Origin: an uncultured Gemmatimonadales bacterium
GTDB lineage: Bacteria > Gemmatimonadota > Gemmatimonadetes > Longimicrobiales > RSA9
Reading direction: 5' to 3'
DNA: 64,000 bases
Assembly: GCA_963783305.1 (NCBI GenBank)
Contig: CAWAMW010000015.1
Span: 96,001-160,000, forward strand
The notes under the pieces: generated by a model
Told to the model about the DNA's origin: nothing
What the model saw: the letters and a program-made list of their open reading frames with translations, nothing else
The model's database searches: none
Made by a program: the position numbers and the translations under genes
Shown here: positions 1 to 64,000 of the stretch, in pieces
Numbering within the stretch: the first letter of the stretch is position 1
Layout of the letters: each line of letters opens with the position of its first letter

Positions 1-1549
1 ACTCGGTCATGATCGGGACCTGGTCCGGGTCGCGCATGTACCCGACGATCTCGGGCGCCGGCCCGCGCCGGCTCGGGAACGTGCAGTCCGCGGTCTGCGT
101 CCACTGCTCCCCGCAGTAGGTGCCCGCGTAGTCCTGCTCGCCGTAGTACTGCAGGAAGGTGTTCAGCCCCTCATCCATCCAGGTCCACTTCCGCTCATCA
201 CTGGCGACGATCATGGGGAACCAGTTGTGCCCCACCTCGTGGACCGTGACGGCGATCAGGCCCTGCTCGGTGCGATCGGAGTAGCTGCCATCGGGCTGGG
301 GGCGCGCACCGCAGAAGGCGATCATGGGGTACTCCATGCCGCCGGCGGGCCCGTTGACGTTCACGACCTTCGGGTACGGGTACTCGAACGCCATCCGGCC
401 GTACGTCTTGAGGGTCTGGAGGGTCGCCCGGGTCGAGACCTTGTCCCAGAGCGGCATGGCCTCCCGCGGGTAGAGCGAGTGCACCTGGATGACCCGCGGG
501 TCCCCGGGGTAGCGGAACCCGGCGGCGTCCCAGACGAAGGTCCGGGAGCTCACCCAGGCGAAGTCGCGGACGTTCTCCGCCCGGAAGTGCCAGGTCAGCG
601 TACCGCTCCGGGACGGGCGGCTGGCGGGGTCGTCGACCTCGCTGGCGGTCCGGATGAAGACCGGCTCCTCACTGGTGTACGCCCGCTCGAGTCGCGCCCG
701 CTGTTCCCCGGTCAGCACCTCGCCGGGGTTCTGGAGCACGCCGGTGGCATCGACCATGTGGTCCCACGGGACGGTCAGCTTCACGTCGTAGTCGCCGAAG
801 TTCAGGTAGAACTCGCCGCGACCGAGGAACTGCTCCGTCTGCCAGCCGTTCACGTCGTCGTAGACGCTCATGCGCGGGAACCACTGCGCCATCTCGTAGA
901 GCCAGCCGCCGTCCATGAGCTCCTTGCCGCCGCGGCCGCGGTCAGGCACCGGATACGACCAGTCGATCTCGAGCGCCACGCTGGAGCCCGCCTCCAGCGG
1001 CTGCGGCAGGTCCACCCGCATGATGGTGGCATTGATCCGGTGACGCGCGTCCACCAGTCGGCCATCACGGACGACCTGGACCCGCCGGATCCGGTGCCCG
1101 CCGTCGAACGGTTCCACGCCCACGAACCGGCGGAAGGCCTCGCTCACCTGCTCGGGCAGCGCGCCCTGGGTCCGGTAGCTCCGGCTGTTCTCCGGCGACC
1201 GCACGTTCTGATCGAGCTGGAGCCAGAGGAATCCCAGACGGTCGGGCGAGTTGTTGTGGTAGGTGATCCGCTCCGTCCCGGTGAGGACATGCGTCACCGT
1301 ATCGAGCGACGCCTCGATGACGTAGTCGGCGCGCTGCTGCCAGTAGGCGTGCCCCGGCGCCCCCGCGGCGTTCCGGTACTCGTTCGGGTCCGGCCACTCG
1401 TCCATGGGCCGGAAGATCGACCGATTGGTCTCGGAGCCATCGTCGTGGAGCCAGTTCTGGGCCGCGGCGGGCGATGCGAGCGTGAGCAGCAGGAGCGCCA
1501 CGGCCATGGAGGCGGGGCGCAGCGGCGCGTGAGGACGTGCGTATGTCAT
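1..1549 (-). CDS. M1 family zinc metalloaminopeptidase, secreted (3' end outside window)
   Basis: Absent from the ORF track because it has no stop in the window. Manual translation gives signal peptide MTYARPHAPLRPASMAVALLLLTLASPAAAQ, GGMEYP exopeptidase motif and HEVGHNWF...MDEG (HExxH-x18-E) zinc motif. Confidence 0.9.
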   Translation of the reverse strand, partial: MTYARPHAPLRPASMAVALLLLTLASPAAAQNWLHDDGSETNRSIFRPMDEWPDPNEYRNAAGAPGHAYWQQRADYVIEASLDTVTHVLTGTERITYHNNSPDRLGFLWLQLDQNVRSPENSRSYRTQGALPEQVSEAFRRFVGVEPFDGGHRIRRVQVVRDGRLVDARHRINATIMRVDLPQPLEAGSSVALEIDWSYPVPDRGRGGKELMDGGWLYEMAQWFPRMSVYDDVNGWQTEQFLGRGEFYLNFGDYDVKLTVPWDHMVDATGVLQNPGEVLTGEQRARLERAYTSEEPVFIRTASEVDDPASRPSRSGTLTWHFRAENVRDFAWVSSRTFVWDAAGFRYPGDPRVIQVHSLYPREAMPLWDKVSTRATLQTLKTYGRMAFEYPYPKVVNVNGPAGGMEYPMIAFCGARPQPDGSYSDRTEQGLIAVTVHEVGHNWFPMIVASDERKWTWMDEGLNTFLQYYGEQDYAGTYCGEQWTQTADCTFPSRRGPAPEIVGYMRDPDQVPIMTE

Positions 1550-1713
1550 TGGATCTGTCCGAGGTGCTGCGGGCGGGGCCAGTCGCCGAGGTTAACTATA
1601 GCAGGGGACGCGTGAATCGGCGAAAGCGTTGCGCGTCAGCGTGGGTGGCGGCACGAGCGCTGCGGACCGCGCAGGGGCTCGACGCGCGGCCGGTGGCCTC
1701 GTACCATTCCGCC

Positions 1714-2349
1714 ATGGATGAATCGACGCTGGACATCGATGCGCTGGAAGGGCTCGCGAACGTCGAGCTGGCGCGGGCGCTGGAGGCCACCCTCCAGGCG
1801 CTGGAAAAAGACACGGAGATCCTGCTCTTCATGGGCGCCGGGTGCGCGGTCTGTCCGCACCAACTGCGGTCGCTGGCGACGGTCGCCCTGGCGAGCCCGC
1901 GGGTCGTGCTGGACGTGGTGGACGCGGCCAGCGAGCCGGAGCTCGCGGCCCACTACGAGGTGCGGAGCGTGCCCACCACCGTGGTGGACGACGAGCTGAT
2001 CATGGTGGGCGTCGTTCCGCCGGACGAGATGGCGCTCCGGCTGGTCGAGCGGCAGGGGCCCGAGCCGGCGAAACGGGTGTTCGCGGCCCTGGTCGCCTCA
2101 GACCGCGTGGCGGACGCCGCCGAGCGGCTGGCGGACGGACGCGGGGCGGAGGCGTTCCTGGAGATGTGGGCGGCGGCCGACGGCGCGGAACGGATCCGGC
2201 TGATGCAGGTCGCGGAGGATTCGCTCCTGTACGATCCGCAGGGGATGGATCCCCTCATGCCACGCCTCCGGCAGGGATTGGAGAGTGCGGATGAGGATCG
2301 GCGCGCCGACACGGCGGAGCTGCTGGAACGGATCGAGGCCGGGGAGTAA
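1714..2349 (+). CDS. Thioredoxin-fold protein (AhpF N-terminal/glutaredoxin-like) with helical C-terminus
   Basis: CAVC redox motif, YEVRSVPTTVVD cis-Pro motif; start re-assigned to ATG 1714 within ORF 1537..2349. Confidence 0.75.
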   Translation: MDESTLDIDALEGLANVELARALEATLQALEKDTEILLFMGAGCAVCPHQLRSLATVALASPRVVLDVVDAASEPELAAHYEVRSVPTTVVDDELIMVGVVPPDEMALRLVERQGPEPAKRVFAALVASDRVADAAERLADGRGAEAFLEMWAAADGAERIRLMQVAEDSLLYDPQGMDPLMPRLRQGLESADEDRRADTAELLERIEAGE

Positions 2350-2391
2350 CGGGCTGTAGATCGCACGAAGACCCCCCACCGTCACCGCAGA

Positions 2392-2781
2392 TCAGGCGAG
2401 CCGGTGGCCGCCGCCGTGCGCGTGCTCGTGACCCGCGCAGGCCGACGCCGGATCCAGCCGCGGCAGAGATCCGGCGCGGTATGCCTCCAGCGCTCCCGCC
2501 ACCGTCCACTCCTCCGTCACCAGAACCTGCATTCCCTGCCCTTCCAGGTTCATCAACGCCCGCCGACCCAGCCCGCGGCACACCACCACTCCGATCCCTT
2601 TTCCTTCCAGGCTCCGCGTCGGAGCGCACTGCCCGTGCTCGTGGCGCGCGTGCTCGTTCTCGATCGCACTCGTCGCCCCCGTCTCGCTATCCACCACCGT
2701 GAACCACGGGGCGCTCCCGAAGTGCGGCGACAGCCGCGCGCTCAACCCAGCCTCACTCACCGTCGGAATGCACAGCCTCAT
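2392..2781 (-). CDS. NifB/NifX-family (dinitrogenase FeMo-cofactor binding-like) protein
   Basis: SPHFGSAPWFTVVD, HEHGQC, VVVCRGLGRRA, His-rich tail. Confidence 0.85.
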   Translation of the reverse strand: MRLCIPTVSEAGLSARLSPHFGSAPWFTVVDSETGATSAIENEHARHEHGQCAPTRSLEGKGIGVVVCRGLGRRALMNLEGQGMQVLVTEEWTVAGALEAYRAGSLPRLDPASACAGHEHAHGGGHRLA

Positions 2782-3064
2782 GACCTGCTCCTCTCTCTAT
2801 GATCAGCGCCTTCGATTCCACCAGCGACCGGATCACCTTCGCCCGACCCGATACCAGCAGCCGCTGCACCGTCCCGCGCGACACCCCCATGCGCTCCCCC
2901 GCACCCTCCTGGTCGTGCCCCTCCAGATCGCACAGGCGCATGGCCTCCAGCTCATCCAGCCCCATGACCACGCGCTCCAGCTCCGACATGGGGATGCTGC
3001 GGGGCTTGAAGACCGCGTCGCCGTCGAACGCCCGGCAGGTGCGTCGCTTGTGAGGTCGGGGCAT
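2753..3064 (-). CDS. DUF134 family HTH protein
   Basis: MPRPHKRR...FKP...DELEAMRLCDLEGHDQEGAGERMGVSRGT signature; start at ATG 3064. Confidence 0.9.
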   Translation of the reverse strand: MPRPHKRRTCRAFDGDAVFKPRSIPMSELERVVMGLDELEAMRLCDLEGHDQEGAGERMGVSRGTVQRLLVSGRAKVIRSLVESKALIIERGAGHEAVHSDGE

Positions 3065-3076
3065 GGCTCTCCGTTT

Positions 3077-3090
3077 TGTGCATATGCACA
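3077..3090. promoter_or_regulatory. Perfect 14-bp palindrome TGTGCATATGCACA, probable DUF134 operator
   Basis: AT-rich perfect palindrome 12 bp upstream of the DUF134 start. Confidence 0.6.
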
Positions 3091-3136
3091 TTACCCGCTC
3101 GCGTGCCACACCGCAAGGCCGCGCTGCACGCACACG

Positions 3137-3170
3137 AAAACGCCGGGGCGGTCCCTCGACCGCCCCGGCG
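3137..3170 (-). terminator. Intrinsic terminator of the DUF305/LVIVD operon
   Basis: 13-bp stem CGCCGGGGCGGTC/GACCGCCCCGGCG followed by TTTT on the minus strand, just after stop at 3195. Confidence 0.7.
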
Positions 3171-3194
3171 TCTTCGACTCTCCGCATGCAGCGG

Positions 3195-5198
3195 CTACGA
3201 CGTGGAGTCCGCCAGCTCCAGGACGGTCCCGGCGAGCATCCGGATCTTGTCCGTATCGCCGGCACCCGCGGTCTGGTTCTGCAGCCGGACGGCCAGGCCC
3301 CGCAGGGTGTTCCGGCGCTGGGCCCCGGAGGCGCCCTCGGCGTTGGCGAGGGCCTGACGCGCCTCCTGGATGAGGGCGGCGTCCATCCCCGCGCCTCTCT
3401 GGAGCTGGTCGAGGTAGGCTCGTGCCAGCGCGAAGGAGGCGGGCCAGACGAACTGTGGCTGAGTTTGCGCGTTCAGGTAGTCGAGCTTGGCGGTGTTGGC
3501 GGCGTCGATCTCGTTCTGGGTGACGAGTCCGTTCGGGGTGAGCTCGAGGATGTCGAGCCCGCGTGCGATTTCGGAGCTGACGATCGCGCCGTTGTACCAG
3601 TACACCGACCAGGGTCCGGCACTGGTGAACCGATTCGGATCGAGCGGCCCGCGGTCGAAGAAAGCGATCTCGACGGGGTTGGCGGGATCGGTCCAGTCGA
3701 AGACGGAGATGCCGCCCTGGTACCAGGCCTGGACCATGACATTGCGGCCCGGAATGGGGATGAGAGAGCCGTTGTGGGCGACGCAGTTCTCGAGCTCCGT
3801 CTGGGCCGCCGGGAGCTTGTAGTAGCTCTGGAAGACCATCTCGCCATCCTCGATGGTGAAGATCGCGTTGGCGCCCCATTCGGCGGGGTCCGCGGCGCGG
3901 CACTTCGCGGCGCCGCCCCCGCCCCATTCGTCGGTGAACAGGACCTTGCTGCCGTCATTGCTGAACGTGGCCGAGTGCCAGTACGCGAAGTTGGAGTCGG
4001 CTACGGCGTCGATCCGGACCGGGGCGGTGGGGTTGCTGATGTCCAGCAGCATGCCGTACCCCTCGCACGCGCCACCCGCCAGGCCAATGGCCGGATACAC
4101 CGTAATGTCGTGGCACTGGGTGGGGCCCGTCCGCTCGCGCTCGCCCGAGCCGAACATGGCGGTCATCATCGCCGGAAGCGCTTCCCGGAGGGCGGCGCTG
4201 TCCGCGGCCGTGGGCGTCTCGACGCCTCGCTCGGCGGCGATGCTGTCGATCACGGGGTCCACGAAGCGGGACGGCAGCACCCGCTCGGTTCCGCGGATCT
4301 CCGCGGTGAACGCCCCGGTCCGCTTGGCCTCGGCCAGATCCGCCTCACGGGCGGCGATGTCCGCGGGCGTGTCGCCGTGGCGTGGCGGCGCGTCGAGGTC
4401 CTCGAAGATGCGCGGCGAGGAGACGATGGCCGCGGCCGCCGGGTTCGCCAGCGGTACCTTGATCACCTCGATACGGAACAGGGCCGTGTTCGGGTTCTCA
4501 TCCGTGAGCCCCGACTCGCACCCCGCCAGCTCCTCCTCGGGCCGGATTCCGGCCGATCCGGAGATGTAGACGTACACATTCTCGGGGTCATCGGGGTCCA
4601 CCAGCAGCGAGTGGGTGTGCGAGCCCCGGCAGGTCTGGACGTTGCCGACGTTGACCGGATTGTCGAGGTCGCTGATGTCGAAGATCCGCAGACCCCGCAG
4701 CCGCTCCTCGCTCACCGGATCGGGGACGCCCCCGCCGCCGCAGTCGATCCGGCCGCTGAGCCCTTCACCGGAGACGAACAGCAGGTCGCCGTACACCGAG
4801 ACATCACTCTGCGACGCGGGGCAGAAGTATCCCTGACGCAGGATGGGGTGATCCGGGCGCGAGATATCCCATACCTGGAACCCGTTGTAGTTCCCCTGGA
4901 TGGCGTAATTGCCCGTGAAGGCGAGGTCCGAGTTCGTCACGCCGGCGAACGGCTCCTGTGCCGGTGTGGCCGACACCAGCCGCATGTTCCAGATGGCCTC
5001 ACCGGCGTCCGTGACGCCCGCGCGGAGGCCCACCCGAGGATCCGGATTCGGCGCGGCGGCGGCCGTGATGGGCGTGAGCGTGATGCCGGGCTGTGGCGCG
5101 GGCGCCGGCGCTGCCATCGGACCGGAGGCGCAGGCCGAGACCGAGGCCACGCCGAGGGCGAGGGCAGCGCTACGCAGCGCTGTCGTGATGTGGTTCAT
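3195..5198 (-). CDS. LVIVD-repeat beta-propeller lipoprotein
   Basis: Lipobox-like VSAC; SDLAF, QSDVSV, QTCRGSHTH, CHDITV, YWHSATF, NCVAHNG, WYQGG motifs; start MNHITT with AGAGG RBS. Confidence 0.85.
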   Translation of the reverse strand: MNHITTALRSAALALGVASVSACASGPMAAPAPAPQPGITLTPITAAAAPNPDPRVGLRAGVTDAGEAIWNMRLVSATPAQEPFAGVTNSDLAFTGNYAIQGNYNGFQVWDISRPDHPILRQGYFCPASQSDVSVYGDLLFVSGEGLSGRIDCGGGGVPDPVSEERLRGLRIFDISDLDNPVNVGNVQTCRGSHTHSLLVDPDDPENVYVYISGSAGIRPEEELAGCESGLTDENPNTALFRIEVIKVPLANPAAAAIVSSPRIFEDLDAPPRHGDTPADIAAREADLAEAKRTGAFTAEIRGTERVLPSRFVDPVIDSIAAERGVETPTAADSAALREALPAMMTAMFGSGERERTGPTQCHDITVYPAIGLAGGACEGYGMLLDISNPTAPVRIDAVADSNFAYWHSATFSNDGSKVLFTDEWGGGGAAKCRAADPAEWGANAIFTIEDGEMVFQSYYKLPAAQTELENCVAHNGSLIPIPGRNVMVQAWYQGGISVFDWTDPANPVEIAFFDRGPLDPNRFTSAGPWSVYWYNGAIVSSEIARGLDILELTPNGLVTQNEIDAANTAKLDYLNAQTQPQFVWPASFALARAYLDQLQRGAGMDAALIQEARQALANAEGASGAQRRNTLRGLAVRLQNQTAGAGDTDKIRMLAGTVLELADSTS

Positions 5199-5245
5199 TG
5201 GGGCTTCCTCTTTGGAGTTGGAGACAACGGTGCTACGGGGCTGTG

Positions 5246-5941
5246 TCAGGATGTGTTCCCTGGTTCGAATACGAGATCCCGGAGCATGCGCTGCATCCGG
5301 TCGATCTCGCTGTTCTGGTCTGCCGCGATATCGGACGCGAGCTTGTATATGGAATCGCTCTGGCCGGACCCGGGGGTGCCGAACAGCTCCTCCACCATGA
5401 CCAGCGCCCCCTTGTGGTGCTGGATCATGTAGGTGAGGAAGAGCCGGTCCCACTGGGGGCCGCGGGCCGCGTCCAGGCGCTCGAGCTGGGGGGGTGTCAG
5501 CATGCCCGGCATGCGGCTCGCCCCGTGCGCGCCGTTCCCGTGGCCCATATCTCTCCCGGCCATGGGCATCCGACCCGACTCGAGGACCTCCGGCGCCGGC
5601 TGTCCGTGATCGCGGAGCCAGCGCTGCATGAGCTGGATCTCGTCCCGCTGGCTGTTGAGGATCCGGCTGGTGAGCGTCAGGAGCTGCGGACTTGCGTCGT
5701 GTGTGGGCGCCATGTGCGCCATGACCAGCGCCTGCGCGTGGTGGTGGATCATGCCGCGCATGAACTCGACGTCGGCCTCGGTGAAGGAGCGCCGCACACT
5801 GTCCGCGCGCGCCGCCGCGTCGAGTACTTCGGGGGACGGCTGCGGCGCGCTTGCAGCCGCACTGGGCCCGCCCGCCGTGCCGCACGCGGCGACGAGCGTC
5901 AGCAGACCGCCGACCACGAGGGTGGTGGTGAGATTCCGCAT
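5246..5941 (-). CDS. DUF305 (ferritin-like, CopM-like) lipoprotein
   Basis: Lipobox VAAC; two repeats FMRGMIHHHAQA / FLTYMIQHHKGA; MPGMLT. Confidence 0.9.
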   Translation of the reverse strand: MRNLTTTLVVGGLLTLVAACGTAGGPSAAASAPQPSPEVLDAAARADSVRRSFTEADVEFMRGMIHHHAQALVMAHMAPTHDASPQLLTLTSRILNSQRDEIQLMQRWLRDHGQPAPEVLESGRMPMAGRDMGHGNGAHGASRMPGMLTPPQLERLDAARGPQWDRLFLTYMIQHHKGALVMVEELFGTPGSGQSDSIYKLASDIAADQNSEIDRMQRMLRDLVFEPGNTS

Positions 5942-6069
5942 TCGTATGGGGTTCCGGGGATCGAGGGTTGGAAACCTACGATGCAATGAACCGGCCGCGC
6001 CACCCGCGGGGCTGGTGCTCGTGCGGATCCTCAGCGTAAGCGTCTCTCGCGCCGTGCGGGCGCGATGCG

Positions 6070-6103
6070 GTGAGGCCGGCCTGACGAATCAGACCGGCCT
6101 CAC
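6070..6103 (-). terminator. Hairpin downstream of MCP gene, possible terminator
   Basis: GTGAGGCCGG...CCGGCCTCAC inverted repeat; no clear U-tract. Confidence 0.4.
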
Positions 6104-6143
6104 CCCTCCACCTCCCCGAGCCGCCGACGGCCCCCTGGACGGA

Positions 6144-8252
6144 CTAGAACCGCCGCAGCACCTCGTCCTCCTCGAACGGGATCAACGCGGCCGGCTCCGA
6201 CGCACCGTGGCCGTTACCCACCGGCCGCACCGACACTTTTGCGCCCCGCTTCCCACCGTTCCCACCGTTCCCACCGTTCCCACCGTTGCCACCGTTCGGC
6301 CGGTGTCGCGCGACGGGTTCACCGCTCGCCAGCCGGAATTGCCCGACGAGGCCCGTCATCCGCTGCGCCTGCCCGCTCAGCTCCTCCGCGGCGCTGGCGC
6401 TCTCTTCCGCGCTGGCCGCCGACCGCTGGGTCACGGCGTTCATCTCCTCGACCGCGTTGTTGATCTGACCGACGCCTTCGGTCTGCTGCTCGCTCGCGGC
6501 GGCGATCTCGGCCATGACTTCCGTCACCCGCGCCACGCCCTTCTGGATCTCGTCCAGCTGCGAAACGACCTCGGCCTGGACCACCACGCCCTCCTCGGAG
6601 CGCTCCACGCTCTGCTCGATGAGCCGCGACGTCTCCTTGGCCGCCTCGGCCGACCGCATGGCCAGGTTCCGGACCTCTTCCGCCACCACCGCGAACCCCT
6701 TCCCCGCCTCACCCGCTCGCGCCGCTTCCACCGCAGCGTTCAGCGCCAGCAGGTTGGTCTGGAACGCGATCTCGTCGATGGTCTTCACGATCCGCGCTGT
6801 GGCGTCGCTCGACTCCTTGATCCGGTTCACCGTGAGCGACAGGCGCTGCATTGCCTCGGCACCCTTCTCCGTGCTGTTCGACGCCGCCTGTGAGAGGCCC
6901 CGCGCCTCGTTGGCGTTGCCGGAGTTCTGGGTGGCCATGGACGCCAACTCCTGCAGCGAGCTCGAGATCTCCTCCAGGCTCGACGCCTGCTCGCTCGCGC
7001 CCTCCGCCAGGTTCTGGCTGCCGCCTGCGATCTCGTCCGACGCGCTCGAGACCTGCTCGCTCGCGGCGGACACCTCGCCCAGCGCCTCCTGGAGGTTGTC
7101 CACGGCCTGGTTCAGCGAACGCTTGATCTTGAGGTAATCACCACGATAGTCGCCCTTCATCCGGGCGGTCAGGTCGCGCTCCGCCAGCGCCTCCAGCGTG
7201 CTCGACGCCTCATCGAGCGGCGTGACCACGGCCTCCAGCAGACCGTTCAGCCCCGCCACCATTTCGCCGTACGCCCCCTCGATACCCGTCCCGTCCGCGC
7301 GCTTCGACAGGTCGCCGTTGCCCGCCGCCTTCACCAGCTCCCGCGCCTCGCCCACCACGCGCTTCAGCACCTGCTGCGCTTCCTCGAACCGACGCGCTGT
7401 GCCCCCCGTGCTCTCGATGATGCCGTCCACCGCCCGCGCCAGCGAGCCGATCTCCTCCGTCAGGTCGAGCTCCAGCGGCTCCGTGCCATAATCGACCCGG
7501 TTCTCCAGGTCGCCCCGCACGATGGCCGCGGCGCCCGCGCCCAGGTTCGTAATGTCCCGCTGCTGGAGCGCCTGCACCCGCTCCACCACGAGCTGGATCC
7601 GCCGGGTCACCCACCCCGAGATGAACAGTGCGATCCCGGCGGCGATCAGTATGCCCAGGACCAGGATCCCGATCATGATGGCGCGGATCCGAAGATAGAG
7701 CGCGGTGTTAGCCTCGGCCATCTGCTTCGCGCCCTCCAGCCGCGCTTCCGCAATGGCGTCTAGCGCCGCCGAGTACACGTCACCAGTACGACCTGCCTCG
7801 CCGAGCATCAGCGCGATCGCCTCCTCCCGGCGCTCCTGGCGCACCAGGTCCGCCACTTCGCGGGCGGGGGCGAGGTACGCCTGGCGCGCCTCCAGCAGGT
7901 CGCCGAACAGCGCCCGATCCCTATCCGTGCTGAGGGTCGCCTCGTACTGGTCCTGGAACGCGGAGGCCCGCTCGGAGAGCGCTGTCAGCTCCTGGGAGTA
8001 GGCCGCCCGCTGAGCCGAATCCTCCGCGAGGGCGAGGTCGCGCAGCACCACGCGGTAGCCCTCCAACGTGACGTTCCACTCACCTACCAGGCCCAGTCGA
8101 ACGGTCTCGTCCTCGTAGAGCGCGGTGTCCGCCGAGCCCAGCGTCCGCAGGCTCCAGATCGTCAACGTCCCCGTGAGGACCAGGAGGCCCGTGACCAGAC
8201 CGAAGCCCGAGAGGAGCTTGGCCCGCAATGACAGATTGTCGAACGACTTCAT
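6144..8252 (-). CDS. Methyl-accepting chemotaxis protein (four-helix sensor, HAMP, MCP signalling domain)
   Basis: Two TM helices around a periplasmic domain; [37 protein letters not shown] hairpin tip. Confidence 0.95.
6252..6296. repeat. 9-bp tandem repeat x5 (CCCACCGTT) encoding (NGG)5 in the MCP tail
   Basis: Four exact units and one variant read directly. Confidence 0.9.
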
Positions 8253-8322
8253 GATACTCGTCCCTCCCCGTTCCGATTCGTGCCCCGGAAGCTCCGGGAC
8301 TACGTGCTGGAGTTTCCAGAGA

Positions 8323-8349
8323 GGTTCGGCAGAGGGTCCCGAAGCTTTA
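8323..8349 (-). promoter_or_regulatory. Sigma-28 (FliA)-type promoter of the MCP gene
   Basis: Minus strand TAAA-N15-GCCGAACC, about 70 bp upstream of the MCP start. Confidence 0.7.
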
Positions 8350-8366
8350 ACGTGCGGGGAGCGTGG

Positions 8367-8912
8367 TCAGGGGAGCTGCGCCACGGGCGCCAGGCCGAGG
8401 GTCTGCAGCGCGACGACCACGACGACGAGGACCGCCACCGTGATCCCCACCCTCCCCCAGATCCGACGCCGCGACATCCCGGCGAGTCCTGCCCCGATCA
8501 CCGCGCCCGCGAGCCCCAGCTCCAGTCCCTGCCCCACCCACCAGCCCACCAGGAGGTCCACGGGCGCCGTGGTGATCGACCACAAGCCCAGCAGGAGAGC
8601 GCCCCAGGCCGTCAGTCCGGCCGCCAGCCCCATGCGGAAGCCAGGGAGCGCTCCCCGGATCCCCGTGCAATGGAGCAGCCAGTAGAGGCCGGCGGTCAGG
8701 AGAAGGAACGACAGGTAGCCCGCGGGGATTCGGCGGAAGGCGGTCGCGGGGTCGAGCAGGAAGGGGCTGTTTCGCGTGTAGAACTCCGCCAGCACGCCCG
8801 CGTGAAGGAACAGGTCCACACCCAGCGTCAAGACCCACGCGGCCAGGATCAGCGATCCATCCCTCCGCCGGCCACCCTCCCGCGTCGCCGGTGGAGAGCC
8901 GCGGTCCTCCAT
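8367..8912 (-). CDS. Hypothetical multi-pass membrane protein
   Basis: About 5 hydrophobic helices; start probably ATG 8912 (MEDRGSP) rather than 9128. Confidence 0.7.
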   Translation of the reverse strand: MEDRGSPPATREGGRRRDGSLILAAWVLTLGVDLFLHAGVLAEFYTRNSPFLLDPATAFRRIPAGYLSFLLLTAGLYWLLHCTGIRGALPGFRMGLAAGLTAWGALLLGLWSITTAPVDLLVGWWVGQGLELGLAGAVIGAGLAGMSRRRIWGRVGITVAVLVVVVVALQTLGLAPVAQLP

Positions 8913-8917
8913 CGCGC

Positions 8918-9128
8918 TCACCGGCGCGCTGGATCGGTCGGGATCCGACCGGTGGTGGAGCTGACCGTGAGGAGCAGCGCGACCAGCGTCGACAGAACGC
9001 TCGCCACCAGCGGGACCCAGCCAGCTCCCGCCGTGCCAGCGATCCAGAGGCTCGTCCAGCGCCAGCAGCACGAACACGGCACTTACCCACCGGGGCAGCC
9101 ACACCAGCGCCTCATCGTAGAGCTCCAC
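8918..9128 (-). pseudogene. Possible small membrane protein gene interrupted by a frameshift near 9055
   Basis: GTG start with AAGGGGG RBS gives VELYDEALVWLPRWVSAVFVLLAL; hydrophobic sequence continues in another frame (WTSLWIAGTAGAGWVPLVASVLSTLVALLLTVSS...RR*), stopping just before ATG 8912. Confidence 0.4.
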
Positions 9129-9337
9129 GATCCCCCTTTATTCCGGTATCACCAGCGAATAGTACGCCCAGTGATACCACCGCGAACAGGATCGAGCTTT
9201 AGCCGTAGACTCCGTCGGGCGAGCGTCGTGGGGTGGGCAGGTGCGACGCGGTCGCCGTGGGCTGACCGCTATCCGGCGAACGCCGGAGCGCCCTCATCAC
9301 CGCGCCCCGGCGTCTTCTCGCGGACCCTCGGGCCTCG

Positions 9338-9898
9338 TTACTTCGGCCTGGGCGAGGTCGGGATCATGACGTGGGCGTAGGGCGTGCCCTTCCACATGAC
9401 GAACGGGCCGCCGTTGTCGGGATCCGTGGGTATCCCCTCGAGCATGGCGGGGTCGGAGAACACCACCATGATGTGCGGCCCACCGGACTGGATCCACTGG
9501 TTGTCGGGGGTGGGCCCCGTGGCGAACGGGTCCGTGTTGCTGACCGGCATGTCGCCCTGGAGCATGTAGCTGAAGCCGGTCCCGGAGAACACCGGGTCGC
9601 GTCGGTTCATGAGCGCGTCCATGACCTCGCGCCAGTTGCTGTCGAGGCACATGGGGGCGTTCCCCGGCATGTCCTGCATGTCGGGCATGCAGACCCAGTC
9701 GCTGGTGCCCTCCCGGAGGATGGTCCCGTCGGCCAGCGCGACGGTGGCGTGCTCCGCCACTTCGGGGGGCGCCGCGCTGAGGGCGCTCTGGATCTGCTCA
9801 TCGGGCGTGCGTGTGTCCTGCGCCTGGGCCTCGGCCGGGGCGCGGCTCACGGCGAAAACCGCCACGAGCGCGAACGTGAGAAGGGTGGAGAGTCGCAT
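9338..9898 (-). CDS. Conserved secreted hypothetical protein
   Basis: Signal peptide MRLSTLLTFALVAVFAVSRAPAEAQA; W-x-C-MPD, PMCLD, SYMLQGD, GPHIM, MWKGTPYAHVMIP; AAGGAG RBS. Confidence 0.8.
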   Translation of the reverse strand: MRLSTLLTFALVAVFAVSRAPAEAQAQDTRTPDEQIQSALSAAPPEVAEHATVALADGTILREGTSDWVCMPDMQDMPGNAPMCLDSNWREVMDALMNRRDPVFSGTGFSYMLQGDMPVSNTDPFATGPTPDNQWIQSGGPHIMVVFSDPAMLEGIPTDPDNGGPFVMWKGTPYAHVMIPTSPRPK

Positions 9899-10068
9899 GG
9901 GGCTCCTTCGCATGGGGGGCTGGCCGGAGTCGTTCCGCCAGTGATCGGCAGGATCGGCCGCCGCCGTCCTCACCGGGATCCGATCCGGAATGCGTCTGGG
10001 GGGATGATTCCGGGGGAATGACCTAGGTACCCCCGGACGGCGGAGAAGTCAATCAGCGCGTACAGCGT

Positions 10069-10107
10069 CCCGGGGACGGCCCGGGGACGGCCCGGGGACG
10101 GCCCGGG
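10069..10107. repeat. 11-bp tandem repeat CCCGGGGACGG x3.5 in a divergent intergenic region
   Basis: Units at 10069, 10080, 10091 plus a partial unit. Confidence 0.85.
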
Positions 10108-10159
10108 CGTCGGTCCGGCGCGGCGGCCGGAGGGGATGCGAGCCGTCCGCAAGCGCTTC

Positions 10160-10187
10160 TTGACGGCCCCACAGGCGCAGGTACATT
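10160..10187 (+). promoter_or_regulatory. Putative sigma-70 promoter for the Bor-family gene
   Basis: TTGACG-N16-TACATT about 50 bp upstream of ATG 10235. Confidence 0.45.
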
Positions 10188-10234
10188 GATCCCTGCCCCC
10201 TGCCTCATCCTCCTACATCCGAAGGGCGGTCGCG

Positions 10235-10669
10235 ATGAAGCGTACGAGTGCAGTAGTCCTGTTGCTGTCGGCTGTCGTCCTGACCGGCTGCTACCACGCC
10301 ACGGTAGACACGGGTCTGCGGCCGAGCGGTGAAGTAGTCGAGAAGCTTTGGGCGCATGGCTTCGTGTACGGTCTGGTCCCCCCCTCCGAGATCGACGTCG
10401 CCGCCGAATGCCCGGATGGGGTGGCCCGTGTCGAAACGCAGCTGTCGTTCCTGAATCAGCTCGCCAGTGCGTTGACATTCGGCCTTTACACCCCGATGAC
10501 CATTAGCGTCGCATGCGCTGCGGGACCGGACCGCGCGGCGATGAACGCGGGGAATACCTTCAATGTGATCGGCTCGCGACCCAGCCCCGAGACCATCGAC
10601 CGGGCGATCCGCCTGGCCATCGAGACGCGTCAGAACACGTACCTCAATTTCGTGGACGCCACGGAATAG
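10235..10669 (+). CDS. Bor/Iss family lipoprotein
   Basis: Lipobox LTGC; HGFVYGLVPP, CPDGVARVETQLSFLN...TFGLYTP..VAC. Confidence 0.8.
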   Translation: MKRTSAVVLLLSAVVLTGCYHATVDTGLRPSGEVVEKLWAHGFVYGLVPPSEIDVAAECPDGVARVETQLSFLNQLASALTFGLYTPMTISVACAAGPDRAAMNAGNTFNVIGSRPSPETIDRAIRLAIETRQNTYLNFVDATE

Positions 10670-10689
10670 CAGCGCGGCGGCGGTTGCTC

Positions 10690-10730
10690 GAAAGTGACCC
10701 GTCCCCCTCCTTGCGGGGCGGGTCACCTTC
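10690..10730 (+). terminator. Hairpin terminator after the Bor-family gene
   Basis: GTGACCCGTCCC...GGGGCGGGTCAC stem 20 bp after the stop. Confidence 0.55.
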
Positions 10731-10985
10731 GTTGGCTGCGAGCCCGGACGAAGTCGTCTGAAGCGGCGCCGGCCCACCAGGTCCAAACACTGCTCCGTTT
10801 CCTGGAAGCGGCGGTCGTTTTCCGCCTTTGCTCTCCACAGGACCGCGATGCCCGCAGCGAGCTCTTCGAACACGATCCCCCCGATGTCCATCCGCTGAAC
10901 CGGAGCCGCGCCTCCCGGTTCGATCCGCCGCCGGGCTGCCGGAACGACGAACGCCGGGGCGGCCTCGTCACCGCGCCCGGCGTCG

Positions 10986-11062
10986 TCAGATCTTAGATCC
11001 TAGATCTTAGGTCTTAGCTCTCAGATCTCCGATCCCAGATCCCAGTTCTCGGATCCCAGCTC
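10986..11062. repeat. Degenerate 7-bp tandem repeat x11 (consensus YYAGATC) abutting the nrdJ stop codon
   Basis: tcagatc ttagatc ctagatc ttaggtc ttagctc tcagatc tccgatc ccagatc ccagttc tcggatc ccagctc. Confidence 0.9.
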
Positions 11063-13610
11063 ACCCACACTCGCTGTATCCGCAGCTCAGGCACTTCACG
11101 CACCCTTCCGCGAACTGGAGCCCGCTGGAGCACTCGGGGCAGGTGCCGATGAAGGCGTCTCCCGGGTCGTAGTAGTCGGCCTGTGGCTTCGGCTGCGCGG
11201 CGTGCTTGGGCTGCGCGATGGGCGCGGGGGTGGCGGCGGGCGCGGCGGCGGCGCCGCCGAGGCCGAGCTCCTCCTGGATCCCTTCCTTCTCGTCCAGGTG
11301 CAGCTGGAGCACCTGTGCGATGGCGTCGGGCATGGAGAGGACCTTGTTGGGTCCGAACCCGACCGCGCGGTCGCAGGAGATGCCGCGGAGCTGCGTGACC
11401 ACGTCGGGCATGGGGATGCCGCTCCGGAGGGCGAGGGATAGGAGGCGACCGATGGCCTCGGCGTGGGCCATGGCGGCGCCGCCGGCCTTGCCGAGGGTGG
11501 CGAAGACCTCGAACGGCTGGCCCTCCTCGTCCTCGTTGACGGTGATGTAGAGCTCACCGAGGGGGCTCCGGATCTTGCGGGTGGTGCCGTGGAGCGCCTG
11601 GGGGCGGGTCCGCTTGTGGAGCCGCCGCTGGTGCTTGACCTCGAGCTCCCGGAGCGTCTTCTCCGTCTCGTCCAGCTCGTGGACCAGGCGGTGGTTCTCC
11701 TCGCGGGCGTCGGCCAGGGCGGCCTCGAGGTCGGCGGTCCTGGCGGACTTCTCGGTGGTAGCGGCGTCCTTGCCGGTCTTGCCGGTGCTGAGCACCTGCA
11801 TGGGGCGGCAGCCGTCACGGTAGACGGTGACGCCCTTGCAACGGAGCTCGTGGGCCTTGAGGTAGATCTCGCGGACGTCGTCCTCGGTGGCCTCGTTGGA
11901 GAAGTTGCACGTCTTGCTGATGGCGCTGTCGGTGTGCTCCTGGAAGGCGGCCTGCATGCGGATGTGCCAGTCGGGGGCCACGTCGTGGGACGTGACGAAC
12001 ACGCGCTGGACGGCCTCGGGCACCTCGTCGAAGTGGATATGGCCCTCGGCGGCGATGCGCTCCATCAGGTCCTCGGAGTACCAGCCCTGCTCGGCGGCGA
12101 TCCGGACGAAGTCCTTGTTCACGTCCGCCATCATGGAGCCCGCCTGGTTGCGCATGAACGCCACGGCGAAGAGGGGCTCGATCCCGCCGGAGCAGTCGGC
12201 GAAGATGGAGATGGTGCCGGTGGGCGCTACGGTCGTGATGTTGGAGTTCCGGAGCTTCCGCATGGGGCGGACGCGCTTGCCGTCGACCTTCGCGGCGGTC
12301 CTGTCCGGCCCCCAGATGGAGTGCTTCCAGGCGGGGAAGGTGCCGCGGGTCTCCGCCAGCTTCTCGCTGGCCACGCGGGACTCCTCGCTGATGAAGCCCA
12401 TGACCTGCCGGGCGATGTCGATGGCCTCGTCGCTGTCGTACGGGACGCCCACGCGGACCAGCAGGTCGGCCCAGCCCATGATGCCCAGGCCGATGCGGCG
12501 GATCGTCTGCGCCAGCTTCGTGATCTCGTCCAGCGGGTAGTTGTTGGCGTCGATGACGTTGTCGAGGAAGTGCGTGGCGAGGTGGACGGTGTTGCGGAAC
12601 TCGTCCCAGTCGATCTTCTCGTCGAAGGGCGCGTCGGCATTCACATCGTCCTTTACGAACATGCCGACGTTCACGCTGCCGAGGTTGCACACGTCGTAGG
12701 GCAGGAGCGGCTGCTCGCCGCACGGGTTGGTCGCCTCGTAGCTGCCCAGCTTCGGGACCGGGTTGTAGCGGTTGGCCTCGTCGATGAAGAAGACGCCCGG
12801 CTCGCCCGTGGCCCACGCGCCCTCGATGATCAGGTCGAAGATCTCGTTCGCGTCATCCGTCCCCACCACCTCGCCGTTGCGCGGCGTCTTCAGCTCGTAC
12901 TTCTCGCCCTTCTTCACCGCCTCCATGAACGCGTCCGTGATGGCCACGCTGATGTTGAAGTTGGTGATCTGCGTCACATCGCTCTTGCACGTGATGAAGT
13001 CCCGGATGTCCGGGTGGTCCACGCGCAGGATCCCCATGTTCGCGCCCCGGCGCGTGCCACCCTGCTTCACCACCTCCGTGGAGCCGTCGTAGAGCTTCAT
13101 GAAGCTGACGGGTCCGCTGGCCACGCCCATGGTGCTCTTCACCACATCGTTCACCGGACGCAGACGGCTGAAGCTGAACCCCGTGCCGCCGCCCGACTGG
13201 TGCACCAGCGCCATGCTCCGCAGCGTGTCGTAGATGCCGTCCTTGCCGTTCGACAGCGCGTCCTCCACCGGCAGCACGAAGCACGCGCTCAGCTGGCCCA
13301 GCGGACGCCCGGCGTTCATGAGCGTGGGGCTGTTCGGCTCGAACAGCCGGTGCGTCATCAGCCGGTAGAACTCACGCGCCAGCTGATCGACCCCGCCCTC
13401 GCTCGCCCCGTAGCTGGTGTCCACGTCCGCTATGGTACGCGCCACGCGCCAGAACATCTCCTCCGGCTCCTCGATGGCCTCGCCAGCCTCGTTCTTCTTG
13501 AGGTAGCGCTTGCCCATGATGATGCGGGCGTTCTCACTCATGTCCGCCCGAGGGAGGTCCTCGGGGAGCACGTCGGCCGGAGCTGGAGCGTCGGCGGGCT
13601 TCGGGGTCAT
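11061..13610 (-). CDS. nrdJ: Adenosylcobalamin-dependent (class II) ribonucleotide reductase with C-terminal TSCPD-like domain and zinc ribbon
   Basis: PNSPTLMNAG, QLSACFV, ATNPCGEQPL (thiyl Cys), VAPTGTIS, KGVTVYRDG, terminal CPEC...CVKC..CGYSECG; start MTPKPA. Confidence 0.95.
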   Translation of the reverse strand: MTPKPADAPAPADVLPEDLPRADMSENARIIMGKRYLKKNEAGEAIEEPEEMFWRVARTIADVDTSYGASEGGVDQLAREFYRLMTHRLFEPNSPTLMNAGRPLGQLSACFVLPVEDALSNGKDGIYDTLRSMALVHQSGGGTGFSFSRLRPVNDVVKSTMGVASGPVSFMKLYDGSTEVVKQGGTRRGANMGILRVDHPDIRDFITCKSDVTQITNFNISVAITDAFMEAVKKGEKYELKTPRNGEVVGTDDANEIFDLIIEGAWATGEPGVFFIDEANRYNPVPKLGSYEATNPCGEQPLLPYDVCNLGSVNVGMFVKDDVNADAPFDEKIDWDEFRNTVHLATHFLDNVIDANNYPLDEITKLAQTIRRIGLGIMGWADLLVRVGVPYDSDEAIDIARQVMGFISEESRVASEKLAETRGTFPAWKHSIWGPDRTAAKVDGKRVRPMRKLRNSNITTVAPTGTISIFADCSGGIEPLFAVAFMRNQAGSMMADVNKDFVRIAAEQGWYSEDLMERIAAEGHIHFDEVPEAVQRVFVTSHDVAPDWHIRMQAAFQEHTDSAISKTCNFSNEATEDDVREIYLKAHELRCKGVTVYRDGCRPMQVLSTGKTGKDAATTEKSARTADLEAALADAREENHRLVHELDETEKTLRELEVKHQRRLHKRTRPQALHGTTRKIRSPLGELYITVNEDEEGQPFEVFATLGKAGGAAMAHAEAIGRLLSLALRSGIPMPDVVTQLRGISCDRAVGFGPNKVLSMPDAIAQVLQLHLDEKEGIQEELGLGGAAAAPAATPAPIAQPKHAAQPKPQADYYDPGDAFIGTCPECSSGLQFAEGCVKCLSCGYSECG

Positions 13611-13742
13611 AACTCTGTCCTCTTCCTGGGGCTGATGGTACGAGCCGCTACGTGGATAACTTCCGCTGTCGCGCTGAGATCGACAGGATCGCGCAGGCCG
13701 CTCCATGCAGCGGACGCCCCTTGGGGTCGGGCCGCCTGAAAT

Positions 13743-13789
13743 GCGCTACATGTTGTGCGGGGTAAGGAACATGCCACCATATGTTGTGG
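13743..13789. promoter_or_regulatory. Tandem NrdR boxes
   Basis: GCGCTACATGTTGTGC (13743) and CCACCATATGTTGTGG (13774), 31 bp apart, upstream of nrdJ. Confidence 0.8.
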
Positions 13790-13796
13790 GTGTCAA
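13768..13796 (-). promoter_or_regulatory. Sigma-70-type promoter of nrdJ
   Basis: Minus strand TTGACA-N17-CATGTT; the spacer is occupied by an NrdR box. Confidence 0.6.
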
Positions 13797-13804
13797 GGCT
13801 CCCT

Positions 13805-13946
13805 TTCTGCACACTGTTATACACTTCAGAAGGCGTTGGTTTCCCTGCGGTTTCGGCGGTTTTCCACACTCTCCACAGTCGCGGTTTCAACGATGCGGGG
13901 ACGCGGGCATACCGCGATCGGGGCCCCCGCCCCACATTGTGGACCA
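13805..13946. promoter_or_regulatory. Cluster of DnaA-box-like 9-mers upstream of nrdJ
   Basis: TTCTGCACA 13805, TTATACACT 13817, TTTTCCACA 13860, CTCTCCACA 13869, TGGTCCACA (minus) 13938; also TTATCCACG (minus) 13651. Confidence 0.55.
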
Positions 13947-13971
13947 TGGCTTTCCCCGATCCCGGATTCCG

Positions 13972-14799
13972 ATGACACCGAAGATCCTCGGACGCGTGCT
14001 CCACGCGTCCTTCAGGCCCGTGCTGCTGCTTCCCGCGGTGCTCCTGGCGCCGTCGTCCGCGAGCGCCCAGTTCGGGGCGGTGGAGGCGTTGGCGAGTCGC
14101 GTGTCCGACCTCGGTTTCTTTTACAGCCTGGGCGGGATCCAGAGCTCTCCCACGCTGCAGGGGGATGCGCTGGGGGTGAAGTCGTTCGGCGTCGAGCTGC
14201 TGTTCGAGGTGGCGGAGATCCCGTCGTCAGCGGCCCGCCGCCGGGTGGCGGAAACGGGGTCGTCGGAGAGCTGGGTCCTGCGGGAGACGCGGGTGCGGGT
14301 GGGGGGAGATGGCGTGGACACCACGTACCATTATGATGTGGTGCATGAGCGGGGCGGCTACGGCCCGGACGACATCGAGTGGACGCTGGAGCTGGGAATC
14401 GGGTACGGCCAGGTGCAGGGTCTGGAGCTGCGGGATGCGGAGCTCGACCTGAACGCGACGATCCGGACGCTCCCATCGCTGACCCTCTACCTCACGTACG
14501 AGCCGCTGGGCGCGTACCTGGGTCTGCGCACGGGGTTCATCCGGACGCACGCGATGCAGGTAAGGGACGCGGCGGGCACGTTGTTCGACGGCGAGGCCGA
14601 GGCGTTCATGATGGGTGGCCTGGGCGGGTATGCGCTGTCGCTCGGGCCGACGTGGCTGTTCCTGGAACTGGGCTATACCGAGCGCACGTTCCCCAGCGTG
14701 GAGTGGTCGGCGCCCGATGGACTGCCCGCCGGCGTGCCACGGGAGCTGGACGTGAGCGGCTGGGGCATCACGGCCGGGCTCCAGTTCCCGATCAAGTAG
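13972..14799 (+). CDS. Hypothetical outer-membrane beta-barrel protein
   Basis: Signal peptide ending SASAQ, amphipathic beta-strands, C-terminal GWGITAGLQFPIK. Confidence 0.65.
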   Translation: MTPKILGRVLHASFRPVLLLPAVLLAPSSASAQFGAVEALASRVSDLGFFYSLGGIQSSPTLQGDALGVKSFGVELLFEVAEIPSSAARRRVAETGSSESWVLRETRVRVGGDGVDTTYHYDVVHERGGYGPDDIEWTLELGIGYGQVQGLELRDAELDLNATIRTLPSLTLYLTYEPLGAYLGLRTGFIRTHAMQVRDAAGTLFDGEAEAFMMGGLGGYALSLGPTWLFLELGYTERTFPSVEWSAPDGLPAGVPRELDVSGWGITAGLQFPIK

Positions 14800-14837
14800 G
14801 AGGCGCGGCTAGCGCGGGTGCGTCGCGATCTCTTCCT

Positions 14838-15104
14838 TCATTCGGACCCTCCCTCGCTCCCGGTGCGGTCGGCGTCCTCGCGTGCGTCGCGGGCTCGCGC
14901 CAACTCGTCCTCGCGGCCCTCTTCGGAGGCCTGCCGTGACGTCTCCATGGCCTCGTTGGGCGTCTGACTGGTGGCCTGGTTCGCCGGCAGGTCTTCCGAG
15001 TCCGTCTCCCTGTCGACGCCCTCCTCGGACTTCCGCCGCCACTTGTAGTCGCTCGCACCCGAATCGTCCTGGTCGATCTGATACTGGTCGGGGCGCTTCG
15101 TCAT
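14838..15104 (-). CDS. Small acidic hydrophilic hypothetical protein
   Basis: GGAGG RBS before MTKRPDQYQID; D/E/R-rich. Confidence 0.7.
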   Translation of the reverse strand: MTKRPDQYQIDQDDSGASDYKWRRKSEEGVDRETDSEDLPANQATSQTPNEAMETSRQASEEGREDELARARDAREDADRTGSEGGSE

Positions 15105-15206
15105 GTGTTCCTCCCTGGAGGTGGAAATCGTTGGCGTGCACACCTTTACGGTTCAGGAATCATGCCGTGGGCGACCGTGCGTGAAAGTTGCACAGGGGTC
15201 ACCGCC

Positions 15207-16400
15207 ATGAGAGAGCGAGCGGGTGCAGGAACGGGAGAGCGGCGCGTTGAAGTGGGCCGGGCACCATGGTGGATGGCCGCCCGGGCGGCCGTTCGGATGG
15301 CGGCGCTGGCGCTGCCACTGGCGGCGTGTCAGGGCCGTGCGGCGATGCTGGAGGAGCTGGTGGCGACCGACGACTGTCGGCGAACCGTGCTCCTGGGGCA
15401 GCCCGCCGAGGCGGCGGACACGCTGGAGTCGGACTCGGCGCGGCAGGCGCTGGCACGTGATCGGGCGGTGGACTGGCGGCTCCCCGCCGAGAGTCTGCAG
15501 GTAGTGCGACTGAACGCGTGGTGTGCGGCGGTGGGGCCGGCGGTGGTGGGCGGCTGGAGCGACACGGTCGGGGCGGCGGGGACGCTCCCGGTGGCGGACA
15601 CGGTGCGGCTGGTCAGCTGGAACGTGCATGTGGGCGGCGGTGACCTTCGGGGCCTGGTGAAGGACCTGCGGGAAGGCCGCCTCACCGGCGGCCGGCCGGT
15701 CGAGCACTTCGTCCTGCTGCTCCAGGAGGCGTACCGCGGGGGCGATCTGGTTCCGGCGCACGACCCGCTCGAGCCCAGCGGCTCGGGGGTAACGGAGGGC
15801 CCGCCCGGCGGCCAGCGGGAGGACATCGTCGCGCTTGCGAAGCGGCTGAATCTGTGGCTCGTCTACGTCCCATCGATGCGGAACGGCGAGGAGGAGGACC
15901 GGGGCAACGCGATCCTCTCCACGCTCCCGCTGGAGTCCCCGGTGGCCGTGGAGCTGCCTGTGGCGCGGCAGCGGCGGGTGGCGGTGGCGGCCCAGCTCTC
16001 CGGTCGCACCCGGGCCGGTCGGCCGTGGCGGCTGCAGGTGGCGAGCGTGCACCTGGAGAGCAGCCCATCGGGCTGGTCGAGCGACGAGGGCCAGCGGCTG
16101 GAGCAGGCGAAGGCGCTGCTGGAGCTGCTGCCGGGGGCGGAGTCGGCGGTCGCGGCGGGCGACTTCAACACGAAGACCCGGGGTACGGCGGAGGCGCTCA
16201 TCCGGCCCATGCTCCGGGCGTATCCCGACACCCCGTCCTTCCCGCCGGGCCCCACGTACCGCAGGGCGTACGGCCTGTACCGCGAGTACCTGGACTACAT
16301 CTTCTTCCGGCTCCCAGCGGACGCCGAGGGCGGGTACGATCGGGTGGCGCTGCCCTATGCGTCGGACCACTACCCGCTGGTGGGCTGGGTCGGCTGGTAG
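15207..16400 (+). CDS. Endonuclease/exonuclease/phosphatase (EEP) family protein, probable lipoprotein
   Basis: LAAC lipobox, VSWNVH, LLQE, RGNAILS, SVHL, AGDFN, LDYIF, SDHYP; start approximate. Confidence 0.85.
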   Translation: MRERAGAGTGERRVEVGRAPWWMAARAAVRMAALALPLAACQGRAAMLEELVATDDCRRTVLLGQPAEAADTLESDSARQALARDRAVDWRLPAESLQVVRLNAWCAAVGPAVVGGWSDTVGAAGTLPVADTVRLVSWNVHVGGGDLRGLVKDLREGRLTGGRPVEHFVLLLQEAYRGGDLVPAHDPLEPSGSGVTEGPPGGQREDIVALAKRLNLWLVYVPSMRNGEEEDRGNAILSTLPLESPVAVELPVARQRRVAVAAQLSGRTRAGRPWRLQVASVHLESSPSGWSSDEGQRLEQAKALLELLPGAESAVAAGDFNTKTRGTAEALIRPMLRAYPDTPSFPPGPTYRRAYGLYREYLDYIFFRLPADAEGGYDRVALPYASDHYPLVGWVGW

Positions 16401-16428
16401 GCGGCGCGTGCCGGGCCAGCGGCACCGC

Positions 16429-19400
16429 TCAGAACGCCGAGCCGAACGCCGCGTAGACCGAGGGGGTCCCGCCGTCCCGGGTCTCGGCCACCCCGAGGCG
16501 GAAGATCCCGCTCGCATTGTGGAACGCGCCGAAGTCCAGCACGAGCTCGGCGCCGGCCGACGCAAGCGGGCTCAGCGATCCGTCCGCACAGGCGTGGAAG
16601 CTCTCCTCGCGCTGCGTCTCGGAGCACCACGCGTCGCCGGCGTCGGCGAAGAGCGTGCCGGCAACGGACGTGAGGGAGAACCCCAGGATCCCGCCGGGAG
16701 CCGGCCGCAACTGGATCGGGAAGCGCCACTCGGCGCTGGCGGCCCACGCGCGGGTCCCGCGGCGCACGCCGGAGGCGTAGCCCCGGACCGGGAGGAAGCT
16801 CCCGTCCGGGGGGGTGAACGCGAAGAGGGGCGTCGAGCCGGTGGGCACCCCGCCCACGGACCGGGTGAACGCCTCATCGCCTTCCCGGAGCACGCCGGCG
16901 ACCCGCCCAGCGAGCACGTGGTCCGCGAAGCCCCACCCTCGGAAATCCAGGTAGGTCGCGAAGCGTCCGACCAGCTCATCGTACGCCCGTCCACCGGTCG
17001 TCGTGTTCCACCAGCGCCCCGCCGAGAACGACCCCGACACCCCGTCCTCGCCGCTGATGGAGTACGGGTAGCGGCGCGCGTTGGAGAAGCCGGGTCCCCC
17101 CGAGACGCCCACGGTGGGGTCGAACTGCCGGAGCTCCCAGCCGGCCGACAGCAGCTCCGCCGGGGTCATGTCGTGGGGCACGTTCTCGAGCCACTCCGCC
17201 TCGACGCCCATCCGGAGCCACCCCGTGCCGCGCCAGCGAGGCCGGACCAGGAACGCATCCAGCGACAGCTCGTCGGTCCGGCGATAGATCGCCTCCGCGC
17301 TGCCGTCGGTGACCTCGACGCTGCCCAGGTAGCTCCAGTCACGGCGCGCCTGCGCGGTCAGCTCCAGCGGCGCGAGCCGGCGGTAGGTCCACGACCCGCG
17401 CCCCTGGAAGCGGCCGCTGCCGAGCTCCAGCGCGGCGGCCAGCGACCAGGCGTGCCTCCCCACGAGATCCGCACCGGCCGTGCTCAGCCCCAGAAAGTGG
17501 TGCGAGCCGCCGGTCGTCGAGAACGACTGCCATTCGGGAAGCCAGAAGTACGGCCGCGCGGTCGGCCACGGCGAGTAGGGAGCGGCGGATCCCCCCGCCG
17601 CGGGTCCCGCCGCGGCCTCGCCCCCGGTCCGCGGAAGCATTCCGTCGGCGAAACCGAGCACGGCGTCCTCCGCCGCCGGCCACTCCCGCGGTTGCAGGGG
17701 CATGGCCTCGATCCGCCACCCGTCGTGGTGGTACACGGACGTGTAGAGGGTGCGTCCGTCCGGCGACACCTCGGGGTCGAACGCCCCCGTGAGCACGTTG
17801 GTGACCTGCCGGATGTCGCCGTCTCCGTCCATGGGCGCGGCGAGGATGTTGGGTATGCCCGAGCGGTCCGACCACCAGAGCAGCCAGCGGCCGTCCGGGG
17901 ACCACGCCGGCGACAGGTCGAGGGCGTCGTCGTCGGTGAGGGTCCGGACCGCGCCGGTCGCGACGTCCACCACCACCATGTCCACGCGTCCGCCGACATA
18001 GCGCCCGGCGGCGATGGTGCGGCCGTCCGGGCCCCAGCGCGGCCCGTCGAAGGCGTCGCCCGGCGCGGCGTCGGCGAGGACGCGTGTCTCGTGGGTCTCG
18101 AGGTCGTGGACGACCAGGCGGATCCCGCCCTCGTGGCTCTGAACCGCGGCCACCCGCGACCGTCGGGAGCCACGTCGGGCTGCGCGAGGCGAAGCCCGTC
18201 GGTGAGCCGGCGCTCGCGGCCGTCCAGGTCGAGTCGCCAGAGGTCGCTGTAGATCCGGTACGGCCCCTGCCGCTCGAGCTGCGCCACGATCATCCCCGAG
18301 CCGTCCGGGAGCCACGCGGCAGGCCCGAGGTAGGCGCCGAACTGGTTCCGCTCGGCCACGGTGACGGTGCGGCGCGACGAGAGGTCGGTCACGCGCGTGG
18401 CCGGGGGGAGCGGTAGTCGTCGCTGGCGAAGGAGAGGGCGCGGCCGTCGGGCGACACCCGCGGGGCGGCGGCGTACGGCCCGTCCCCCGCCACGGGCTCG
18501 GTGGTGGTGAGCCCCCGCGCGGTGAGGCGTTCCGCGACGGCACGGGCATCGGCGGTGGCCTGCCGCCGCCAGTCGTCGTAGATGGCGTCGAAAGGTCGCC
18601 CGAGGGCGTTGTCGGCCACGTGGTCGAAGAAGAGGAACGTGGGGCGGATCGATCCGCCGGTGGCCTCGATGAGGGCGCGGTGGGCATCGGGGCCATAGTG
18701 GTCGGCGATGTACGCCATGAGCCGTGAGCCGTAGCCGTAGCTCCGCTGTCCGCCCGGCCACGCGGGGTGCGGATCACTGAGGTGATCCAGGTCGGGGATG
18801 CGGGCTTCGAGCGCCGCCGTCCGAATGATCATCTCGTGGAAGCTGCCGGGGATCCGGCCGCCACCGGTGATCCGGGACTCGTAGTAGGTGGCCAGCCCCT
18901 CCACGTTCCACGCGGGCGACCCGGCCACGGGGAACACCGGCCAGAGCGCCGGCACGCGGCCTAGCACCGCGCGCACCGCCCCGCCCACCTCTCCCGTCTC
19001 CTCCAGGTGGAAGATGTGGACGAGCTCGTGGACCACCACCAGCTCCAGCCAGTCCCGGGAAAACGCCAGCTGCGGCACGCCCGCGGGCGGCCTGGCGTAT
19101 ACGGTGATCCGGCTGGAGGGGAAGTACGTGGCCATCCCGTTCGAGTAGTCCACGTGGTCGGTGATGAGCAGGTCGATACGGTGTGCCGGCGCGTTCCCGA
19201 TCTCCTCCCGGAGAAGGTCGTACGCCCGCTCCGCCGTGACGGCCGCCCTGCGCGCCAGCGGCTCCAGCTCCGGGGTGTAGGTGACGCGGAATCGCTCCGT
19301 GGAGAACGTGCGCCAGTCCGCGCCAGGGGGCGGGCTCTGCGCAGCGGCGGCCGCGGGGAGGAGGGTGAGGGCCACGGCGCACGCCACCAGCAAGAGCCCG

Positions 19401-19495
19401 TAGAACGTCCGTCGTCGCGCCAGCGGGCGCCGCGCGCTCAGCCGCCAAGGTCGGCCGCACGTCCAGGGGCCGGACGCCGCTCCAGCCCTACTCAC
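16429..19495 (-). CDS. Zinc-peptidase / TolB-like propeller / Omp85-like barrel outer-membrane protein, split by two frameshifts (about 18405 and 18158)
   Basis: ORF 18389..19495 has a signal peptide and HELVH...VEGLATYYE; the middle (ORF 17484..18761 frame) has PD40-like repeats; ORF 16429 frame has SPDGR repeats and barrel ending FGSAF. Confidence 0.8.
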
Positions 19496-21599
19496 GGATC
19501 GCGCGCAGCCACGCCTCGATCCCCCGCACGTGGGCCTCCGCGATCCGTCGCTGCCCCTCCGGGCTGCCCAGGAAGGCCTCCTGTGCGGGGATCATCATGA
19601 ACGCGTTCTCGGTCAGGATCGAGGGGGCCCACGTGAAGCGGGCCTGGTGGAGGTCGGCGCGGCCGACCCCCAGGTCCCGGAGCCCCATCTCGGCCAGCAG
19701 CTCGCGCTGGACCGCCCACGCCAGCCCGGCGGCGCGCGGGTGGTTGAAATAGACGCTGGTGCCGTTGTTCTCCCACGGATTCACGCCGTCGGGGAAGGCG
19801 TTGTTGTGCACGCTGACCCACAGGTCCACGTTCCGCTCCCGCGCGAGCGTCGTGCGCTCCACGAGGGACGCGGTCTCGTCGTCGCGGCGGGTCATGACCA
19901 CCGTGGCCCCGCGCGCTTCGAGAAGCGCCTCGAGTGCCAGCGCGATGCCGAGGTTGGCGTCGGCCTCGGTCAGGCCGGTGGGCCCCATGGTATAGCGGTC
20001 CGCGCCGCCGTGGCCCGCGTCGACGCCCACGACGAGGCCCCGGAGCGGGTCGGACGCGTCGATGGCGGGCGGGCGCTTCACCCGCAGGACCAGGTCGTCG
20101 CCATCCGTCCAGAACGTTTCGTAGCCCCACGGCAGACCCGTGAGGTGGAGGTCCAGTCGGAAGAGCCGGTCCGATGGCTGTCTCCATTCCGACCGGTAGA
20201 TGTACGGGTCGACACGCCCGTGCTGGAGGAAGTTGGCCCGACTGGTGGCGCCGTAGACGAGGAGGGAGAGCGACCGTTCGTCCTCCTCCACGGCGTACGG
20301 GAGCCGCCGGTCGAGCGCGACGTGCACGTCGATCCACTCCGGCTGTGGGTCCAGCCTCACCGTGGCGACCCGCGAGGTGGGCGGCTGGGTCCCGGGCGGC
20401 TGGAGCCGGGTGTCCCCGGCCGGGGTCCAGGCGTGGAGGTCATCGGTCAGCCGAACGCGGTAGGCGCCGTTCCGCTCGCCCGTCAGCTCCAGTTCCACCC
20501 CGTTCCGCCACGTGTAGTGGTACGGACCGCCGCCCGGTCCCGGGCGCGCGATCACGTGCTGATCCCCATTCTCGTCCGGCGCGTCCGGGTCCCAGCCGGT
20601 GCCCACCCGCGGACGCTGGGGGTCGGCGAGCAGGAGGTTGAGCGGCAGGGGCACGACCGCCGTATCGCCTCGCACGGCGAGGACCAGGGCGGCGCCCGTC
20701 CCCTGGGGCCGAGCGACCGCGCGGCGGATCCTGGCCGCCGTGCTGTTCCCGGCCTCCTCGGCGCTCGCCGCACCCCGCGGTGCCCCCGCGGCGCGCTCGC
20801 GCTCCCGGAACTCGGACTCCCGCGGCAGCGACGGCCGGGGCTCGCCTGTGAGCGCCGGCCACGCCGTGGTGGTGTCACCGCTGAGGATGCGCCGCGCGGT
20901 GAAGAACCCACCGTACGCGGCCAGGCCTCCGGGGGCGGAGGGGTCGGCCGCACCGGGCTGTACCTCGAAGTCCGTCGCGCTCGGCGCCGCCGTCAGGGCG
21001 CGCTCCACCAGCGGGACCCGCTCTCCGTCCGCCAGCTCCAGCCACGCCCGTCCACCGGCGGTCCCGGTGAACGACACGTCGATCCTCTCGCCGGGAAGCA
21101 CGACCCACGCTCCCGCGGGGCTCGCTGAGGCGGGGACGATCCGGGCGTCGGCAGCGGCGGCCATCGGAGCCGTGGCGGGCGGCAGCTTCACCGGGACTTC
21201 CAGCGTCTGCTCCTGCCCGCCGAGCGTCGCCCGCAGCCGGTAGACACCGTCACCGGGGACGGGAATGAAGGCGAGGAATCCGCCGTTCGGCTGTACGTCC
21301 ACCGGCTCCCCATTGATCCAGACGCGGGCACCGCCATGGCCGGTCGAGCCGAAGATGAAGTTGCGGTTGCGCGTGCTGATGGCCGCGGAGTCCCGCGGAT
21401 AGCTTACCCGGAGGTCCAACGGGCCCTCGACGGCCGGGATCGGGGCCAGCGAAGGCGCGGGTGGCTGCGGCCCCACCTCTTCCCACCCCGCCGGCTGATC
21501 GGGGGTTCGTCCGGGGGCGGTGGCGCATGAGGCGGTGAGGGCCAGGAGGGCGGAGACCGCGAGGGCGGAGGGTGCGGATCGGAGCATGGGGCTATTCAT
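19488..21599 (-). CDS. N-acetylmuramoyl-L-alanine amidase (Amidase_3) lipoprotein
   Basis: Lipobox TASC; VDAGHGG, TEADANL, MTR, SVHNN, ILTE motifs. Confidence 0.9.
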   Translation of the reverse strand: MNSPMLRSAPSALAVSALLALTASCATAPGRTPDQPAGWEEVGPQPPAPSLAPIPAVEGPLDLRVSYPRDSAAISTRNRNFIFGSTGHGGARVWINGEPVDVQPNGGFLAFIPVPGDGVYRLRATLGGQEQTLEVPVKLPPATAPMAAAADARIVPASASPAGAWVVLPGERIDVSFTGTAGGRAWLELADGERVPLVERALTAAPSATDFEVQPGAADPSAPGGLAAYGGFFTARRILSGDTTTAWPALTGEPRPSLPRESEFRERERAAGAPRGAASAEEAGNSTAARIRRAVARPQGTGAALVLAVRGDTAVVPLPLNLLLADPQRPRVGTGWDPDAPDENGDQHVIARPGPGGGPYHYTWRNGVELELTGERNGAYRVRLTDDLHAWTPAGDTRLQPPGTQPPTSRVATVRLDPQPEWIDVHVALDRRLPYAVEEDERSLSLLVYGATSRANFLQHGRVDPYIYRSEWRQPSDRLFRLDLHLTGLPWGYETFWTDGDDLVLRVKRPPAIDASDPLRGLVVGVDAGHGGADRYTMGPTGLTEADANLGIALALEALLEARGATVVMTRRDDETASLVERTTLARERNVDLWVSVHNNAFPDGVNPWENNGTSVYFNHPRAAGLAWAVQRELLAEMGLRDLGVGRADLHQARFTWAPSILTENAFMMIPAQEAFLGSPEGQRRIAEAHVRGIEAWLRAIRE

Positions 21600-21792
21600 G
21601 ATCGCTGGACAATGGTCGGAAAAGGTCGCGTACGCTCGACAGGCGACTGCGAAGTTCGCGCCAGAGCACTCGCCGGTCCCCGAGGAAGGCGCCGCGGCGG
21701 GTGAACCGCCAGTACATGGTTCGGATGTTGCTTCGGCTCGGGTCGTTCGAGGCCGCTCACCGGGAGCATAACCCCCAGGGAACAGGAACCTC

Positions 21793-23337
21793 ATGCACTT
21801 TGCGGACTGGATCGTCCTCGGTCTCTACATCGTCGTCATCGTGGGGATTGGCTTCTGGGCCAATCGGCAACAGACAGACACCGAGGCCTATTTCGTCGGC
21901 AACCGGAGCGTCCGCTGGTGGGCGGCCGGGATCTCCATCATCGCCACCTCCTTCTCGGCCGCATCCATCCTGGGCGTGCCCGGCTACGCTTTCAGCGACG
22001 ACATGTGGTACCTGCAGTACCAGATCGGGGACATCCTGGCCGCCGTGATCGTCGTGGTACTCTTCATCCCCTTCTTCCACAGCGTCCGCGGGCTCACCAC
22101 GGCCTACGAGTACCTGGAAACCCGGTTCGACCTCAAGACGCGGCTGCTCGGCTCCTCCCTCTTCAGCCTCACGGTTCTGCTGCGGGCGGGAACGCTCCTC
22201 TACGGCGCGGCACTGCTGTTCTCCGCCGTCGTGCCCACGACGCTGATCCCCGGGCTGAACGGCGTGGAAGAGGCGGTGGTCATCTTCGGCGTCATCGCCA
22301 TCATCTACACGGTGATGGGCGGGATCTCCGCGGTGATCTGGACCGACGTGGTCCAGTTCTCGATCATGAGCATCGGGATCTTCGCGTGCATGGCCGTGGT
22401 CGTGGCTGGCACACCGGGCGGCTGGCAGACGGCCTTTGCCCAGGCGGATGCTCTCGGGAAGCTGGACGTGGTGCACATCGCGGAGCCCTTGGGCGGGAAG
22501 GGGCTGCTCACGGCCATCTTCGGCTACGGTCTGCTGGCGCTGTCGCTGTTCGGGACCAACCAGCAGCCGGTGCAGCGGTACATGACCGTAAAGGAGCCGC
22601 GGGAAGCGCAGAAGGCGCTGCTCCTCGGTGTGGCCACCGGCGCGCTGGGCGTGCTGCTGTCGCTGCTCCTGGGCGTGTTCCTGTTCATCTTCTACGAGCA
22701 CTTCCCCACGCTGCTGCCCGCCGATCTCACGGCCGATCAGGTGATGCCGCACTTCGTCCGCACCGAAGTCCCGCCCATCCTCACGGGCGCACTGGTTGCG
22801 GCCGTCTTCGCGGCGGCCATGTCCAGCCTCGACTCAGCGCTGAACTCGCTCTCCGCGGCCCTGACCGTCGACTTCCTCGCCCGGTTCAGGCCTCAGGTCA
22901 CCGAGCAGAAGCGCCTGCTCTTCGCCAAGGTCGTGGTGGTCACCGCCGGCATCCTCGGCATCGTCGTGGGGATCTACGCCTCCCGTACGGAGGCGCTTCT
23001 CATCGACATGATCCTGTCCTTCATGGGCTACTTCGCGGGTGGCCTGCTGGGCCTGTTCCTGCTCGGCATGCTCACACGGCGGGCCAACGGTACCGGCGCC
23101 TTCACCGGCGCCATCATCGGCACACTGGTGGTCCTGATGGTGACGGAGAACGACTTCCGGCTGCCGCGCCTCTACGAGCTGCTCGGGTTCGAGGCGGTTC
23201 CCTTCATCTGGTCCACCGCAATCGGTCTCGCCGTGACCCTGGTGGTGGGCTACCTTCTCTCCCTCCCTGGAGGCCGCGTCCCGGCGCATCGGCTGGAGAC
23301 CACCACCATGCGCGGGAGCCCCGGGCCGAACGGTTGA
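21793..23337 (+). CDS. Sodium:solute symporter (SSS family)
   Basis: About 13 TM helices; YFVGNRS, YEYLETRF, GGISAVIWTD, AAAMSSLDSALNS. Confidence 0.95.
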   Translation: MHFADWIVLGLYIVVIVGIGFWANRQQTDTEAYFVGNRSVRWWAAGISIIATSFSAASILGVPGYAFSDDMWYLQYQIGDILAAVIVVVLFIPFFHSVRGLTTAYEYLETRFDLKTRLLGSSLFSLTVLLRAGTLLYGAALLFSAVVPTTLIPGLNGVEEAVVIFGVIAIIYTVMGGISAVIWTDVVQFSIMSIGIFACMAVVVAGTPGGWQTAFAQADALGKLDVVHIAEPLGGKGLLTAIFGYGLLALSLFGTNQQPVQRYMTVKEPREAQKALLLGVATGALGVLLSLLLGVFLFIFYEHFPTLLPADLTADQVMPHFVRTEVPPILTGALVAAVFAAAMSSLDSALNSLSAALTVDFLARFRPQVTEQKRLLFAKVVVVTAGILGIVVGIYASRTEALLIDMILSFMGYFAGGLLGLFLLGMLTRRANGTGAFTGAIIGTLVVLMVTENDFRLPRLYELLGFEAVPFIWSTAIGLAVTLVVGYLLSLPGGRVPAHRLETTTMRGSPGPNG

Positions 23338-23363
23338 CCGCCGGGGCTGATGGCCACCCCGGC

Positions 23364-23379
23364 AGGCATGGGCGTTGCA
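23364..23379 (+). promoter_or_regulatory. Sigma-54 (-24/-12) promoter
   Basis: AGGCAT-GGGCG-TTGCA (GG-N10-GC) upstream of gene 23426. Confidence 0.55.
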
Positions 23380-23425
23380 CGGGGCGGGGGACGAACCACT
23401 ACGGCGTATCCAGCAGGAGGAACCG

Positions 23426-24067
23426 TTGCTAGGCGATCTGTTCGAACGACTCGGCGCCACCCTTGGCACGCTCGACGCCAACCTTCGGGGGATGAGCGGC
23501 GCCAGCGCGAGACATCGGCCCCGTCAGGTCGCGGTCTATGACCCGGACTCCGGGGATGTCCACGACCTGGAGGACGATGCCACGGAGACGGTCCAGAACG
23601 CCGCGATGGCCGCCGGCGCCGCCTGGCTCCTCTCGCGGGTGTTCCGCCCCCGCGATGTCAGCTGGCCACGGGTCGTGATCGCCGGCATTGCGGCCACCGC
23701 CCTGGCCGACATGGTCGGACGCTACCGGGAGGACGCGCCCGCCGCGGGCCGCCTGCCCTATGCCGAGGACCCCGAGGAGCTCATGGCCCGCTTCGGCGCC
23801 GGAATCGCTGTCGCGGCCGCTTACGCGTCGCTCCTCTACCCGAGGATCCCGGGCCCGCCGCTGCTGCGCGGACTCGCGTTCGGCGCGCTGGAGATCGCCG
23901 CCGCGCCCCGGGGCGGGCTCATGGCGCTGGCCTCGGAGGCGCCCGGAGTGAGGTTCCCGCTCCAGACGCTGGCGCTGCCCGTGGACGAGGATGCCGGCCC
24001 CATGTCGCACCTCGCGTTCGGACTCGCGCTGGGGTTCCTGTACCGGTACGAGAGCGACGACGACTGA
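23426..24067 (+). CDS. Hypothetical membrane protein
   Basis: AGGAGG RBS 5 bp before TTG 23426; several hydrophobic segments, C-terminal HLAFGLALG. Confidence 0.7.
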   Translation: MLGDLFERLGATLGTLDANLRGMSGASARHRPRQVAVYDPDSGDVHDLEDDATETVQNAAMAAGAAWLLSRVFRPRDVSWPRVVIAGIAATALADMVGRYREDAPAAGRLPYAEDPEELMARFGAGIAVAAAYASLLYPRIPGPPLLRGLAFGALEIAAAPRGGLMALASEAPGVRFPLQTLALPVDEDAGPMSHLAFGLALGFLYRYESDDD

Positions 24068-24108
24068 CGTCGCGGTGAGCGACCGGAGCGCGCTGGAGGC
24101 CCGGCCGA

Positions 24109-25263
24109 CTATCGGCGGTCGGGCCTCCCGGGCGTATAGGAGCCGAGGACCCGGGGGCCGCTGGCGCCCGTGACCGACGGCAGGTTTGCGGGGCGGCCGG
24201 CGAGGTGTGCCCAGGCGAGGACCGCGAATGCGACCGCCTCCTTGGCGTCGGGCTCGAACCCGAGGACCTCGGCCGTCCGCACCGGCACGGACGCCAGGGC
24301 CTCCTGCAGCATGCCCATGAGGGCCGGGTTCCGGGCGCCCCCTCCGCTCACGACCACCTCCCCGTCCGCTCCCGGCGGCGCCCATCGCTCCACCGCCCGC
24401 GCGATGCTGCGAGCGGTCAGGGCCGTGAGTGTGGCGACCAGGTCGGCCCAGGTGTCGGGGTCCGACGGCCGACGGCGTTCCACGAGCGTCTGGACATAGC
24501 GCCGACCGAAAGACTCGCGGCCGGTGGACTTGGGCGGCGCGCGGTGGTAGAACGGGTCGTCGAGGAGCTCCCGGAGCAGCGCCTCGTCGACCCGGCCGCG
24601 CCGCGCCAGCTCGCCATCCCGATCGAACTGAGTACGCCCATTGGTGGCGAGCTCCGCGGCGGTGTCCATGAGCGCGTTGCCGGGGCCGGTGTCGAACGCG
24701 ATCACCGGCTCCTCCGATCCCATGGGCGGGAGCCGCGTCAGGTTGGCCATTCCGCCGATGTTCTGGAGCACGCGGACGTGGTCCGTGGCGTAGAGGAGCT
24801 GGTCCACCCAGGAGACCAGCGGGGCTCCCTCTCCGCCGGCCGCCATGTCGCGGCTCCGGAAGTCACTGACGACGGGAATCCCGGTCCGCTCCGCGACCGT
24901 GGCGGCGTCACCGAGCTGGAGCGTGGCACCGCGCTGTCCGTCCCGGGGTGGCTGGTGCCAGACCGTCTGGCCGTGTGAGCCCACGAGGTCCACCGCGTCC
25001 AGCTCGACGCCCGCCCCCTCACAGACCCGGAGCACCGCGTCGGCGAACCAGTCGCCCAGGCGGCCGTGAAGCCGCGTGAGCGACGCGGCGTCCCCCTCCA
25101 GGATGCACGCGTGGATCTCCTCGCGTCGATCCGCCGAATAGGCCAGCGAGTCGAACGCCAGCAGGCTCAGGTTGGGACGCCCCTCTGCTCCCTCGTCGAT
25201 CTCGACCAGGGCCGCGTCAATGCCGTCCAGCGAGGTGCCGGACATGAGCCCCACGACCTTCAC
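24109..25263 (-). CDS. anmK: Anhydro-N-acetylmuramic acid kinase
   Basis: GLMSGTSLDGID, SHGQT, DFRSRDMAAGGEGAPL, NIGGMAN, FDTGPGN, KSTGRE, KEA. Confidence 0.97.
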   Translation of the reverse strand: MKVVGLMSGTSLDGIDAALVEIDEGAEGRPNLSLLAFDSLAYSADRREEIHACILEGDAASLTRLHGRLGDWFADAVLRVCEGAGVELDAVDLVGSHGQTVWHQPPRDGQRGATLQLGDAATVAERTGIPVVSDFRSRDMAAGGEGAPLVSWVDQLLYATDHVRVLQNIGGMANLTRLPPMGSEEPVIAFDTGPGNALMDTAAELATNGRTQFDRDGELARRGRVDEALLRELLDDPFYHRAPPKSTGRESFGRRYVQTLVERRRPSDPDTWADLVATLTALTARSIARAVERWAPPGADGEVVVSGGGARNPALMGMLQEALASVPVRTAEVLGFEPDAKEAVAFAVLAWAHLAGRPANLPSVTGASGPRVLGSYTPGRPDRR

Positions 25264-26252
25264 GAGCGCGACCCGGCGGAAGGAGCATCGGGCGGTCCGT
25301 GCCCATCCGCGTCGGACGCCAGTCCTTCCACGATCCGACTGATCACGCCGCCCACCGCCTCCAGCCGGCGAGTGGCTTCGTCACGGCCCACCTCCAGGTA
25401 TCCCATGACGATGGCCGTCTTCACGTGCCCCTCAGCCTCGTTCAGGAGCCGCTCGGCGGCAGGGCGGTCCAGCCCCACGGTCTCCATGAGGATGCGCTCG
25501 CCCCGGTCCCTCAGCTTCTGGCAGGTGACCTGGAGGTCCACCATCAGGTTCCCGTACACCTTCCCGAGCCGCACCATGGCCGCGGTGGTGATGGTATTGA
25601 GGACCATCTTGGTGGCGGTCCCGGCCTTCATGCGGGTGGAGCCGGTGACCACCTCCGGACCCACCAGTGGCGCGATGACCACGTCGTGGGTCTCGTCCAG
25701 CTCGGCGCTCGGATAGGTGCAGAGGAGGAAGCCCGTGCGCGCACCCCGCTCCCGGGCCCGGGCCAGGGCGCCGTGTACGTACGGCGTGGTGCCGCTGGTG
25801 GCGATCCCCAGCACGAAGTCGTTCTCGCCGACCTCGCGATCGTCCATGGCCGCGGCACCGTCCTCCGGCGAATCCTCGGCCCCCTCCTGCGACCGGACCA
25901 GCGCCTCGTACCCGCCGGCGATCACGCCCTGCACCTGCCGCGGATCCGTGCCGTAGGTGGGGGGCATCTCGGAGGCATCGAGCACCCCGAGCCGACCGCT
26001 GGTTCCCGCGCCCACGTAGATCAGGCGGCCGCCCGCCTTGAAGCATTCGGTCACCAGGTCCACGCAGTGGGCGATCTCGGCCCGCTCCTCGGCCACCGCG
26101 TCGGCGACCATGCGGTCCTCGGCGTTGATCAGGTCCACGACCTCGAGGGTCGAGAGCTGATCGATTCGCGCACTGCGGGGGTTGCGGCGCTCCGTGAGCC
26201 GCTCCTCCTCGCGGGAGTGCGATTTGCTGGCGTCATCGTCGTTCCGGTACAT
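25260..26252 (-). CDS. murQ: N-acetylmuramic acid 6-phosphate etherase
   Basis: TERRN, GAGTSGRLGVLDASEMPPT, GPEVVTGSTRMKAGTATK, GNLMVD; start at 26252 or 26279. Confidence 0.97.
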   Translation of the reverse strand: MYRNDDDASKSHSREEERLTERRNPRSARIDQLSTLEVVDLINAEDRMVADAVAEERAEIAHCVDLVTECFKAGGRLIYVGAGTSGRLGVLDASEMPPTYGTDPRQVQGVIAGGYEALVRSQEGAEDSPEDGAAAMDDREVGENDFVLGIATSGTTPYVHGALARARERGARTGFLLCTYPSAELDETHDVVIAPLVGPEVVTGSTRMKAGTATKMVLNTITTAAMVRLGKVYGNLMVDLQVTCQKLRDRGERILMETVGLDRPAAERLLNEAEGHVKTAIVMGYLEVGRDEATRRLEAVGGVISRIVEGLASDADGHGPPDAPSAGSRS

Positions 26253-26284
26253 TCGCGTCAGAAAGTATCCCTGGACCATGGACT

Positions 26285-27481
26285 ATGCGAGACTTCCTCC
26301 ACCACGCCCGCAGCTTCCACGCCGATCTGGTCGAAATGCGGCGAGACATCCATCGGAACCCGGAGCGGTCGTTCCACGAGGAGCGCACGGCCGCGGTGGC
26401 CGCCGATGCCATTGAAGCGCTCGGGTTCGATGTCCGCCGGGGAGTCGGCGGCCATGGGGTGGTGGCGGAGATCCGCTCCGGCTCCGCCGGCAGGGTCGTC
26501 GCGCTCCGCGCCGACATGGACGCCCTGCCGATCGCGGAGTCCAACGACGTGGAGTACCGCTCCACCGTCGACGGAGTCATGCACGCCTGCGGCCACGACG
26601 CCCACACCACCATGCTCGTGGGCGCCGCCCGCCTCCTGGCCGGCGCCCGCGACGAGGGCGACCTGCCGGAGGGCACGGTCCGCCTCCTCTTCCAGCCGGC
26701 GGAGGAAGAGACCGACGCCGACAACCGGAGCGGCGCCCGGCACATGATCGACAACGGCGCGATGGACGGGGTCGACGCCCTCTTCGCGCTCCACGTAGGG
26801 CCGCACCTCCCGGCCGGAAAGATCTTCACGCGCGAGGGCGGGATCATGGCGGGCAGCGACACGTTCACCGCTCACATCCTCGGGAGCAGCAGCCACGGCG
26901 CCCGCCCCGATGCGGGTCGCGACGCGGTGGTACTGGCCGCGCATGTGGTCCTTGCGGCGCAGAACGCGGTCGCCCGGCGGATCTCCCCCATGAGCTCCGG
27001 GGTGCTCACGTTCGGTACCGTCCGGGGCGGGACGGCCGAGAACGTAATCGCCGATCGGGTCAGTCTGGATGGGACCCTCCGCTACTTCGATCCGGAGGTG
27101 CGGAAGCGGCTGCGGCAGGCACTCGGCGAGGCTCTTGACGTGGCCAATGCGCTGGGCGGCCGCCACGAGCTCGACCTCGACGAGGGCTATCCTCCCACTC
27201 TGAACGACCCAGCCATGACCCGGCTGGCCGTGGAGGCGGCCCGCACGCTCCTCGGGGAGGATGGGGTGTGGGATGCCGAGGCCATGATGGGGACTGAAGA
27301 CTTCGCCATCCTCCTCGGCCACGCGCCCGGCGCGCTGCTCTGGCTGGGCGCTGCCCCCGCGGACTCCCCGCGTGAGCTCCATCGCCCGGACATGGACATC
27401 GACGAGTCGGTGCTGCCGGTGGGCGCCGCGGTGCTGGCGGCGTGCGGAGTGGCTGGACTGCGGCCGCCACCCGTCGGCTGA
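26285..27481 (+). CDS. M20D family amidohydrolase
   Basis: RRDIHRNPE, LRADMDALP, MHACGHDAH, FQPAEE, TEDF, LH. Confidence 0.95.
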   Translation: MRDFLHHARSFHADLVEMRRDIHRNPERSFHEERTAAVAADAIEALGFDVRRGVGGHGVVAEIRSGSAGRVVALRADMDALPIAESNDVEYRSTVDGVMHACGHDAHTTMLVGAARLLAGARDEGDLPEGTVRLLFQPAEEETDADNRSGARHMIDNGAMDGVDALFALHVGPHLPAGKIFTREGGIMAGSDTFTAHILGSSSHGARPDAGRDAVVLAAHVVLAAQNAVARRISPMSSGVLTFGTVRGGTAENVIADRVSLDGTLRYFDPEVRKRLRQALGEALDVANALGGRHELDLDEGYPPTLNDPAMTRLAVEAARTLLGEDGVWDAEAMMGTEDFAILLGHAPGALLWLGAAPADSPRELHRPDMDIDESVLPVGAAVLAACGVAGLRPPPVG

Positions 27482-27495
27482 CGCGAGCACCCCCT

Positions 27496-28344
27496 TCAGG
27501 AGACGGACGCCCGCAGGCCGGTGGCGCGCAGCGAGCCGGGAGTGGGCTCCGCCTTCCACCATGGACCGGACACCGCATGATGCACCCGAAGGTCCCAGTC
27601 GGGTGGGAGGGCCACGCCCACGCCGCGCGTCTGCGGCAGGCGCTTCGGGTCCCGGATGGCCGCCGCCTCGCGGGCCAGCTGGTTGTGCAGCTCCACGACC
27701 GCACGCAGTCGCCGGAAATGGCCGTCCCGGGCTCCGGGCACCTGCCGAATTCCAACGTGCCAGTCCGCGCCCGTCTCGGCGCTGTCGGCGATCCCCGTGA
27801 GAATATCGAAGAACTCATCGTCGATGAGGGCGTCGAGCGCTTCCACGTACTCGGCGTCCAGCGAGGTCCCGTAGACGCGGATCACCTCCCGCAAGGCCTC
27901 CCGGCCTGCGCACAGCTCCCGCGCCAGCCAGGCGCTCCAGCTCAGCGCGGCGTCCTCCACCGACGGTGCCGCGGGATCGATCTCGGCCAGGACCAGGGTG
28001 TGGTGCGGCTCCAGCAGCTCTAGCATGGAGTCCGGCGGGTACCGGGGCGGGTTCCGAAGGCCGCCCTTCAAGACCACACCCCAGACCTCCAGCAGCCGCG
28101 TCAGCGCCCGACTGCCCCGGCGGAAGGCGCCCAGCGAGCTCTTCAGCCGGCGAACCCGGTCCTGCCGCTCGAGGAACCGCTGCACGAAGACCAGCGTCAG
28201 GAGGATGGCCAGCGTCTCGGTGGCCAGGTTGGGACCGAAGCGCTGGATCGTGGCGTTGTCCGGAGCGAGCTGGCTCACGGCCGCGGCCGCCACTACCAGT
28301 CCGCCCAGGATCATGTACAGAACAGGCCAGTGGCCGCGACCCAT
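27496..28344 (-). CDS. Hypothetical protein with two N-terminal TM helices
   Basis: GAGGA RBS; TM-NLATE-TM architecture followed by a helical domain. Confidence 0.7.
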   Translation of the reverse strand: MGRGHWPVLYMILGGLVVAAAAVSQLAPDNATIQRFGPNLATETLAILLTLVFVQRFLERQDRVRRLKSSLGAFRRGSRALTRLLEVWGVVLKGGLRNPPRYPPDSMLELLEPHHTLVLAEIDPAAPSVEDAALSWSAWLARELCAGREALREVIRVYGTSLDAEYVEALDALIDDEFFDILTGIADSAETGADWHVGIRQVPGARDGHFRRLRAVVELHNQLAREAAAIRDPKRLPQTRGVGVALPPDWDLRVHHAVSGPWWKAEPTPGSLRATGLRASVS

Positions 28345-28473
28345 CAACGGCTTCCTCCTCGCCAGAAATGCAAGACGGGTCCGCCCTGGACCCGTCTCCC
28401 CGCGTCGGGGATACGCTCCCGCGAAGTTAGCGCATTCCGCGCGATGGACGCGACCCCCGAGATCTCGCGACGC

Positions 28474-29325
28474 CTATCCCGAGACCGTCCGGGTGACGAT
28501 GACAGGCTGATCCACTCGGATCACCACCTCGGCGCCCTGGGGCAGAACGGCATCCACATCGGTGGTGCCCATGGCGATGGCCGTTCCGGCGGCCGCGCCG
28601 ATCGCCGCCCCCTTCAGGGTCGACTCCTTGTCCTTCCCCAGCACCTGCCCGAGGATGGCACCCGCGGCGGCACCCGCGGCCACCTTCCCGGCCGATTCAG
28701 CCGTGCTCGTGCGCGTCCGCTGCTGCACCTCGGCGCTCTGCACCGTGGCCTGCAACGGGTAGCTCTCACCCCCGAATGAGATGGCCTCGAACGCCAGCTT
28801 CATCGCCGCGGTCTGCCCCACCCGGCCCGACGGCGCCACCGCCGTCACACGACCCCGCACCGTCGCGCCCGCCGGCACGATCACCGTGCCATCGGCGTCC
28901 ACGATCGGCCGCTCCAGCCGCGCCGTGAACGAGTCGCCCGCCTTGTTCTGCTCCGTGGACAGCGTCTCATTCATGCGGATCGCGATCGTGGTCCCGGTGG
29001 GTACGGTCATCGACACCGTCCGCGGCTGCGGGGTCGGGGTCGAGCGCTGCGTCTCCGGCTGGCTCGGCCGCGGCCGAGGAGTCTGCTGCCGCGGTGCCTG
29101 CGCACCCGGCTGCGGCACGGGCGGGGTCCCCGCACCGGGGTCCGCCACGGCGGTGTCCTCGAATGTGGTCGCGGAGGTGTCCCCCTGGAGGGCCAGATCC
29201 AGCTCCCGGTCCAGCTCCTCGTCCTGCAGCGCCGCCCGGTCGTCCCCGCTATCGCCGCACGCGGCAGAACCGAGGGCGAGCGGGGCGATGAGCAACATGG
29301 CCGCTGCGATAGTGCGTCGTTTCAT
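28474..29325 (-). CDS. Lipoprotein with Pro-rich linker, TrbI/VirB10-like beta domain and glycine zipper
   Basis: SAAC lipobox; VPTGTTIAIRM...GDSFTARL...VPAGATVRGRV; GAAAGAILG..GAAIGAAAG. Confidence 0.8.
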   Translation of the reverse strand: MKRRTIAAAMLLIAPLALGSAACGDSGDDRAALQDEELDRELDLALQGDTSATTFEDTAVADPGAGTPPVPQPGAQAPRQQTPRPRPSQPETQRSTPTPQPRTVSMTVPTGTTIAIRMNETLSTEQNKAGDSFTARLERPIVDADGTVIVPAGATVRGRVTAVAPSGRVGQTAAMKLAFEAISFGGESYPLQATVQSAEVQQRTRTSTAESAGKVAAGAAAGAILGQVLGKDKESTLKGAAIGAAAGTAIAMGTTDVDAVLPQGAEVVIRVDQPVIVTRTVSG

Positions 29326-29383
29326 GGGCGCCTCCCGGTGCCAACCCTGCTTGTTTCAACGTGGAAAAGCCATTAGGATTCGG

Positions 29384-29398
29384 GCAATTGATATGCCA
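29384..29398 (-). promoter_or_regulatory. Sigma-54 (-24/-12) promoter of the glycine-zipper lipoprotein gene
   Basis: Minus strand TGGCAT-ATCAA-TTGC, about 60 bp upstream of ATG 29325. Confidence 0.7.
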
Positions 29399-29453
29399 TG
29401 ACAGGCCGTAGACCCCCACCCGGCGGTCTACGGCCTTCTTCGAATGGAGCGGC

Positions 29454-31259
29454 TTGAACCTCGTCAAGCGACTTTACCCGTACATCCGCCCTTATTGGAA
29501 GGGCTACCTGCTCGGGCTGCTCATGGTGGTGCTGGCGAACGGGTTCGCGATCCTGGCGCCGCGGCTCCTGGGGCAGGCCATCGACGCGCTGGAGCAGACG
29601 GGTGTCACGCACGCGGTCGTGTGGCGCTACGCGGGGCTGATCCTGCTTGTGGCCGTGCTGGCGGGCGCCGCGCGGTACGGTATGCGGGAGCTGCTGAACG
29701 GCTACAGTCGTCGCGTGGAGACGGACCTCCGGCAGGACTTCTTCGCGCACCTCATGCGCCTGGACGCCGCGTTCTACGGACAGTGGCGCACCGGGGACCT
29801 CATGAGCCGGGCGACGAACGATATCCTGAGCGTCCGAATGGCGGTCGGTCCGGCCATCATGTACACGGTGAACACGCTCGTGCTGGGGGCGCTGGCGCTG
29901 GTCTTCATGCTGAACGTGAGCCCTGTGCTCACCGCCTTCGCGCTCATCCCGCTGATCCTGCTGCCCCCCGTCACGCTCTATTTCGGGAAGGTCATCCACC
30001 AGAAGTACGAGAAGATCCAGGAGCACCTGGGGGCGCTCACCACGACGGTCCAGGAAAACCTGTCGGGCGCGAGGATCGTCCGCGCCTACACCCAGGAGGA
30101 CGTGCAGGGTGAGGAGTTCGCCGGGATGAACGAGGAGTACCTGCGGCGGAACATGGATCTGGTGGTCTCCACGGGCGCGTTCTACCCGTCGCTTTCGTTC
30201 ATGGCGGGGCTCGGGATGCTCACCGTGCTGTATGTGGGGGGGCGTCTGGTGATCCAGGACGCCATCACGGTGGGCGACTTCGTGGCCTTCGGCTTCTATC
30301 TGACCATGATGATCTGGCCCCTGATCGCGCTGGGTTGGGTCATCAACCTGTTCCAGCGGGCGGCCGCGTCGCTGACCCGGATCGTGGACGTGTTCGATAC
30401 GCCCGCGGCGATCCGGGGCCCGACAGCGCCGGTGGAGCTGTCGGAGGTGCGGGGCGAGATCGAGTTCCGCAACGTCTCCTTCCGATACCCGGGAACGGAG
30501 CGGCGGGTGATCGAGGACGCGTCGTTCACGCTCCCCGCGGGATCCACGGTGGCGCTGGTGGGGCCCACGGGCGCCGGCAAGTCGACGGTGATCGCGCTCG
30601 TGGCGCGGCTCTACGACCCGACGGACGGCGTGGTGCTCCTCGACGGCGTGCCCCTCCCGGACCTGTCCCTCGCCACGGTACGGAACGCCATCGGCGTGGT
30701 CCCCCAGGACGCCTTCCTCTTCAGCGAGACCATCGCCGAGAACATTGCGCTGGGCATAGAGACCCGGGACGACGCGGAAGCCGACGTCATGGCGCCGGTG
30801 CGGGCCGCGGCCTCCATCGCGCAGCTGGACGAGGCCATTGCCGGGTTCCCGCACGGCTTCGAGACCCGACTGGGGGAGCGCGGGGTGAACCTCTCCGGTG
30901 GGCAGCGGCAGCGGACCACGCTGGCCCGCGCCATCGCGCGTGATCCAAGCGTCCTGATCCTGGACGACTCACTGAGCGCGGTGGACACGCACACGGAGCG
31001 GCGGATCCTGAAGGGGCTGCGTGATGTATTGAGTGATCGCACCGCGCTGATCGTCAGCCATCGCGTCACGGCCGTCATGGAGGCGGACCTGATCCTCGTG
31101 CTGGATGACGGCCGGATCGTCGAGCGCGGCACGCACCAGGAGCTCATGGCCCGGAGCGGTGTGTACGCACGACTGCTCCGACGACAGCTCCTGGAAGAGG
31201 GACTCGAAGGGGACAACCCCGAGGCGGAGACGCTTGCTACCGCCCCCATGGAAATCTAG
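29454..31259 (+). CDS. ABC exporter, fused permease/ATPase (MdlA/MsbA-like)
   Basis: 6 TM helices, GPTGAGKS, LSGGQ, ILDD, SH. Confidence 0.95.
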   Translation: MNLVKRLYPYIRPYWKGYLLGLLMVVLANGFAILAPRLLGQAIDALEQTGVTHAVVWRYAGLILLVAVLAGAARYGMRELLNGYSRRVETDLRQDFFAHLMRLDAAFYGQWRTGDLMSRATNDILSVRMAVGPAIMYTVNTLVLGALALVFMLNVSPVLTAFALIPLILLPPVTLYFGKVIHQKYEKIQEHLGALTTTVQENLSGARIVRAYTQEDVQGEEFAGMNEEYLRRNMDLVVSTGAFYPSLSFMAGLGMLTVLYVGGRLVIQDAITVGDFVAFGFYLTMMIWPLIALGWVINLFQRAAASLTRIVDVFDTPAAIRGPTAPVELSEVRGEIEFRNVSFRYPGTERRVIEDASFTLPAGSTVALVGPTGAGKSTVIALVARLYDPTDGVVLLDGVPLPDLSLATVRNAIGVVPQDAFLFSETIAENIALGIETRDDAEADVMAPVRAAASIAQLDEAIAGFPHGFETRLGERGVNLSGGQRQRTTLARAIARDPSVLILDDSLSAVDTHTERRILKGLRDVLSDRTALIVSHRVTAVMEADLILVLDDGRIVERGTHQELMARSGVYARLLRRQLLEEGLEGDNPEAETLATAPMEI

Positions 31260-31269
31260 CTTCACAACC

Positions 31270-31647
31270 ATGACCGACTTCGATCGCACCATCCTGATCG
31301 TGGAGGACGATGATCTCCTTCGCGACGCGTTCAAGATCCTCCTCGAGGATGCGGGCTACCAGGTGCTGGAGGCGGCCACCGGGGCGGCGGCTCTGGAGAC
31401 GGCACAGCAGCGGCTGCCTGCCCTGATCATCCTGGACATGGGACTCCCGGACCGATCCGGCATCGACGTGGTCCGCTCCATCCGGCTGGATCCAGACCTC
31501 ATCGATACGCCCGTCATCGCCCTGACCGGCCGGGTCGGGGAAGCGGAGAAGCGTGCCTGCCTCGAGGCCGGCTGCGACCGCTACCTCTCCAAGCCCATCG
31601 CCCCCACGGCGTTGCTGGGCGAGCTGCCCGAGCTCCTCACGCGATGA
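31270..31647 (+). CDS. Single-domain response regulator (DivK/CheY-like)
   Basis: ILIVEDD, ILDMGLP, IALTG, AGCDRYLSKP. Confidence 0.9.
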   Translation: MTDFDRTILIVEDDDLLRDAFKILLEDAGYQVLEAATGAAALETAQQRLPALIILDMGLPDRSGIDVVRSIRLDPDLIDTPVIALTGRVGEAEKRACLEAGCDRYLSKPIAPTALLGELPELLTR

Positions 31648-33416
31648 AGCAGCGGCGTTGGGATGATCCCCGCGCCGGGTGGCTCCACAGACTGCTCCAC
31701 CGGTTCTACCGCCTCTATTACCGGGTCAAGTACTCGCCGTTCGCCGCGAGACGCAAGGAGCAGAGCGAGGAGCCGGGCCGCGGGTTCGTCGGGATCCAGA
31801 TCGACGCACTGGCGTTCCAGGACCTCGAGCAGGCCATGGCGGGTGGCCACATGCCGTTCCTCAGGCGCCTGATCGACCGCGACGGCTGGGAGCTGCGCCG
31901 CTACCCGGCAGGGCTGCCCAGCGCCACGCCCGCCGCGCAGGCCTCCATCTTTCACGGCACCAAGGACCGCATCCCCGCCTTCCGCTTCTACGAGAAGGGG
32001 GACCGCCGCGTGCTCATCGGGTCACAGCAGGCGTCGATGCAGTACATCCGGGACCGGCTCCCCGACCACGGGATCCTGGATGGCGGCTCCAGCTATGTGA
32101 ACCTCTACGATGGCGGCGCCGACCGCGCGGTCTGGACGCTCTCGGACCGCAACCGGAGACCCTTCCTCAAGAATCTGGGCGGCGGCCGCGTCCTCCTGCT
32201 CCTGCTGCTGCACCCGGTACGCACGATCCGCATGGGGCTCGTGGCGATCCTCGAGTACTTCCGCGAGGAGCGCGACCGGCTGGTGAGCCAGATGCGCGGC
32301 CAGTCCACGCATTACTGGTGGTACCTGCCGTTCCTGCACATCGGAACCAACGTCGTGCTCCGCGAGCTCCAGACTCTATCCGTCCTCCTGGACATTCATC
32401 TGGGCGTGCCCGCGATCTACACGACGTACAACGCATACGACGAGTTCGCCCACCACTTCGGCCCGTCTTCCCGGACCGCCTACAAGAGCCTCAGGGCCGT
32501 CGACCGTCGCATCAAGGAGATCTTCAAGGCGGTGAACCGTATCCCCGGCCGCCCCTACGACGTCTACATCCTGAGCGACCACGGGCAGACGCCGTCCGTG
32601 CCCTATCGGATCCGCTACAACGAGACGCTCGGCGACACCATCAAGGGGGCCGTGGAGCGCGGTGTGTTCACCATGGCCCGGACGGGGGAGTACGCTCCGC
32701 CCCGGGAGGCCATCGAGTTCCTCGTGGGGGAGATGGAAGAGATCGCCGCCACATCCAGCCTCCCGACCCGAAAGGCCGGCCTGGGTCTCGGACGCTGGAT
32801 CCGGCGTCATTACAACGTGTTCCCGCTGGTCGCCGAGGTCGTCCGGCCCCTGGACGACCACGACCTCGTCGTCACCTACTCGTCCTCCCTGGCGCACGTG
32901 TACTGGACCGATCCGCCCCGGCCCCTCGGGTTCGAGGAGATCCGGGATGATCCGGACCGCCGGGCGCTCCACTATTTCCTCGTCGCGCACCGGGGCGTGG
33001 GTGTGGTGCTGACGCGGATGCTCGACGGTGTGCACGCCGAGAACGATCGCGGTCGTTCCCTCGTCACCGCCGGCGGTGAGGTGGAGGTGCTCACGGGCGA
33101 GGACCCGCTGGCGGTGTTCGCGCCGAGCGCGGTGGAGCGGAAGGCGCTGGTGCATCTCGTGCGGCTCGAGAACGCCGGTGACCTCGTCCTCTTCGGCGCC
33201 TACGACCCCGAGAAGGACCTCCAGGTCTGCTTCGACGACCAGGTGGGGGCCCACGGCGCCCTCGGCGGACGACAGTTCTGGCCGTTCCTGCTCACCGCAC
33301 CGGCACTGGTGCCCGAGCGTCACCCCATCTCGGACCCGCTCGACCTGCACCCTCTCTTCGCGCGCTACCCGCTGAGGGAACCCGACGACGCGGACCGGGA
33401 CCGGTCGCGGGGATAA
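31644..33416 (+). CDS. Alkaline phosphatase superfamily / phosphodiesterase
   Basis: IQIDAL, PSATPAAQ, YDEFAHHFG, LSDHG, AHG; ATGA-coupled to the regulator. Confidence 0.8.
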   Translation: MKQRRWDDPRAGWLHRLLHRFYRLYYRVKYSPFAARRKEQSEEPGRGFVGIQIDALAFQDLEQAMAGGHMPFLRRLIDRDGWELRRYPAGLPSATPAAQASIFHGTKDRIPAFRFYEKGDRRVLIGSQQASMQYIRDRLPDHGILDGGSSYVNLYDGGADRAVWTLSDRNRRPFLKNLGGGRVLLLLLLHPVRTIRMGLVAILEYFREERDRLVSQMRGQSTHYWWYLPFLHIGTNVVLRELQTLSVLLDIHLGVPAIYTTYNAYDEFAHHFGPSSRTAYKSLRAVDRRIKEIFKAVNRIPGRPYDVYILSDHGQTPSVPYRIRYNETLGDTIKGAVERGVFTMARTGEYAPPREAIEFLVGEMEEIAATSSLPTRKAGLGLGRWIRRHYNVFPLVAEVVRPLDDHDLVVTYSSSLAHVYWTDPPRPLGFEEIRDDPDRRALHYFLVAHRGVGVVLTRMLDGVHAENDRGRSLVTAGGEVEVLTGEDPLAVFAPSAVERKALVHLVRLENAGDLVLFGAYDPEKDLQVCFDDQVGAHGALGGRQFWPFLLTAPALVPERHPISDPLDLHPLFARYPLREPDDADRDRSRG

Positions 33417-33485
33417 TCGGATCCTGGCTCCGCACGAATGCCGCGGCGACCCCGGGCGCTCCGTGTCACCGCGGTTCGCTGTTGT

Positions 33486-34490
33486 TCAGCTCGTGGAGAC
33501 CCCGTGGCGGTAGCCGATCATCTTGTAGAGCAGCTTCGCCACCAGGAAATCCGGCGCGTGGAGGCCAGGAATCGGCGCCAGTTCGACAATATCGGCGGCG
33601 TGCACGGTCCGCGTCTCGAACACGCGCCGCAGTAGCCGGAGCACCGGGTACCACTGGAGACCGCCCGGCTCGGGCGTGCCGGTGGACGGGACGAGGGCTG
33701 GATCGAAGCCGTCCACGTCGAAGGTGATGTAGACGTGGTCGCCGAGCCGGCTCACGGCATCCTCGATCCATTCCTCGGAGTCGTGGATGTCATCGGCGTA
33801 GAATACGTGGAGGTGGTCGCGCGATCGCACCAGCCGCGCCTCGTCGCCCGTCAGCGCCCGGATCCCCACGGCCACCAGGGACTCGACCCGCTCATGGATC
33901 TGGTGCATGACCGCCGCGTGGCTGTGCTCCGAGCCCTCGTACTCCGGTCGCAGGTCCGTGTGCGCGTCGATCTGGAGCACGCTCAGCCGCTCCCCACGCT
34001 CTCGCAGCCGCTCGGCCCACGCCGCGATCGGCGGACCCGACAGGCTGTGCTCCCCCCCCAGGAGGACCACGAAGCGGTCACCCGAGACGTCCAGCAGGCG
34101 ATCGTAGGCCATACGCAGCTCACCCATCGCCTCTGCGCCCCCCGCCCCCGTGAGCTCGAGCTGCGGCAGCGTCGTCACTCCCGACTCCGACGGCTCACCA
34201 TCCAGCTCCTGATCGTACAGCTCGATGTAACGCGACGCCTCCAGAATCGCCCGCGGGCCCCCGCCCGTGCCGCCGCCGTAGCTCGTCGTCGCCTCGTATG
34301 GTACCGGCAGGATCACCGACCGCGCCCGCTCGAACGCGCTCGCCTCCTCGTCCAGTCCCAGGAACGTATGCGGCAGCTCCCAGTGCAGCTCCCGCAGCGA
34401 TTCCGGCACACTCATGATTTCCCCATCCGCTATCTCCGATGTGGCAAGGGGACCCCGACCGGGAGCCCCCTCGTCTCGCTGATTCGGCAT
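33486..34490 (-). CDS. speB: Agmatinase
   Basis: PYEATTSY, GGEH, DAHTD, DVDGFDP..TGTPEPGG, DIVE; GGAGG RBS before ATG 34490. Confidence 0.92.
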   Translation of the reverse strand: MPNQRDEGAPGRGPLATSEIADGEIMSVPESLRELHWELPHTFLGLDEEASAFERARSVILPVPYEATTSYGGGTGGGPRAILEASRYIELYDQELDGEPSESGVTTLPQLELTGAGGAEAMGELRMAYDRLLDVSGDRFVVLLGGEHSLSGPPIAAWAERLRERGERLSVLQIDAHTDLRPEYEGSEHSHAAVMHQIHERVESLVAVGIRALTGDEARLVRSRDHLHVFYADDIHDSEEWIEDAVSRLGDHVYITFDVDGFDPALVPSTGTPEPGGLQWYPVLRLLRRVFETRTVHAADIVELAPIPGLHAPDFLVAKLLYKMIGYRHGVSTS

Positions 34491-34516
34491 GTTCCTCCCA
34501 CTGTGGTTCCCCCGCG

Positions 34517-34999
34517 CTACACCGTCTCGATCGGGCAGCTGAGCCCCTTCCACTCCACGGTGTGCCCCGCCGCCTTGCACCCCGAGCACAACCCGAAGAT
34601 CTCCAGACGATACTGCGACGGCGTGAACCCGTTCTCCGCGGCGATCCGGTCCTGCAGACGCTTGAGCTCCGCCTCCTGGATCTCCGTCACCTCCCCACAT
34701 TCCTCGCAGATCATGTGGCCGTGCACAGGAAGCTGGCCGAACAGGTGCTCGTACCGCTTGAACCCCTCCCCGAAATCCCGCTCCGCCACCAGCCCGCTCT
34801 TCACCAGCATCTCCAGCGTCCGGTACACTGTGGCCTTCCCCGTCTTCTCGCCACGCTCCCGCAGTCGCCGCTCGATCTCCTCCACCGACAGATGCGCCTC
34901 CGACTCGAACACCACCTCCGCCACCGCCTCGCGTTGCTGGGTGACCGGGAGCCGCTGCTCCCGCAGGTATCGGCGAAACAGGTGTACGTAGCTCGTCAT
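34517..34999 (-). CDS. Fur family transcriptional regulator
   Basis: TQQR, HLSVEE, ATVYRTL, HGHMICEECG, CSGC. Confidence 0.93.
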   Translation of the reverse strand: MTSYVHLFRRYLREQRLPVTQQREAVAEVVFESEAHLSVEEIERRLRERGEKTGKATVYRTLEMLVKSGLVAERDFGEGFKRYEHLFGQLPVHGHMICEECGEVTEIQEAELKRLQDRIAAENGFTPSQYRLEIFGLCSGCKAAGHTVEWKGLSCPIETV

Positions 35000-35021
35000 G
35001 GTCCTCTCAGCGGCTCTTATC

Positions 35022-35040
35022 GACAATGATTATTGATAGC
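35022..35040. promoter_or_regulatory. Fur-box-like operator
   Basis: Minus strand GCTATCAATAATCATTGTC matches 14/19 of GATAATGATAATCATTATC; 22 bp upstream of the Fur-family start. Confidence 0.65.
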
Positions 35041-35117
35041 AGGATTCCCGGTGTCGCGCAATTCTCACAGCGGCCGGAATCAGTCCTGTCCGGTGGGCTG
35101 CCGGAGCGGGAGGAGGA

Positions 35118-35822
35118 TCAGCGCCGGAGCCGAGGGTTCTTCTGGATCTCGGCGAGAAAGGCCTCGGCCAGCTCGTGGAGCACGGTGGCCCAGCGGTCGT
35201 CACGTCCCTCGATGTGGTGGGAGCGAGGTGCGCCTGCGGGCCCGTCCTTGATCCTTTCCACGACCTCCTCGACGAGCCGGCCGACGCGCTCGGTGGGCGC
35301 CGTGCCGTACTCGTCGAGGGCAAGCCGCGGCTCCGCGGTCTCTTCCCGGGTGGTGTAGTGGGCGGCGTAGACGCGACGTCGGTCGGCCTCGACCTCGGGG
35401 AACGCCGCCACGACGACCACCGACGTCTCGCCCGCCTCTAGCCGGCGGGGCGGGAAGACCCAGATCCGATCGATCCGGTCGATGCCGACGTCCTGTTCGA
35501 TGTTGCGGAGTAGGGCGAAGAGCGGCGCGTCGGGCAGGGAAGGCCCGTGATCCTCCTCGTCCGGCTCTCCCTCTTCACCCCCCTGCCCGGCACGGGCGAC
35601 GGTCTCGGTGGAGGTGGTGCGCAGCATGTCCCCGAACGGATCGAGGGGTGAGGGTTCCCGCTCCTCCGGTTCCTCCGTGGCGGGCTCCCGGTGCTCGGCA
35701 AGCAGCGCCTCGAGCCGGTCCGTGGCCGCGCCGCTCTGATCGGGGTCAGGGGCGTGGTCCGCCGTGGCGGCCTCGGCGCTGTCGGCGGGCTGCGGGGACG
35801 GATCCGGGCGCCTGCCGCTCAT
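35118..35822 (-). CDS. Hypothetical protein (disordered acidic N-terminus, globular C-terminus)
   Basis: ATGA-coupled to nrnA; C-terminal IDRIWVFPP...ETSVVVVAA domain. Confidence 0.7.
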   Translation of the reverse strand: MSGRRPDPSPQPADSAEAATADHAPDPDQSGAATDRLEALLAEHREPATEEPEEREPSPLDPFGDMLRTTSTETVARAGQGGEEGEPDEEDHGPSLPDAPLFALLRNIEQDVGIDRIDRIWVFPPRRLEAGETSVVVVAAFPEVEADRRRVYAAHYTTREETAEPRLALDEYGTAPTERVGRLVEEVVERIKDGPAGAPRSHHIEGRDDRWATVLHELAEAFLAEIQKNPRLRR

Positions 35823-36889
35823 GCGTCGCTCCGGCGGAAGAGGGTCTCCCGGACCACCCTGCGTGTGGCTTCGAGCACCCGGGGCTGCGTCGACTCCAGA
35901 GGCCCGCCAATGAGCGCGCCCGCGGCTTTGTCGTGACCGCCGCCGCCGAACTCGCGAGCGATGACGTTCACGTTCACCTCGCCATTGGATCGGAAGGAGA
36001 CCTTCGTGCCGCCGTCGAGGGTCTGACGGAACAGGAGTGCGACCTCGGTCCCTTCGATGTTCCGGGCGTACTCCGCGACCCCATCGAGGTCGTCGGCGCC
36101 GGCGTCCATCTCGTGGGTGACGGAGCGCGGAACGGTAATCCACGTGATGGGGAGGTCCGGATCGACCTGCAGCCCTTCGAGGGCGAGGCGGAGCATGGTG
36201 ATGCGCCGGAGCGGGACGGTGGCGTGGAGCCGGCGGTAGGCCGCTTCGGGGTCGAGCCCCCGATGGAGGAGATCTGCGGCGATCGCATGCGTCCGGGGCG
36301 TCGTGTTGCCGAAACGGAACGAGCCGGTGTCGCCTTCGATGGCGGTGTACAGCCCCTGGACCATGGGCGCGCTCCAGTCGCCGGCACCGCCGAGGGTGAA
36401 CAGGTCGTAGATCAGCTCGCCGGTGGCGCACGCCGAGGGGTCCCGGACGCCAGGTCCCGGTATGGAGTCGGGGGAAGTCGGGTGGTGGTCGATGACCGCT
36501 ACGGCCCCTTCCCTGATATTCTTCGCGACGCGCCCGATACGCCCGGGCTCGCCGGTGTCCAGCACCAGCAGCAGCTCGGTGGACCTGGCCCGCGAGTCCA
36601 GCGTCGTCCCCGGCTCAATGACCTCCACGCCCTCGGAAACCAGAAAGCGGTACCGGTCCGGGAACGGTGTCGGATTGAGGATCGACACCCGCTTCCCGCG
36701 CGCCACCAGCCAGGAGGCCAGCGCCGCCTCCGACCCGGCGCCATCCGCGTCGGCGTTCACGTGCGTAGTGAGAGCGATGTCGCTCACCCCCTCGATGCGC
36801 GCGAGCACATCGCGGAAGGGTTCACGACGCGGTTCGGGAACCGCCAGGATCTGGTCGATCGGCGCGGAGGCCGCAGGTTGGGTAGCCAC
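35819..36889 (-). CDS. nrnA: DHH/DHHA1 bifunctional oligoribonuclease / pAp phosphatase
   Basis: THVNADADG, VLD, IDHH, DTGSFRF, SFRS, GGGGH. Confidence 0.9.
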   Translation of the reverse strand: MATQPAASAPIDQILAVPEPRREPFRDVLARIEGVSDIALTTHVNADADGAGSEAALASWLVARGKRVSILNPTPFPDRYRFLVSEGVEVIEPGTTLDSRARSTELLLVLDTGEPGRIGRVAKNIREGAVAVIDHHPTSPDSIPGPGVRDPSACATGELIYDLFTLGGAGDWSAPMVQGLYTAIEGDTGSFRFGNTTPRTHAIAADLLHRGLDPEAAYRRLHATVPLRRITMLRLALEGLQVDPDLPITWITVPRSVTHEMDAGADDLDGVAEYARNIEGTEVALLFRQTLDGGTKVSFRSNGEVNVNVIAREFGGGGHDKAAGALIGGPLESTQPRVLEATRRVVRETLFRRSDA

Positions 36890-36948
36890 GCGCCAACTCT
36901 ACCCGGTCGGCCCGGGCCGCGGCAACCCCCCGCCACCAAAGCGCACGA

Positions 36949-38211
36949 TCAGGGAAAGAGCTTCGCCACCGTCGAAGCGATGTGCACGAGCCTCGATGCC
37001 TCCCTCCCCCGGACGGAGCCTTCCGCCAGCGCCGCGAGGAACGCGCGAGGCTCCTTCTCGAACGAGGGGACTTCCACCCAGGCGTTGCCGATCTCACCCA
37101 GAGTGTGGGCGTCGGACCCCGCACCGAGGGGGAGCGACCGCTCCCGGGCCCAGGCCTGCGCGCGCGCGTTCAGCGCGGAATCGTGCAGCCGGGCGTTGAA
37201 TCCCTCCACGGCGTCCACGAGATCCTCGATCTCGGGGAGGATCCGACCGCCGCCTCCCTTCCCGCCCGCGAAGGGGTGGGGCACGTACACCAGTCCTCCC
37301 TGCTCGTGGATCCGCTCGCAGGTCTCCCGCGCGGGTGTACCCTTTGGGATCCACTCGCGGAGGAACAGACCGGTGATGTCCACGCCCTCGGCGGTCTTCA
37401 CCTCTTCGCCGGGGATCACGCGATCGGGGAAGCGTTCGGCCAGATCGAGGGCCGCCTCGATCTCGTTGTGGTCGGTGACGCAGATCCAGCCGAGCCCCAC
37501 TTCGGCGGCCCGCTCCACCACGGCAACGGGATCGCTCCGGCAGTCGAAGGAGATCCGGGTGTGGATGTGGAGGTCCACCCGGACCCGACCGGCGGAAGCG
37601 GCCTCCTCGTGGACGCCCGACCTGCGCCGGATCTCTCGCCATGCGGCGTCCGCCCGGTCCCGAAGCGCCTCCAGGGACGCCGTGTTCTCCACCACCAGGT
37701 CAGAGCGGGCGCGCTTCTCTTCCGTGGGTATCTGCGCGTCGATCATCGCACGGGCCTCGGCTGAAGTCAGCCCGCGGTCCCGGACCAGCCGTTCGGCACG
37801 GACATCGGCGGGCGCGTCGACCAGGACGATCAGGTCGAACTCGTCCTGCATCCCCACTTCGAACAGGAGCGGGATGTCGTGCACCACGATCCGCTCACCC
37901 GCCTCCAGGAGCCGCGCCTCCTCCAACTCGCGCAGGCGTGCAACTTCGGGGTGGACGATGGACTCCAGCCGGCGCCGGGCTGCCCGGTCAGCGAAGACCA
38001 TGCGGCGGAGCGCCGCCCGGTCCAGCTGCCCCTTGAGTATGACACCGTCGCCGAACGCTTCCCGCACGCGGGCCAGGCCCGCGCTGCCCGGCTTCACCGC
38101 CGCCCGGGCGAGCACATCGGCATCGACCACCGCGGCGCCCTGCTCAGCCCAGCTCCGCGCTACGGAGGATTTCCCGCTGGCGACATTGCCCGTCAGTCCG
38201 ACCCGATACAC
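36949..38211 (-). CDS. coaE: Dephospho-CoA kinase fused to a C-terminal PHP phosphoesterase domain
   Basis: GLTGNVASGKS, DAD, LDR, IVHP, DIPLLFE; then DLHIHT, TDHN, GEE, PHP, GSDAH. Confidence 0.9.
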   Translation of the reverse strand: MYRVGLTGNVASGKSSVARSWAEQGAAVVDADVLARAAVKPGSAGLARVREAFGDGVILKGQLDRAALRRMVFADRAARRRLESIVHPEVARLRELEEARLLEAGERIVVHDIPLLFEVGMQDEFDLIVLVDAPADVRAERLVRDRGLTSAEARAMIDAQIPTEEKRARSDLVVENTASLEALRDRADAAWREIRRRSGVHEEAASAGRVRVDLHIHTRISFDCRSDPVAVVERAAEVGLGWICVTDHNEIEAALDLAERFPDRVIPGEEVKTAEGVDITGLFLREWIPKGTPARETCERIHEQGGLVYVPHPFAGGKGGGGRILPEIEDLVDAVEGFNARLHDSALNARAQAWARERSLPLGAGSDAHTLGEIGNAWVEVPSFEKEPRAFLAALAEGSVRGREASRLVHIASTVAKLFP

Positions 38212-38214
38212 GTC

Positions 38215-38652
38215 CTACCTCAATCGCAGCCGCCGCCGTCGCGGAGCCCGGTACCGGATTTTCGTCGTCATGTCGTCATCGGTGTCGTACGTCATGTCCG
38301 GTCCGGCGGATATGATGGTCACGCTGTCAGGGTCCTGCTCCATGATGAGGGGCGCGCCCCAGGCGTCGAACGGCTCCACGTCGTGTCGCTCCAGCAACTG
38401 ACGAAAGTCGCTCGGGTAGGGGGCCGACGTACCCAGGTTGCGGTTGCGGACCAGCAGGCTCGCCGCCTCCGCAATCCGCGTCTCCGTCCGCAACGTACGG
38501 TACGGTGTCAGCACCGGCGCCATCGGTCCCTCCAGCCGCTCGGCCAACCAAACCCGGCTCGCATCGATCTCCGGCTGCATCCGCTGACGAAGGCTCGGCA
38601 CGAGCAGAATCGCCAGCGTGATCACGAGCACAGCCAGGATGAGCCGCTTCAT
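38215..38652 (-). CDS. GspG C-terminal-like (type II secretion pseudopilin-domain) protein
   Basis: N-terminal TM, DAWGAP...IISAGPD...TDDD; lacks a prepilin cleavage motif. Confidence 0.65.
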   Translation of the reverse strand: MKRLILAVLVITLAILLVPSLRQRMQPEIDASRVWLAERLEGPMAPVLTPYRTLRTETRIAEAASLLVRNRNLGTSAPYPSDFRQLLERHDVEPFDAWGAPLIMEQDPDSVTIISAGPDMTYDTDDDMTTKIRYRAPRRRRLRLR

Positions 38653-38921
38653 CGGGAACGCCCGCTACCGCGGCTCGCGGTCATCCGGTTCGCCCAGCGA
38701 AGGAAACCATGGAGCTCGGCCGCAGTGGGCTCACGGCCGTCATCGCCGTACGCGGTATGGAGCCGCCACTCGACGTAGTCGCGCGGTGGGACCGGCAGGA
38801 AGGGGGGACGACGCCACCAGCCGCGGGCGCGGAACCGCCACGCGGCCCTCGCCATCGAGGCCAGCAGCCCCGGTCGGCGCAGCGCCCGACCGAGTATGCC
38901 GAAGAGTGATGTAGTGGCCAT
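38649..38921 (-). CDS. Small conserved hypothetical protein
   Basis: WWRRPPFLPVP..YVEWRLHTAYG; ATGA-coupled to the next gene. Confidence 0.7.
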   Translation of the reverse strand: MATTSLFGILGRALRRPGLLASMARAAWRFRARGWWRRPPFLPVPPRDYVEWRLHTAYGDDGREPTAAELHGFLRWANRMTASRGSGRSR

Positions 38922-39058
38922 TCCCGTCCTAGAAAGGTATGACCGGGGAGACTTCGTACAAGATACCCCCTCTCCGGCTCGCGTGCGAGAGGCACGCCGG
39001 CGGTAGCGGTGGACGGACGGATGGCTTTACCTTATCGGGTCTTGTGACCTGAACCGGG

Positions 39059-41236
39059 ATGAGCATGGCGACGAAGGGATCCAGTAAGAAGAAAGCGAAG
39101 GGCGGCGCCCGCAAGGATTCTTCCAGATCCGGTAAGGTGCGAAAGAACGGCGGACCCGACAAGGCGACCCAGCTCGGCTTCTACCGCACCATGTTCTCGG
39201 CGCGGCGTACCGACGACAAGGAGATCGGGCTCAAGCGCCAGAACAAGATCTTCTTCCAGATCTCGGGCGCGGGCCACGAAGCGATCCAGGTGGCTGTGGC
39301 GCACCACCTCCGACCGGGGAAGGACTGGGCGTATCTCTACTACCGGGACCGCGCCCTCTCCCAGGGATTGGGGATGACGCCGTACGAGCACCTGCTCCAG
39401 GCGGTGGGTGCGGAATCGGATCCGGCGAGCGGCGGTCGCCAGATGCCGTCGCACTGGGGCCACCGCGACCTGCGCATCGTCTCCACCTCCTCCCCCACGG
39501 GCACCCAGTTCCTGCAGTCGGTGGGAACGGCAGAGGGCGCGTGGCGCGCCTCGCTGCTGGACGAGATGCGCGAGAAGATCGAAGACTTCGAGGACGACGA
39601 GGTCGTGCTATGCACCACCGGCGAAGGACAGACCTCGGAGGGGGAGTTCTGGGAGGCGTTGAACACCGCGTCCAACCTGAAGCTGCCGGTCATCTTCCTC
39701 ATAGAAGACAATGGCTATGCGATCTCCGTTCCCCGCGAAGTCGGCATCTCCGGCGGGAGCGTGAGCAAACTGGTCAGCGGGTTCCCCGACCTGCTGATCG
39801 AGGAGGTGGACGGGACGGACGTGCTGGCCAGCGTCGAGGCGGCGGAGAAGGTCGTCCGGTACGCCCGCGAGCGAAAGGGTCCGGCACTGCTGCACGCCCG
39901 GGTCATCCGCCCGTACTCGCACTCCATGTCCGATGACGAGCGGATGTACCGGACGGAGGAGGAGCGCGAGGCCGAGGCCACGAGGGACCCGCTTGTGACG
40001 TTCCGTCGCTACCTGGAGGAGGAGGGGGGGGTAACCGCGGAGGAGCTGGAGGCCCTCGAGAAGGAGGTGAACGACGAGATCAATGATGCCTCCGACCGGG
40101 CCCTCGAGCAGCCGCAGCCGGGGCCGGAAACGGCCATGAAATGGCTGTACTCCGAGGACGTGGACGCCACCTCTGACGATTTCGACACCGAGGACTCGCC
40201 CTCCTTCGAGGGTGACGAGACCACCATGGTGGATCTGCTCAACTCGTGCATGCGCAACGAGATGGAGCGGGACCCGCGGATCGTGGTGTTCGGCGAGGAT
40301 GTGGCGGATGTGAGTCGGGAGGATCTTCTCGACAAGGTGAAGGGCAAGGGCGGCGTCTTCAAGGTGACCGCCGGGCTCCAGCGGACCTTCGGCGGGACAC
40401 GGGTCTTCAACTCACCGTTGGCCGAGGCGAACATCGTGGGACGCGCCATCGGCATGGCCGTGCGGGGCCTCAGGCCCGTGGTCGAGATCCAGTTCTTCGA
40501 TTACATCTGGCCGGCGTTCATGCAGATCCGCAACGAGCTGGCCACCATGCGGTACCGGAGCGGTGGCGCCTGGGATGCGCCGGTCGTGATCCGGGTCACC
40601 TATGGGGGCTACCTCAAGGGCGGTTCCATCTATCACAGCCAGACCGGTGAAACGCTCTTCACGCACTCCCCGGGGCTGCGCGTGGTCATGCCATCCACCG
40701 CCCTCGATGCCGCGGGCCTGCTCCGTACGGCCATCCGCTCGGAAGACCCTGTCATCTTCCTCGAGCACAAGCACCTCTACCGCCAGGTCTACAACAAGAG
40801 CCCCTATCCCGGGCCCGAGTTCATGATCCCGTTCGGCAAGGCGAAGGTCGTGCGGGAGGGCACGGACCTGACCGTCGTGACCTGCGGGGCGGTGGTAAAG
40901 CGGTCGCTGGACGCCGCCAAGATCGCGGAGCAGGATGGCGTGAGCGTGGAGGTGATCGACCTGCGGTCCCTGAACCCGCTCGACATGGAGACCATCGCCG
41001 CGAGCGTCAAGAAGACCAACAAGGTGGTGGTGGCCTACGAGGACAGCCTGAGCTGGGGCATAGGGAGCGAGATCAGCGCCCGCATCGCCAGTGACCTGTT
41101 CGAGTGGCTCGATGGCCCCGTCAGGCGCGTGGCCAGCCTGGACACCTGGGTCGCGTACGCACCGCAGCTCGAGGCCGCGATCCTGCCGAACGCCGACGAC
41201 GTCCTGAAGGCCATCCGGGAGCTGGCGGACTACTAG
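39059..41236 (+). CDS. 2-oxoacid dehydrogenase E1, fused alpha/beta subunits (probably branched-chain type)
   Basis: GAGHEA, GRQMPSH, ThDP motif GEG...[31 protein letters not shown]. Confidence 0.93.
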
Positions 41237-41239
41237 GCT

Positions 41240-41410
41240 GGGCTCGCCTTCGGCTCGCGGGGGGCGGCCTAATCGGCCGCGGAGAGCGGCCTATCGGCCG
41301 CGGGGGGCTCGCCTTCGGCTCGCGGAGAGCGGCCTATCGGCCGCGGGGGGCTCGCCTTCGGCTCGCGGAGAGCGGCCTACGGCCGCGGGGGGCTCGCTAT
41401 CGCTCGCGGA
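41240..41410. repeat. Left array of about 8 palindromic 21-22 bp units (43-bp A+B period)
   Basis: A=GGGGCTCGCCTTCGGCTCGCGG, B=AGAGCGGCCTATCGGCCGCGG. Confidence 0.9.
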
Positions 41411-41792
41411 AGTAGATGGCGCGGCGGGTGAGGATTCGGGTGGCGCGGAGAAGGAGGGAGCGGAGGCGCTGCTCCGCTGAATCGGCGACCAGCCCCCTCC
41501 GGGCGAGGAAGCTGAGGATGGCGGCCGTCTCGGTGGCGGAGCGGCAGGCGTAGCGGTAAAAGCGCGCCTTGTCGCCACGACTGTATTCCCCGTGGGCTTC
41601 CGCGGTGTTCGTCAGCACCGACAGGCCCGCGCGGCCCAGTTGGGATGCACCCCACGGTCGCCCACGGCGGATGCGCAGCGCCACCTCATCCGCCATCTCC
41701 GCGATCTCCATAGCCAGCCCGAACACCTCCTCGTCCTCGAACCTGAAGTGCTCCGCCGCCCCCGCACGTTGTCCCGCCGCTCGATCACCCAT
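41397..41792 (-). CDS. Four-helix-bundle protein (23S rRNA-IVP / Avd-like family)
   Basis: FRFEDEEVF..A, SQLGRAGLSVLTNTAEAHGE...DKARFYRYACRSATE family pattern; 131 aa. Confidence 0.88.
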   Translation of the reverse strand: MGDRAAGQRAGAAEHFRFEDEEVFGLAMEIAEMADEVALRIRRGRPWGASQLGRAGLSVLTNTAEAHGEYSRGDKARFYRYACRSATETAAILSFLARRGLVADSAEQRLRSLLLRATRILTRRAIYFRER

Positions 41793-41842
41793 ACCCGAAG
41801 TTCATGCCGCTCCGTGGGCAAAGCCATGGTCCAATGAGCCCG

Positions 41843-42050
41843 GCGAGCGCAGCGAGCCCTCCGCGGCCGAAGGCGAACCCGCCGCGGCCGAAGGCCGCCC
41901 TCCGCGAGCCGAAGGCGAGCCCTCCGCGGCCGAAGGCCGCCCTCCGCGAGCCGAAGGCGAACCCTCCGCGGCCGAAGGCCGCCCTCCGCGAGCCGAAGGC
42001 GAGCCCTCCGCGGCCGAAGGCCGCCCCCCGCGGAGAGCGCCAGCGAGCCG
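41843..42050. repeat. Right array of about 10 palindromic 20-22 bp units (42-bp period), reverse complement of the left array
   Basis: GAGCCCTCCGCGGCCGAAGGCCGCCCTCCGCGAGCCGAAGGC repeated. Confidence 0.9.
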
Positions 42051-42069
42051 CCCCCCCTATCTTCCCGCC

Positions 42070-43176
42070 ATGACCGCCACGTTCCGCTTCCTCAGAGAGT
42101 TCCTGCGCCCGCGGCCGCACGCGGTGGTGCGAGAGGAGACGTCGTACGAACGGGATGGACGGCGGCTCCCGGCCACGCTCTACCGTCCAGCATCCGGGCG
42201 TCCCGACCGGCCGCTCCCGGGGTGGATCACGCTCCACGGTCTCACCCGCAGGGGCCGCGAGCATCCGTCCCTTGACCGATTAGCCAGGGCGGTAGCGGCA
42301 TCGGGGGCGGTGGTGCTGGTACCGGATCTGCCGGAGTGGCGCGAGCTGCACATCGCGCCGGAGACGACGGTCGCGACGATCAAGGCGGCGGTGCTGGAGC
42401 TCGACGGGAGGCCCCTGACGGAGGCCGGCCGGATCGGCGTGATCGGCTTCTCGTTCGGTGCGACGCAGGCGCTGGTGGCGGCCACGGACCCGGCACTGCG
42501 CAGCCACCTTGCGGGAGTGGTGGCGTGGGGCGGCTACGCGGACATTTTCCAGGCCACCCGGTTCGCGTTCCTGGGGAGACACGAGCTGGACGGGACGGAA
42601 TACCACCTCGACCCGGACCCCTATGGCCGCTGGATCCTGGCGGGTAACTACCTGACGCTTCTCCCGGAGCACGCGGACGACCACGCGCTGGCGGAGGCGC
42701 TCCTCGGTCTGGCGCAGGACGTGGGCCGGTTGGAGATCATGTCGTGGAGCCCGGAAACGGACCCCATGAAGGTGGCCGCGCGCTCCGGCCTGACCCGCGT
42801 CCAGCAAGAAGTCTTCGACCTGGTGGCGCCTCCGGCGGATTCGTCGTACGGAGCGGAGGAGCGGCGTCGAGTGGAGGAGCTGGTGCGGCGAATGACGGAG
42901 CGGGCGGTGGACCGGGAGCCGCTGCTGGAGGCGCGGCCCTACCTGAGCGGGGTGCCCGTCCCGGTCTGTCTCGCCCATGGGCGAGAGGATCGGCTCATGC
43001 CGTGGACGGAGATGATCCGGCTCAGGCGCCAGCTGCCGGAGGACCGGGTGCGCTACAGCGCTGTCACCAGCCTCTTCTCCCACTCCTTCGGAGAGCGCCG
43101 GTTTCCCTCCCCTGCCGTCCTTCTGGAGATGGTGCGCTTCGTTCGCCTGATCAGCCGGATGCTCCGTCTGATCTGA
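42070..43176 (+). CDS. Alpha/beta hydrolase fold protein
   Basis: LHG, GFSFG nucleophile elbow, HGREDRLMP; start at ATG 42070, after the repeat array. Confidence 0.8.
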   Translation: MTATFRFLREFLRPRPHAVVREETSYERDGRRLPATLYRPASGRPDRPLPGWITLHGLTRRGREHPSLDRLARAVAASGAVVLVPDLPEWRELHIAPETTVATIKAAVLELDGRPLTEAGRIGVIGFSFGATQALVAATDPALRSHLAGVVAWGGYADIFQATRFAFLGRHELDGTEYHLDPDPYGRWILAGNYLTLLPEHADDHALAEALLGLAQDVGRLEIMSWSPETDPMKVAARSGLTRVQQEVFDLVAPPADSSYGAEERRRVEELVRRMTERAVDREPLLEARPYLSGVPVPVCLAHGREDRLMPWTEMIRLRRQLPEDRVRYSAVTSLFSHSFGERRFPSPAVLLEMVRFVRLISRMLRLI

Positions 43177-44191
43177 TCGACCGCATCGTGGAGATCCCCT
43201 CTCGGATCCGCTCCAGCAGCCACTCCACGGCGGCGGGATCGCCCGGGGTGGGGTCCAGCGGCTTGCCCTGAACTTCGCGGATCGCCACGCGGGCCATATA
43301 CTGATGCCCTCCACCCATCCCCTCCTCCTCCGCGAGGGTTTTCGCCAGGTCGCCCGCCGAGAGCGTGGCGCCCGCGCGCCGCAGGTTGATGACCAGCTGG
43401 CCCTCCACCAGTCCAGCGGCCGCCGACCACGAGACCCCCTCGATCCCGAGACAGAAGTCCGCCAGGCTGGGCAGCACGTTGGCGGCGCGGGGATCGAGCG
43501 GGCCCGCCCATGCCACGGCCACCTCTCCGTCGATGCCGAGCCCTGCCAGGCCGCTGCCCAGAGCCCGGACGGCGGCCTGGGAGAAGGCCGGACGCCCGAT
43601 CTTTCTAAGCAGCTCGTGGTCCGCGATCCCCTGGAGAAAGGCGTACGCCTCGACATCGGCGGCCGTGGTCCCCCGACGCAGCACCTCGGTATCCGTGCGA
43701 ATGCCGTACACGAGGGCGGTGGCGAGGCGCGGTGTAATGCCGCGCTCGTCGTTCACACACAGGTACTCGGTCACCATGGTCGCGGCCGCGCCCATCTGCG
43801 GGCGAATATCCACGAAATCGGCGGAGTATCCGCGCCGAACCGGGTGATGGTCGATGACGGCATAGCGGGTCTGCGACTCGACGGGTGCGGGCTGTGTGTC
43901 TACGGCGATCACCCGCTTGAAGTGGTGGAGCTCCGACTCACTCACTCGCACCACGCGCAGGTCCAGCAGCTCCGCCAGCCGCCGGTTCTCGGGCCGCGTC
44001 ACCTCGCCCAGGCTGATCACCGGCGCGTCCTCTTCCTCACGGTGCAGGACCGTCCTGAGCCCGAGCGCGCTCGCCATCCCGTCGGGATCCGGGTCCTGCT
44101 GGACCAGGATCGGTACCACATCGGTTCCCTGGGCGAACGCCCTGAGGTCGTGAACGCGTCTGGCCGCCTCCGCGGCCCTGGTGTCCGTTAT
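43151..44191 (-). CDS. DHH family phosphoesterase (start uncertain: ATA 44191, CTG 44197 or GTG 44119)
   Basis: DPDPDG, VDT, IDHH, GIRTDT, GGGH. Confidence 0.85.
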   Translation of the reverse strand: MTDTRAAEAARRVHDLRAFAQGTDVVPILVQQDPDPDGMASALGLRTVLHREEEDAPVISLGEVTRPENRRLAELLDLRVVRVSESELHHFKRVIAVDTQPAPVESQTRYAVIDHHPVRRGYSADFVDIRPQMGAAATMVTEYLCVNDERGITPRLATALVYGIRTDTEVLRRGTTAADVEAYAFLQGIADHELLRKIGRPAFSQAAVRALGSGLAGLGIDGEVAVAWAGPLDPRAANVLPSLADFCLGIEGVSWSAAAGLVEGQLVINLRRAGATLSAGDLAKTLAEEEGMGGGHQYMARVAIREVQGKPLDPTPGDPAAVEWLLERIREGISTMRSIRSDGASG

Positions 44192-45129
44192 TGACAGTTT
44201 GGTAACCCGCTCCCGTCATCCATGGTCAAGAGGTGCCGGCGCCGCACGACGAGTGAACCGAAGACACCGGTCCCGTCGCCGCTGACGCTGGGCACCCGAA
44301 CCTGCCCGGATGGATTGAAGTTCCCGCCCCGCGCCCAGTTCACATAGTTCTGGTCGCCGGCCGCCACGATGATCTCCGCTCGCGCGCCGTTCGGCAATCC
44401 GTCCTGTAACGCGAGGAGCAAGTCCCGCTCCACCGTAAACCGGTCGAAGACGCCGAACTCGCCGGGGAATACGATCGTCGTGTCGGCTCCGCCGACGGAG
44501 AGGCCCACCAGCTCCAGCTCGTTCGGGGGTTCGGGGATCCCGAGCTCCGCCAGCCCCTTTGCCAGGTTCTGGAAGTTCGCGACCGTCTGGTACGCGCGGG
44601 CGCCCTCCGACTGCGACCACACCAGCCGGAAGGAGCGGGCGGGCTCGACGAGGCACGCCGCCGAGCCGGGCAGTATGACCTCGAACTCGCCAGGCACCGT
44701 CGTGCGGCCGGTGAGGCGCCGGCCGTCGCTGAGCGTCACGTCCAGCCGATAGGTCATGCCGGGGCGTACGAAGTCGGGAACCGGCAGAGACGTGTAGCAG
44801 CTCCCGCCCTGCCCCTCCGGGTACTGCGTGTAGTACGCGCACTGCTGGCGCACGGTGGGGTTGAAGCCGGGGAAGAAGACCAGCTCCACTCCGGCTTCGT
44901 TCCGCACGCGAACCTCGGCGCCGGTCACCCGGATCGTGCTGTCCGACCCCGGCGTGGTCCGGTAGAGGAACACCTCCTGCCGCGCGAGCTCCGGCCGCAG
45001 GTACACCTCAGCCACCACGATGTCCGCCGGGACCGCCACCTCCACCGTCGCGATCTCACACCCGGACAGCCACGCCGCCGCCAGCAGCAGCGCCGCGCTC
45101 GCTGCGAATCCCCTCGTGATCCAGCTCAA
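44188..45129 (-). CDS. DUF4249-like lipoprotein partner of a TonB-dependent receptor
   Basis: LSGC lipobox; PGMTYRLDVT, C-terminal PSVSGDGTGVFGS; coupled to the upstream receptor gene. Confidence 0.75.
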   Translation of the reverse strand: MSWITRGFAASAALLLAAAWLSGCEIATVEVAVPADIVVAEVYLRPELARQEVFLYRTTPGSDSTIRVTGAEVRVRNEAGVELVFFPGFNPTVRQQCAYYTQYPEGQGGSCYTSLPVPDFVRPGMTYRLDVTLSDGRRLTGRTTVPGEFEVILPGSAACLVEPARSFRLVWSQSEGARAYQTVANFQNLAKGLAELGIPEPPNELELVGLSVGGADTTIVFPGEFGVFDRFTVERDLLLALQDGLPNGARAEIIVAAGDQNYVNWARGGNFNPSGQVRVPSVSGDGTGVFGSLVVRRRHLLTMDDGSGLPNCQ

Positions 45130-47465
45130 AACCGCACCTCCGCACCCAGCGTCGGCAGGAAGGGGAGCATGGAAATGCCGCTCCGCGTGGGCGGGCTCGC
45201 CTCGTAGTCGAAGAAGTAGAAGAGCACGTTGTCGCGCCGGTTGTAGACGTTCAGGAGGTCAAGGAAGGGTCGGACCGTTCCCCACGAGGTGCGGTAGTCC
45301 TTTCGAAAGCTCACATCGAGGCGATGGTAGGCGGGATATCGCTCGGCGTTGCGATCCCCCAGGATGACGGCCGACTGCTGGTCGTCGTCCTCCCCCGTCT
45401 GGGGCACCAGCAGACCGTCATCGATCCGGTAGCTGTAGAACGTGTGGGACCCCACCGGACGCGTATAGGGCAGGCCACTCCCGAGATTGAACCTCAGGCC
45501 CCCGTCGATCCCGGCGGGTACCGGGAATCGGAGCACCAGGTCCACGTCCCAGCGGCGGTCGAAGATCGGCGGATACGTGACCGGACGGGGCTCCACCGCG
45601 ATGGGGTCCGGGAAAGTGCGCTCGGCCCGGAGGTAGGACACCGCGATCCAGCCATCGACCCGATGGTCGCGGCTCATCCCACGCCGCACCAGAACGTCCA
45701 CGCCCCACGAGCGGCCCGTGCCGCGAAGGACGTCATCCGACGGGTCGTTCGGGTCATCGGCGCCGTTGGTGGCCACGACGCCATCGAACGTTCGATAGTA
45801 GGCCTCGACACGGCCACTCCACTCCCCCACCAGCTGCTCCCACCCGAGCTGGACCTGGTCCGAGACCACCACCGGCACGTTCCGGCCCGCCGTAATCCAC
45901 AGGTCGATTCCGATGGGTACTTCCTCATCGCGCAGGGAGTGCAGCACCTGCGTGTAGCGACCGGCCGCCAGCTTGATCGCGGCATCGCCGTCGCGGACGA
46001 ATCGCTTCACCGCCAGTCGCGGCGCCGGCTCCACCAATGCGTCGGCCGACGACGCGTCCCACACATCGACGCGGGCGCCTACCTCGACCCGCCACGCATC
46101 ATTCTGCCACGCCACCTGCCCATACGACGCCCCCAGCCACCCTTCGTCGCCACTCCCGCCGAACTCGGTGCCGCCGCTCTCGAACTGGTTCTCGTATTCG
46201 ATCCGCGCCACCTCCCCGCCAAGCCCGAGGGTCGTGCGGCCCAGCGGCACCCCGAGGTCCACCCGCCCGCGACTCTCCGAGATCCGGCTCCCGATCCGGG
46301 TGTCCTCGAAGTCGGGAAACAGGATGTCCGTCTGGAAGCTCGAGGACGAGACGCGGCTCTCGAGATCCAGCCCCCGCACCGTGCCCGCCCATCCCAGCCC
46401 CCCCACGCGGTTGCCCCACTCCAGCCGGAGCGGCAACGGAACGGCGTCCGACTCCCGCAGGTCCAGGAGGTCGGTGCCGCTGTACCCACTGACCGTCCAC
46501 ACCCCGTTCTCCGTCCACGCCTGCGCGACGCCCTGGAAGTCGGTGAGGTGGTACGGGAACTCCACCACCGGTTGGAGGAGCACGTCCAGGTACGAGCGCC
46601 GGACGGAGACGCGGGCGTTCAGGGCCTGAAGTCCGAGCGACCGCGCCGTCTCCCTCGGCAGCCCGGTGGAGATGGCGGCGCGTGACGCGATCAGCGAAAT
46701 GCCGGCATCCACGCCGAACGAGCCATCCCCGGCGTCGCTGCGGACGTTCAGCACCGACGAAACGCGACCGCCGTACCGCGCCGGGAACCCGCCCGCGAGC
46801 AGCTCGGTGCGGTCCACCATGTCTGCGTTGAACACGCCGAACACGCCGCCCAGATGAAAGGGGTTGTAGATGGGCACGCCATCCAGCAGAATCAGGTTCT
46901 GGTCCGCCGCGCCCCCCCGCACGTTGAACGAGGCCGAGAAGTCGGAGGTCGAAATGACACCCGGCAGCACTTCCACGGCCCGGAGGACATCGGCCTCTGC
47001 GAGACCCGGTAGCTGCTGGATCTCCGAGCGCGCGAGCTCCACACGGGTCGTGCCCACCTCCTGTTCGAACGCCGTCCGCTCACGCCGGCCTTCCACTCGG
47101 ATGGACCCCAGACTCACGGGGCTCGCCATCAGCATCAGCGTGACCTGCTGCACCGCCCCCGGCTCCACGTCAACGCGCACCGGCTCCCCCTCGTACCCGA
47201 ACGCCACCGCCTCGACCCGGTAGCCGCCCGCGGGAACCCGCGTGAACAGGAACTGCCCGTCAACGCTCGTGACCGTGCGCCCCACCAGCGCCGTGTCCCG
47301 CCGCAGAAGGACGTCGACGCGGGCCAGCGGGCCGACCGCCGACCGGACCTCCCCCGCCACACCCCCCGCCTGCGCACGGGCCTCGCCCGCCGCCCAGGGC
47401 CCCGCCAGCACCAGGAGCGCGGCCACCCACAGCGACACACTCCATCCGCCCGTTATCGACGCCAC
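45126..47465 (-). CDS. TonB-dependent receptor with N-terminal carboxypeptidase-regulatory-like domain (start approximate)
   Basis: Plug LPGV...FNVRGG..DQNLILLDG...GGFPARYGGRVSSV; YHRLD, NVYN, C-terminal F. Confidence 0.9.
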   Translation of the reverse strand: MASITGGWSVSLWVAALLVLAGPWAAGEARAQAGGVAGEVRSAVGPLARVDVLLRRDTALVGRTVTSVDGQFLFTRVPAGGYRVEAVAFGYEGEPVRVDVEPGAVQQVTLMLMASPVSLGSIRVEGRRERTAFEQEVGTTRVELARSEIQQLPGLAEADVLRAVEVLPGVISTSDFSASFNVRGGAADQNLILLDGVPIYNPFHLGGVFGVFNADMVDRTELLAGGFPARYGGRVSSVLNVRSDAGDGSFGVDAGISLIASRAAISTGLPRETARSLGLQALNARVSVRRSYLDVLLQPVVEFPYHLTDFQGVAQAWTENGVWTVSGYSGTDLLDLRESDAVPLPLRLEWGNRVGGLGWAGTVRGLDLESRVSSSSFQTDILFPDFEDTRIGSRISESRGRVDLGVPLGRTTLGLGGEVARIEYENQFESGGTEFGGSGDEGWLGASYGQVAWQNDAWRVEVGARVDVWDASSADALVEPAPRLAVKRFVRDGDAAIKLAAGRYTQVLHSLRDEEVPIGIDLWITAGRNVPVVVSDQVQLGWEQLVGEWSGRVEAYYRTFDGVVATNGADDPNDPSDDVLRGTGRSWGVDVLVRRGMSRDHRVDGWIAVSYLRAERTFPDPIAVEPRPVTYPPIFDRRWDVDLVLRFPVPAGIDGGLRFNLGSGLPYTRPVGSHTFYSYRIDDGLLVPQTGEDDDQQSAVILGDRNAERYPAYHRLDVSFRKDYRTSWGTVRPFLDLLNVYNRRDNVLFYFFDYEASPPTRSGISMLPFLPTLGAEVRF

Positions 47466-47706
47466 TCTCCCTCTTGCGATCCCCGTATCTCCCTTCCACC
47501 CCGGGCTCCACGCTGTCCATCTCCAAGCACGCTCCTCGGCTCCACTCGCGTGGCCCGCGCCGCTGGAAGATAGCCCGAGACCGCGGCCACGACGAGGACG
47601 GTGACCGTGACCGCACCGGGGACCCAGCCGTGAAGGGATCTCGACCGGAACGGCCGGTTTCCGTATCTTTCGAGCGATCGATGCCCCTGCACCGCGGATC
47701 GTTATC

Positions 47707-49395
47707 ATGAAGTCCCTGCTCCGCCGGATCCTCACGGGAGGATCTGGCGCTACGCCGGCCGCGAAGGCCGGGTCGTCGGACATGACGGTTCTCCACGATG
47801 AGCGGTTCCGTCGCATTGTGGAGATCGCGGCGGACGCCATCATCTCCACGGATGAGACCGGCCGGATCGTCCTGTTCAATCGCGGCGCCGAGGAGATCTT
47901 CGGCTATCAACGCTCGGAGGTGCTCGGGGAGGAGCTGATCATGCTGCTCCCCGAGCGGTTCCGCCCCTACCACACGGCCCACATCCAGCGCTTCGCCGAC
48001 AGCAGCATCGACGCGCGCCGGATGGGGGAGAGGCGTGAGATTGCGGGGCTCCGCAAAGACGGCCGGGAGTTCCCCGCCGAGGCCTCGATCTCCCACATGG
48101 ATACCGCCACGGGCATGCTCTTCAACGTGGTGCTCCGCGATATCACGGACCGGAAGAAGGTAGAGGAGACGCAGCGGTTCCTTGCCGATGCCAGCGCGGT
48201 GCTCGCCCGCTCTCTCGACTACGAGACCACTCTGCTGGGTCTCGCGCGCCTCGCGCTCCCCCATCTCGGCGACTGGTGCGTGATCGACCTTCTCCAGGAG
48301 GACGGCACGCTCCGGCGCATCCAGGCCGCCCACCGCGACCCGGAGCTGGACGAGCTCGTCCAGGGGCTCTGTGCCTACCCGCCGGAGCCCGCCCGGCCAC
48401 ACCCATCCCTCACCGTACTCGAGACGGGACAGCCCGAACTCATCGAGTCCGTTTCCGACGCGTTCATTGAGGCTATCGCGGCCGATGACGAGCACCTCCG
48501 CATCCTACGCACCGCCGGACTGACCTCGCTCCTGGTCGTTCCGCTGGTTGCCCGCAGGCGCACCCTCGGGGCGTTCGCGCTCGCCTCCAGCGACCCGGCC
48601 CGCCCGTACACCGCCGACGACCGTATGCTCGCCGACGAGCTCGGCCGCCGCGCCGCCCTCGCCGTCGACAACTCGCGCCTCTACCGGCAGGCCCGGGACG
48701 CCATCGCGGCCCGCGACGAGGTGCTGAGCGTGGTCTCTCACGACCTCGGCAATCCACTCAGCGCCATCCGCGTTTCCGCCCGGGTTCTCGATCGTCTCCT
48801 CCAGGACGGGCGGCCCGCTGAGGCGGCGCAGCAGCTGGAAGGGGTTCGCACGGCCGTGACCCAAATGGAGCGGCTGATCCGCGACCTCCTGGAAGTGCGG
48901 CGCATCGAGGCCGGCCGACTCAAGCTCGTGCGACGTCCGGAATCCGTCTCGAGCCTGGTAGAGGAAGCGGGCCGGAGCCTCCGGTCGGTGGCCGAGGAGC
49001 AGGGGGTGCGGATCGAATGCGACGTGGACCCGGGCGTACCCGCGACCATACGGGTCGACGCCGATCGAGTTCGGCAGATCTTCTCCAACCTCATCGGCAA
49101 TGCGCTCCGGTTCACCCCCGCGGAGGGCTGCATCACGGTGGGTGCGGCGCCCGCTCCGGGCGGGGTGGAGTTCTGGGTGCAGGACACGGGTCCCGGGATG
49201 GCCGCCGGCGACCTCGAGCACGTCTTCGACCGCTTCTGGCAGGCGCGCCAGCAGGGCAGCCACGGCATCGGACTCGGCCTCTCCATCGCCAAGGGCATGA
49301 CCGAAGCCCATGGCGGAGAGGTCAGGGTGGAGAGCGAGGAAGGGCGCGGCTCCCGCTTCTGCTTCTTCCTGCCGCTGGACGGCAGGCAGGATTAG
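47707..49395 (+). CDS. PAS-GAF sensor histidine kinase (cytoplasmic)
   Basis: PAS, GAF, SHDLGNPL H-box, NLIGNA, DTGPG, GIGLGL; start 47707 or 47782. Confidence 0.93.
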   Translation: MKSLLRRILTGGSGATPAAKAGSSDMTVLHDERFRRIVEIAADAIISTDETGRIVLFNRGAEEIFGYQRSEVLGEELIMLLPERFRPYHTAHIQRFADSSIDARRMGERREIAGLRKDGREFPAEASISHMDTATGMLFNVVLRDITDRKKVEETQRFLADASAVLARSLDYETTLLGLARLALPHLGDWCVIDLLQEDGTLRRIQAAHRDPELDELVQGLCAYPPEPARPHPSLTVLETGQPELIESVSDAFIEAIAADDEHLRILRTAGLTSLLVVPLVARRRTLGAFALASSDPARPYTADDRMLADELGRRAALAVDNSRLYRQARDAIAARDEVLSVVSHDLGNPLSAIRVSARVLDRLLQDGRPAEAAQQLEGVRTAVTQMERLIRDLLEVRRIEAGRLKLVRRPESVSSLVEEAGRSLRSVAEEQGVRIECDVDPGVPATIRVDADRVRQIFSNLIGNALRFTPAEGCITVGAAPAPGGVEFWVQDTGPGMAAGDLEHVFDRFWQARQQGSHGIGLGLSIAKGMTEAHGGEVRVESEEGRGSRFCFFLPLDGRQD

Positions 49396-49555
49396 GGCCG
49401 CCTCGCGCCCGGAGATCTGCGCCATCGCGCACTCTCCGCGCGTGAGAAGGTGGTCAAGCCGACCGCCTCACGCTACACTATGGGCGCGGCGCATCGAGAG
49501 CAGTGGTCTCGGGTAGCCGCTCATGACGACGTTATCGTAGACTCGCAACCGGGCG

Positions 49556-50218
49556 ATGATGCCGAAGACCATCAAGATCCTACTTGCCGATGATCACGGA
49601 GTCCTGCGTGCGGGGCTGCGGGCACTCCTCGATGCCGAGCCCGACCTGGAAGTGGTGGGCGAGGCGGACACGGGGGAGGACGCCATCAAGCAGGTGAAGG
49701 AACTCAAGCCCGATATCGTGGTGATGGACCTGTCGATGCCAGGCATGGGCGGGATGGAGGCCACGCGTCGCATCGCCGCCATGGACGATGGCACGAAGGT
49801 CCTCGTTCTCACCATGCACGCGGAAGAGGAGTTCCTGCTCCCGGTCCTGGACGCCGGCGGTAACGGCTTCGTCCGGAAGACGAGCGCAGACGAGGACCTC
49901 ACGCACGCGATCCGGACCGTGGCGCGCGACGAGGTCTTCCTCTATCCGAGCGCCGCCAAGCTCCTGCTGGAGCGCTACAAGGATGCCGACGCCGACGAGA
50001 TGCGTGGCCCCCTGAGCAAGCTCACCGAGCGGGAGCGCGATGTGCTCGCCATGACGGCGGAGGGCTTCAGCTCCAGCGAGATCGGCGAAAAGCTGTTCAT
50101 CAGCCCCAAGACCGTGGACACGTACCGGAGTCGCATCATGGACAAGCTCCAGCTCAGGCACCGCTCGGAGCTGGTCCGGTTCGCGCTCCAGACGGGACTG
50201 CTCAGGGCCGAGCAGTAG
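49556..50218 (+). CDS. NarL/LuxR family response regulator
   Basis: LADDH, MDLSMP, LTERE...ISPKTVDTYR. Confidence 0.95.
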   Translation: MMPKTIKILLADDHGVLRAGLRALLDAEPDLEVVGEADTGEDAIKQVKELKPDIVVMDLSMPGMGGMEATRRIAAMDDGTKVLVLTMHAEEEFLLPVLDAGGNGFVRKTSADEDLTHAIRTVARDEVFLYPSAAKLLLERYKDADADEMRGPLSKLTERERDVLAMTAEGFSSSEIGEKLFISPKTVDTYRSRIMDKLQLRHRSELVRFALQTGLLRAEQ

Positions 50219-50237
50219 CGCGCTTCGGCGGTCCGCC

Positions 50238-51356
50238 TCAGGTCCGCCGAAAGACCTTGTCCAGGATCGGAGATCCGGGACCGCGCGCCGGCACCGCGGC
50301 CCGGACCACGGTGCCGCGTCCCGGCTCACTGGTCACCTCTACGCGCCCGCCCACGTACTCCGCCCGTTCCCGCATACCGAACAGGCCGAGGCCGTGCTCC
50401 CCGTCCTCGGCCTCCAGCAGCCGGCTCACGTCGAAGCCCACCCCGTCATCTCGAACGGTGGCCACCACGACTCCTTCGCACAGCTCCACCTCCACGGCAA
50501 TGCTGCGCGCCCGGCTGTGGCGCATGGCGTTCGTGATCCCCTCCTGAACGATCCGGTACATTGCGAGCTCCACCTCCGGCGCGTCCAGCCGGCCCACCCC
50601 CTCCACCTGCACGGACACCGGCATGGTGGAGGACTCCGATACGTGCCGGACGTGCGACTCGATGGCCGGGCCCAGCCCCAGCTCATCGAGCGCGGGCGGC
50701 CGCAGCCCCTGCGCGTAGCGGCGCAGGCCATCCGCCGCCTCCGCCAGCTCGCGCCGAACCTCCTCCAGCACCGCGTCCTTGGCCTCCGCATCCGTGAGGC
50801 TGCGGGCCAGCCGCAGTCGCATCAGGATCGCCGCAAGTCGCTGCGACGCATCATCGTGCAGCTCCAGCGAGATTCGGCGACGCTCCTCCTCGGCCGCGTT
50901 CAGCGCCCGCGCCGCCACTTCCCGGAGCCGCCGCCGATACTCCAGCAGGCGGTCCAGCATCGCGTTGGTGGCGGCTGTAAGACCCTGCATCTCGTTATCC
51001 GCCAGCGGCGACATGGGCACCCGGGCGTCCATGTTCCCTTCCTGCACCTCGTCCGCCGTCCGCTTCAGCAGACGCAGCGGCTCCAGCGCCACCTGGATGA
51101 TCACTGCGTTCACCGCCACACTCACCGCCGCACCGGCCACCGCCACCACGAGGATCGGGAACACCGGCGCCGTCGTCCCCGAGAGCCGCACGGCCAGCCA
51201 CGTGGCCGTCAGGGAGAAGAGCAGCACGATGAGCGCGTTGGCCACCAGGATCTTGTAGAAGAGCGGCACGGCAAGCAGATGCGCGGCGAGCCCCGATGGG
51301 GCCGCGACGTCAGAAGGGTCAGAGCCCGTCCCGGCGTTTGGATTCGGCGCGTTCAT
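50238..51356 (-). CDS. HAMP/HisKA_3 (NarX/UhpB-type) membrane histidine kinase
   Basis: 2 TM helices, HAMP, ERRRISLELHD, LRPPALDELG, QEGITNAMRH, DDGVG, GLFGMRER. Confidence 0.93.
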   Translation of the reverse strand: MNAPNPNAGTGSDPSDVAAPSGLAAHLLAVPLFYKILVANALIVLLFSLTATWLAVRLSGTTAPVFPILVVAVAGAAVSVAVNAVIIQVALEPLRLLKRTADEVQEGNMDARVPMSPLADNEMQGLTAATNAMLDRLLEYRRRLREVAARALNAAEEERRRISLELHDDASQRLAAILMRLRLARSLTDAEAKDAVLEEVRRELAEAADGLRRYAQGLRPPALDELGLGPAIESHVRHVSESSTMPVSVQVEGVGRLDAPEVELAMYRIVQEGITNAMRHSRARSIAVEVELCEGVVVATVRDDGVGFDVSRLLEAEDGEHGLGLFGMRERAEYVGGRVEVTSEPGRGTVVRAAVPARGPGSPILDKVFRRT

Positions 51357-51455
51357 GGCTACAAGCTACCACGAGGTGAGGAATGGAGCAGTCAGGATGC
51401 TGCCGACCGGCGCCGTGGGGTGATGCCCCGCAGGGGACCCCCATCGGGAGAGGCC

Positions 51456-53213
51456 TCAGCCGCCGTCGATGCCGCCCCTGGCCCCACCATCTTCCCCCGT
51501 GTGCTCCGCGGCCGATCGCTCGAAGACCACCTCGCCTCCGAGTACGGTGAGGTCGACCCGTGCGTCGCGAACCTCACCCTCCGGGATCTCGAGGATGTCG
51601 CGGGAAAGCACGACCAGATCGGCCAGCTTGCCCGGCGTGATCGTGCCCTTGCTCTCTTCTTCGAAGCCGGCAATGGCGTTGTTCAGCGTGTAGGACTGGA
51701 GCGCCTGCTCCCGTGTCAGCCGCTGGTCGGGATCAAAGCGTCCGCCGTCCGGCAGCGCCCTGGAGATGGCGGCCCAGTAGCTGGCGATCGGGTCCACGTC
51801 CTCTACGGGCGCGTCGGTGCCGTTTGCCACGATCACACCCTGCTGCCAGAGGTCCTGCCAGCGGTACGCTCCCTCCCGCGCGCGCTCCTCACCAAGCCGC
51901 TTCGGCACCCATGGCGCGTCGGAGGTGGCGTGCACGGTCTGCATGGCGGCGATCACGCCGAGCTCCGCGAACCGGTCCAGGTCGGACGGGTGAAGGTGCT
52001 GTGCATGCTCGATCCGCCACCGCGGGTCCTCCCTCTCCGGGTGGGCCCGGAACGCCGCTTCATAGATGTCCAGGACCTCCCGATTGGCCCGGTCTCCGAT
52101 GGCATGGGTGGCGAGCTGGTAATCGTGCTCCATGGCCAGCTCCGCGGTGCGGGTGACCTCGGCCACGGGCTCCAGCACCAGCCCGGTGCTGGATGGCATG
52201 TCCGTGTAGGGCTCGAGCAGCCACGCCCCATGGGAGCCGAGGGCGCCATCGATCTGCTTCTTGATGGTCCGGACCGTCAGCCGATCGTTCCCGACGCCGA
52301 CCATGCGGTACGCGTCCAGCTTCTCGGCGAGCTCCTCGTTCGGCGCACGGACCATGACATAGAGGCGGACGGGCAGCGCCCCGGCCTCCGCCAGCCGACG
52401 ATAGCCGTCGATAGTGGAGAACCCGACACCGGCGTCGTGGAACGTGGTCACCCCTTTCGAGACCAGCTCCCGCCCGGCCAGCTCCACGACCCGGTCGAAC
52501 TGCGCACGTCGCGCCTCCGGCGAGCGCTCCGCCTCGTCACGCGCGTACGCCCGATCCACTGGCTCCGTCGCGTTCTCCCGGAGCAGTCCAGTGGGCTCGC
52601 CCTCCGCGTCCCGCACCACCTCGCCCCCCTCCGGCGGCGTGTAGCCGGCATCGATTCCAGCCAGCTCCAGCGCTCGCGCGTTGACGAAGGCCGCGTGACC
52701 ACTGGCGTGGGTCAGCACGACCGGGTTGTCCGGCGATACAGCGCTCAGCGACTGATGCGTCGGCACCCCTTCCACCGAGCCCTCGGGCACCCGGTCCCAT
52801 TTCTCCTGGTGCCAGCCACGGCCGAGGATCCACTCGCCCGGCGCCGCCGTCGCCGCCGCCTCTGCGACCAGGCCAACGATCTCGTCCCAGCCGCGCACCG
52901 CCGTCAGATCCAGGTTCAGCTGCGCGGCCCCGACCCCCATGAAGTGGCCGTGCCCCTCGATGAAACCGGGCACGACCAGCCGCCCCTCCAGCTCGATGAC
53001 GTGGGTGCCGGGGCCGATGTGGTCCGCGACGTCCTCGTTCGAGCCCACCGCGATGATCCGATCCCCCCTCACGGCCACCGCCTGTCCCTCCGGCACCGCC
53101 GGGTCCACAGTGACCACGCGGCCGCCCCGGAGCACCAGGTCCGCCTCCGGGTCCTGCGCACCCGCGCCGCAGCCCGTCAACGCCAGTAGCATCAATGCAG
53201 CAATCCGTTTCAT
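51456..53213 (-). CDS. Amidohydrolase 3 family (YtcJ-like) lipoprotein
   Basis: LTGC lipobox; PGFIEGHGH, DGALGS, HAIGD, RIEHAQ, GTDAP. Confidence 0.92.
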   Translation of the reverse strand: MKRIAALMLLALTGCGAGAQDPEADLVLRGGRVVTVDPAVPEGQAVAVRGDRIIAVGSNEDVADHIGPGTHVIELEGRLVVPGFIEGHGHFMGVGAAQLNLDLTAVRGWDEIVGLVAEAAATAAPGEWILGRGWHQEKWDRVPEGSVEGVPTHQSLSAVSPDNPVVLTHASGHAAFVNARALELAGIDAGYTPPEGGEVVRDAEGEPTGLLRENATEPVDRAYARDEAERSPEARRAQFDRVVELAGRELVSKGVTTFHDAGVGFSTIDGYRRLAEAGALPVRLYVMVRAPNEELAEKLDAYRMVGVGNDRLTVRTIKKQIDGALGSHGAWLLEPYTDMPSSTGLVLEPVAEVTRTAELAMEHDYQLATHAIGDRANREVLDIYEAAFRAHPEREDPRWRIEHAQHLHPSDLDRFAELGVIAAMQTVHATSDAPWVPKRLGEERAREGAYRWQDLWQQGVIVANGTDAPVEDVDPIASYWAAISRALPDGGRFDPDQRLTREQALQSYTLNNAIAGFEEESKGTITPGKLADLVVLSRDILEIPEGEVRDARVDLTVLGGEVVFERSAAEHTGEDGGARGGIDGG

Positions 53214-53233
53214 TTGGTCCGCCGGTTCCGTGT

Positions 53234-53809
53234 TCAGATGAGCTCGAAGACGCCCAGCACTCCGAGCGCGACCATGGTGTTGAAGATCATGTTTCCCGCC
53301 AGCGCCGCCACGAAGATACCCGCCACCGGGAACCGCAGGAACGCCATGGGCAGAACGAGGAGCTCGTTCGGCAGGGGCGCGAACCCGGCATAGAGGAACA
53401 TGACCACGAAAGGCAGCGTCGGGTGCCGATCCCGGAGCGATTCCAGTCGTCGGACGATCCCGCCCTCCGGAAGCTCGACGACGCCGCGCGCGGTCCTGCC
53501 CACAAGGTAGCCCGCCAGGTCCCCTGTCGTCATCCCGACCGCGATCAACATCACCGTGGGAACCGCAGCCATCCCTATCTCCATGAAGAAGGGGAAGAAC
53601 GCGATCACGGGGATCGGCACGAGCAGGTTGAACCCGCTGAGCGCCGCCCCCACGAAGATTCCCGGGTACCCGAAGCGCTGCGCGGCCTCGCGCACCATGT
53701 CGTGCCCGGACGCGTACAGATTGGCCCAGACCACCACCGCGAGGAGGCCGCCGATGAGCAGGAGCCGGAGAGCGAATCGCGATCCAGCCCGTTGGAACGC
53801 CGCCGTCAC
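53234..53809 (-). CDS. VTT/DedA-like membrane protein
   Basis: PIP re-entrant motif, GDLAGYLVGR, PLPNE; start GTG 53809. Confidence 0.7.
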   Translation of the reverse strand: MTAAFQRAGSRFALRLLLIGGLLAVVVWANLYASGHDMVREAAQRFGYPGIFVGAALSGFNLLVPIPVIAFFPFFMEIGMAAVPTVMLIAVGMTTGDLAGYLVGRTARGVVELPEGGIVRRLESLRDRHPTLPFVVMFLYAGFAPLPNELLVLPMAFLRFPVAGIFVAALAGNMIFNTMVALGVLGVFELI

Positions 53810-53813
53810 CGAC

Positions 53814-56357
53814 TCAGGGGAGCGTCCAGGTGGCCCCCAGGCTGGCATTGGCGTCGCCGGCCGGGAGGGGTCGGGCCAGCAGGTACCCCTGCGCGGACGC
53901 GCATCCGAGCGCACGAACGGCCCGGAACTGATCCTCGGTCTCCACACCCTCCGCTACCACGTCCATCCCCAGCTCGTCGGCCAGCGCCACGATGGTGCGC
54001 ACGATCTCGCTGTTCTCGCAGTTCGGGCCGATGTCGGCGATGAACGAGCTGTCGATCTTCAGCGTGTCGGCGGCGAACCGCTGGAGGTAGCTCAAGGACG
54101 AGTAGCCCATGCCGAAATCGTCGATCATGAGAGAGACACCCAGCTCCCGCAGCCGCGCCAGCGTGAGCGACGTGGCTTCCGCGTGCTGCATGACCACGTT
54201 CTCGGTCAGCTCCAGCCGGAGCGCCGACGGCTCCACCCCTACTTCGTCGATGATATCCCGGATTCGGTCCGCCAGGTCCGGCTGCGACAGCTGCGTGGCC
54301 GACAGGTTCACCGCGACATACGGACCCTGCCGCTCCGCATCCCACCAGAGCCGCGCCTGTTCCGCCGCCTGCCTCAGCGTCCACCAGCCCATCGGCACGA
54401 TCAGCCCCGTCTCCTCCGCCACCGACAGGAACTCCGACGGGGGAAGGAGACCGCGCTGCGGATGCTGCCAGCGGATCAGCGACTCGTACCCCAGCAGAAC
54501 GCCCGTACGCAGGGAGACGATGGGCTGATAATGCAGCTGGAACTCCTCCTGGTCCACCGCCCGCCGCAGGCTCGTCTCCAGTTCCAGCACCGCCATCGCC
54601 TGGTCGTGCATGGTACGGTCGAAGACCTCCGTCCTCGCACGCCCGCCGTCCTTCGCCCGATACATGGCGATGTCCGCGTCCCGCAGCATCTCCTCCGCCC
54701 GCCGGTACCGGTCCGCGCTCACGGCGATTCCGATGCTCACCGTCACGTAGACCGCCCGCCGCGCCACCTCGAATGACCGCGTCATGGACTCGTGGATCCG
54801 CTCCGCCACATGCTCGGCCTCGCGCGGCTCACCGCTGCCGTCCAGGAGCACCGCGAACTCGTCCCCGCCCACCCGCGCCACCGTGTCCGCCGGCCGGAGA
54901 CAGCTTTCGACCCGGCGGCCCAGCTCCACCAGGAGCTGGTCGCCCACACCGTGACCCAGGCTGTCGTTCACCACCTTGAACCGGTCCGCGTCCAGGAAGA
55001 GCACGGTGAACCCCGGCGTGCCCTCACGTCTGCCGCGCTTCACCAGCTGCCGCAGACGATCCATGAAGAGCGCGCGGTTGGGCAGCCCGGTGAGACGGTC
55101 GTGGAAGGCGTCGTAGAGCAGCCGCTCCTCCACCTCCTTCCGCTGCGTCACGTCCCGCGCGTTCACCACCACGCCCCCCACCGCCGGGTCATCCAGCAGG
55201 TTGTTGCCCACCGCCTCCAGCGTGCGCCAGCTCCCATCACGATGGCGGAACCGCAGCTCCACCGTCTCCGTCACGCCCGCCAGCCCGCTCGACCGGCGGA
55301 AGATGCCCTTCACATGAGGGATCTCGTCCGGATGCAGGTAGTCGAAGACCGATTTCCCCACCAGCTCCTCCGGAACGTACCCCAGCACCCGCTCCACCGC
55401 CGGGCTCTCGTACGTGATGGTGCCATCGCCCGCCAGGATCGTAATGGTGTCCAGCGCGTTCTCGATCAGCGAACGGTAGTACTGCTCGCTCTGGCGCAAC
55501 GCCTCCGTCGAGCGTTTCCGCTCCGTCACATCCTCGATGATCCCCTCGTATCCGATCACCTGACCTTCGGGACCGCGCCGGGCCGTCGCCGTCACCAGGC
55601 ATTCCAGCCGCCGCGAGTGCGAGTCCACCAGCTGCACTTCGTAGTTTCGGACCGACCCCTTCTCCTCTACCACCGCCTGGAACCGCTCCCGGCTGCTCCG
55701 GTCCCCATACAGCGCGCCCGCGCTCAGGCGGAGGAGCTCCCGCCGGGTGAAACCGAACAGGTCCAGCATCGAGCGGTTCACATCAACGAAATCGCCCTCG
55801 CGCGTGGTGATGTACAGCGCGTGGCGCGACTCCTCGAACAGACGCCGGTACCGGCGCTCGCTCGAGATCAGCGCCTGCTGCATGCGCTTCTGCTCCGTCA
55901 CATCCCGGAACGTCCACACACGACCCACCACCCGCTCCGCAAGCCGCTGCGGGCGCGAGTACCGCTCCACCACACGCCCGTCGCGGAACGAGAGCACGTC
56001 ATAGCCCGTACGCGTCGGATCGTCGTACAGCGAATTCACCCGGTCCAGGAAGGAGTCCGGGTCTTCCAGCTTCTCCAGCACGAAGTCCAGCAAACCCTGG
56101 TCGTCCGCCGCCCCGATCAGCACGTCCGGAATATCCCAGATCTCCGCGAACCGCCGGTTGTGACTCACAACGCAGCCGGTCCCATCGACCACCAGGATCC
56201 CGTCCGTAGTGGAGTCGAGGGTCGCCTGGAGCAGGGAGATAGAGCGCTCCAGGCGCTCCTCCACGTTGCGAAGGTGCGCCCTGTGGGCGGACCCTGGGAC
56301 ACGATCCCCCGGATCGGCACCATCTTCCGTCAACGCCGCGTTGATCGGCTCTCTCAT
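53814..56357 (-). CDS. Three-PAS GGDEF-EAL diguanylate cyclase/phosphodiesterase
   Basis: Three PAS domains, HDRLTGLPNR, GGDEF, YESLIRW, DDFGMGYSS, AEGVE; start MREPIN. Confidence 0.93.
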   Translation of the reverse strand: MREPINAALTEDGADPGDRVPGSAHRAHLRNVEERLERSISLLQATLDSTTDGILVVDGTGCVVSHNRRFAEIWDIPDVLIGAADDQGLLDFVLEKLEDPDSFLDRVNSLYDDPTRTGYDVLSFRDGRVVERYSRPQRLAERVVGRVWTFRDVTEQKRMQQALISSERRYRRLFEESRHALYITTREGDFVDVNRSMLDLFGFTRRELLRLSAGALYGDRSSRERFQAVVEEKGSVRNYEVQLVDSHSRRLECLVTATARRGPEGQVIGYEGIIEDVTERKRSTEALRQSEQYYRSLIENALDTITILAGDGTITYESPAVERVLGYVPEELVGKSVFDYLHPDEIPHVKGIFRRSSGLAGVTETVELRFRHRDGSWRTLEAVGNNLLDDPAVGGVVVNARDVTQRKEVEERLLYDAFHDRLTGLPNRALFMDRLRQLVKRGRREGTPGFTVLFLDADRFKVVNDSLGHGVGDQLLVELGRRVESCLRPADTVARVGGDEFAVLLDGSGEPREAEHVAERIHESMTRSFEVARRAVYVTVSIGIAVSADRYRRAEEMLRDADIAMYRAKDGGRARTEVFDRTMHDQAMAVLELETSLRRAVDQEEFQLHYQPIVSLRTGVLLGYESLIRWQHPQRGLLPPSEFLSVAEETGLIVPMGWWTLRQAAEQARLWWDAERQGPYVAVNLSATQLSQPDLADRIRDIIDEVGVEPSALRLELTENVVMQHAEATSLTLARLRELGVSLMIDDFGMGYSSLSYLQRFAADTLKIDSSFIADIGPNCENSEIVRTIVALADELGMDVVAEGVETEDQFRAVRALGCASAQGYLLARPLPAGDANASLGATWTLP

Positions 56358-56477
56358 CACCGGGTCGTCTGGTGGTTCGGGATCACAACGGGTGGGAACG
56401 CGAGGAACCGTAACCGCAAGGCCGGCATGCCGCAAGGAGTCTGCATGGCGGTACGCGCCGTGCACACGGAGGAGGCG

Positions 56478-57245
56478 ATGACACGGGACCGAACGCGGAC
56501 ACGGCTGGATGGGTTTCGGCTCCACGCCTTGCACGAGGGGGAGGGAGAGCCGTTGGTCCTCCTGCACGGGCTCTCCGGCTCGTGGCGCTGGTGGCGCTTC
56601 AACGTGCCCCGGCTCAGTCAGGACTACCGCGTCCACGTGCCGGAGATGATCGGATTCGGAGAGAGCCGTGGCGCGGTGCGGCACCCCACGCTGCCGGAGA
56701 TGGCCGGGCTCCTCGTCCGGTGGCTCGATGCCATGGATCTGGAGCGGACTCACTTCGTGGGCCACTCCATGGGAGCCCAGGTGGCGGTGCACCTGGCGGC
56801 CCGGTGGCCGGACCGTCTCAACCGCCTGGTACTGAGTGATGCCGCGGGGATCCCCCACTCCCTCTCCTCCACCCACCTGATGGAGATGGCCCGTGAGCTG
56901 GTGTGGCCGAGAGCCTGGGGTCGGCCGGGCTTTCTACCGACCATCGCGGCTGATGCGGTGCGCACCGGTCCGCGCACGCTCGTGAGCGCTTTGCGGGGCG
57001 TACTCGCCGACGACATCAGACCTCTGCTCCCGCGGATTTCCGCCCCCACCCTCCTCATCTGGGGTGAGCACGACCCGGTGACGCCGGTGGAGGACGGCGA
57101 GGCCATCGCGCGCCTGGTGCCGGGGGCGCGGCTGGTGCTTATCGACGGGGCCTCGCACAATCCCATGGCAGATCGGCCGGACCTCTTCAATCGGGAGCTC
57201 CTACGGTTCCTCGGTGCCGGCGCGGGAGCCGGCGCCGCGCCATGA
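56478..57245 (+). CDS. Alpha/beta hydrolase
   Basis: LLHG, GHSMG, GEHD, ASH; GGAGG RBS before ATG 56478. Confidence 0.9.
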   Translation: MTRDRTRTRLDGFRLHALHEGEGEPLVLLHGLSGSWRWWRFNVPRLSQDYRVHVPEMIGFGESRGAVRHPTLPEMAGLLVRWLDAMDLERTHFVGHSMGAQVAVHLAARWPDRLNRLVLSDAAGIPHSLSSTHLMEMARELVWPRAWGRPGFLPTIAADAVRTGPRTLVSALRGVLADDIRPLLPRISAPTLLIWGEHDPVTPVEDGEAIARLVPGARLVLIDGASHNPMADRPDLFNRELLRFLGAGAGAGAAP

Positions 57246-57362
57246 GCGCGAACGACTGCTGCCGGACGCGAAACTGGACCGGATCGACGAGGCGAGCCAC
57301 GCCGTCGCCCTCGATCCGGTCCAGCCGTTCATGGACCGCGTAATCCGGTTCCTTACCCGCCG

Positions 57363-58700
57363 CTACGGACGCGGCGTCAGGACCGACCGGTGAAACTCGT
57401 CCTGCATGACGCCGAAATTCCACGGCTCATCGGCACCATAGTGACAGTACGAACACATCCCCATGTGCGGTACGCGACCCAGGTCCGGTGGCGGAGGCGC
57501 CCTCCGTCCCGCCAGCCGGTACGCCGCCGCCGCTTGATCCACCGCGTCGCGCATCAGGCGATCGGACAGCTCCAGGTTGTGCTGCCCCCCCGCCGCAGCA
57601 ACGAGCCCCACCATCTCCCGGGCGCTCTCGATCAGCGTGCCCGTACTGTCGGAGTGGGCGCCTACCTCCGCCGCGGCCCGAGTCACGTAGGTGGTGCTCG
57701 CTGCGAGACGGCTCTTCGACCCTTCGATCCACCAGTCGAGGACCTGGGCATACTCCTGCCGGTGGCAGCCGGCGCACGCGGTTGCCTGCCCACGGATCGG
57801 CGTTTCCGGTACCGCGCCTGATACCGCCGGCGGGACGTGGCACGACCGGCACGTCATTCCAGCCACGAACTTCGTGCTCGGCATGGCGCCGCCATCCGGG
57901 CGGATCCCGAGAAGGAGCCGCTGCTGCGACGCGTGCACTCCCACGTGGCACTCGGCACACACGGTGCTCGTAGGCCACTCCGCGAGCTCGACGTCGACGT
58001 CGTGGGCCCGCTGATGGCAGTCCGCGCACACCAGCTCGACCGCCGAGCTCATGGCCTTCACCTCGTGCAGCCCCTCCTGGTGGCATGCCGTGCAGGTCAC
58101 GCCCTCGTGGATGGGGTGGAGGTCACGGCCCACCGCCCGCTGGTTCAGTACCGACAGGTCCTCATGGCACTCCCGGCACTGCAGCCCCGACACTTCCGTC
58201 TCCGCCCCCGCCACGTCATAGTGGCACCGAACGCAGCCGATCTCGATCCACGGCAGCTGCGAGTGGGACACCGCCACACCCTGACTCGTCAGGCTGGAGT
58301 GATCCGGCTCATCGTGGCACAGCCTGCATTCCTGCGCGTCCGCGCTGGTCACGTCGCTGACGTGGCACAGCGCGCAGGCCTCCACCGACGCTCGCAGCGG
58401 CTCCGTCCCCGCGTCGTGGGTATGGCACCCCGCGCATGTCGCCTTGATCTCGTGCCCCTCGGCGTGATCCCGGTGCGGGAACGTGACCGTCGCCACCTGG
58501 ACCTCGATCGGGCCGCCCGCCTCGTGGCAGCCCGACGCCGCGCACGAGCTCGCCGGGACGGTGGCCCTCCCGCGCTCACCCTGCGGACCGGAATGGCACG
58601 CGGCGCAGGCGAGGTCGGCGTGCGGGTCACCCGCGGTGTCCGGGGGCGCGCACGCCCCCAGGACGACCGCGAGGAGTGCGATCAGCAGAAGACGGCCCAT
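57363..58700 (-). CDS. Multiheme cytochrome c lipoprotein (12 CxxCH plus 1 CX4CH)
   Basis: Lipobox VLGAC; heme motifs counted directly; helical region with GQHN near the C-terminus. Confidence 0.9.
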   Translation of the reverse strand: MGRLLLIALLAVVLGACAPPDTAGDPHADLACAACHSGPQGERGRATVPASSCAASGCHEAGGPIEVQVATVTFPHRDHAEGHEIKATCAGCHTHDAGTEPLRASVEACALCHVSDVTSADAQECRLCHDEPDHSSLTSQGVAVSHSQLPWIEIGCVRCHYDVAGAETEVSGLQCRECHEDLSVLNQRAVGRDLHPIHEGVTCTACHQEGLHEVKAMSSAVELVCADCHQRAHDVDVELAEWPTSTVCAECHVGVHASQQRLLLGIRPDGGAMPSTKFVAGMTCRSCHVPPAVSGAVPETPIRGQATACAGCHRQEYAQVLDWWIEGSKSRLAASTTYVTRAAAEVGAHSDSTGTLIESAREMVGLVAAAGGQHNLELSDRLMRDAVDQAAAAYRLAGRRAPPPPDLGRVPHMGMCSYCHYGADEPWNFGVMQDEFHRSVLTPRP

Positions 58701-59608
58701 AGAATCATCCCGATGGTAGCGAGTCCAACGCCCCAGGCGGCGAAGCCGAACACCGCGGCGAACAGCGTTTCTCCCCGGGTCGGCGCGGGCGCCCTCCGGT
58801 CCTTGACAGGCTTTTTGGACACCGGCTCCGACGCCTTGGCGCGAATGGAGTCCATCACACCCGGGTGCTCCTCCTCCATGTACTCCTCGGTCGCGCGCCC
58901 GGTGAACATCACGGCGTCCAGCGGGAACTTGTCCGGGCGCAGGTGCACGTTGAAGAAATGGATCGTGAAGAGGAACGCCGCGGCCAGCATGGCCTCCACG
59001 CCGTGGAATACCGTGGCCACGTTGAACATCCACCCGGGCATCCACTGCCCGAAGAACTCGGGGAACCAGAGCATGGTCCCCGACCCCCCGATGACGAAGA
59101 AGCCCCAGACCTCGCCCAGGTAGTCCATCTTCTCCAGATAGCCGTAGCGGCCGAACTGCGGCGGGCGACCCCTGCCGAAGTAGTACTTCCACTGCTGGAT
59201 GAAGTCGCGGGCGTCATCCGGGTGCGGCACGAAGGAGTCGCTCCCCCACACCAGCTTCTTGCGGTCCTCGGCCCGAACGAACTTTACCACCATGTAGGCG
59301 ATATGCCAGAGTGTGTACAGCACCATGAAGGCCGCCGCTGATCGGTGGATCAGCCCGGCCCGCTCCACACCGCCCCAGAAGCTCATCAGCGGAGCCGCGA
59401 ACGGCGCGCACGAGAACCGCAACGGGATGCCCGTCAGGATGAGCGTGTAGAACGAGATGATGGCGAACGCGTGCGTGACGCGGTCGGCGGTGTTGAACCG
59501 CCAGATGAAGGGGCCTTTGCCCCGCTGCGCCGCGTCGAGCGGAACGCCCTGCGCCTCCGCGGCCGCTGTGCCGCCATCGGCTCCGACGCTGCCTCCCGTG
59601 TTACTCAC
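58682..59608 (-). CDS. Di-heme cytochrome b membrane subunit (FdnI/CbcL b-domain-like)
   Basis: RF...RVTH...LTGIPLRF, LIHR, FGRYGYLEKMDY, FHGVEAMLA...IHFFNVH; GTG start with GGAGG RBS. Confidence 0.9.
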   Translation of the reverse strand: MSNTGGSVGADGGTAAAEAQGVPLDAAQRGKGPFIWRFNTADRVTHAFAIISFYTLILTGIPLRFSCAPFAAPLMSFWGGVERAGLIHRSAAAFMVLYTLWHIAYMVVKFVRAEDRKKLVWGSDSFVPHPDDARDFIQQWKYYFGRGRPPQFGRYGYLEKMDYLGEVWGFFVIGGSGTMLWFPEFFGQWMPGWMFNVATVFHGVEAMLAAAFLFTIHFFNVHLRPDKFPLDAVMFTGRATEEYMEEEHPGVMDSIRAKASEPVSKKPVKDRRAPAPTRGETLFAAVFGFAAWGVGLATIGMILWAVFC

Positions 59609-60761
59609 CGTGACCTCCCCCATGGTGCGACACACCCCTGCGCTTATCGATGCTCATGCGGATCCACCACAGGATCGTGTGGAGCCCGAACACCGTCAGC
59701 GTTCCGATCAGCATCGAGTTCATGAACCAGAACGCGTAGAACAGCACCGGATTCCGCTCCCGGTTCATGGGGTCCGGGTGAGAGTCGTACTTCACGAACC
59801 CCGGCCGCGCGTGGTCGTGGCAGGCGCTGCACGTCTCCACCAGGTTCCCCTCGGCCACCCGGGACGTGGGGTCGTCCGCCGGCAGCATGCCGTGAGCGCC
59901 GTGGCAGTCCGCACAGGTGGCCGAGACGTCCGATCCCAGCTCGGCCGCCTTGCCGTGGTAAGATCCGCGATAGGTCTGCGCGGCCTCCTGGTGGCACTCC
60001 GCGCACCGGTTCAGCGACGCCTCGAACGCGCCCACGTCTCCCGACCCCGCTACCGGGTGCGCGCCGTGGCATGCGGTACAGCTCGGGGGCTCCTGGCCGC
60101 TTTGGAGGTGGTCCCCCGCCCGTAGCGCCCGCGCATGAATGCCGCTCTCCCAGATCGTGGCTACCGAGTCATGGCACGCCCCACAGACCTGCGGTTGATT
60201 CAGCGGCGCCATCCAGCTCTCCGGGTCGGAGGGGGAGCGCACCCCGTGGGGATCATGGCAGGCGTAGCACCCCGCGTGGCCCTGGTGGTGGGCATCCACC
60301 GGCAGTCGCTGCGTCTCGTGGCACGCCGCGCACGTCTCGCTCATGAACCGCAGCGCCGAGCCGCCACGGAGCGAGTCCGCGGGCGCCACATCATGGATGC
60401 CGTGGCAGTCCGCGCACATCACCACCTCGCTGTCCGCACCTCCCGAATGGAGCCCCTGCTCCCATTCGGCGGCCACCTCTTCGTGGCAGCCGGCGCACGT
60501 TGCCGTGCTCGTGACGCCCGGGTGTGGATATCGGGTGTAGCCGGAATGGCATTGCGCACAGTCCATCCCGGCGTGCGCCGTCCCCTCGAGGATCCGCGAC
60601 CCGACGGTCAGCGAGCGGGCCTCATCCAGCGTCTCGACGTACTGCCGCAGCAGCTCGGGCTCGCCGTGGCAGCGTTGGCAGTCGATCTGCCTCTGTCCCG
60701 CCACCGGCGCGACCCACAGGACTACCCCCGCAACGGCCGCGAATAGCGCCCCTCGTATCAT
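59601..60761 (-). CDS. Periplasmic 11-heme cytochrome c with C-terminal membrane helix (CbcL c-domain-like)
   Basis: Signal peptide, 11 CxxCH, HPDP...NPVLFYAFWFM...GLHTILWWIR. Confidence 0.9.
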   Translation of the reverse strand: MIRGALFAAVAGVVLWVAPVAGQRQIDCQRCHGEPELLRQYVETLDEARSLTVGSRILEGTAHAGMDCAQCHSGYTRYPHPGVTSTATCAGCHEEVAAEWEQGLHSGGADSEVVMCADCHGIHDVAPADSLRGGSALRFMSETCAACHETQRLPVDAHHQGHAGCYACHDPHGVRSPSDPESWMAPLNQPQVCGACHDSVATIWESGIHARALRAGDHLQSGQEPPSCTACHGAHPVAGSGDVGAFEASLNRCAECHQEAAQTYRGSYHGKAAELGSDVSATCADCHGAHGMLPADDPTSRVAEGNLVETCSACHDHARPGFVKYDSHPDPMNRERNPVLFYAFWFMNSMLIGTLTVFGLHTILWWIRMSIDKRRGVSHHGGGHGE

Positions 60762-62110
60762 TCGTCCATCCCGTATTTATTGAGACGGTTGCGTACCTGG
60801 TGACGACTCATCCCCAGGAGCCTCCCCGCTTCCGTGCGATTCCCCTCGGCGCGCCGCAACGCCGCCCGGAGCAGCGACTGCTCGAGCTCCTCGAAGTCCA
60901 CGCCCTCCGGCCCCAGCTCCAGGACCGGGTCCTCAGCCACCGCCCGGCCCCGCACGTGCGCCGGCAGCATCTCCGGCTTCAGAACGGGCCCGTCCGCCAG
61001 CAGTATCGTCCGCTCGATGAGGTTCCGTAGCTCCCGCACGTTCCCGGGCCACCGGTACGCCACCAGCATGTCCATCGCCTCCGGCTGCACCTCGGTGATC
61101 CGTTTGCCGAACTGCGTGCAGTACTCGCCCACGAACGTCTTCACCAGAGCCGGGATGTCGGACGGGCGCTCGCGCAGGGGTGGCAGCCGGATCGGGAACA
61201 CGCGTAGCCGGTAGTACAGGTCCTCCCTGAACCGGTCCGCCTCCACCTCCTCTTCCAGGTCCCGGTTCGTCGCCGCCACCAGCCGCGCGTCCACCTTCAG
61301 GTCCTTCGTCCCGCCCACACGGCGGAACGTCTTCTCTTCGATGAACCGCAGCAGCTTCCCCTGCAGCCCCAGCGAGAGCTCCCCGATCTCATCCAGGAAG
61401 AGCGTCCCCCCGTCCGCCAGCTCCACCAGGCCCCGCTTCATCGTCCGGGCATCGGTGAACGCGCCCTTCTCATGACCGAACAGCTCCGACTCCATGATGG
61501 TCTCGGCCAGCGCGGAGCACGTCACGTTTACGAACGGCGCGTCCGCGCGCTGACTGGCGCGATGGATCGCCTTCGCCAGCATCCCCTTCCCCGTCCCCGT
61601 TTCCCCCTCCAGCAGCACGGTCGTGCTCCCCGCAGGCGCCACCCGCTTTACCAGCTCGAACACCTCGCGCATGGCCGGGCTCGCGCCCACCACGTCATCA
61701 CCGAGGCCCGCCTGCTCCCGGAGGACCCGCACCTCCCGCTGGAGTCGCGTCCGCTCCAGCGCGCCCCGCAGGGTCGCCCCCAGGCGGTCGAACGAGAACG
61801 GCTTCTCCAGGAAGTCCACCGCCCCCGCCCGCAGCGCGTCCACCGCCGACTGCACCGTCCCGTGTGCGCTCATCATCACGCACACCGTGTCGCCCTCCTG
61901 GCTCAACGCCCTCAGGATCTCCGTCCCCTCCCCGTCCGGCAGCTTGATGTCCAGCAGCGCAAGGTCCGGGAGATGCTCTTCGATCTCCGCCCGGCCCGCC
62001 GCCACGGTGCTCGCCGTCGTCACGGCGTAGCCTTCCCGCTCCAACCGCTCCGCCGTCACCTGTCGGAGCAGATCGTCGTCCTCCACGATCAGGATTCGCT
62101 CGTTCGCCAC
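60758..62110 (-). CDS. Sigma-54-dependent response regulator (NtrC/AtoC family)
   Basis: REC, GETGTGK, ESELFGHEKGAFTDA, FLDEIGE, DLYYRL, WPGNVREL, Fis-type HTH. Confidence 0.95.
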   Translation of the reverse strand: MANERILIVEDDDLLRQVTAERLEREGYAVTTASTVAAGRAEIEEHLPDLALLDIKLPDGEGTEILRALSQEGDTVCVMMSAHGTVQSAVDALRAGAVDFLEKPFSFDRLGATLRGALERTRLQREVRVLREQAGLGDDVVGASPAMREVFELVKRVAPAGSTTVLLEGETGTGKGMLAKAIHRASQRADAPFVNVTCSALAETIMESELFGHEKGAFTDARTMKRGLVELADGGTLFLDEIGELSLGLQGKLLRFIEEKTFRRVGGTKDLKVDARLVAATNRDLEEEVEADRFREDLYYRLRVFPIRLPPLRERPSDIPALVKTFVGEYCTQFGKRITEVQPEAMDMLVAYRWPGNVRELRNLIERTILLADGPVLKPEMLPAHVRGRAVAEDPVLELGPEGVDFEELEQSLLRAALRRAEGNRTEAGRLLGMSRHQVRNRLNKYGMDE

Positions 62111-63543
62111 GCGCCCTCCCGTCTCTGCCGGGGTGCCCCTCTCTCCGTCGGGAGCTTCATCATCACCGTCGTGCCCCGACCCGCTTCGCTCTGGATATCC
62201 AGCGAGCCGCCGTGCGCCGCCACGATCCGCGCCACCAGCGGGAGCCCGAGCCCGGTCCCGGACGGCTTCGTGGAGTAGAAGGGAAGCACGATCTTGTCGA
62301 TCTCATCCGCCGGGATGCCGGGGCCGGTGTCCGAGAGGCGGACCACCACATGGTCGCCCTCCCCCGCCAGCGACACCTTCAGCCTGCCGCCCTCCTCCAT
62401 CGCTTCCATGGCGTTCAGCATGACATTGAGCATCGCCTGCTCCAGACGGTGGGCATCGCCGCTCACCGCGGGGAGCTCCGCCGGAAGGTCCCGCTCGACG
62501 GTCCGGCCGCTCGTGTCCGTCAGCGACGAGAGCTGCAGCAGCGCGCCATCCACGGTGTCCCTCAGGTCCACTCGCTCGCTCCTCAGCTCCACCGGCTTCG
62601 CCAGCGCGAAGAGGTCCTGCATCGTTTCCGTCAGCTTCCCCAGCTGTCCATCCACCGCCCCGAGCAGCGACTGCGCCTGTGCGTTCAGCTCGTACTCCTG
62701 CTCGAGGAGCGAGACCGCCGATCGGATCGACGCCAGCGGTCGCTTGAACTCGTGCGCCATCTCCGCCGCCATCTCCCCGACCTGCGCGAACCCCGCCTGG
62801 TCCGCCAGCTTCCGCTCCTGCTCCGCCGCCCTCACCTCCGCCTCCTGCCCGCGCCGGATCAGGTGCGTCATGGAGGTTTCGATCCTCCCCAGCTCGTCCT
62901 CACCCCCCTTTGACTCCGGAGGGCCCAGAATATCCGCCATCCGCGCAATCGGACCCACCACCTCCCGCTCGAGCATGGTCGCCACGATCAGCACCGTCGC
63001 GGCGAGGGATCCGACAAGCAGCAGCATGCCCAGCCGCGCCGCGCGGTCCATCGCCTCCTCCAGCTCGTGAAGCGAGAAGTCCACCTCCACAACCGCCGTG
63101 CCCCCCGCACGCAGCGGCAGGAACGCGTTCACCTCCCCACCCCCGGGCGCCGGTCGAGCCACACCCCGCGCCGGGAGGTCACGCGGAGAAGGGATCCACA
63201 CCCCCACCGGACGCTTCCCCTCCTCGGTTCGGTCTGTAGAGACCAGGATTCGGCCGTCCGTCCCGTAGACGCGGGCCGCGGTCACCGACGCCAGCTCCGA
63301 CAGCTCCCGCAGCGCACCACGGGCGTCCCCGGTACGCCCCGCGGTCAGCGAGGCCTCGAGCGACGATCTCACCGATGCGGCCGCCAGCAGCGCCTGCTGC
63401 TCCGATGCCGCTTCCGACTGCTGCCGCCAGTACCGGAACGTCAGAGACGAGGCCACCCCGAACACCACGACCGCGGTTCCGACCGCCGTGATGATCAGCT
63501 TGACACGCAACGGCTGCGACTTCAGCCGCTGGCCCCAGTCCAT
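62089..63543 (-). CDS. Membrane sensor histidine kinase (NtrB/ZraS-like)
   Basis: 2 TM helices, periplasmic domain, AHEFKRPL, NAMEA, DTGPG, PFYSTK, GTGLGL; GAGGAGG RBS. Confidence 0.93.
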   Translation of the reverse strand: MDWGQRLKSQPLRVKLIITAVGTAVVVFGVASSLTFRYWRQQSEAASEQQALLAAASVRSSLEASLTAGRTGDARGALRELSELASVTAARVYGTDGRILVSTDRTEEGKRPVGVWIPSPRDLPARGVARPAPGGGEVNAFLPLRAGGTAVVEVDFSLHELEEAMDRAARLGMLLLVGSLAATVLIVATMLEREVVGPIARMADILGPPESKGGEDELGRIETSMTHLIRRGQEAEVRAAEQERKLADQAGFAQVGEMAAEMAHEFKRPLASIRSAVSLLEQEYELNAQAQSLLGAVDGQLGKLTETMQDLFALAKPVELRSERVDLRDTVDGALLQLSSLTDTSGRTVERDLPAELPAVSGDAHRLEQAMLNVMLNAMEAMEEGGRLKVSLAGEGDHVVVRLSDTGPGIPADEIDKIVLPFYSTKPSGTGLGLPLVARIVAAHGGSLDIQSEAGRGTTVMMKLPTERGAPRQRREGAWRTSES

Positions 63544-63671
63544 GTCGCCTCCTCGCCGAGTCCCGCTCTGGTTGTTCCTCTGAGCCTGCGCAAAGAAAGG
63601 TGTTTCGGGGCCCCGGGAATAGAGGGTAATCCCCAAGGAACGGCGCGGGGGATTTCCCGACAGCTGCGCGA

Positions 63672-63716
63672 AATCGCACGGGCGGCGGGTCCGGAAGGAC
63701 CGCCGCCCGTGCGATT
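63672..63716 (-). terminator. Long hairpin, probable terminator
   Basis: 17-bp stem AATCGCACGGGCGGCGG/CCGCCGCCCGTGCGATT downstream of stop 63743. Confidence 0.6.
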
Positions 63717-63742
63717 GGATGCCCCTGCGGGCTTCTGTCGAC

Positions 63743-64000
63743 TCAGCTCCCGACGATCAGGAGGAGCGCGCCCAGCGCCGTGGCATGCGCCACCAGCGCG
63801 GTGCCGAACCCGCGGCGCCAGTAGAGGAGCCCGAACGCGACTGCCGGTACGAGGACCGTCACGGCCATGAAGCCGATGAGCATGCCCATGGTGGGGAACC
63901 CGATCGTCAGCACACCGGGCAGGTAGATCAGGACCTGCACCCCCGCCGCCACCGCCACGGCCAGCGCCGCCGCGCCCACTTCGCTCATCCTGAACTCCCG
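63743..64000 (-). CDS. CPBP/Abi-like intramembrane protein (5' end outside window)
   Basis: FGLLYWRRGFGTALVAH C-terminal motif. Confidence 0.55.
   Translation of the reverse strand, partial: REFRMSEVGAAALAVAVAAGVQVLIYLPGVLTIGFPTMGMLIGFMAVTVLVPAVAFGLLYWRRGFGTALVAHATALGALLLIVGS

Follow-up and report, generated by a model that had tools for sequence, protein, structure and literature searches.

A small four-helix-bundle (4HB) gene in the genome of an uncultured Gemmatimonadales bacterium lies between two mirrored arrays of short tandem repeats, and this mirrored architecture is real and beyond chance. On balance, and with modest confidence, we favour the reading that the gene and its arms are inherited as one unit, a repeat-armed cassette whose protein would likely bind the words of its own arms as DNA. 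The window, i.e., the whole stretch of 64,000 nucleotides that was analysed, corresponds to G000:C15:96001-160000, where G000 is the host genome (4.35 Mb, 69% G+C). Positions of the locus are given in the coordinates of the window.

Organisation of the cassette

The cassette occupies the junction between two host genes on the plus strand. The upstream gene (39059..41236, plus strand) encodes a fused alpha/beta E1 component of a 2-oxoacid dehydrogenase, recognised by the Pfam families E1_dh, Transket_pyr and Transketolase_C, and a gap of only 3 nt separates its stop codon from the left arm. In the left arm (41240..41410), B units (GGGCTCGCCTTCGGCTCGCGG) alternate with A units (GCGGCC-TATC-GGCCGC). 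The 4HB gene itself (41397..41792, minus strand) is intact, encodes 131 amino acids and was assigned to PF05635/TIGR02436 by profile matches, its fold being backed by an AlphaFold model. Its stop codon (41397-41399, TAG on the minus strand) falls within the innermost left unit (GGGCTCGCTATCGCTCGCGG, 41390..41409), which also contains the final three codons. A leader of 47 nt (41793..41839, minus strand) separates the start codon from the right side, where the innermost unit (41840..41859) reads GGGCTCGCTGCGCTCGCCGG as its reverse complement and the right arm (41852..42033) is the reverse complement of the left one, with TTCG in the loops of its A units. The downstream gene, an alpha/beta hydrolase recognised by a profile match (42070..43176, plus strand), most likely starts at 42070, and its frame stays open through the right array. 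The layout and coordinates reported in the first-pass annotation for a lone 131-aa gene antisense between two plus-strand genes therefore hold, and the divergent unit that it had described as innermost on each side, with the stop codon inside the left copy, could be placed exactly at the two positions given above.

A profile search detected no transposase or nuclease gene in the cassette, which bears out the earlier description of its gene content. A consensus scan of positions 41000-42300, confined to sigma-70 promoters and intrinsic terminators, returned none of either. In the Rfam search of positions 40500-42800 no family reached the threshold, and the permissive threshold gave one chance-level match (E 0.73).

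Repeat units and predicted pairing of the arms

The left array was resolved by Tandem Repeats Finder into 3.9 copies with a period of 43, and the right array into 4.2 copies with a period of 42. Reverse complementarity between the arms covers 74 nt at 88%, with 42-nt segments at 93-95%, and a gapped alignment of the left arm with the reverse-complemented right arm gave 162/193 matches, confirming by alignment that the right array is the reverse complement of the left. Both units had been described as palindromic, and this stands for one of them: the A unit (GCGGCC-loop-GGCCGC) is a true hairpin (-12 to -13 kcal/mol as RNA), whereas the B unit, with a weak fold of -7.7 kcal/mol, is not palindromic but repeats GCTCGC directly (GCTCGC-n-GCTCGC). 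The innermost variant units fold at -4.5 and -8.1 kcal/mol. Minimum-energy folding predicted, on both strands, an arm-to-arm stem of about 165 bp whose loop contains the ORF (z-scores -14.7 and -13.0 as RNA and -15.8 as DNA), so that the stem of about 150 bp proposed earlier is recovered on either strand and with either nucleic acid.

The loops of the A units differ systematically between the arms, being of the TATC type on the left and TTCG on the right, from which it follows that each arm was homogenised or amplified separately, yet both reached about four copies. The difference also bears on the possibility that the mirrored arrays arose by chance or as an assembly artefact, namely a misassembled tandem repeat. 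Public short-read contigs (four DNA runs, low depth) do break at the arrays and none spans the cassette, and the contig of one relative ends within an arm. A misassembly does not account for loop letters that differ systematically between the arms, and the same layout recurs at 8 loci of G000 and, across other assemblies, at more than 80, which makes an artefact scarcely credible.

The four-helix-bundle protein

We know of no function assigned to PF05635 proteins, about thirty years after their discovery inside rRNA intervening sequences. The protein of the cassette matched PF05635 with 48 bits (cut-off 33.8) and TIGR02436 with 49.5 bits (cut-off 24), and its AlphaFold model (pLDDT 94.3) consists of four long helices. 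The top solved structure in the fold search was Xcc0516 (2gsc; TMq 0.80, TMt 0.89), followed by BT_0352 (2rld; TMq 0.71-0.76) and then by Avd (4dwl). The motif GxxRxxxSxxxNxxE (PMC3936711) is represented by R54, S58, N62 and E65, with Q51 instead of G at the first position. The solved homologue Xcc0516 is a homopentamer (PMC4990558). Searches with the 4HB protein gave no match by phmmer against PDB sequences and no family in PADLOC or PHROGs, so that nothing points to a known role in defence or in phages, and a relative's 4HB protein searched against plasmids by tblastn had no match at 1e-6.

Sister cassettes and gene-less arrays in the host genome

An arm score was defined as the best local alignment of the 450 nt to the left of a place with the reverse complement of the 450 nt to its right, and 1500 random places in the genome served as the null (mean 23.3, sd 4.2, 99th percentile 35, 99.9th percentile 40.5). 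The study locus scored 215. One random place reached 121 and proved to be itself a mirrored array without a gene. All six PF05635 genes of the genome have inverted arms (scores 35, 47, 50, 117, 122 and 215), as do both PF13366 (GxxExxY) genes (49 and 82). The repeat unit is specific to each locus, and includes heptamers (CACAGGG), hexamers (GGAGTA / CTCCTGC), 22-23-mers, 29-31-mers, a type of 50 nt and the A/B 21-mers of the study locus. A genome-wide scan for inverted matches less than 1.5 kb apart returned 11 loci, three of which are 4HB cassettes and one a GxxExxY gene with heptamer-type arms.

The hexamer GCTCGC reaches 17-48 per kb, always in the forward direction, in four cassettes, the proteins of which are joined in the tree at a node with weak support (80/86); it fills their arms. 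It is absent from the arms of the remaining two 4HB cassettes, and its background frequency is 0.96 per kb.

Each of the eight arm families is also present at 4-18 further loci without a gene. For the A/B family these are seven other loci, including mirrored pairs, so that the units are not confined to the gene, yet the tie to the gene family found in the co-occurrence search is strong. The conditions that the first-pass annotation had named as refuting, a spread of the repeats unrelated to the gene family and a lack of empty sites, are not borne out, empty sites being present in relatives as described below. Some gene-less mirrored pairs have only 40-100 nt between their arms; examples of such pairs are C7:631128-631396, C16:413195-413786, C11:40815-41376 and C2:13248-13704. 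Solo arrays begin directly after stop codons. These dispersed arrays are what would be expected if the repeats came first as host elements, i.e., REP-like terminators, message stabilisers or insulators, often laid down as palindromic pairs, with a gene inserted into or surviving at the apex. The restriction of the A/B unit to the genus (4 of its 6 other members carry the unit, as against 0 of 18 other genomes searched) is equally in line with such an origin. The fact that 8 of 8 cassette genes are armed, although arms are rare at random places, speaks against it, as do the empty junctions and the behaviour of the arm words described below, and we hold a host-repeat origin to be unlikely.

Armed cassettes in relatives and in other phyla

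PF05635 genes are present in 28 of 41 related genomes. From 113 matches 62 were examined, and 54 of these had full flanks. Arm scores of at least 35 were obtained at 43 of the 54 loci and of at least 41 at 36, against 3 and 0, respectively, of 187 control places offset within those loci. The arms of these relatives are not uniform in periodicity, with 13 of 36 reaching an autocorrelation of 0.7 at a period of 6, 7, 8 or 21. An excess of G over C in the 5' arm (27 versus 13 of 40, p 0.04, with non-independent relatives) is too weak to be relied on. Among armed cassettes lying between co-directional genes, 13 are sense and 13 antisense, a balance in keeping with a unit that flips between its arms and does not depend on host transcription.

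The survey was extended to public genome contigs with 79 relatives of one more typical 4HB protein from a related genome, 69 of which had full flanks; this sample represents a single protein clade, different from that of the study locus. Here 53 of 69 loci scored at least 41, compared with 1 of 234 controls. The hosts belong to about a dozen phyla, among them Gemmatimonadota, Acidobacteriota, Planctomycetota, Alphaproteobacteria, Armatimonadota, Chloroflexota, Bacteroidota, Spirochaetota and Actinomycetota. The heptamer words AGGGAAT, AGGGAAC, GGGACTA and GGGGATT are shared among their arms regardless of host phylum. Arms above the 99th-percentile score were lacking at 11 of 54 loci in the relatives and at 7 of 69 in the cross-phylum sample.

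The E1-hydrolase junction in related genomes

The history of the insertion site was followed in 20 relatives by reading the sequence that comes after the E1 orthologue. An empty site, which the first-pass annotation had proposed to look for, was found in five of them (G002, G001, G016, G015 and G024), where the hydrolase follows E1 after 40-115 nt and the arrays are absent together with the gene; G002 and G001 belong to the same genus as G000. Such empty junctions without arrays are not expected if the repeats were host elements already in place before the gene arrived. The empty sites of the relatives are too diverged to be aligned.

In three of the 20 relatives the slot holds a 4HB cassette, in either orientation and in one case with a truncated gene. 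In G006 the gene is intact, 56% identical and in reversed orientation, and its arms consist of hairpin-like units of their own, apart from an innermost unit that is nearly identical to the innermost unit of G000. G003 has arms of the G006 type, and only the final 45 residues of its gene are recognisable. G023, from another genus, has a 45%-identical gene with hexamer arms. In G004 the slot holds a hairpin array without a gene, and an intact copy (57% identical) with similar arms lies in another slot of the same genome. The contig of G005 terminates within B-type units, and in 10 of the 20 relatives E1 is followed by other neighbouring genes. The three slot-mates group as a clade in the tree built from 69 4HB proteins (support 95/84), and within this clade G000 and G006 are joined at 100/99.

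The cassette lineage is thus an old resident of this junction, where it has undergone flips, turnover and expansion of the arms, truncation, gutting and clean loss. Since the lineage is old in the slot, gain and loss at this place can be explained by vertical descent with deletions. The second copy in G004 and the arm words that recur across slots point to movement of the whole unit, so the earlier suggestion of a mobile element has to be qualified: it draws on these two observations and not on the slot itself, in which the slot-mates form a clade. The arms in the slot have been replaced almost completely (A/B 21-mers in G000, hairpin units in G006 and G003, hexamers in G023) while the proteins have kept 45-56% identity, and for this reason strict specificity between protein and word is not obvious for the slot lineage.

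Arm words follow the protein lineage

The arm words were compared among the 36 armed loci of the relatives, after the 54 loci had been sorted into 34 slot groups by flank similarity. With slots told apart solely by tblastx of 1.5-kb flanks, the 6-mer cosine between arms averaged 0.174 for pairs from different slots with at least 50% protein identity (n=32), compared with about 0.02 for different-slot pairs below 40% identity. None of 2000 label shuffles reached the observed association between arms and proteins, a figure which overstates the support because the related genomes are non-independent. Pairs of cassettes in the same genome had an arm similarity of just 0.018. Across slots and phyla, it is the protein lineage and not the host genome that the arm words track. 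This counts against repeats of host origin, as does the lack of shared words among cassettes of one genome. The view that repeats and gene form one unit, already put forward in the first-pass annotation, gains from three sides, namely the arming of every 4HB gene of G000, the lack of arrays at the empty sites of relatives, and the tracking of protein lineage by the arm words.

RNA processing and the lack of detectable RNase III

An RNA-processed element, after the model of the 23S rRNA intervening sequences (IVS), had also been suggested. In such a case the arms would pair in the transcript, a double-strand RNase would cut out the cassette, the ORF-bearing loop RNA would be released and the flanking messages would be separated. 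The RNA stem predicted on either strand and the location of cassettes at gene junctions would suit this mechanism. So would the UUCG loops in the 5' arm of either transcript, UUCG being a stable RNA tetraloop. The gene family and the stem-plus-ORF design are also the same as in the IVS of Coxiella and Leptospira (PMC4990558), and the ORF-bearing 23S rRNA IVS are excised by RNase III (PMC4990558).

Four models (PF14622, PF00636, TIGR02191 and dsrm), however, detected no RNase III in G000, and when three RNase III proteins from this phylum were searched against the genome by tblastn, the best E was 1.7. With TIGR02191 the count was 0 of 41 among the relatives and 0 of 66 among genomes of the host's class, whereas 14 of 15 genomes from other classes of the phylum had a match, and the control genomes matched as expected. 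Because RNase III was not found in the genome or in the searched members of its class, excision of the rRNA type is unlikely here, the RNA-processed reading is weakened and a role at the DNA level is favoured. Two further points count against RNA processing: the 4HB gene is antisense to both neighbours at the study locus, with the even split of orientations overall, and within a protein clade the same arm words persist from phylum to phylum, a constancy that a purely structural stem would not need. Taken together, we judge an RNA-level intervening element to be quite improbable.

Comparison with known systems

The ORF-bearing 23S rRNA IVS (helix 45 of Coxiella burnetii with S23p, and Leptospira), as described in PMC4990558, have PF05635 in common with the cassette, and likewise an ORF in the loop of a stem of terminal inverted repeats, which is predicted here, and a sporadic distribution among relatives. 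A selfish or mobile nature has long been suspected for such IVS (PMC4990558). The cassette differs from them in its position between the protein genes for E1 and hydrolase, outside helix 25/45 of 23S rRNA, and in its arms, which are about 170-180 nt of tandem units, compared with a 28-bp stem in Coxiella (PMC4990558). It also differs in a host class without detectable RNase III and in the gene-less arrays of cassette words dispersed in the genome.

RAYT/REPIN systems (Bertels and Rainey 2011, PMC3116915) resemble the cassettes in having one gene per repeat family with inverted flanking repeats, and dispersed, extragenic, gene-less inverted doublets capable of forming hairpins. Unlike RAYT, which is a Y1 transposase, the cassette gene encodes a small 4HB protein without a known catalytic site, and the arms are tandem arrays, not single REP doublets. 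A RAYT for the A/B units was sought and rejected: two weak Y1_Tnp matches (30 and 27 bits) lie elsewhere in the genome and are not flanked by A/B units.

Heptamer repeats have been reported as GGGAATC in Xanthomonas, with 70-75 convergent pairs per genome, and as GGGGA(C/T)T in Nostoc (PMC4692102). They are intergenic, paired, convergent arrays, treated in that source as G-quadruplex-forming, and the terms 'S23', 'intervening' and 'helix bundle' are absent from its main text. The published words of Xanthomonas and Nostoc (AGGGAAT, GGGGATT and GGGACTA; PMC4692102) also make up the inverted arms of a single 4HB clade that spans many phyla, whereas the units of the study locus are 21-mers. Small 23S_rRNA_IVP genes have likewise been noted in cas operons, lodged among the operon's own genes, as in the case of cmr3 and cmr2; they were read as CRISPR-associated functions, and the passage on them makes no mention of flanking repeats (PMC3936711).

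Avd, the accessory protein of diversity-generating retroelements (DGR; PDB 4dwl and 8ub7), has the same fold (TMq 0.71, TMt 0.85) at 13% sequence identity and acts within a complex of nucleic acid and protein. An identity of the cassette gene as a DGR Avd was rejected, since G000 gave no RVT_1 match and a pair of template and variable repeats was not found. In design, the cassette is also like the foldback (FB) transposons of Drosophila, which have long terminal inverted repeats built from short tandem repeats. FB transposons are eukaryotic, and some copies carry genes of the transposase type; the likeness is one of design and implies no homology. A search of the openly accessible literature found no published account of 4HB or GxxExxY genes between inverted repeat arrays.

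Proposed mechanism and significance

For the favoured reading of a repeat-armed cassette acting at the DNA level, the following mechanism can be envisaged. The 4HB protein, whose homologue is a homopentamer, would read the iterated words of the arms, and the arms would pair in a cruciform or in a foldback of single-stranded DNA. The unit might then be copied, flipped, expanded or deleted by the replication and recombination of the host, so that a dedicated transposase would not be needed. The gene-less arrays may be relics, or satellites acted upon in trans, comparable to the dependence of REPINs on RAYT. The unit would probably be selfish or close to neutral, and not a device for regulating its E1 and hydrolase neighbours.

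A wider reading, which we offer tentatively and regard as possible rather than probable, is that of a DNA-level counterpart of RAYT/REPIN that lacks a transposase and has the 4HB 'IVS proteins' as its master genes. Each protein lineage would read its own short word, sit between inverted arrays and seed gene-less arrays, which would give a common origin to the heptamer and hairpin repeats in many phyla and to the ORF-bearing rRNA IVS. Action at the DNA level is suggested for such a system by its success in a class of bacteria in which RNase III was not found.

To this picture the study locus contributes arms made of 21-base hairpin-type units, not heptamers, and a full series of states at a single junction (empty, full, flipped, truncated and gene-less). 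There are also practical consequences, as the cassettes break assemblies and extend open frames; the hydrolase frame that is open through the right array is an example of how they may mislead gene calling. The host class, in which RNase III is not detectable, separates a DNA-level reading from one by RNA excision, which other hosts cannot do. One genome here amounts to a natural experiment, with eight small genes, eight repeat families and gene-less satellites of each, and these eight genes and families make the hypothesis that the protein reads its own repeat directly testable. To our knowledge, the excess of short tandem repeats such as heptamers and REP-like hairpins in bacterial genomes is unexplained. 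If the 4HB protein reads its own repeats, this would explain the origin of many short bacterial repeats.

RNase III and the arms of the four-helix-bundle cassettes

RNase III, the enzyme that excises rRNA intervening sequences, was not found in the host genome (G000), in any of 41 relatives, or in any of 66 genomes belonging to the host's class, and it was present in 14 of 15 genomes from other classes of the same phylum. As judged from these genome sequences, the absence looks like a loss across the whole class. In the available text of a review, Deinococcus radiodurans is the only bacterium named as being without RNase III (PMC8708148).

An arm score, the best alignment of the left flank with the reverse complement of the right, was at least 80 at 12 of the 54 loci with full flanks from the RNase III-less relatives versus 3 of 69 cross-phylum loci, a comparison that is confounded because the two samples represent different protein clades. 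The heptamer arm words AGGGAAT and GGGGATT were common to one clade of four-helix-bundle genes in about 12 phyla (public contigs, loci L085-L163), and these are words of published 'G-quadruplex' repeats of Xanthomonas and Nostoc, according to the available part of that report (PMC4692102).

Other repeats in the window and the host genome

In the window, a solitary intergenic array of about 10 heptamer units (TCAGATC / TTAGATC) was located at 10986-11059, with no internal gene and no mirrored partner seen. Words of this kind make up the cassette arms in two relatives (loci L030 and L033).

Beyond the window, contig C12 of the host genome carries two GxxExxY (PF13366) genes (145156-145682, 135 bits; 141373-141870, 130 bits), both enclosed by inverted arms with related, heptamer-type words (GTGACACGAAGGGCTCGAA...), and sequence resembling these arms occurred at 6-9 further loci. 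On contig C16 (128999-129522), inverted arms of 45 nt surround 435 nt without a recognisable gene, in which a motif of about 90 nt is present three times (GGTCCCCAATGAA...CCGGA) together with a (TCCGAGTCC)n run. On contig C17 (470570-473905), inverted repeats of about 950 nt (738 bits) form a pair with 1.4 kb between them and probably represent either an insertion sequence or a gene duplicated in inverted orientation. The two Y1_Tnp-like genes at C2:249181-250191 and C6:65577-66638, each about 340 aa long, have a conserved upstream stretch in common, GGAATATGGAA.C..GGTCCGGTA, and none of the tandem arrays flanks either gene.

Start of the downstream hydrolase gene

The reading frame of the hydrolase gene downstream of the studied cassette, including its open upstream extension, covers 41569-43176 and runs across the entire right array, since the 42-nt period of this array is read as a stop-free 14-residue repeat. 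Comparison with relatives supports a start at 42070, and a gene caller could set the hydrolase start about 500 nt too early.
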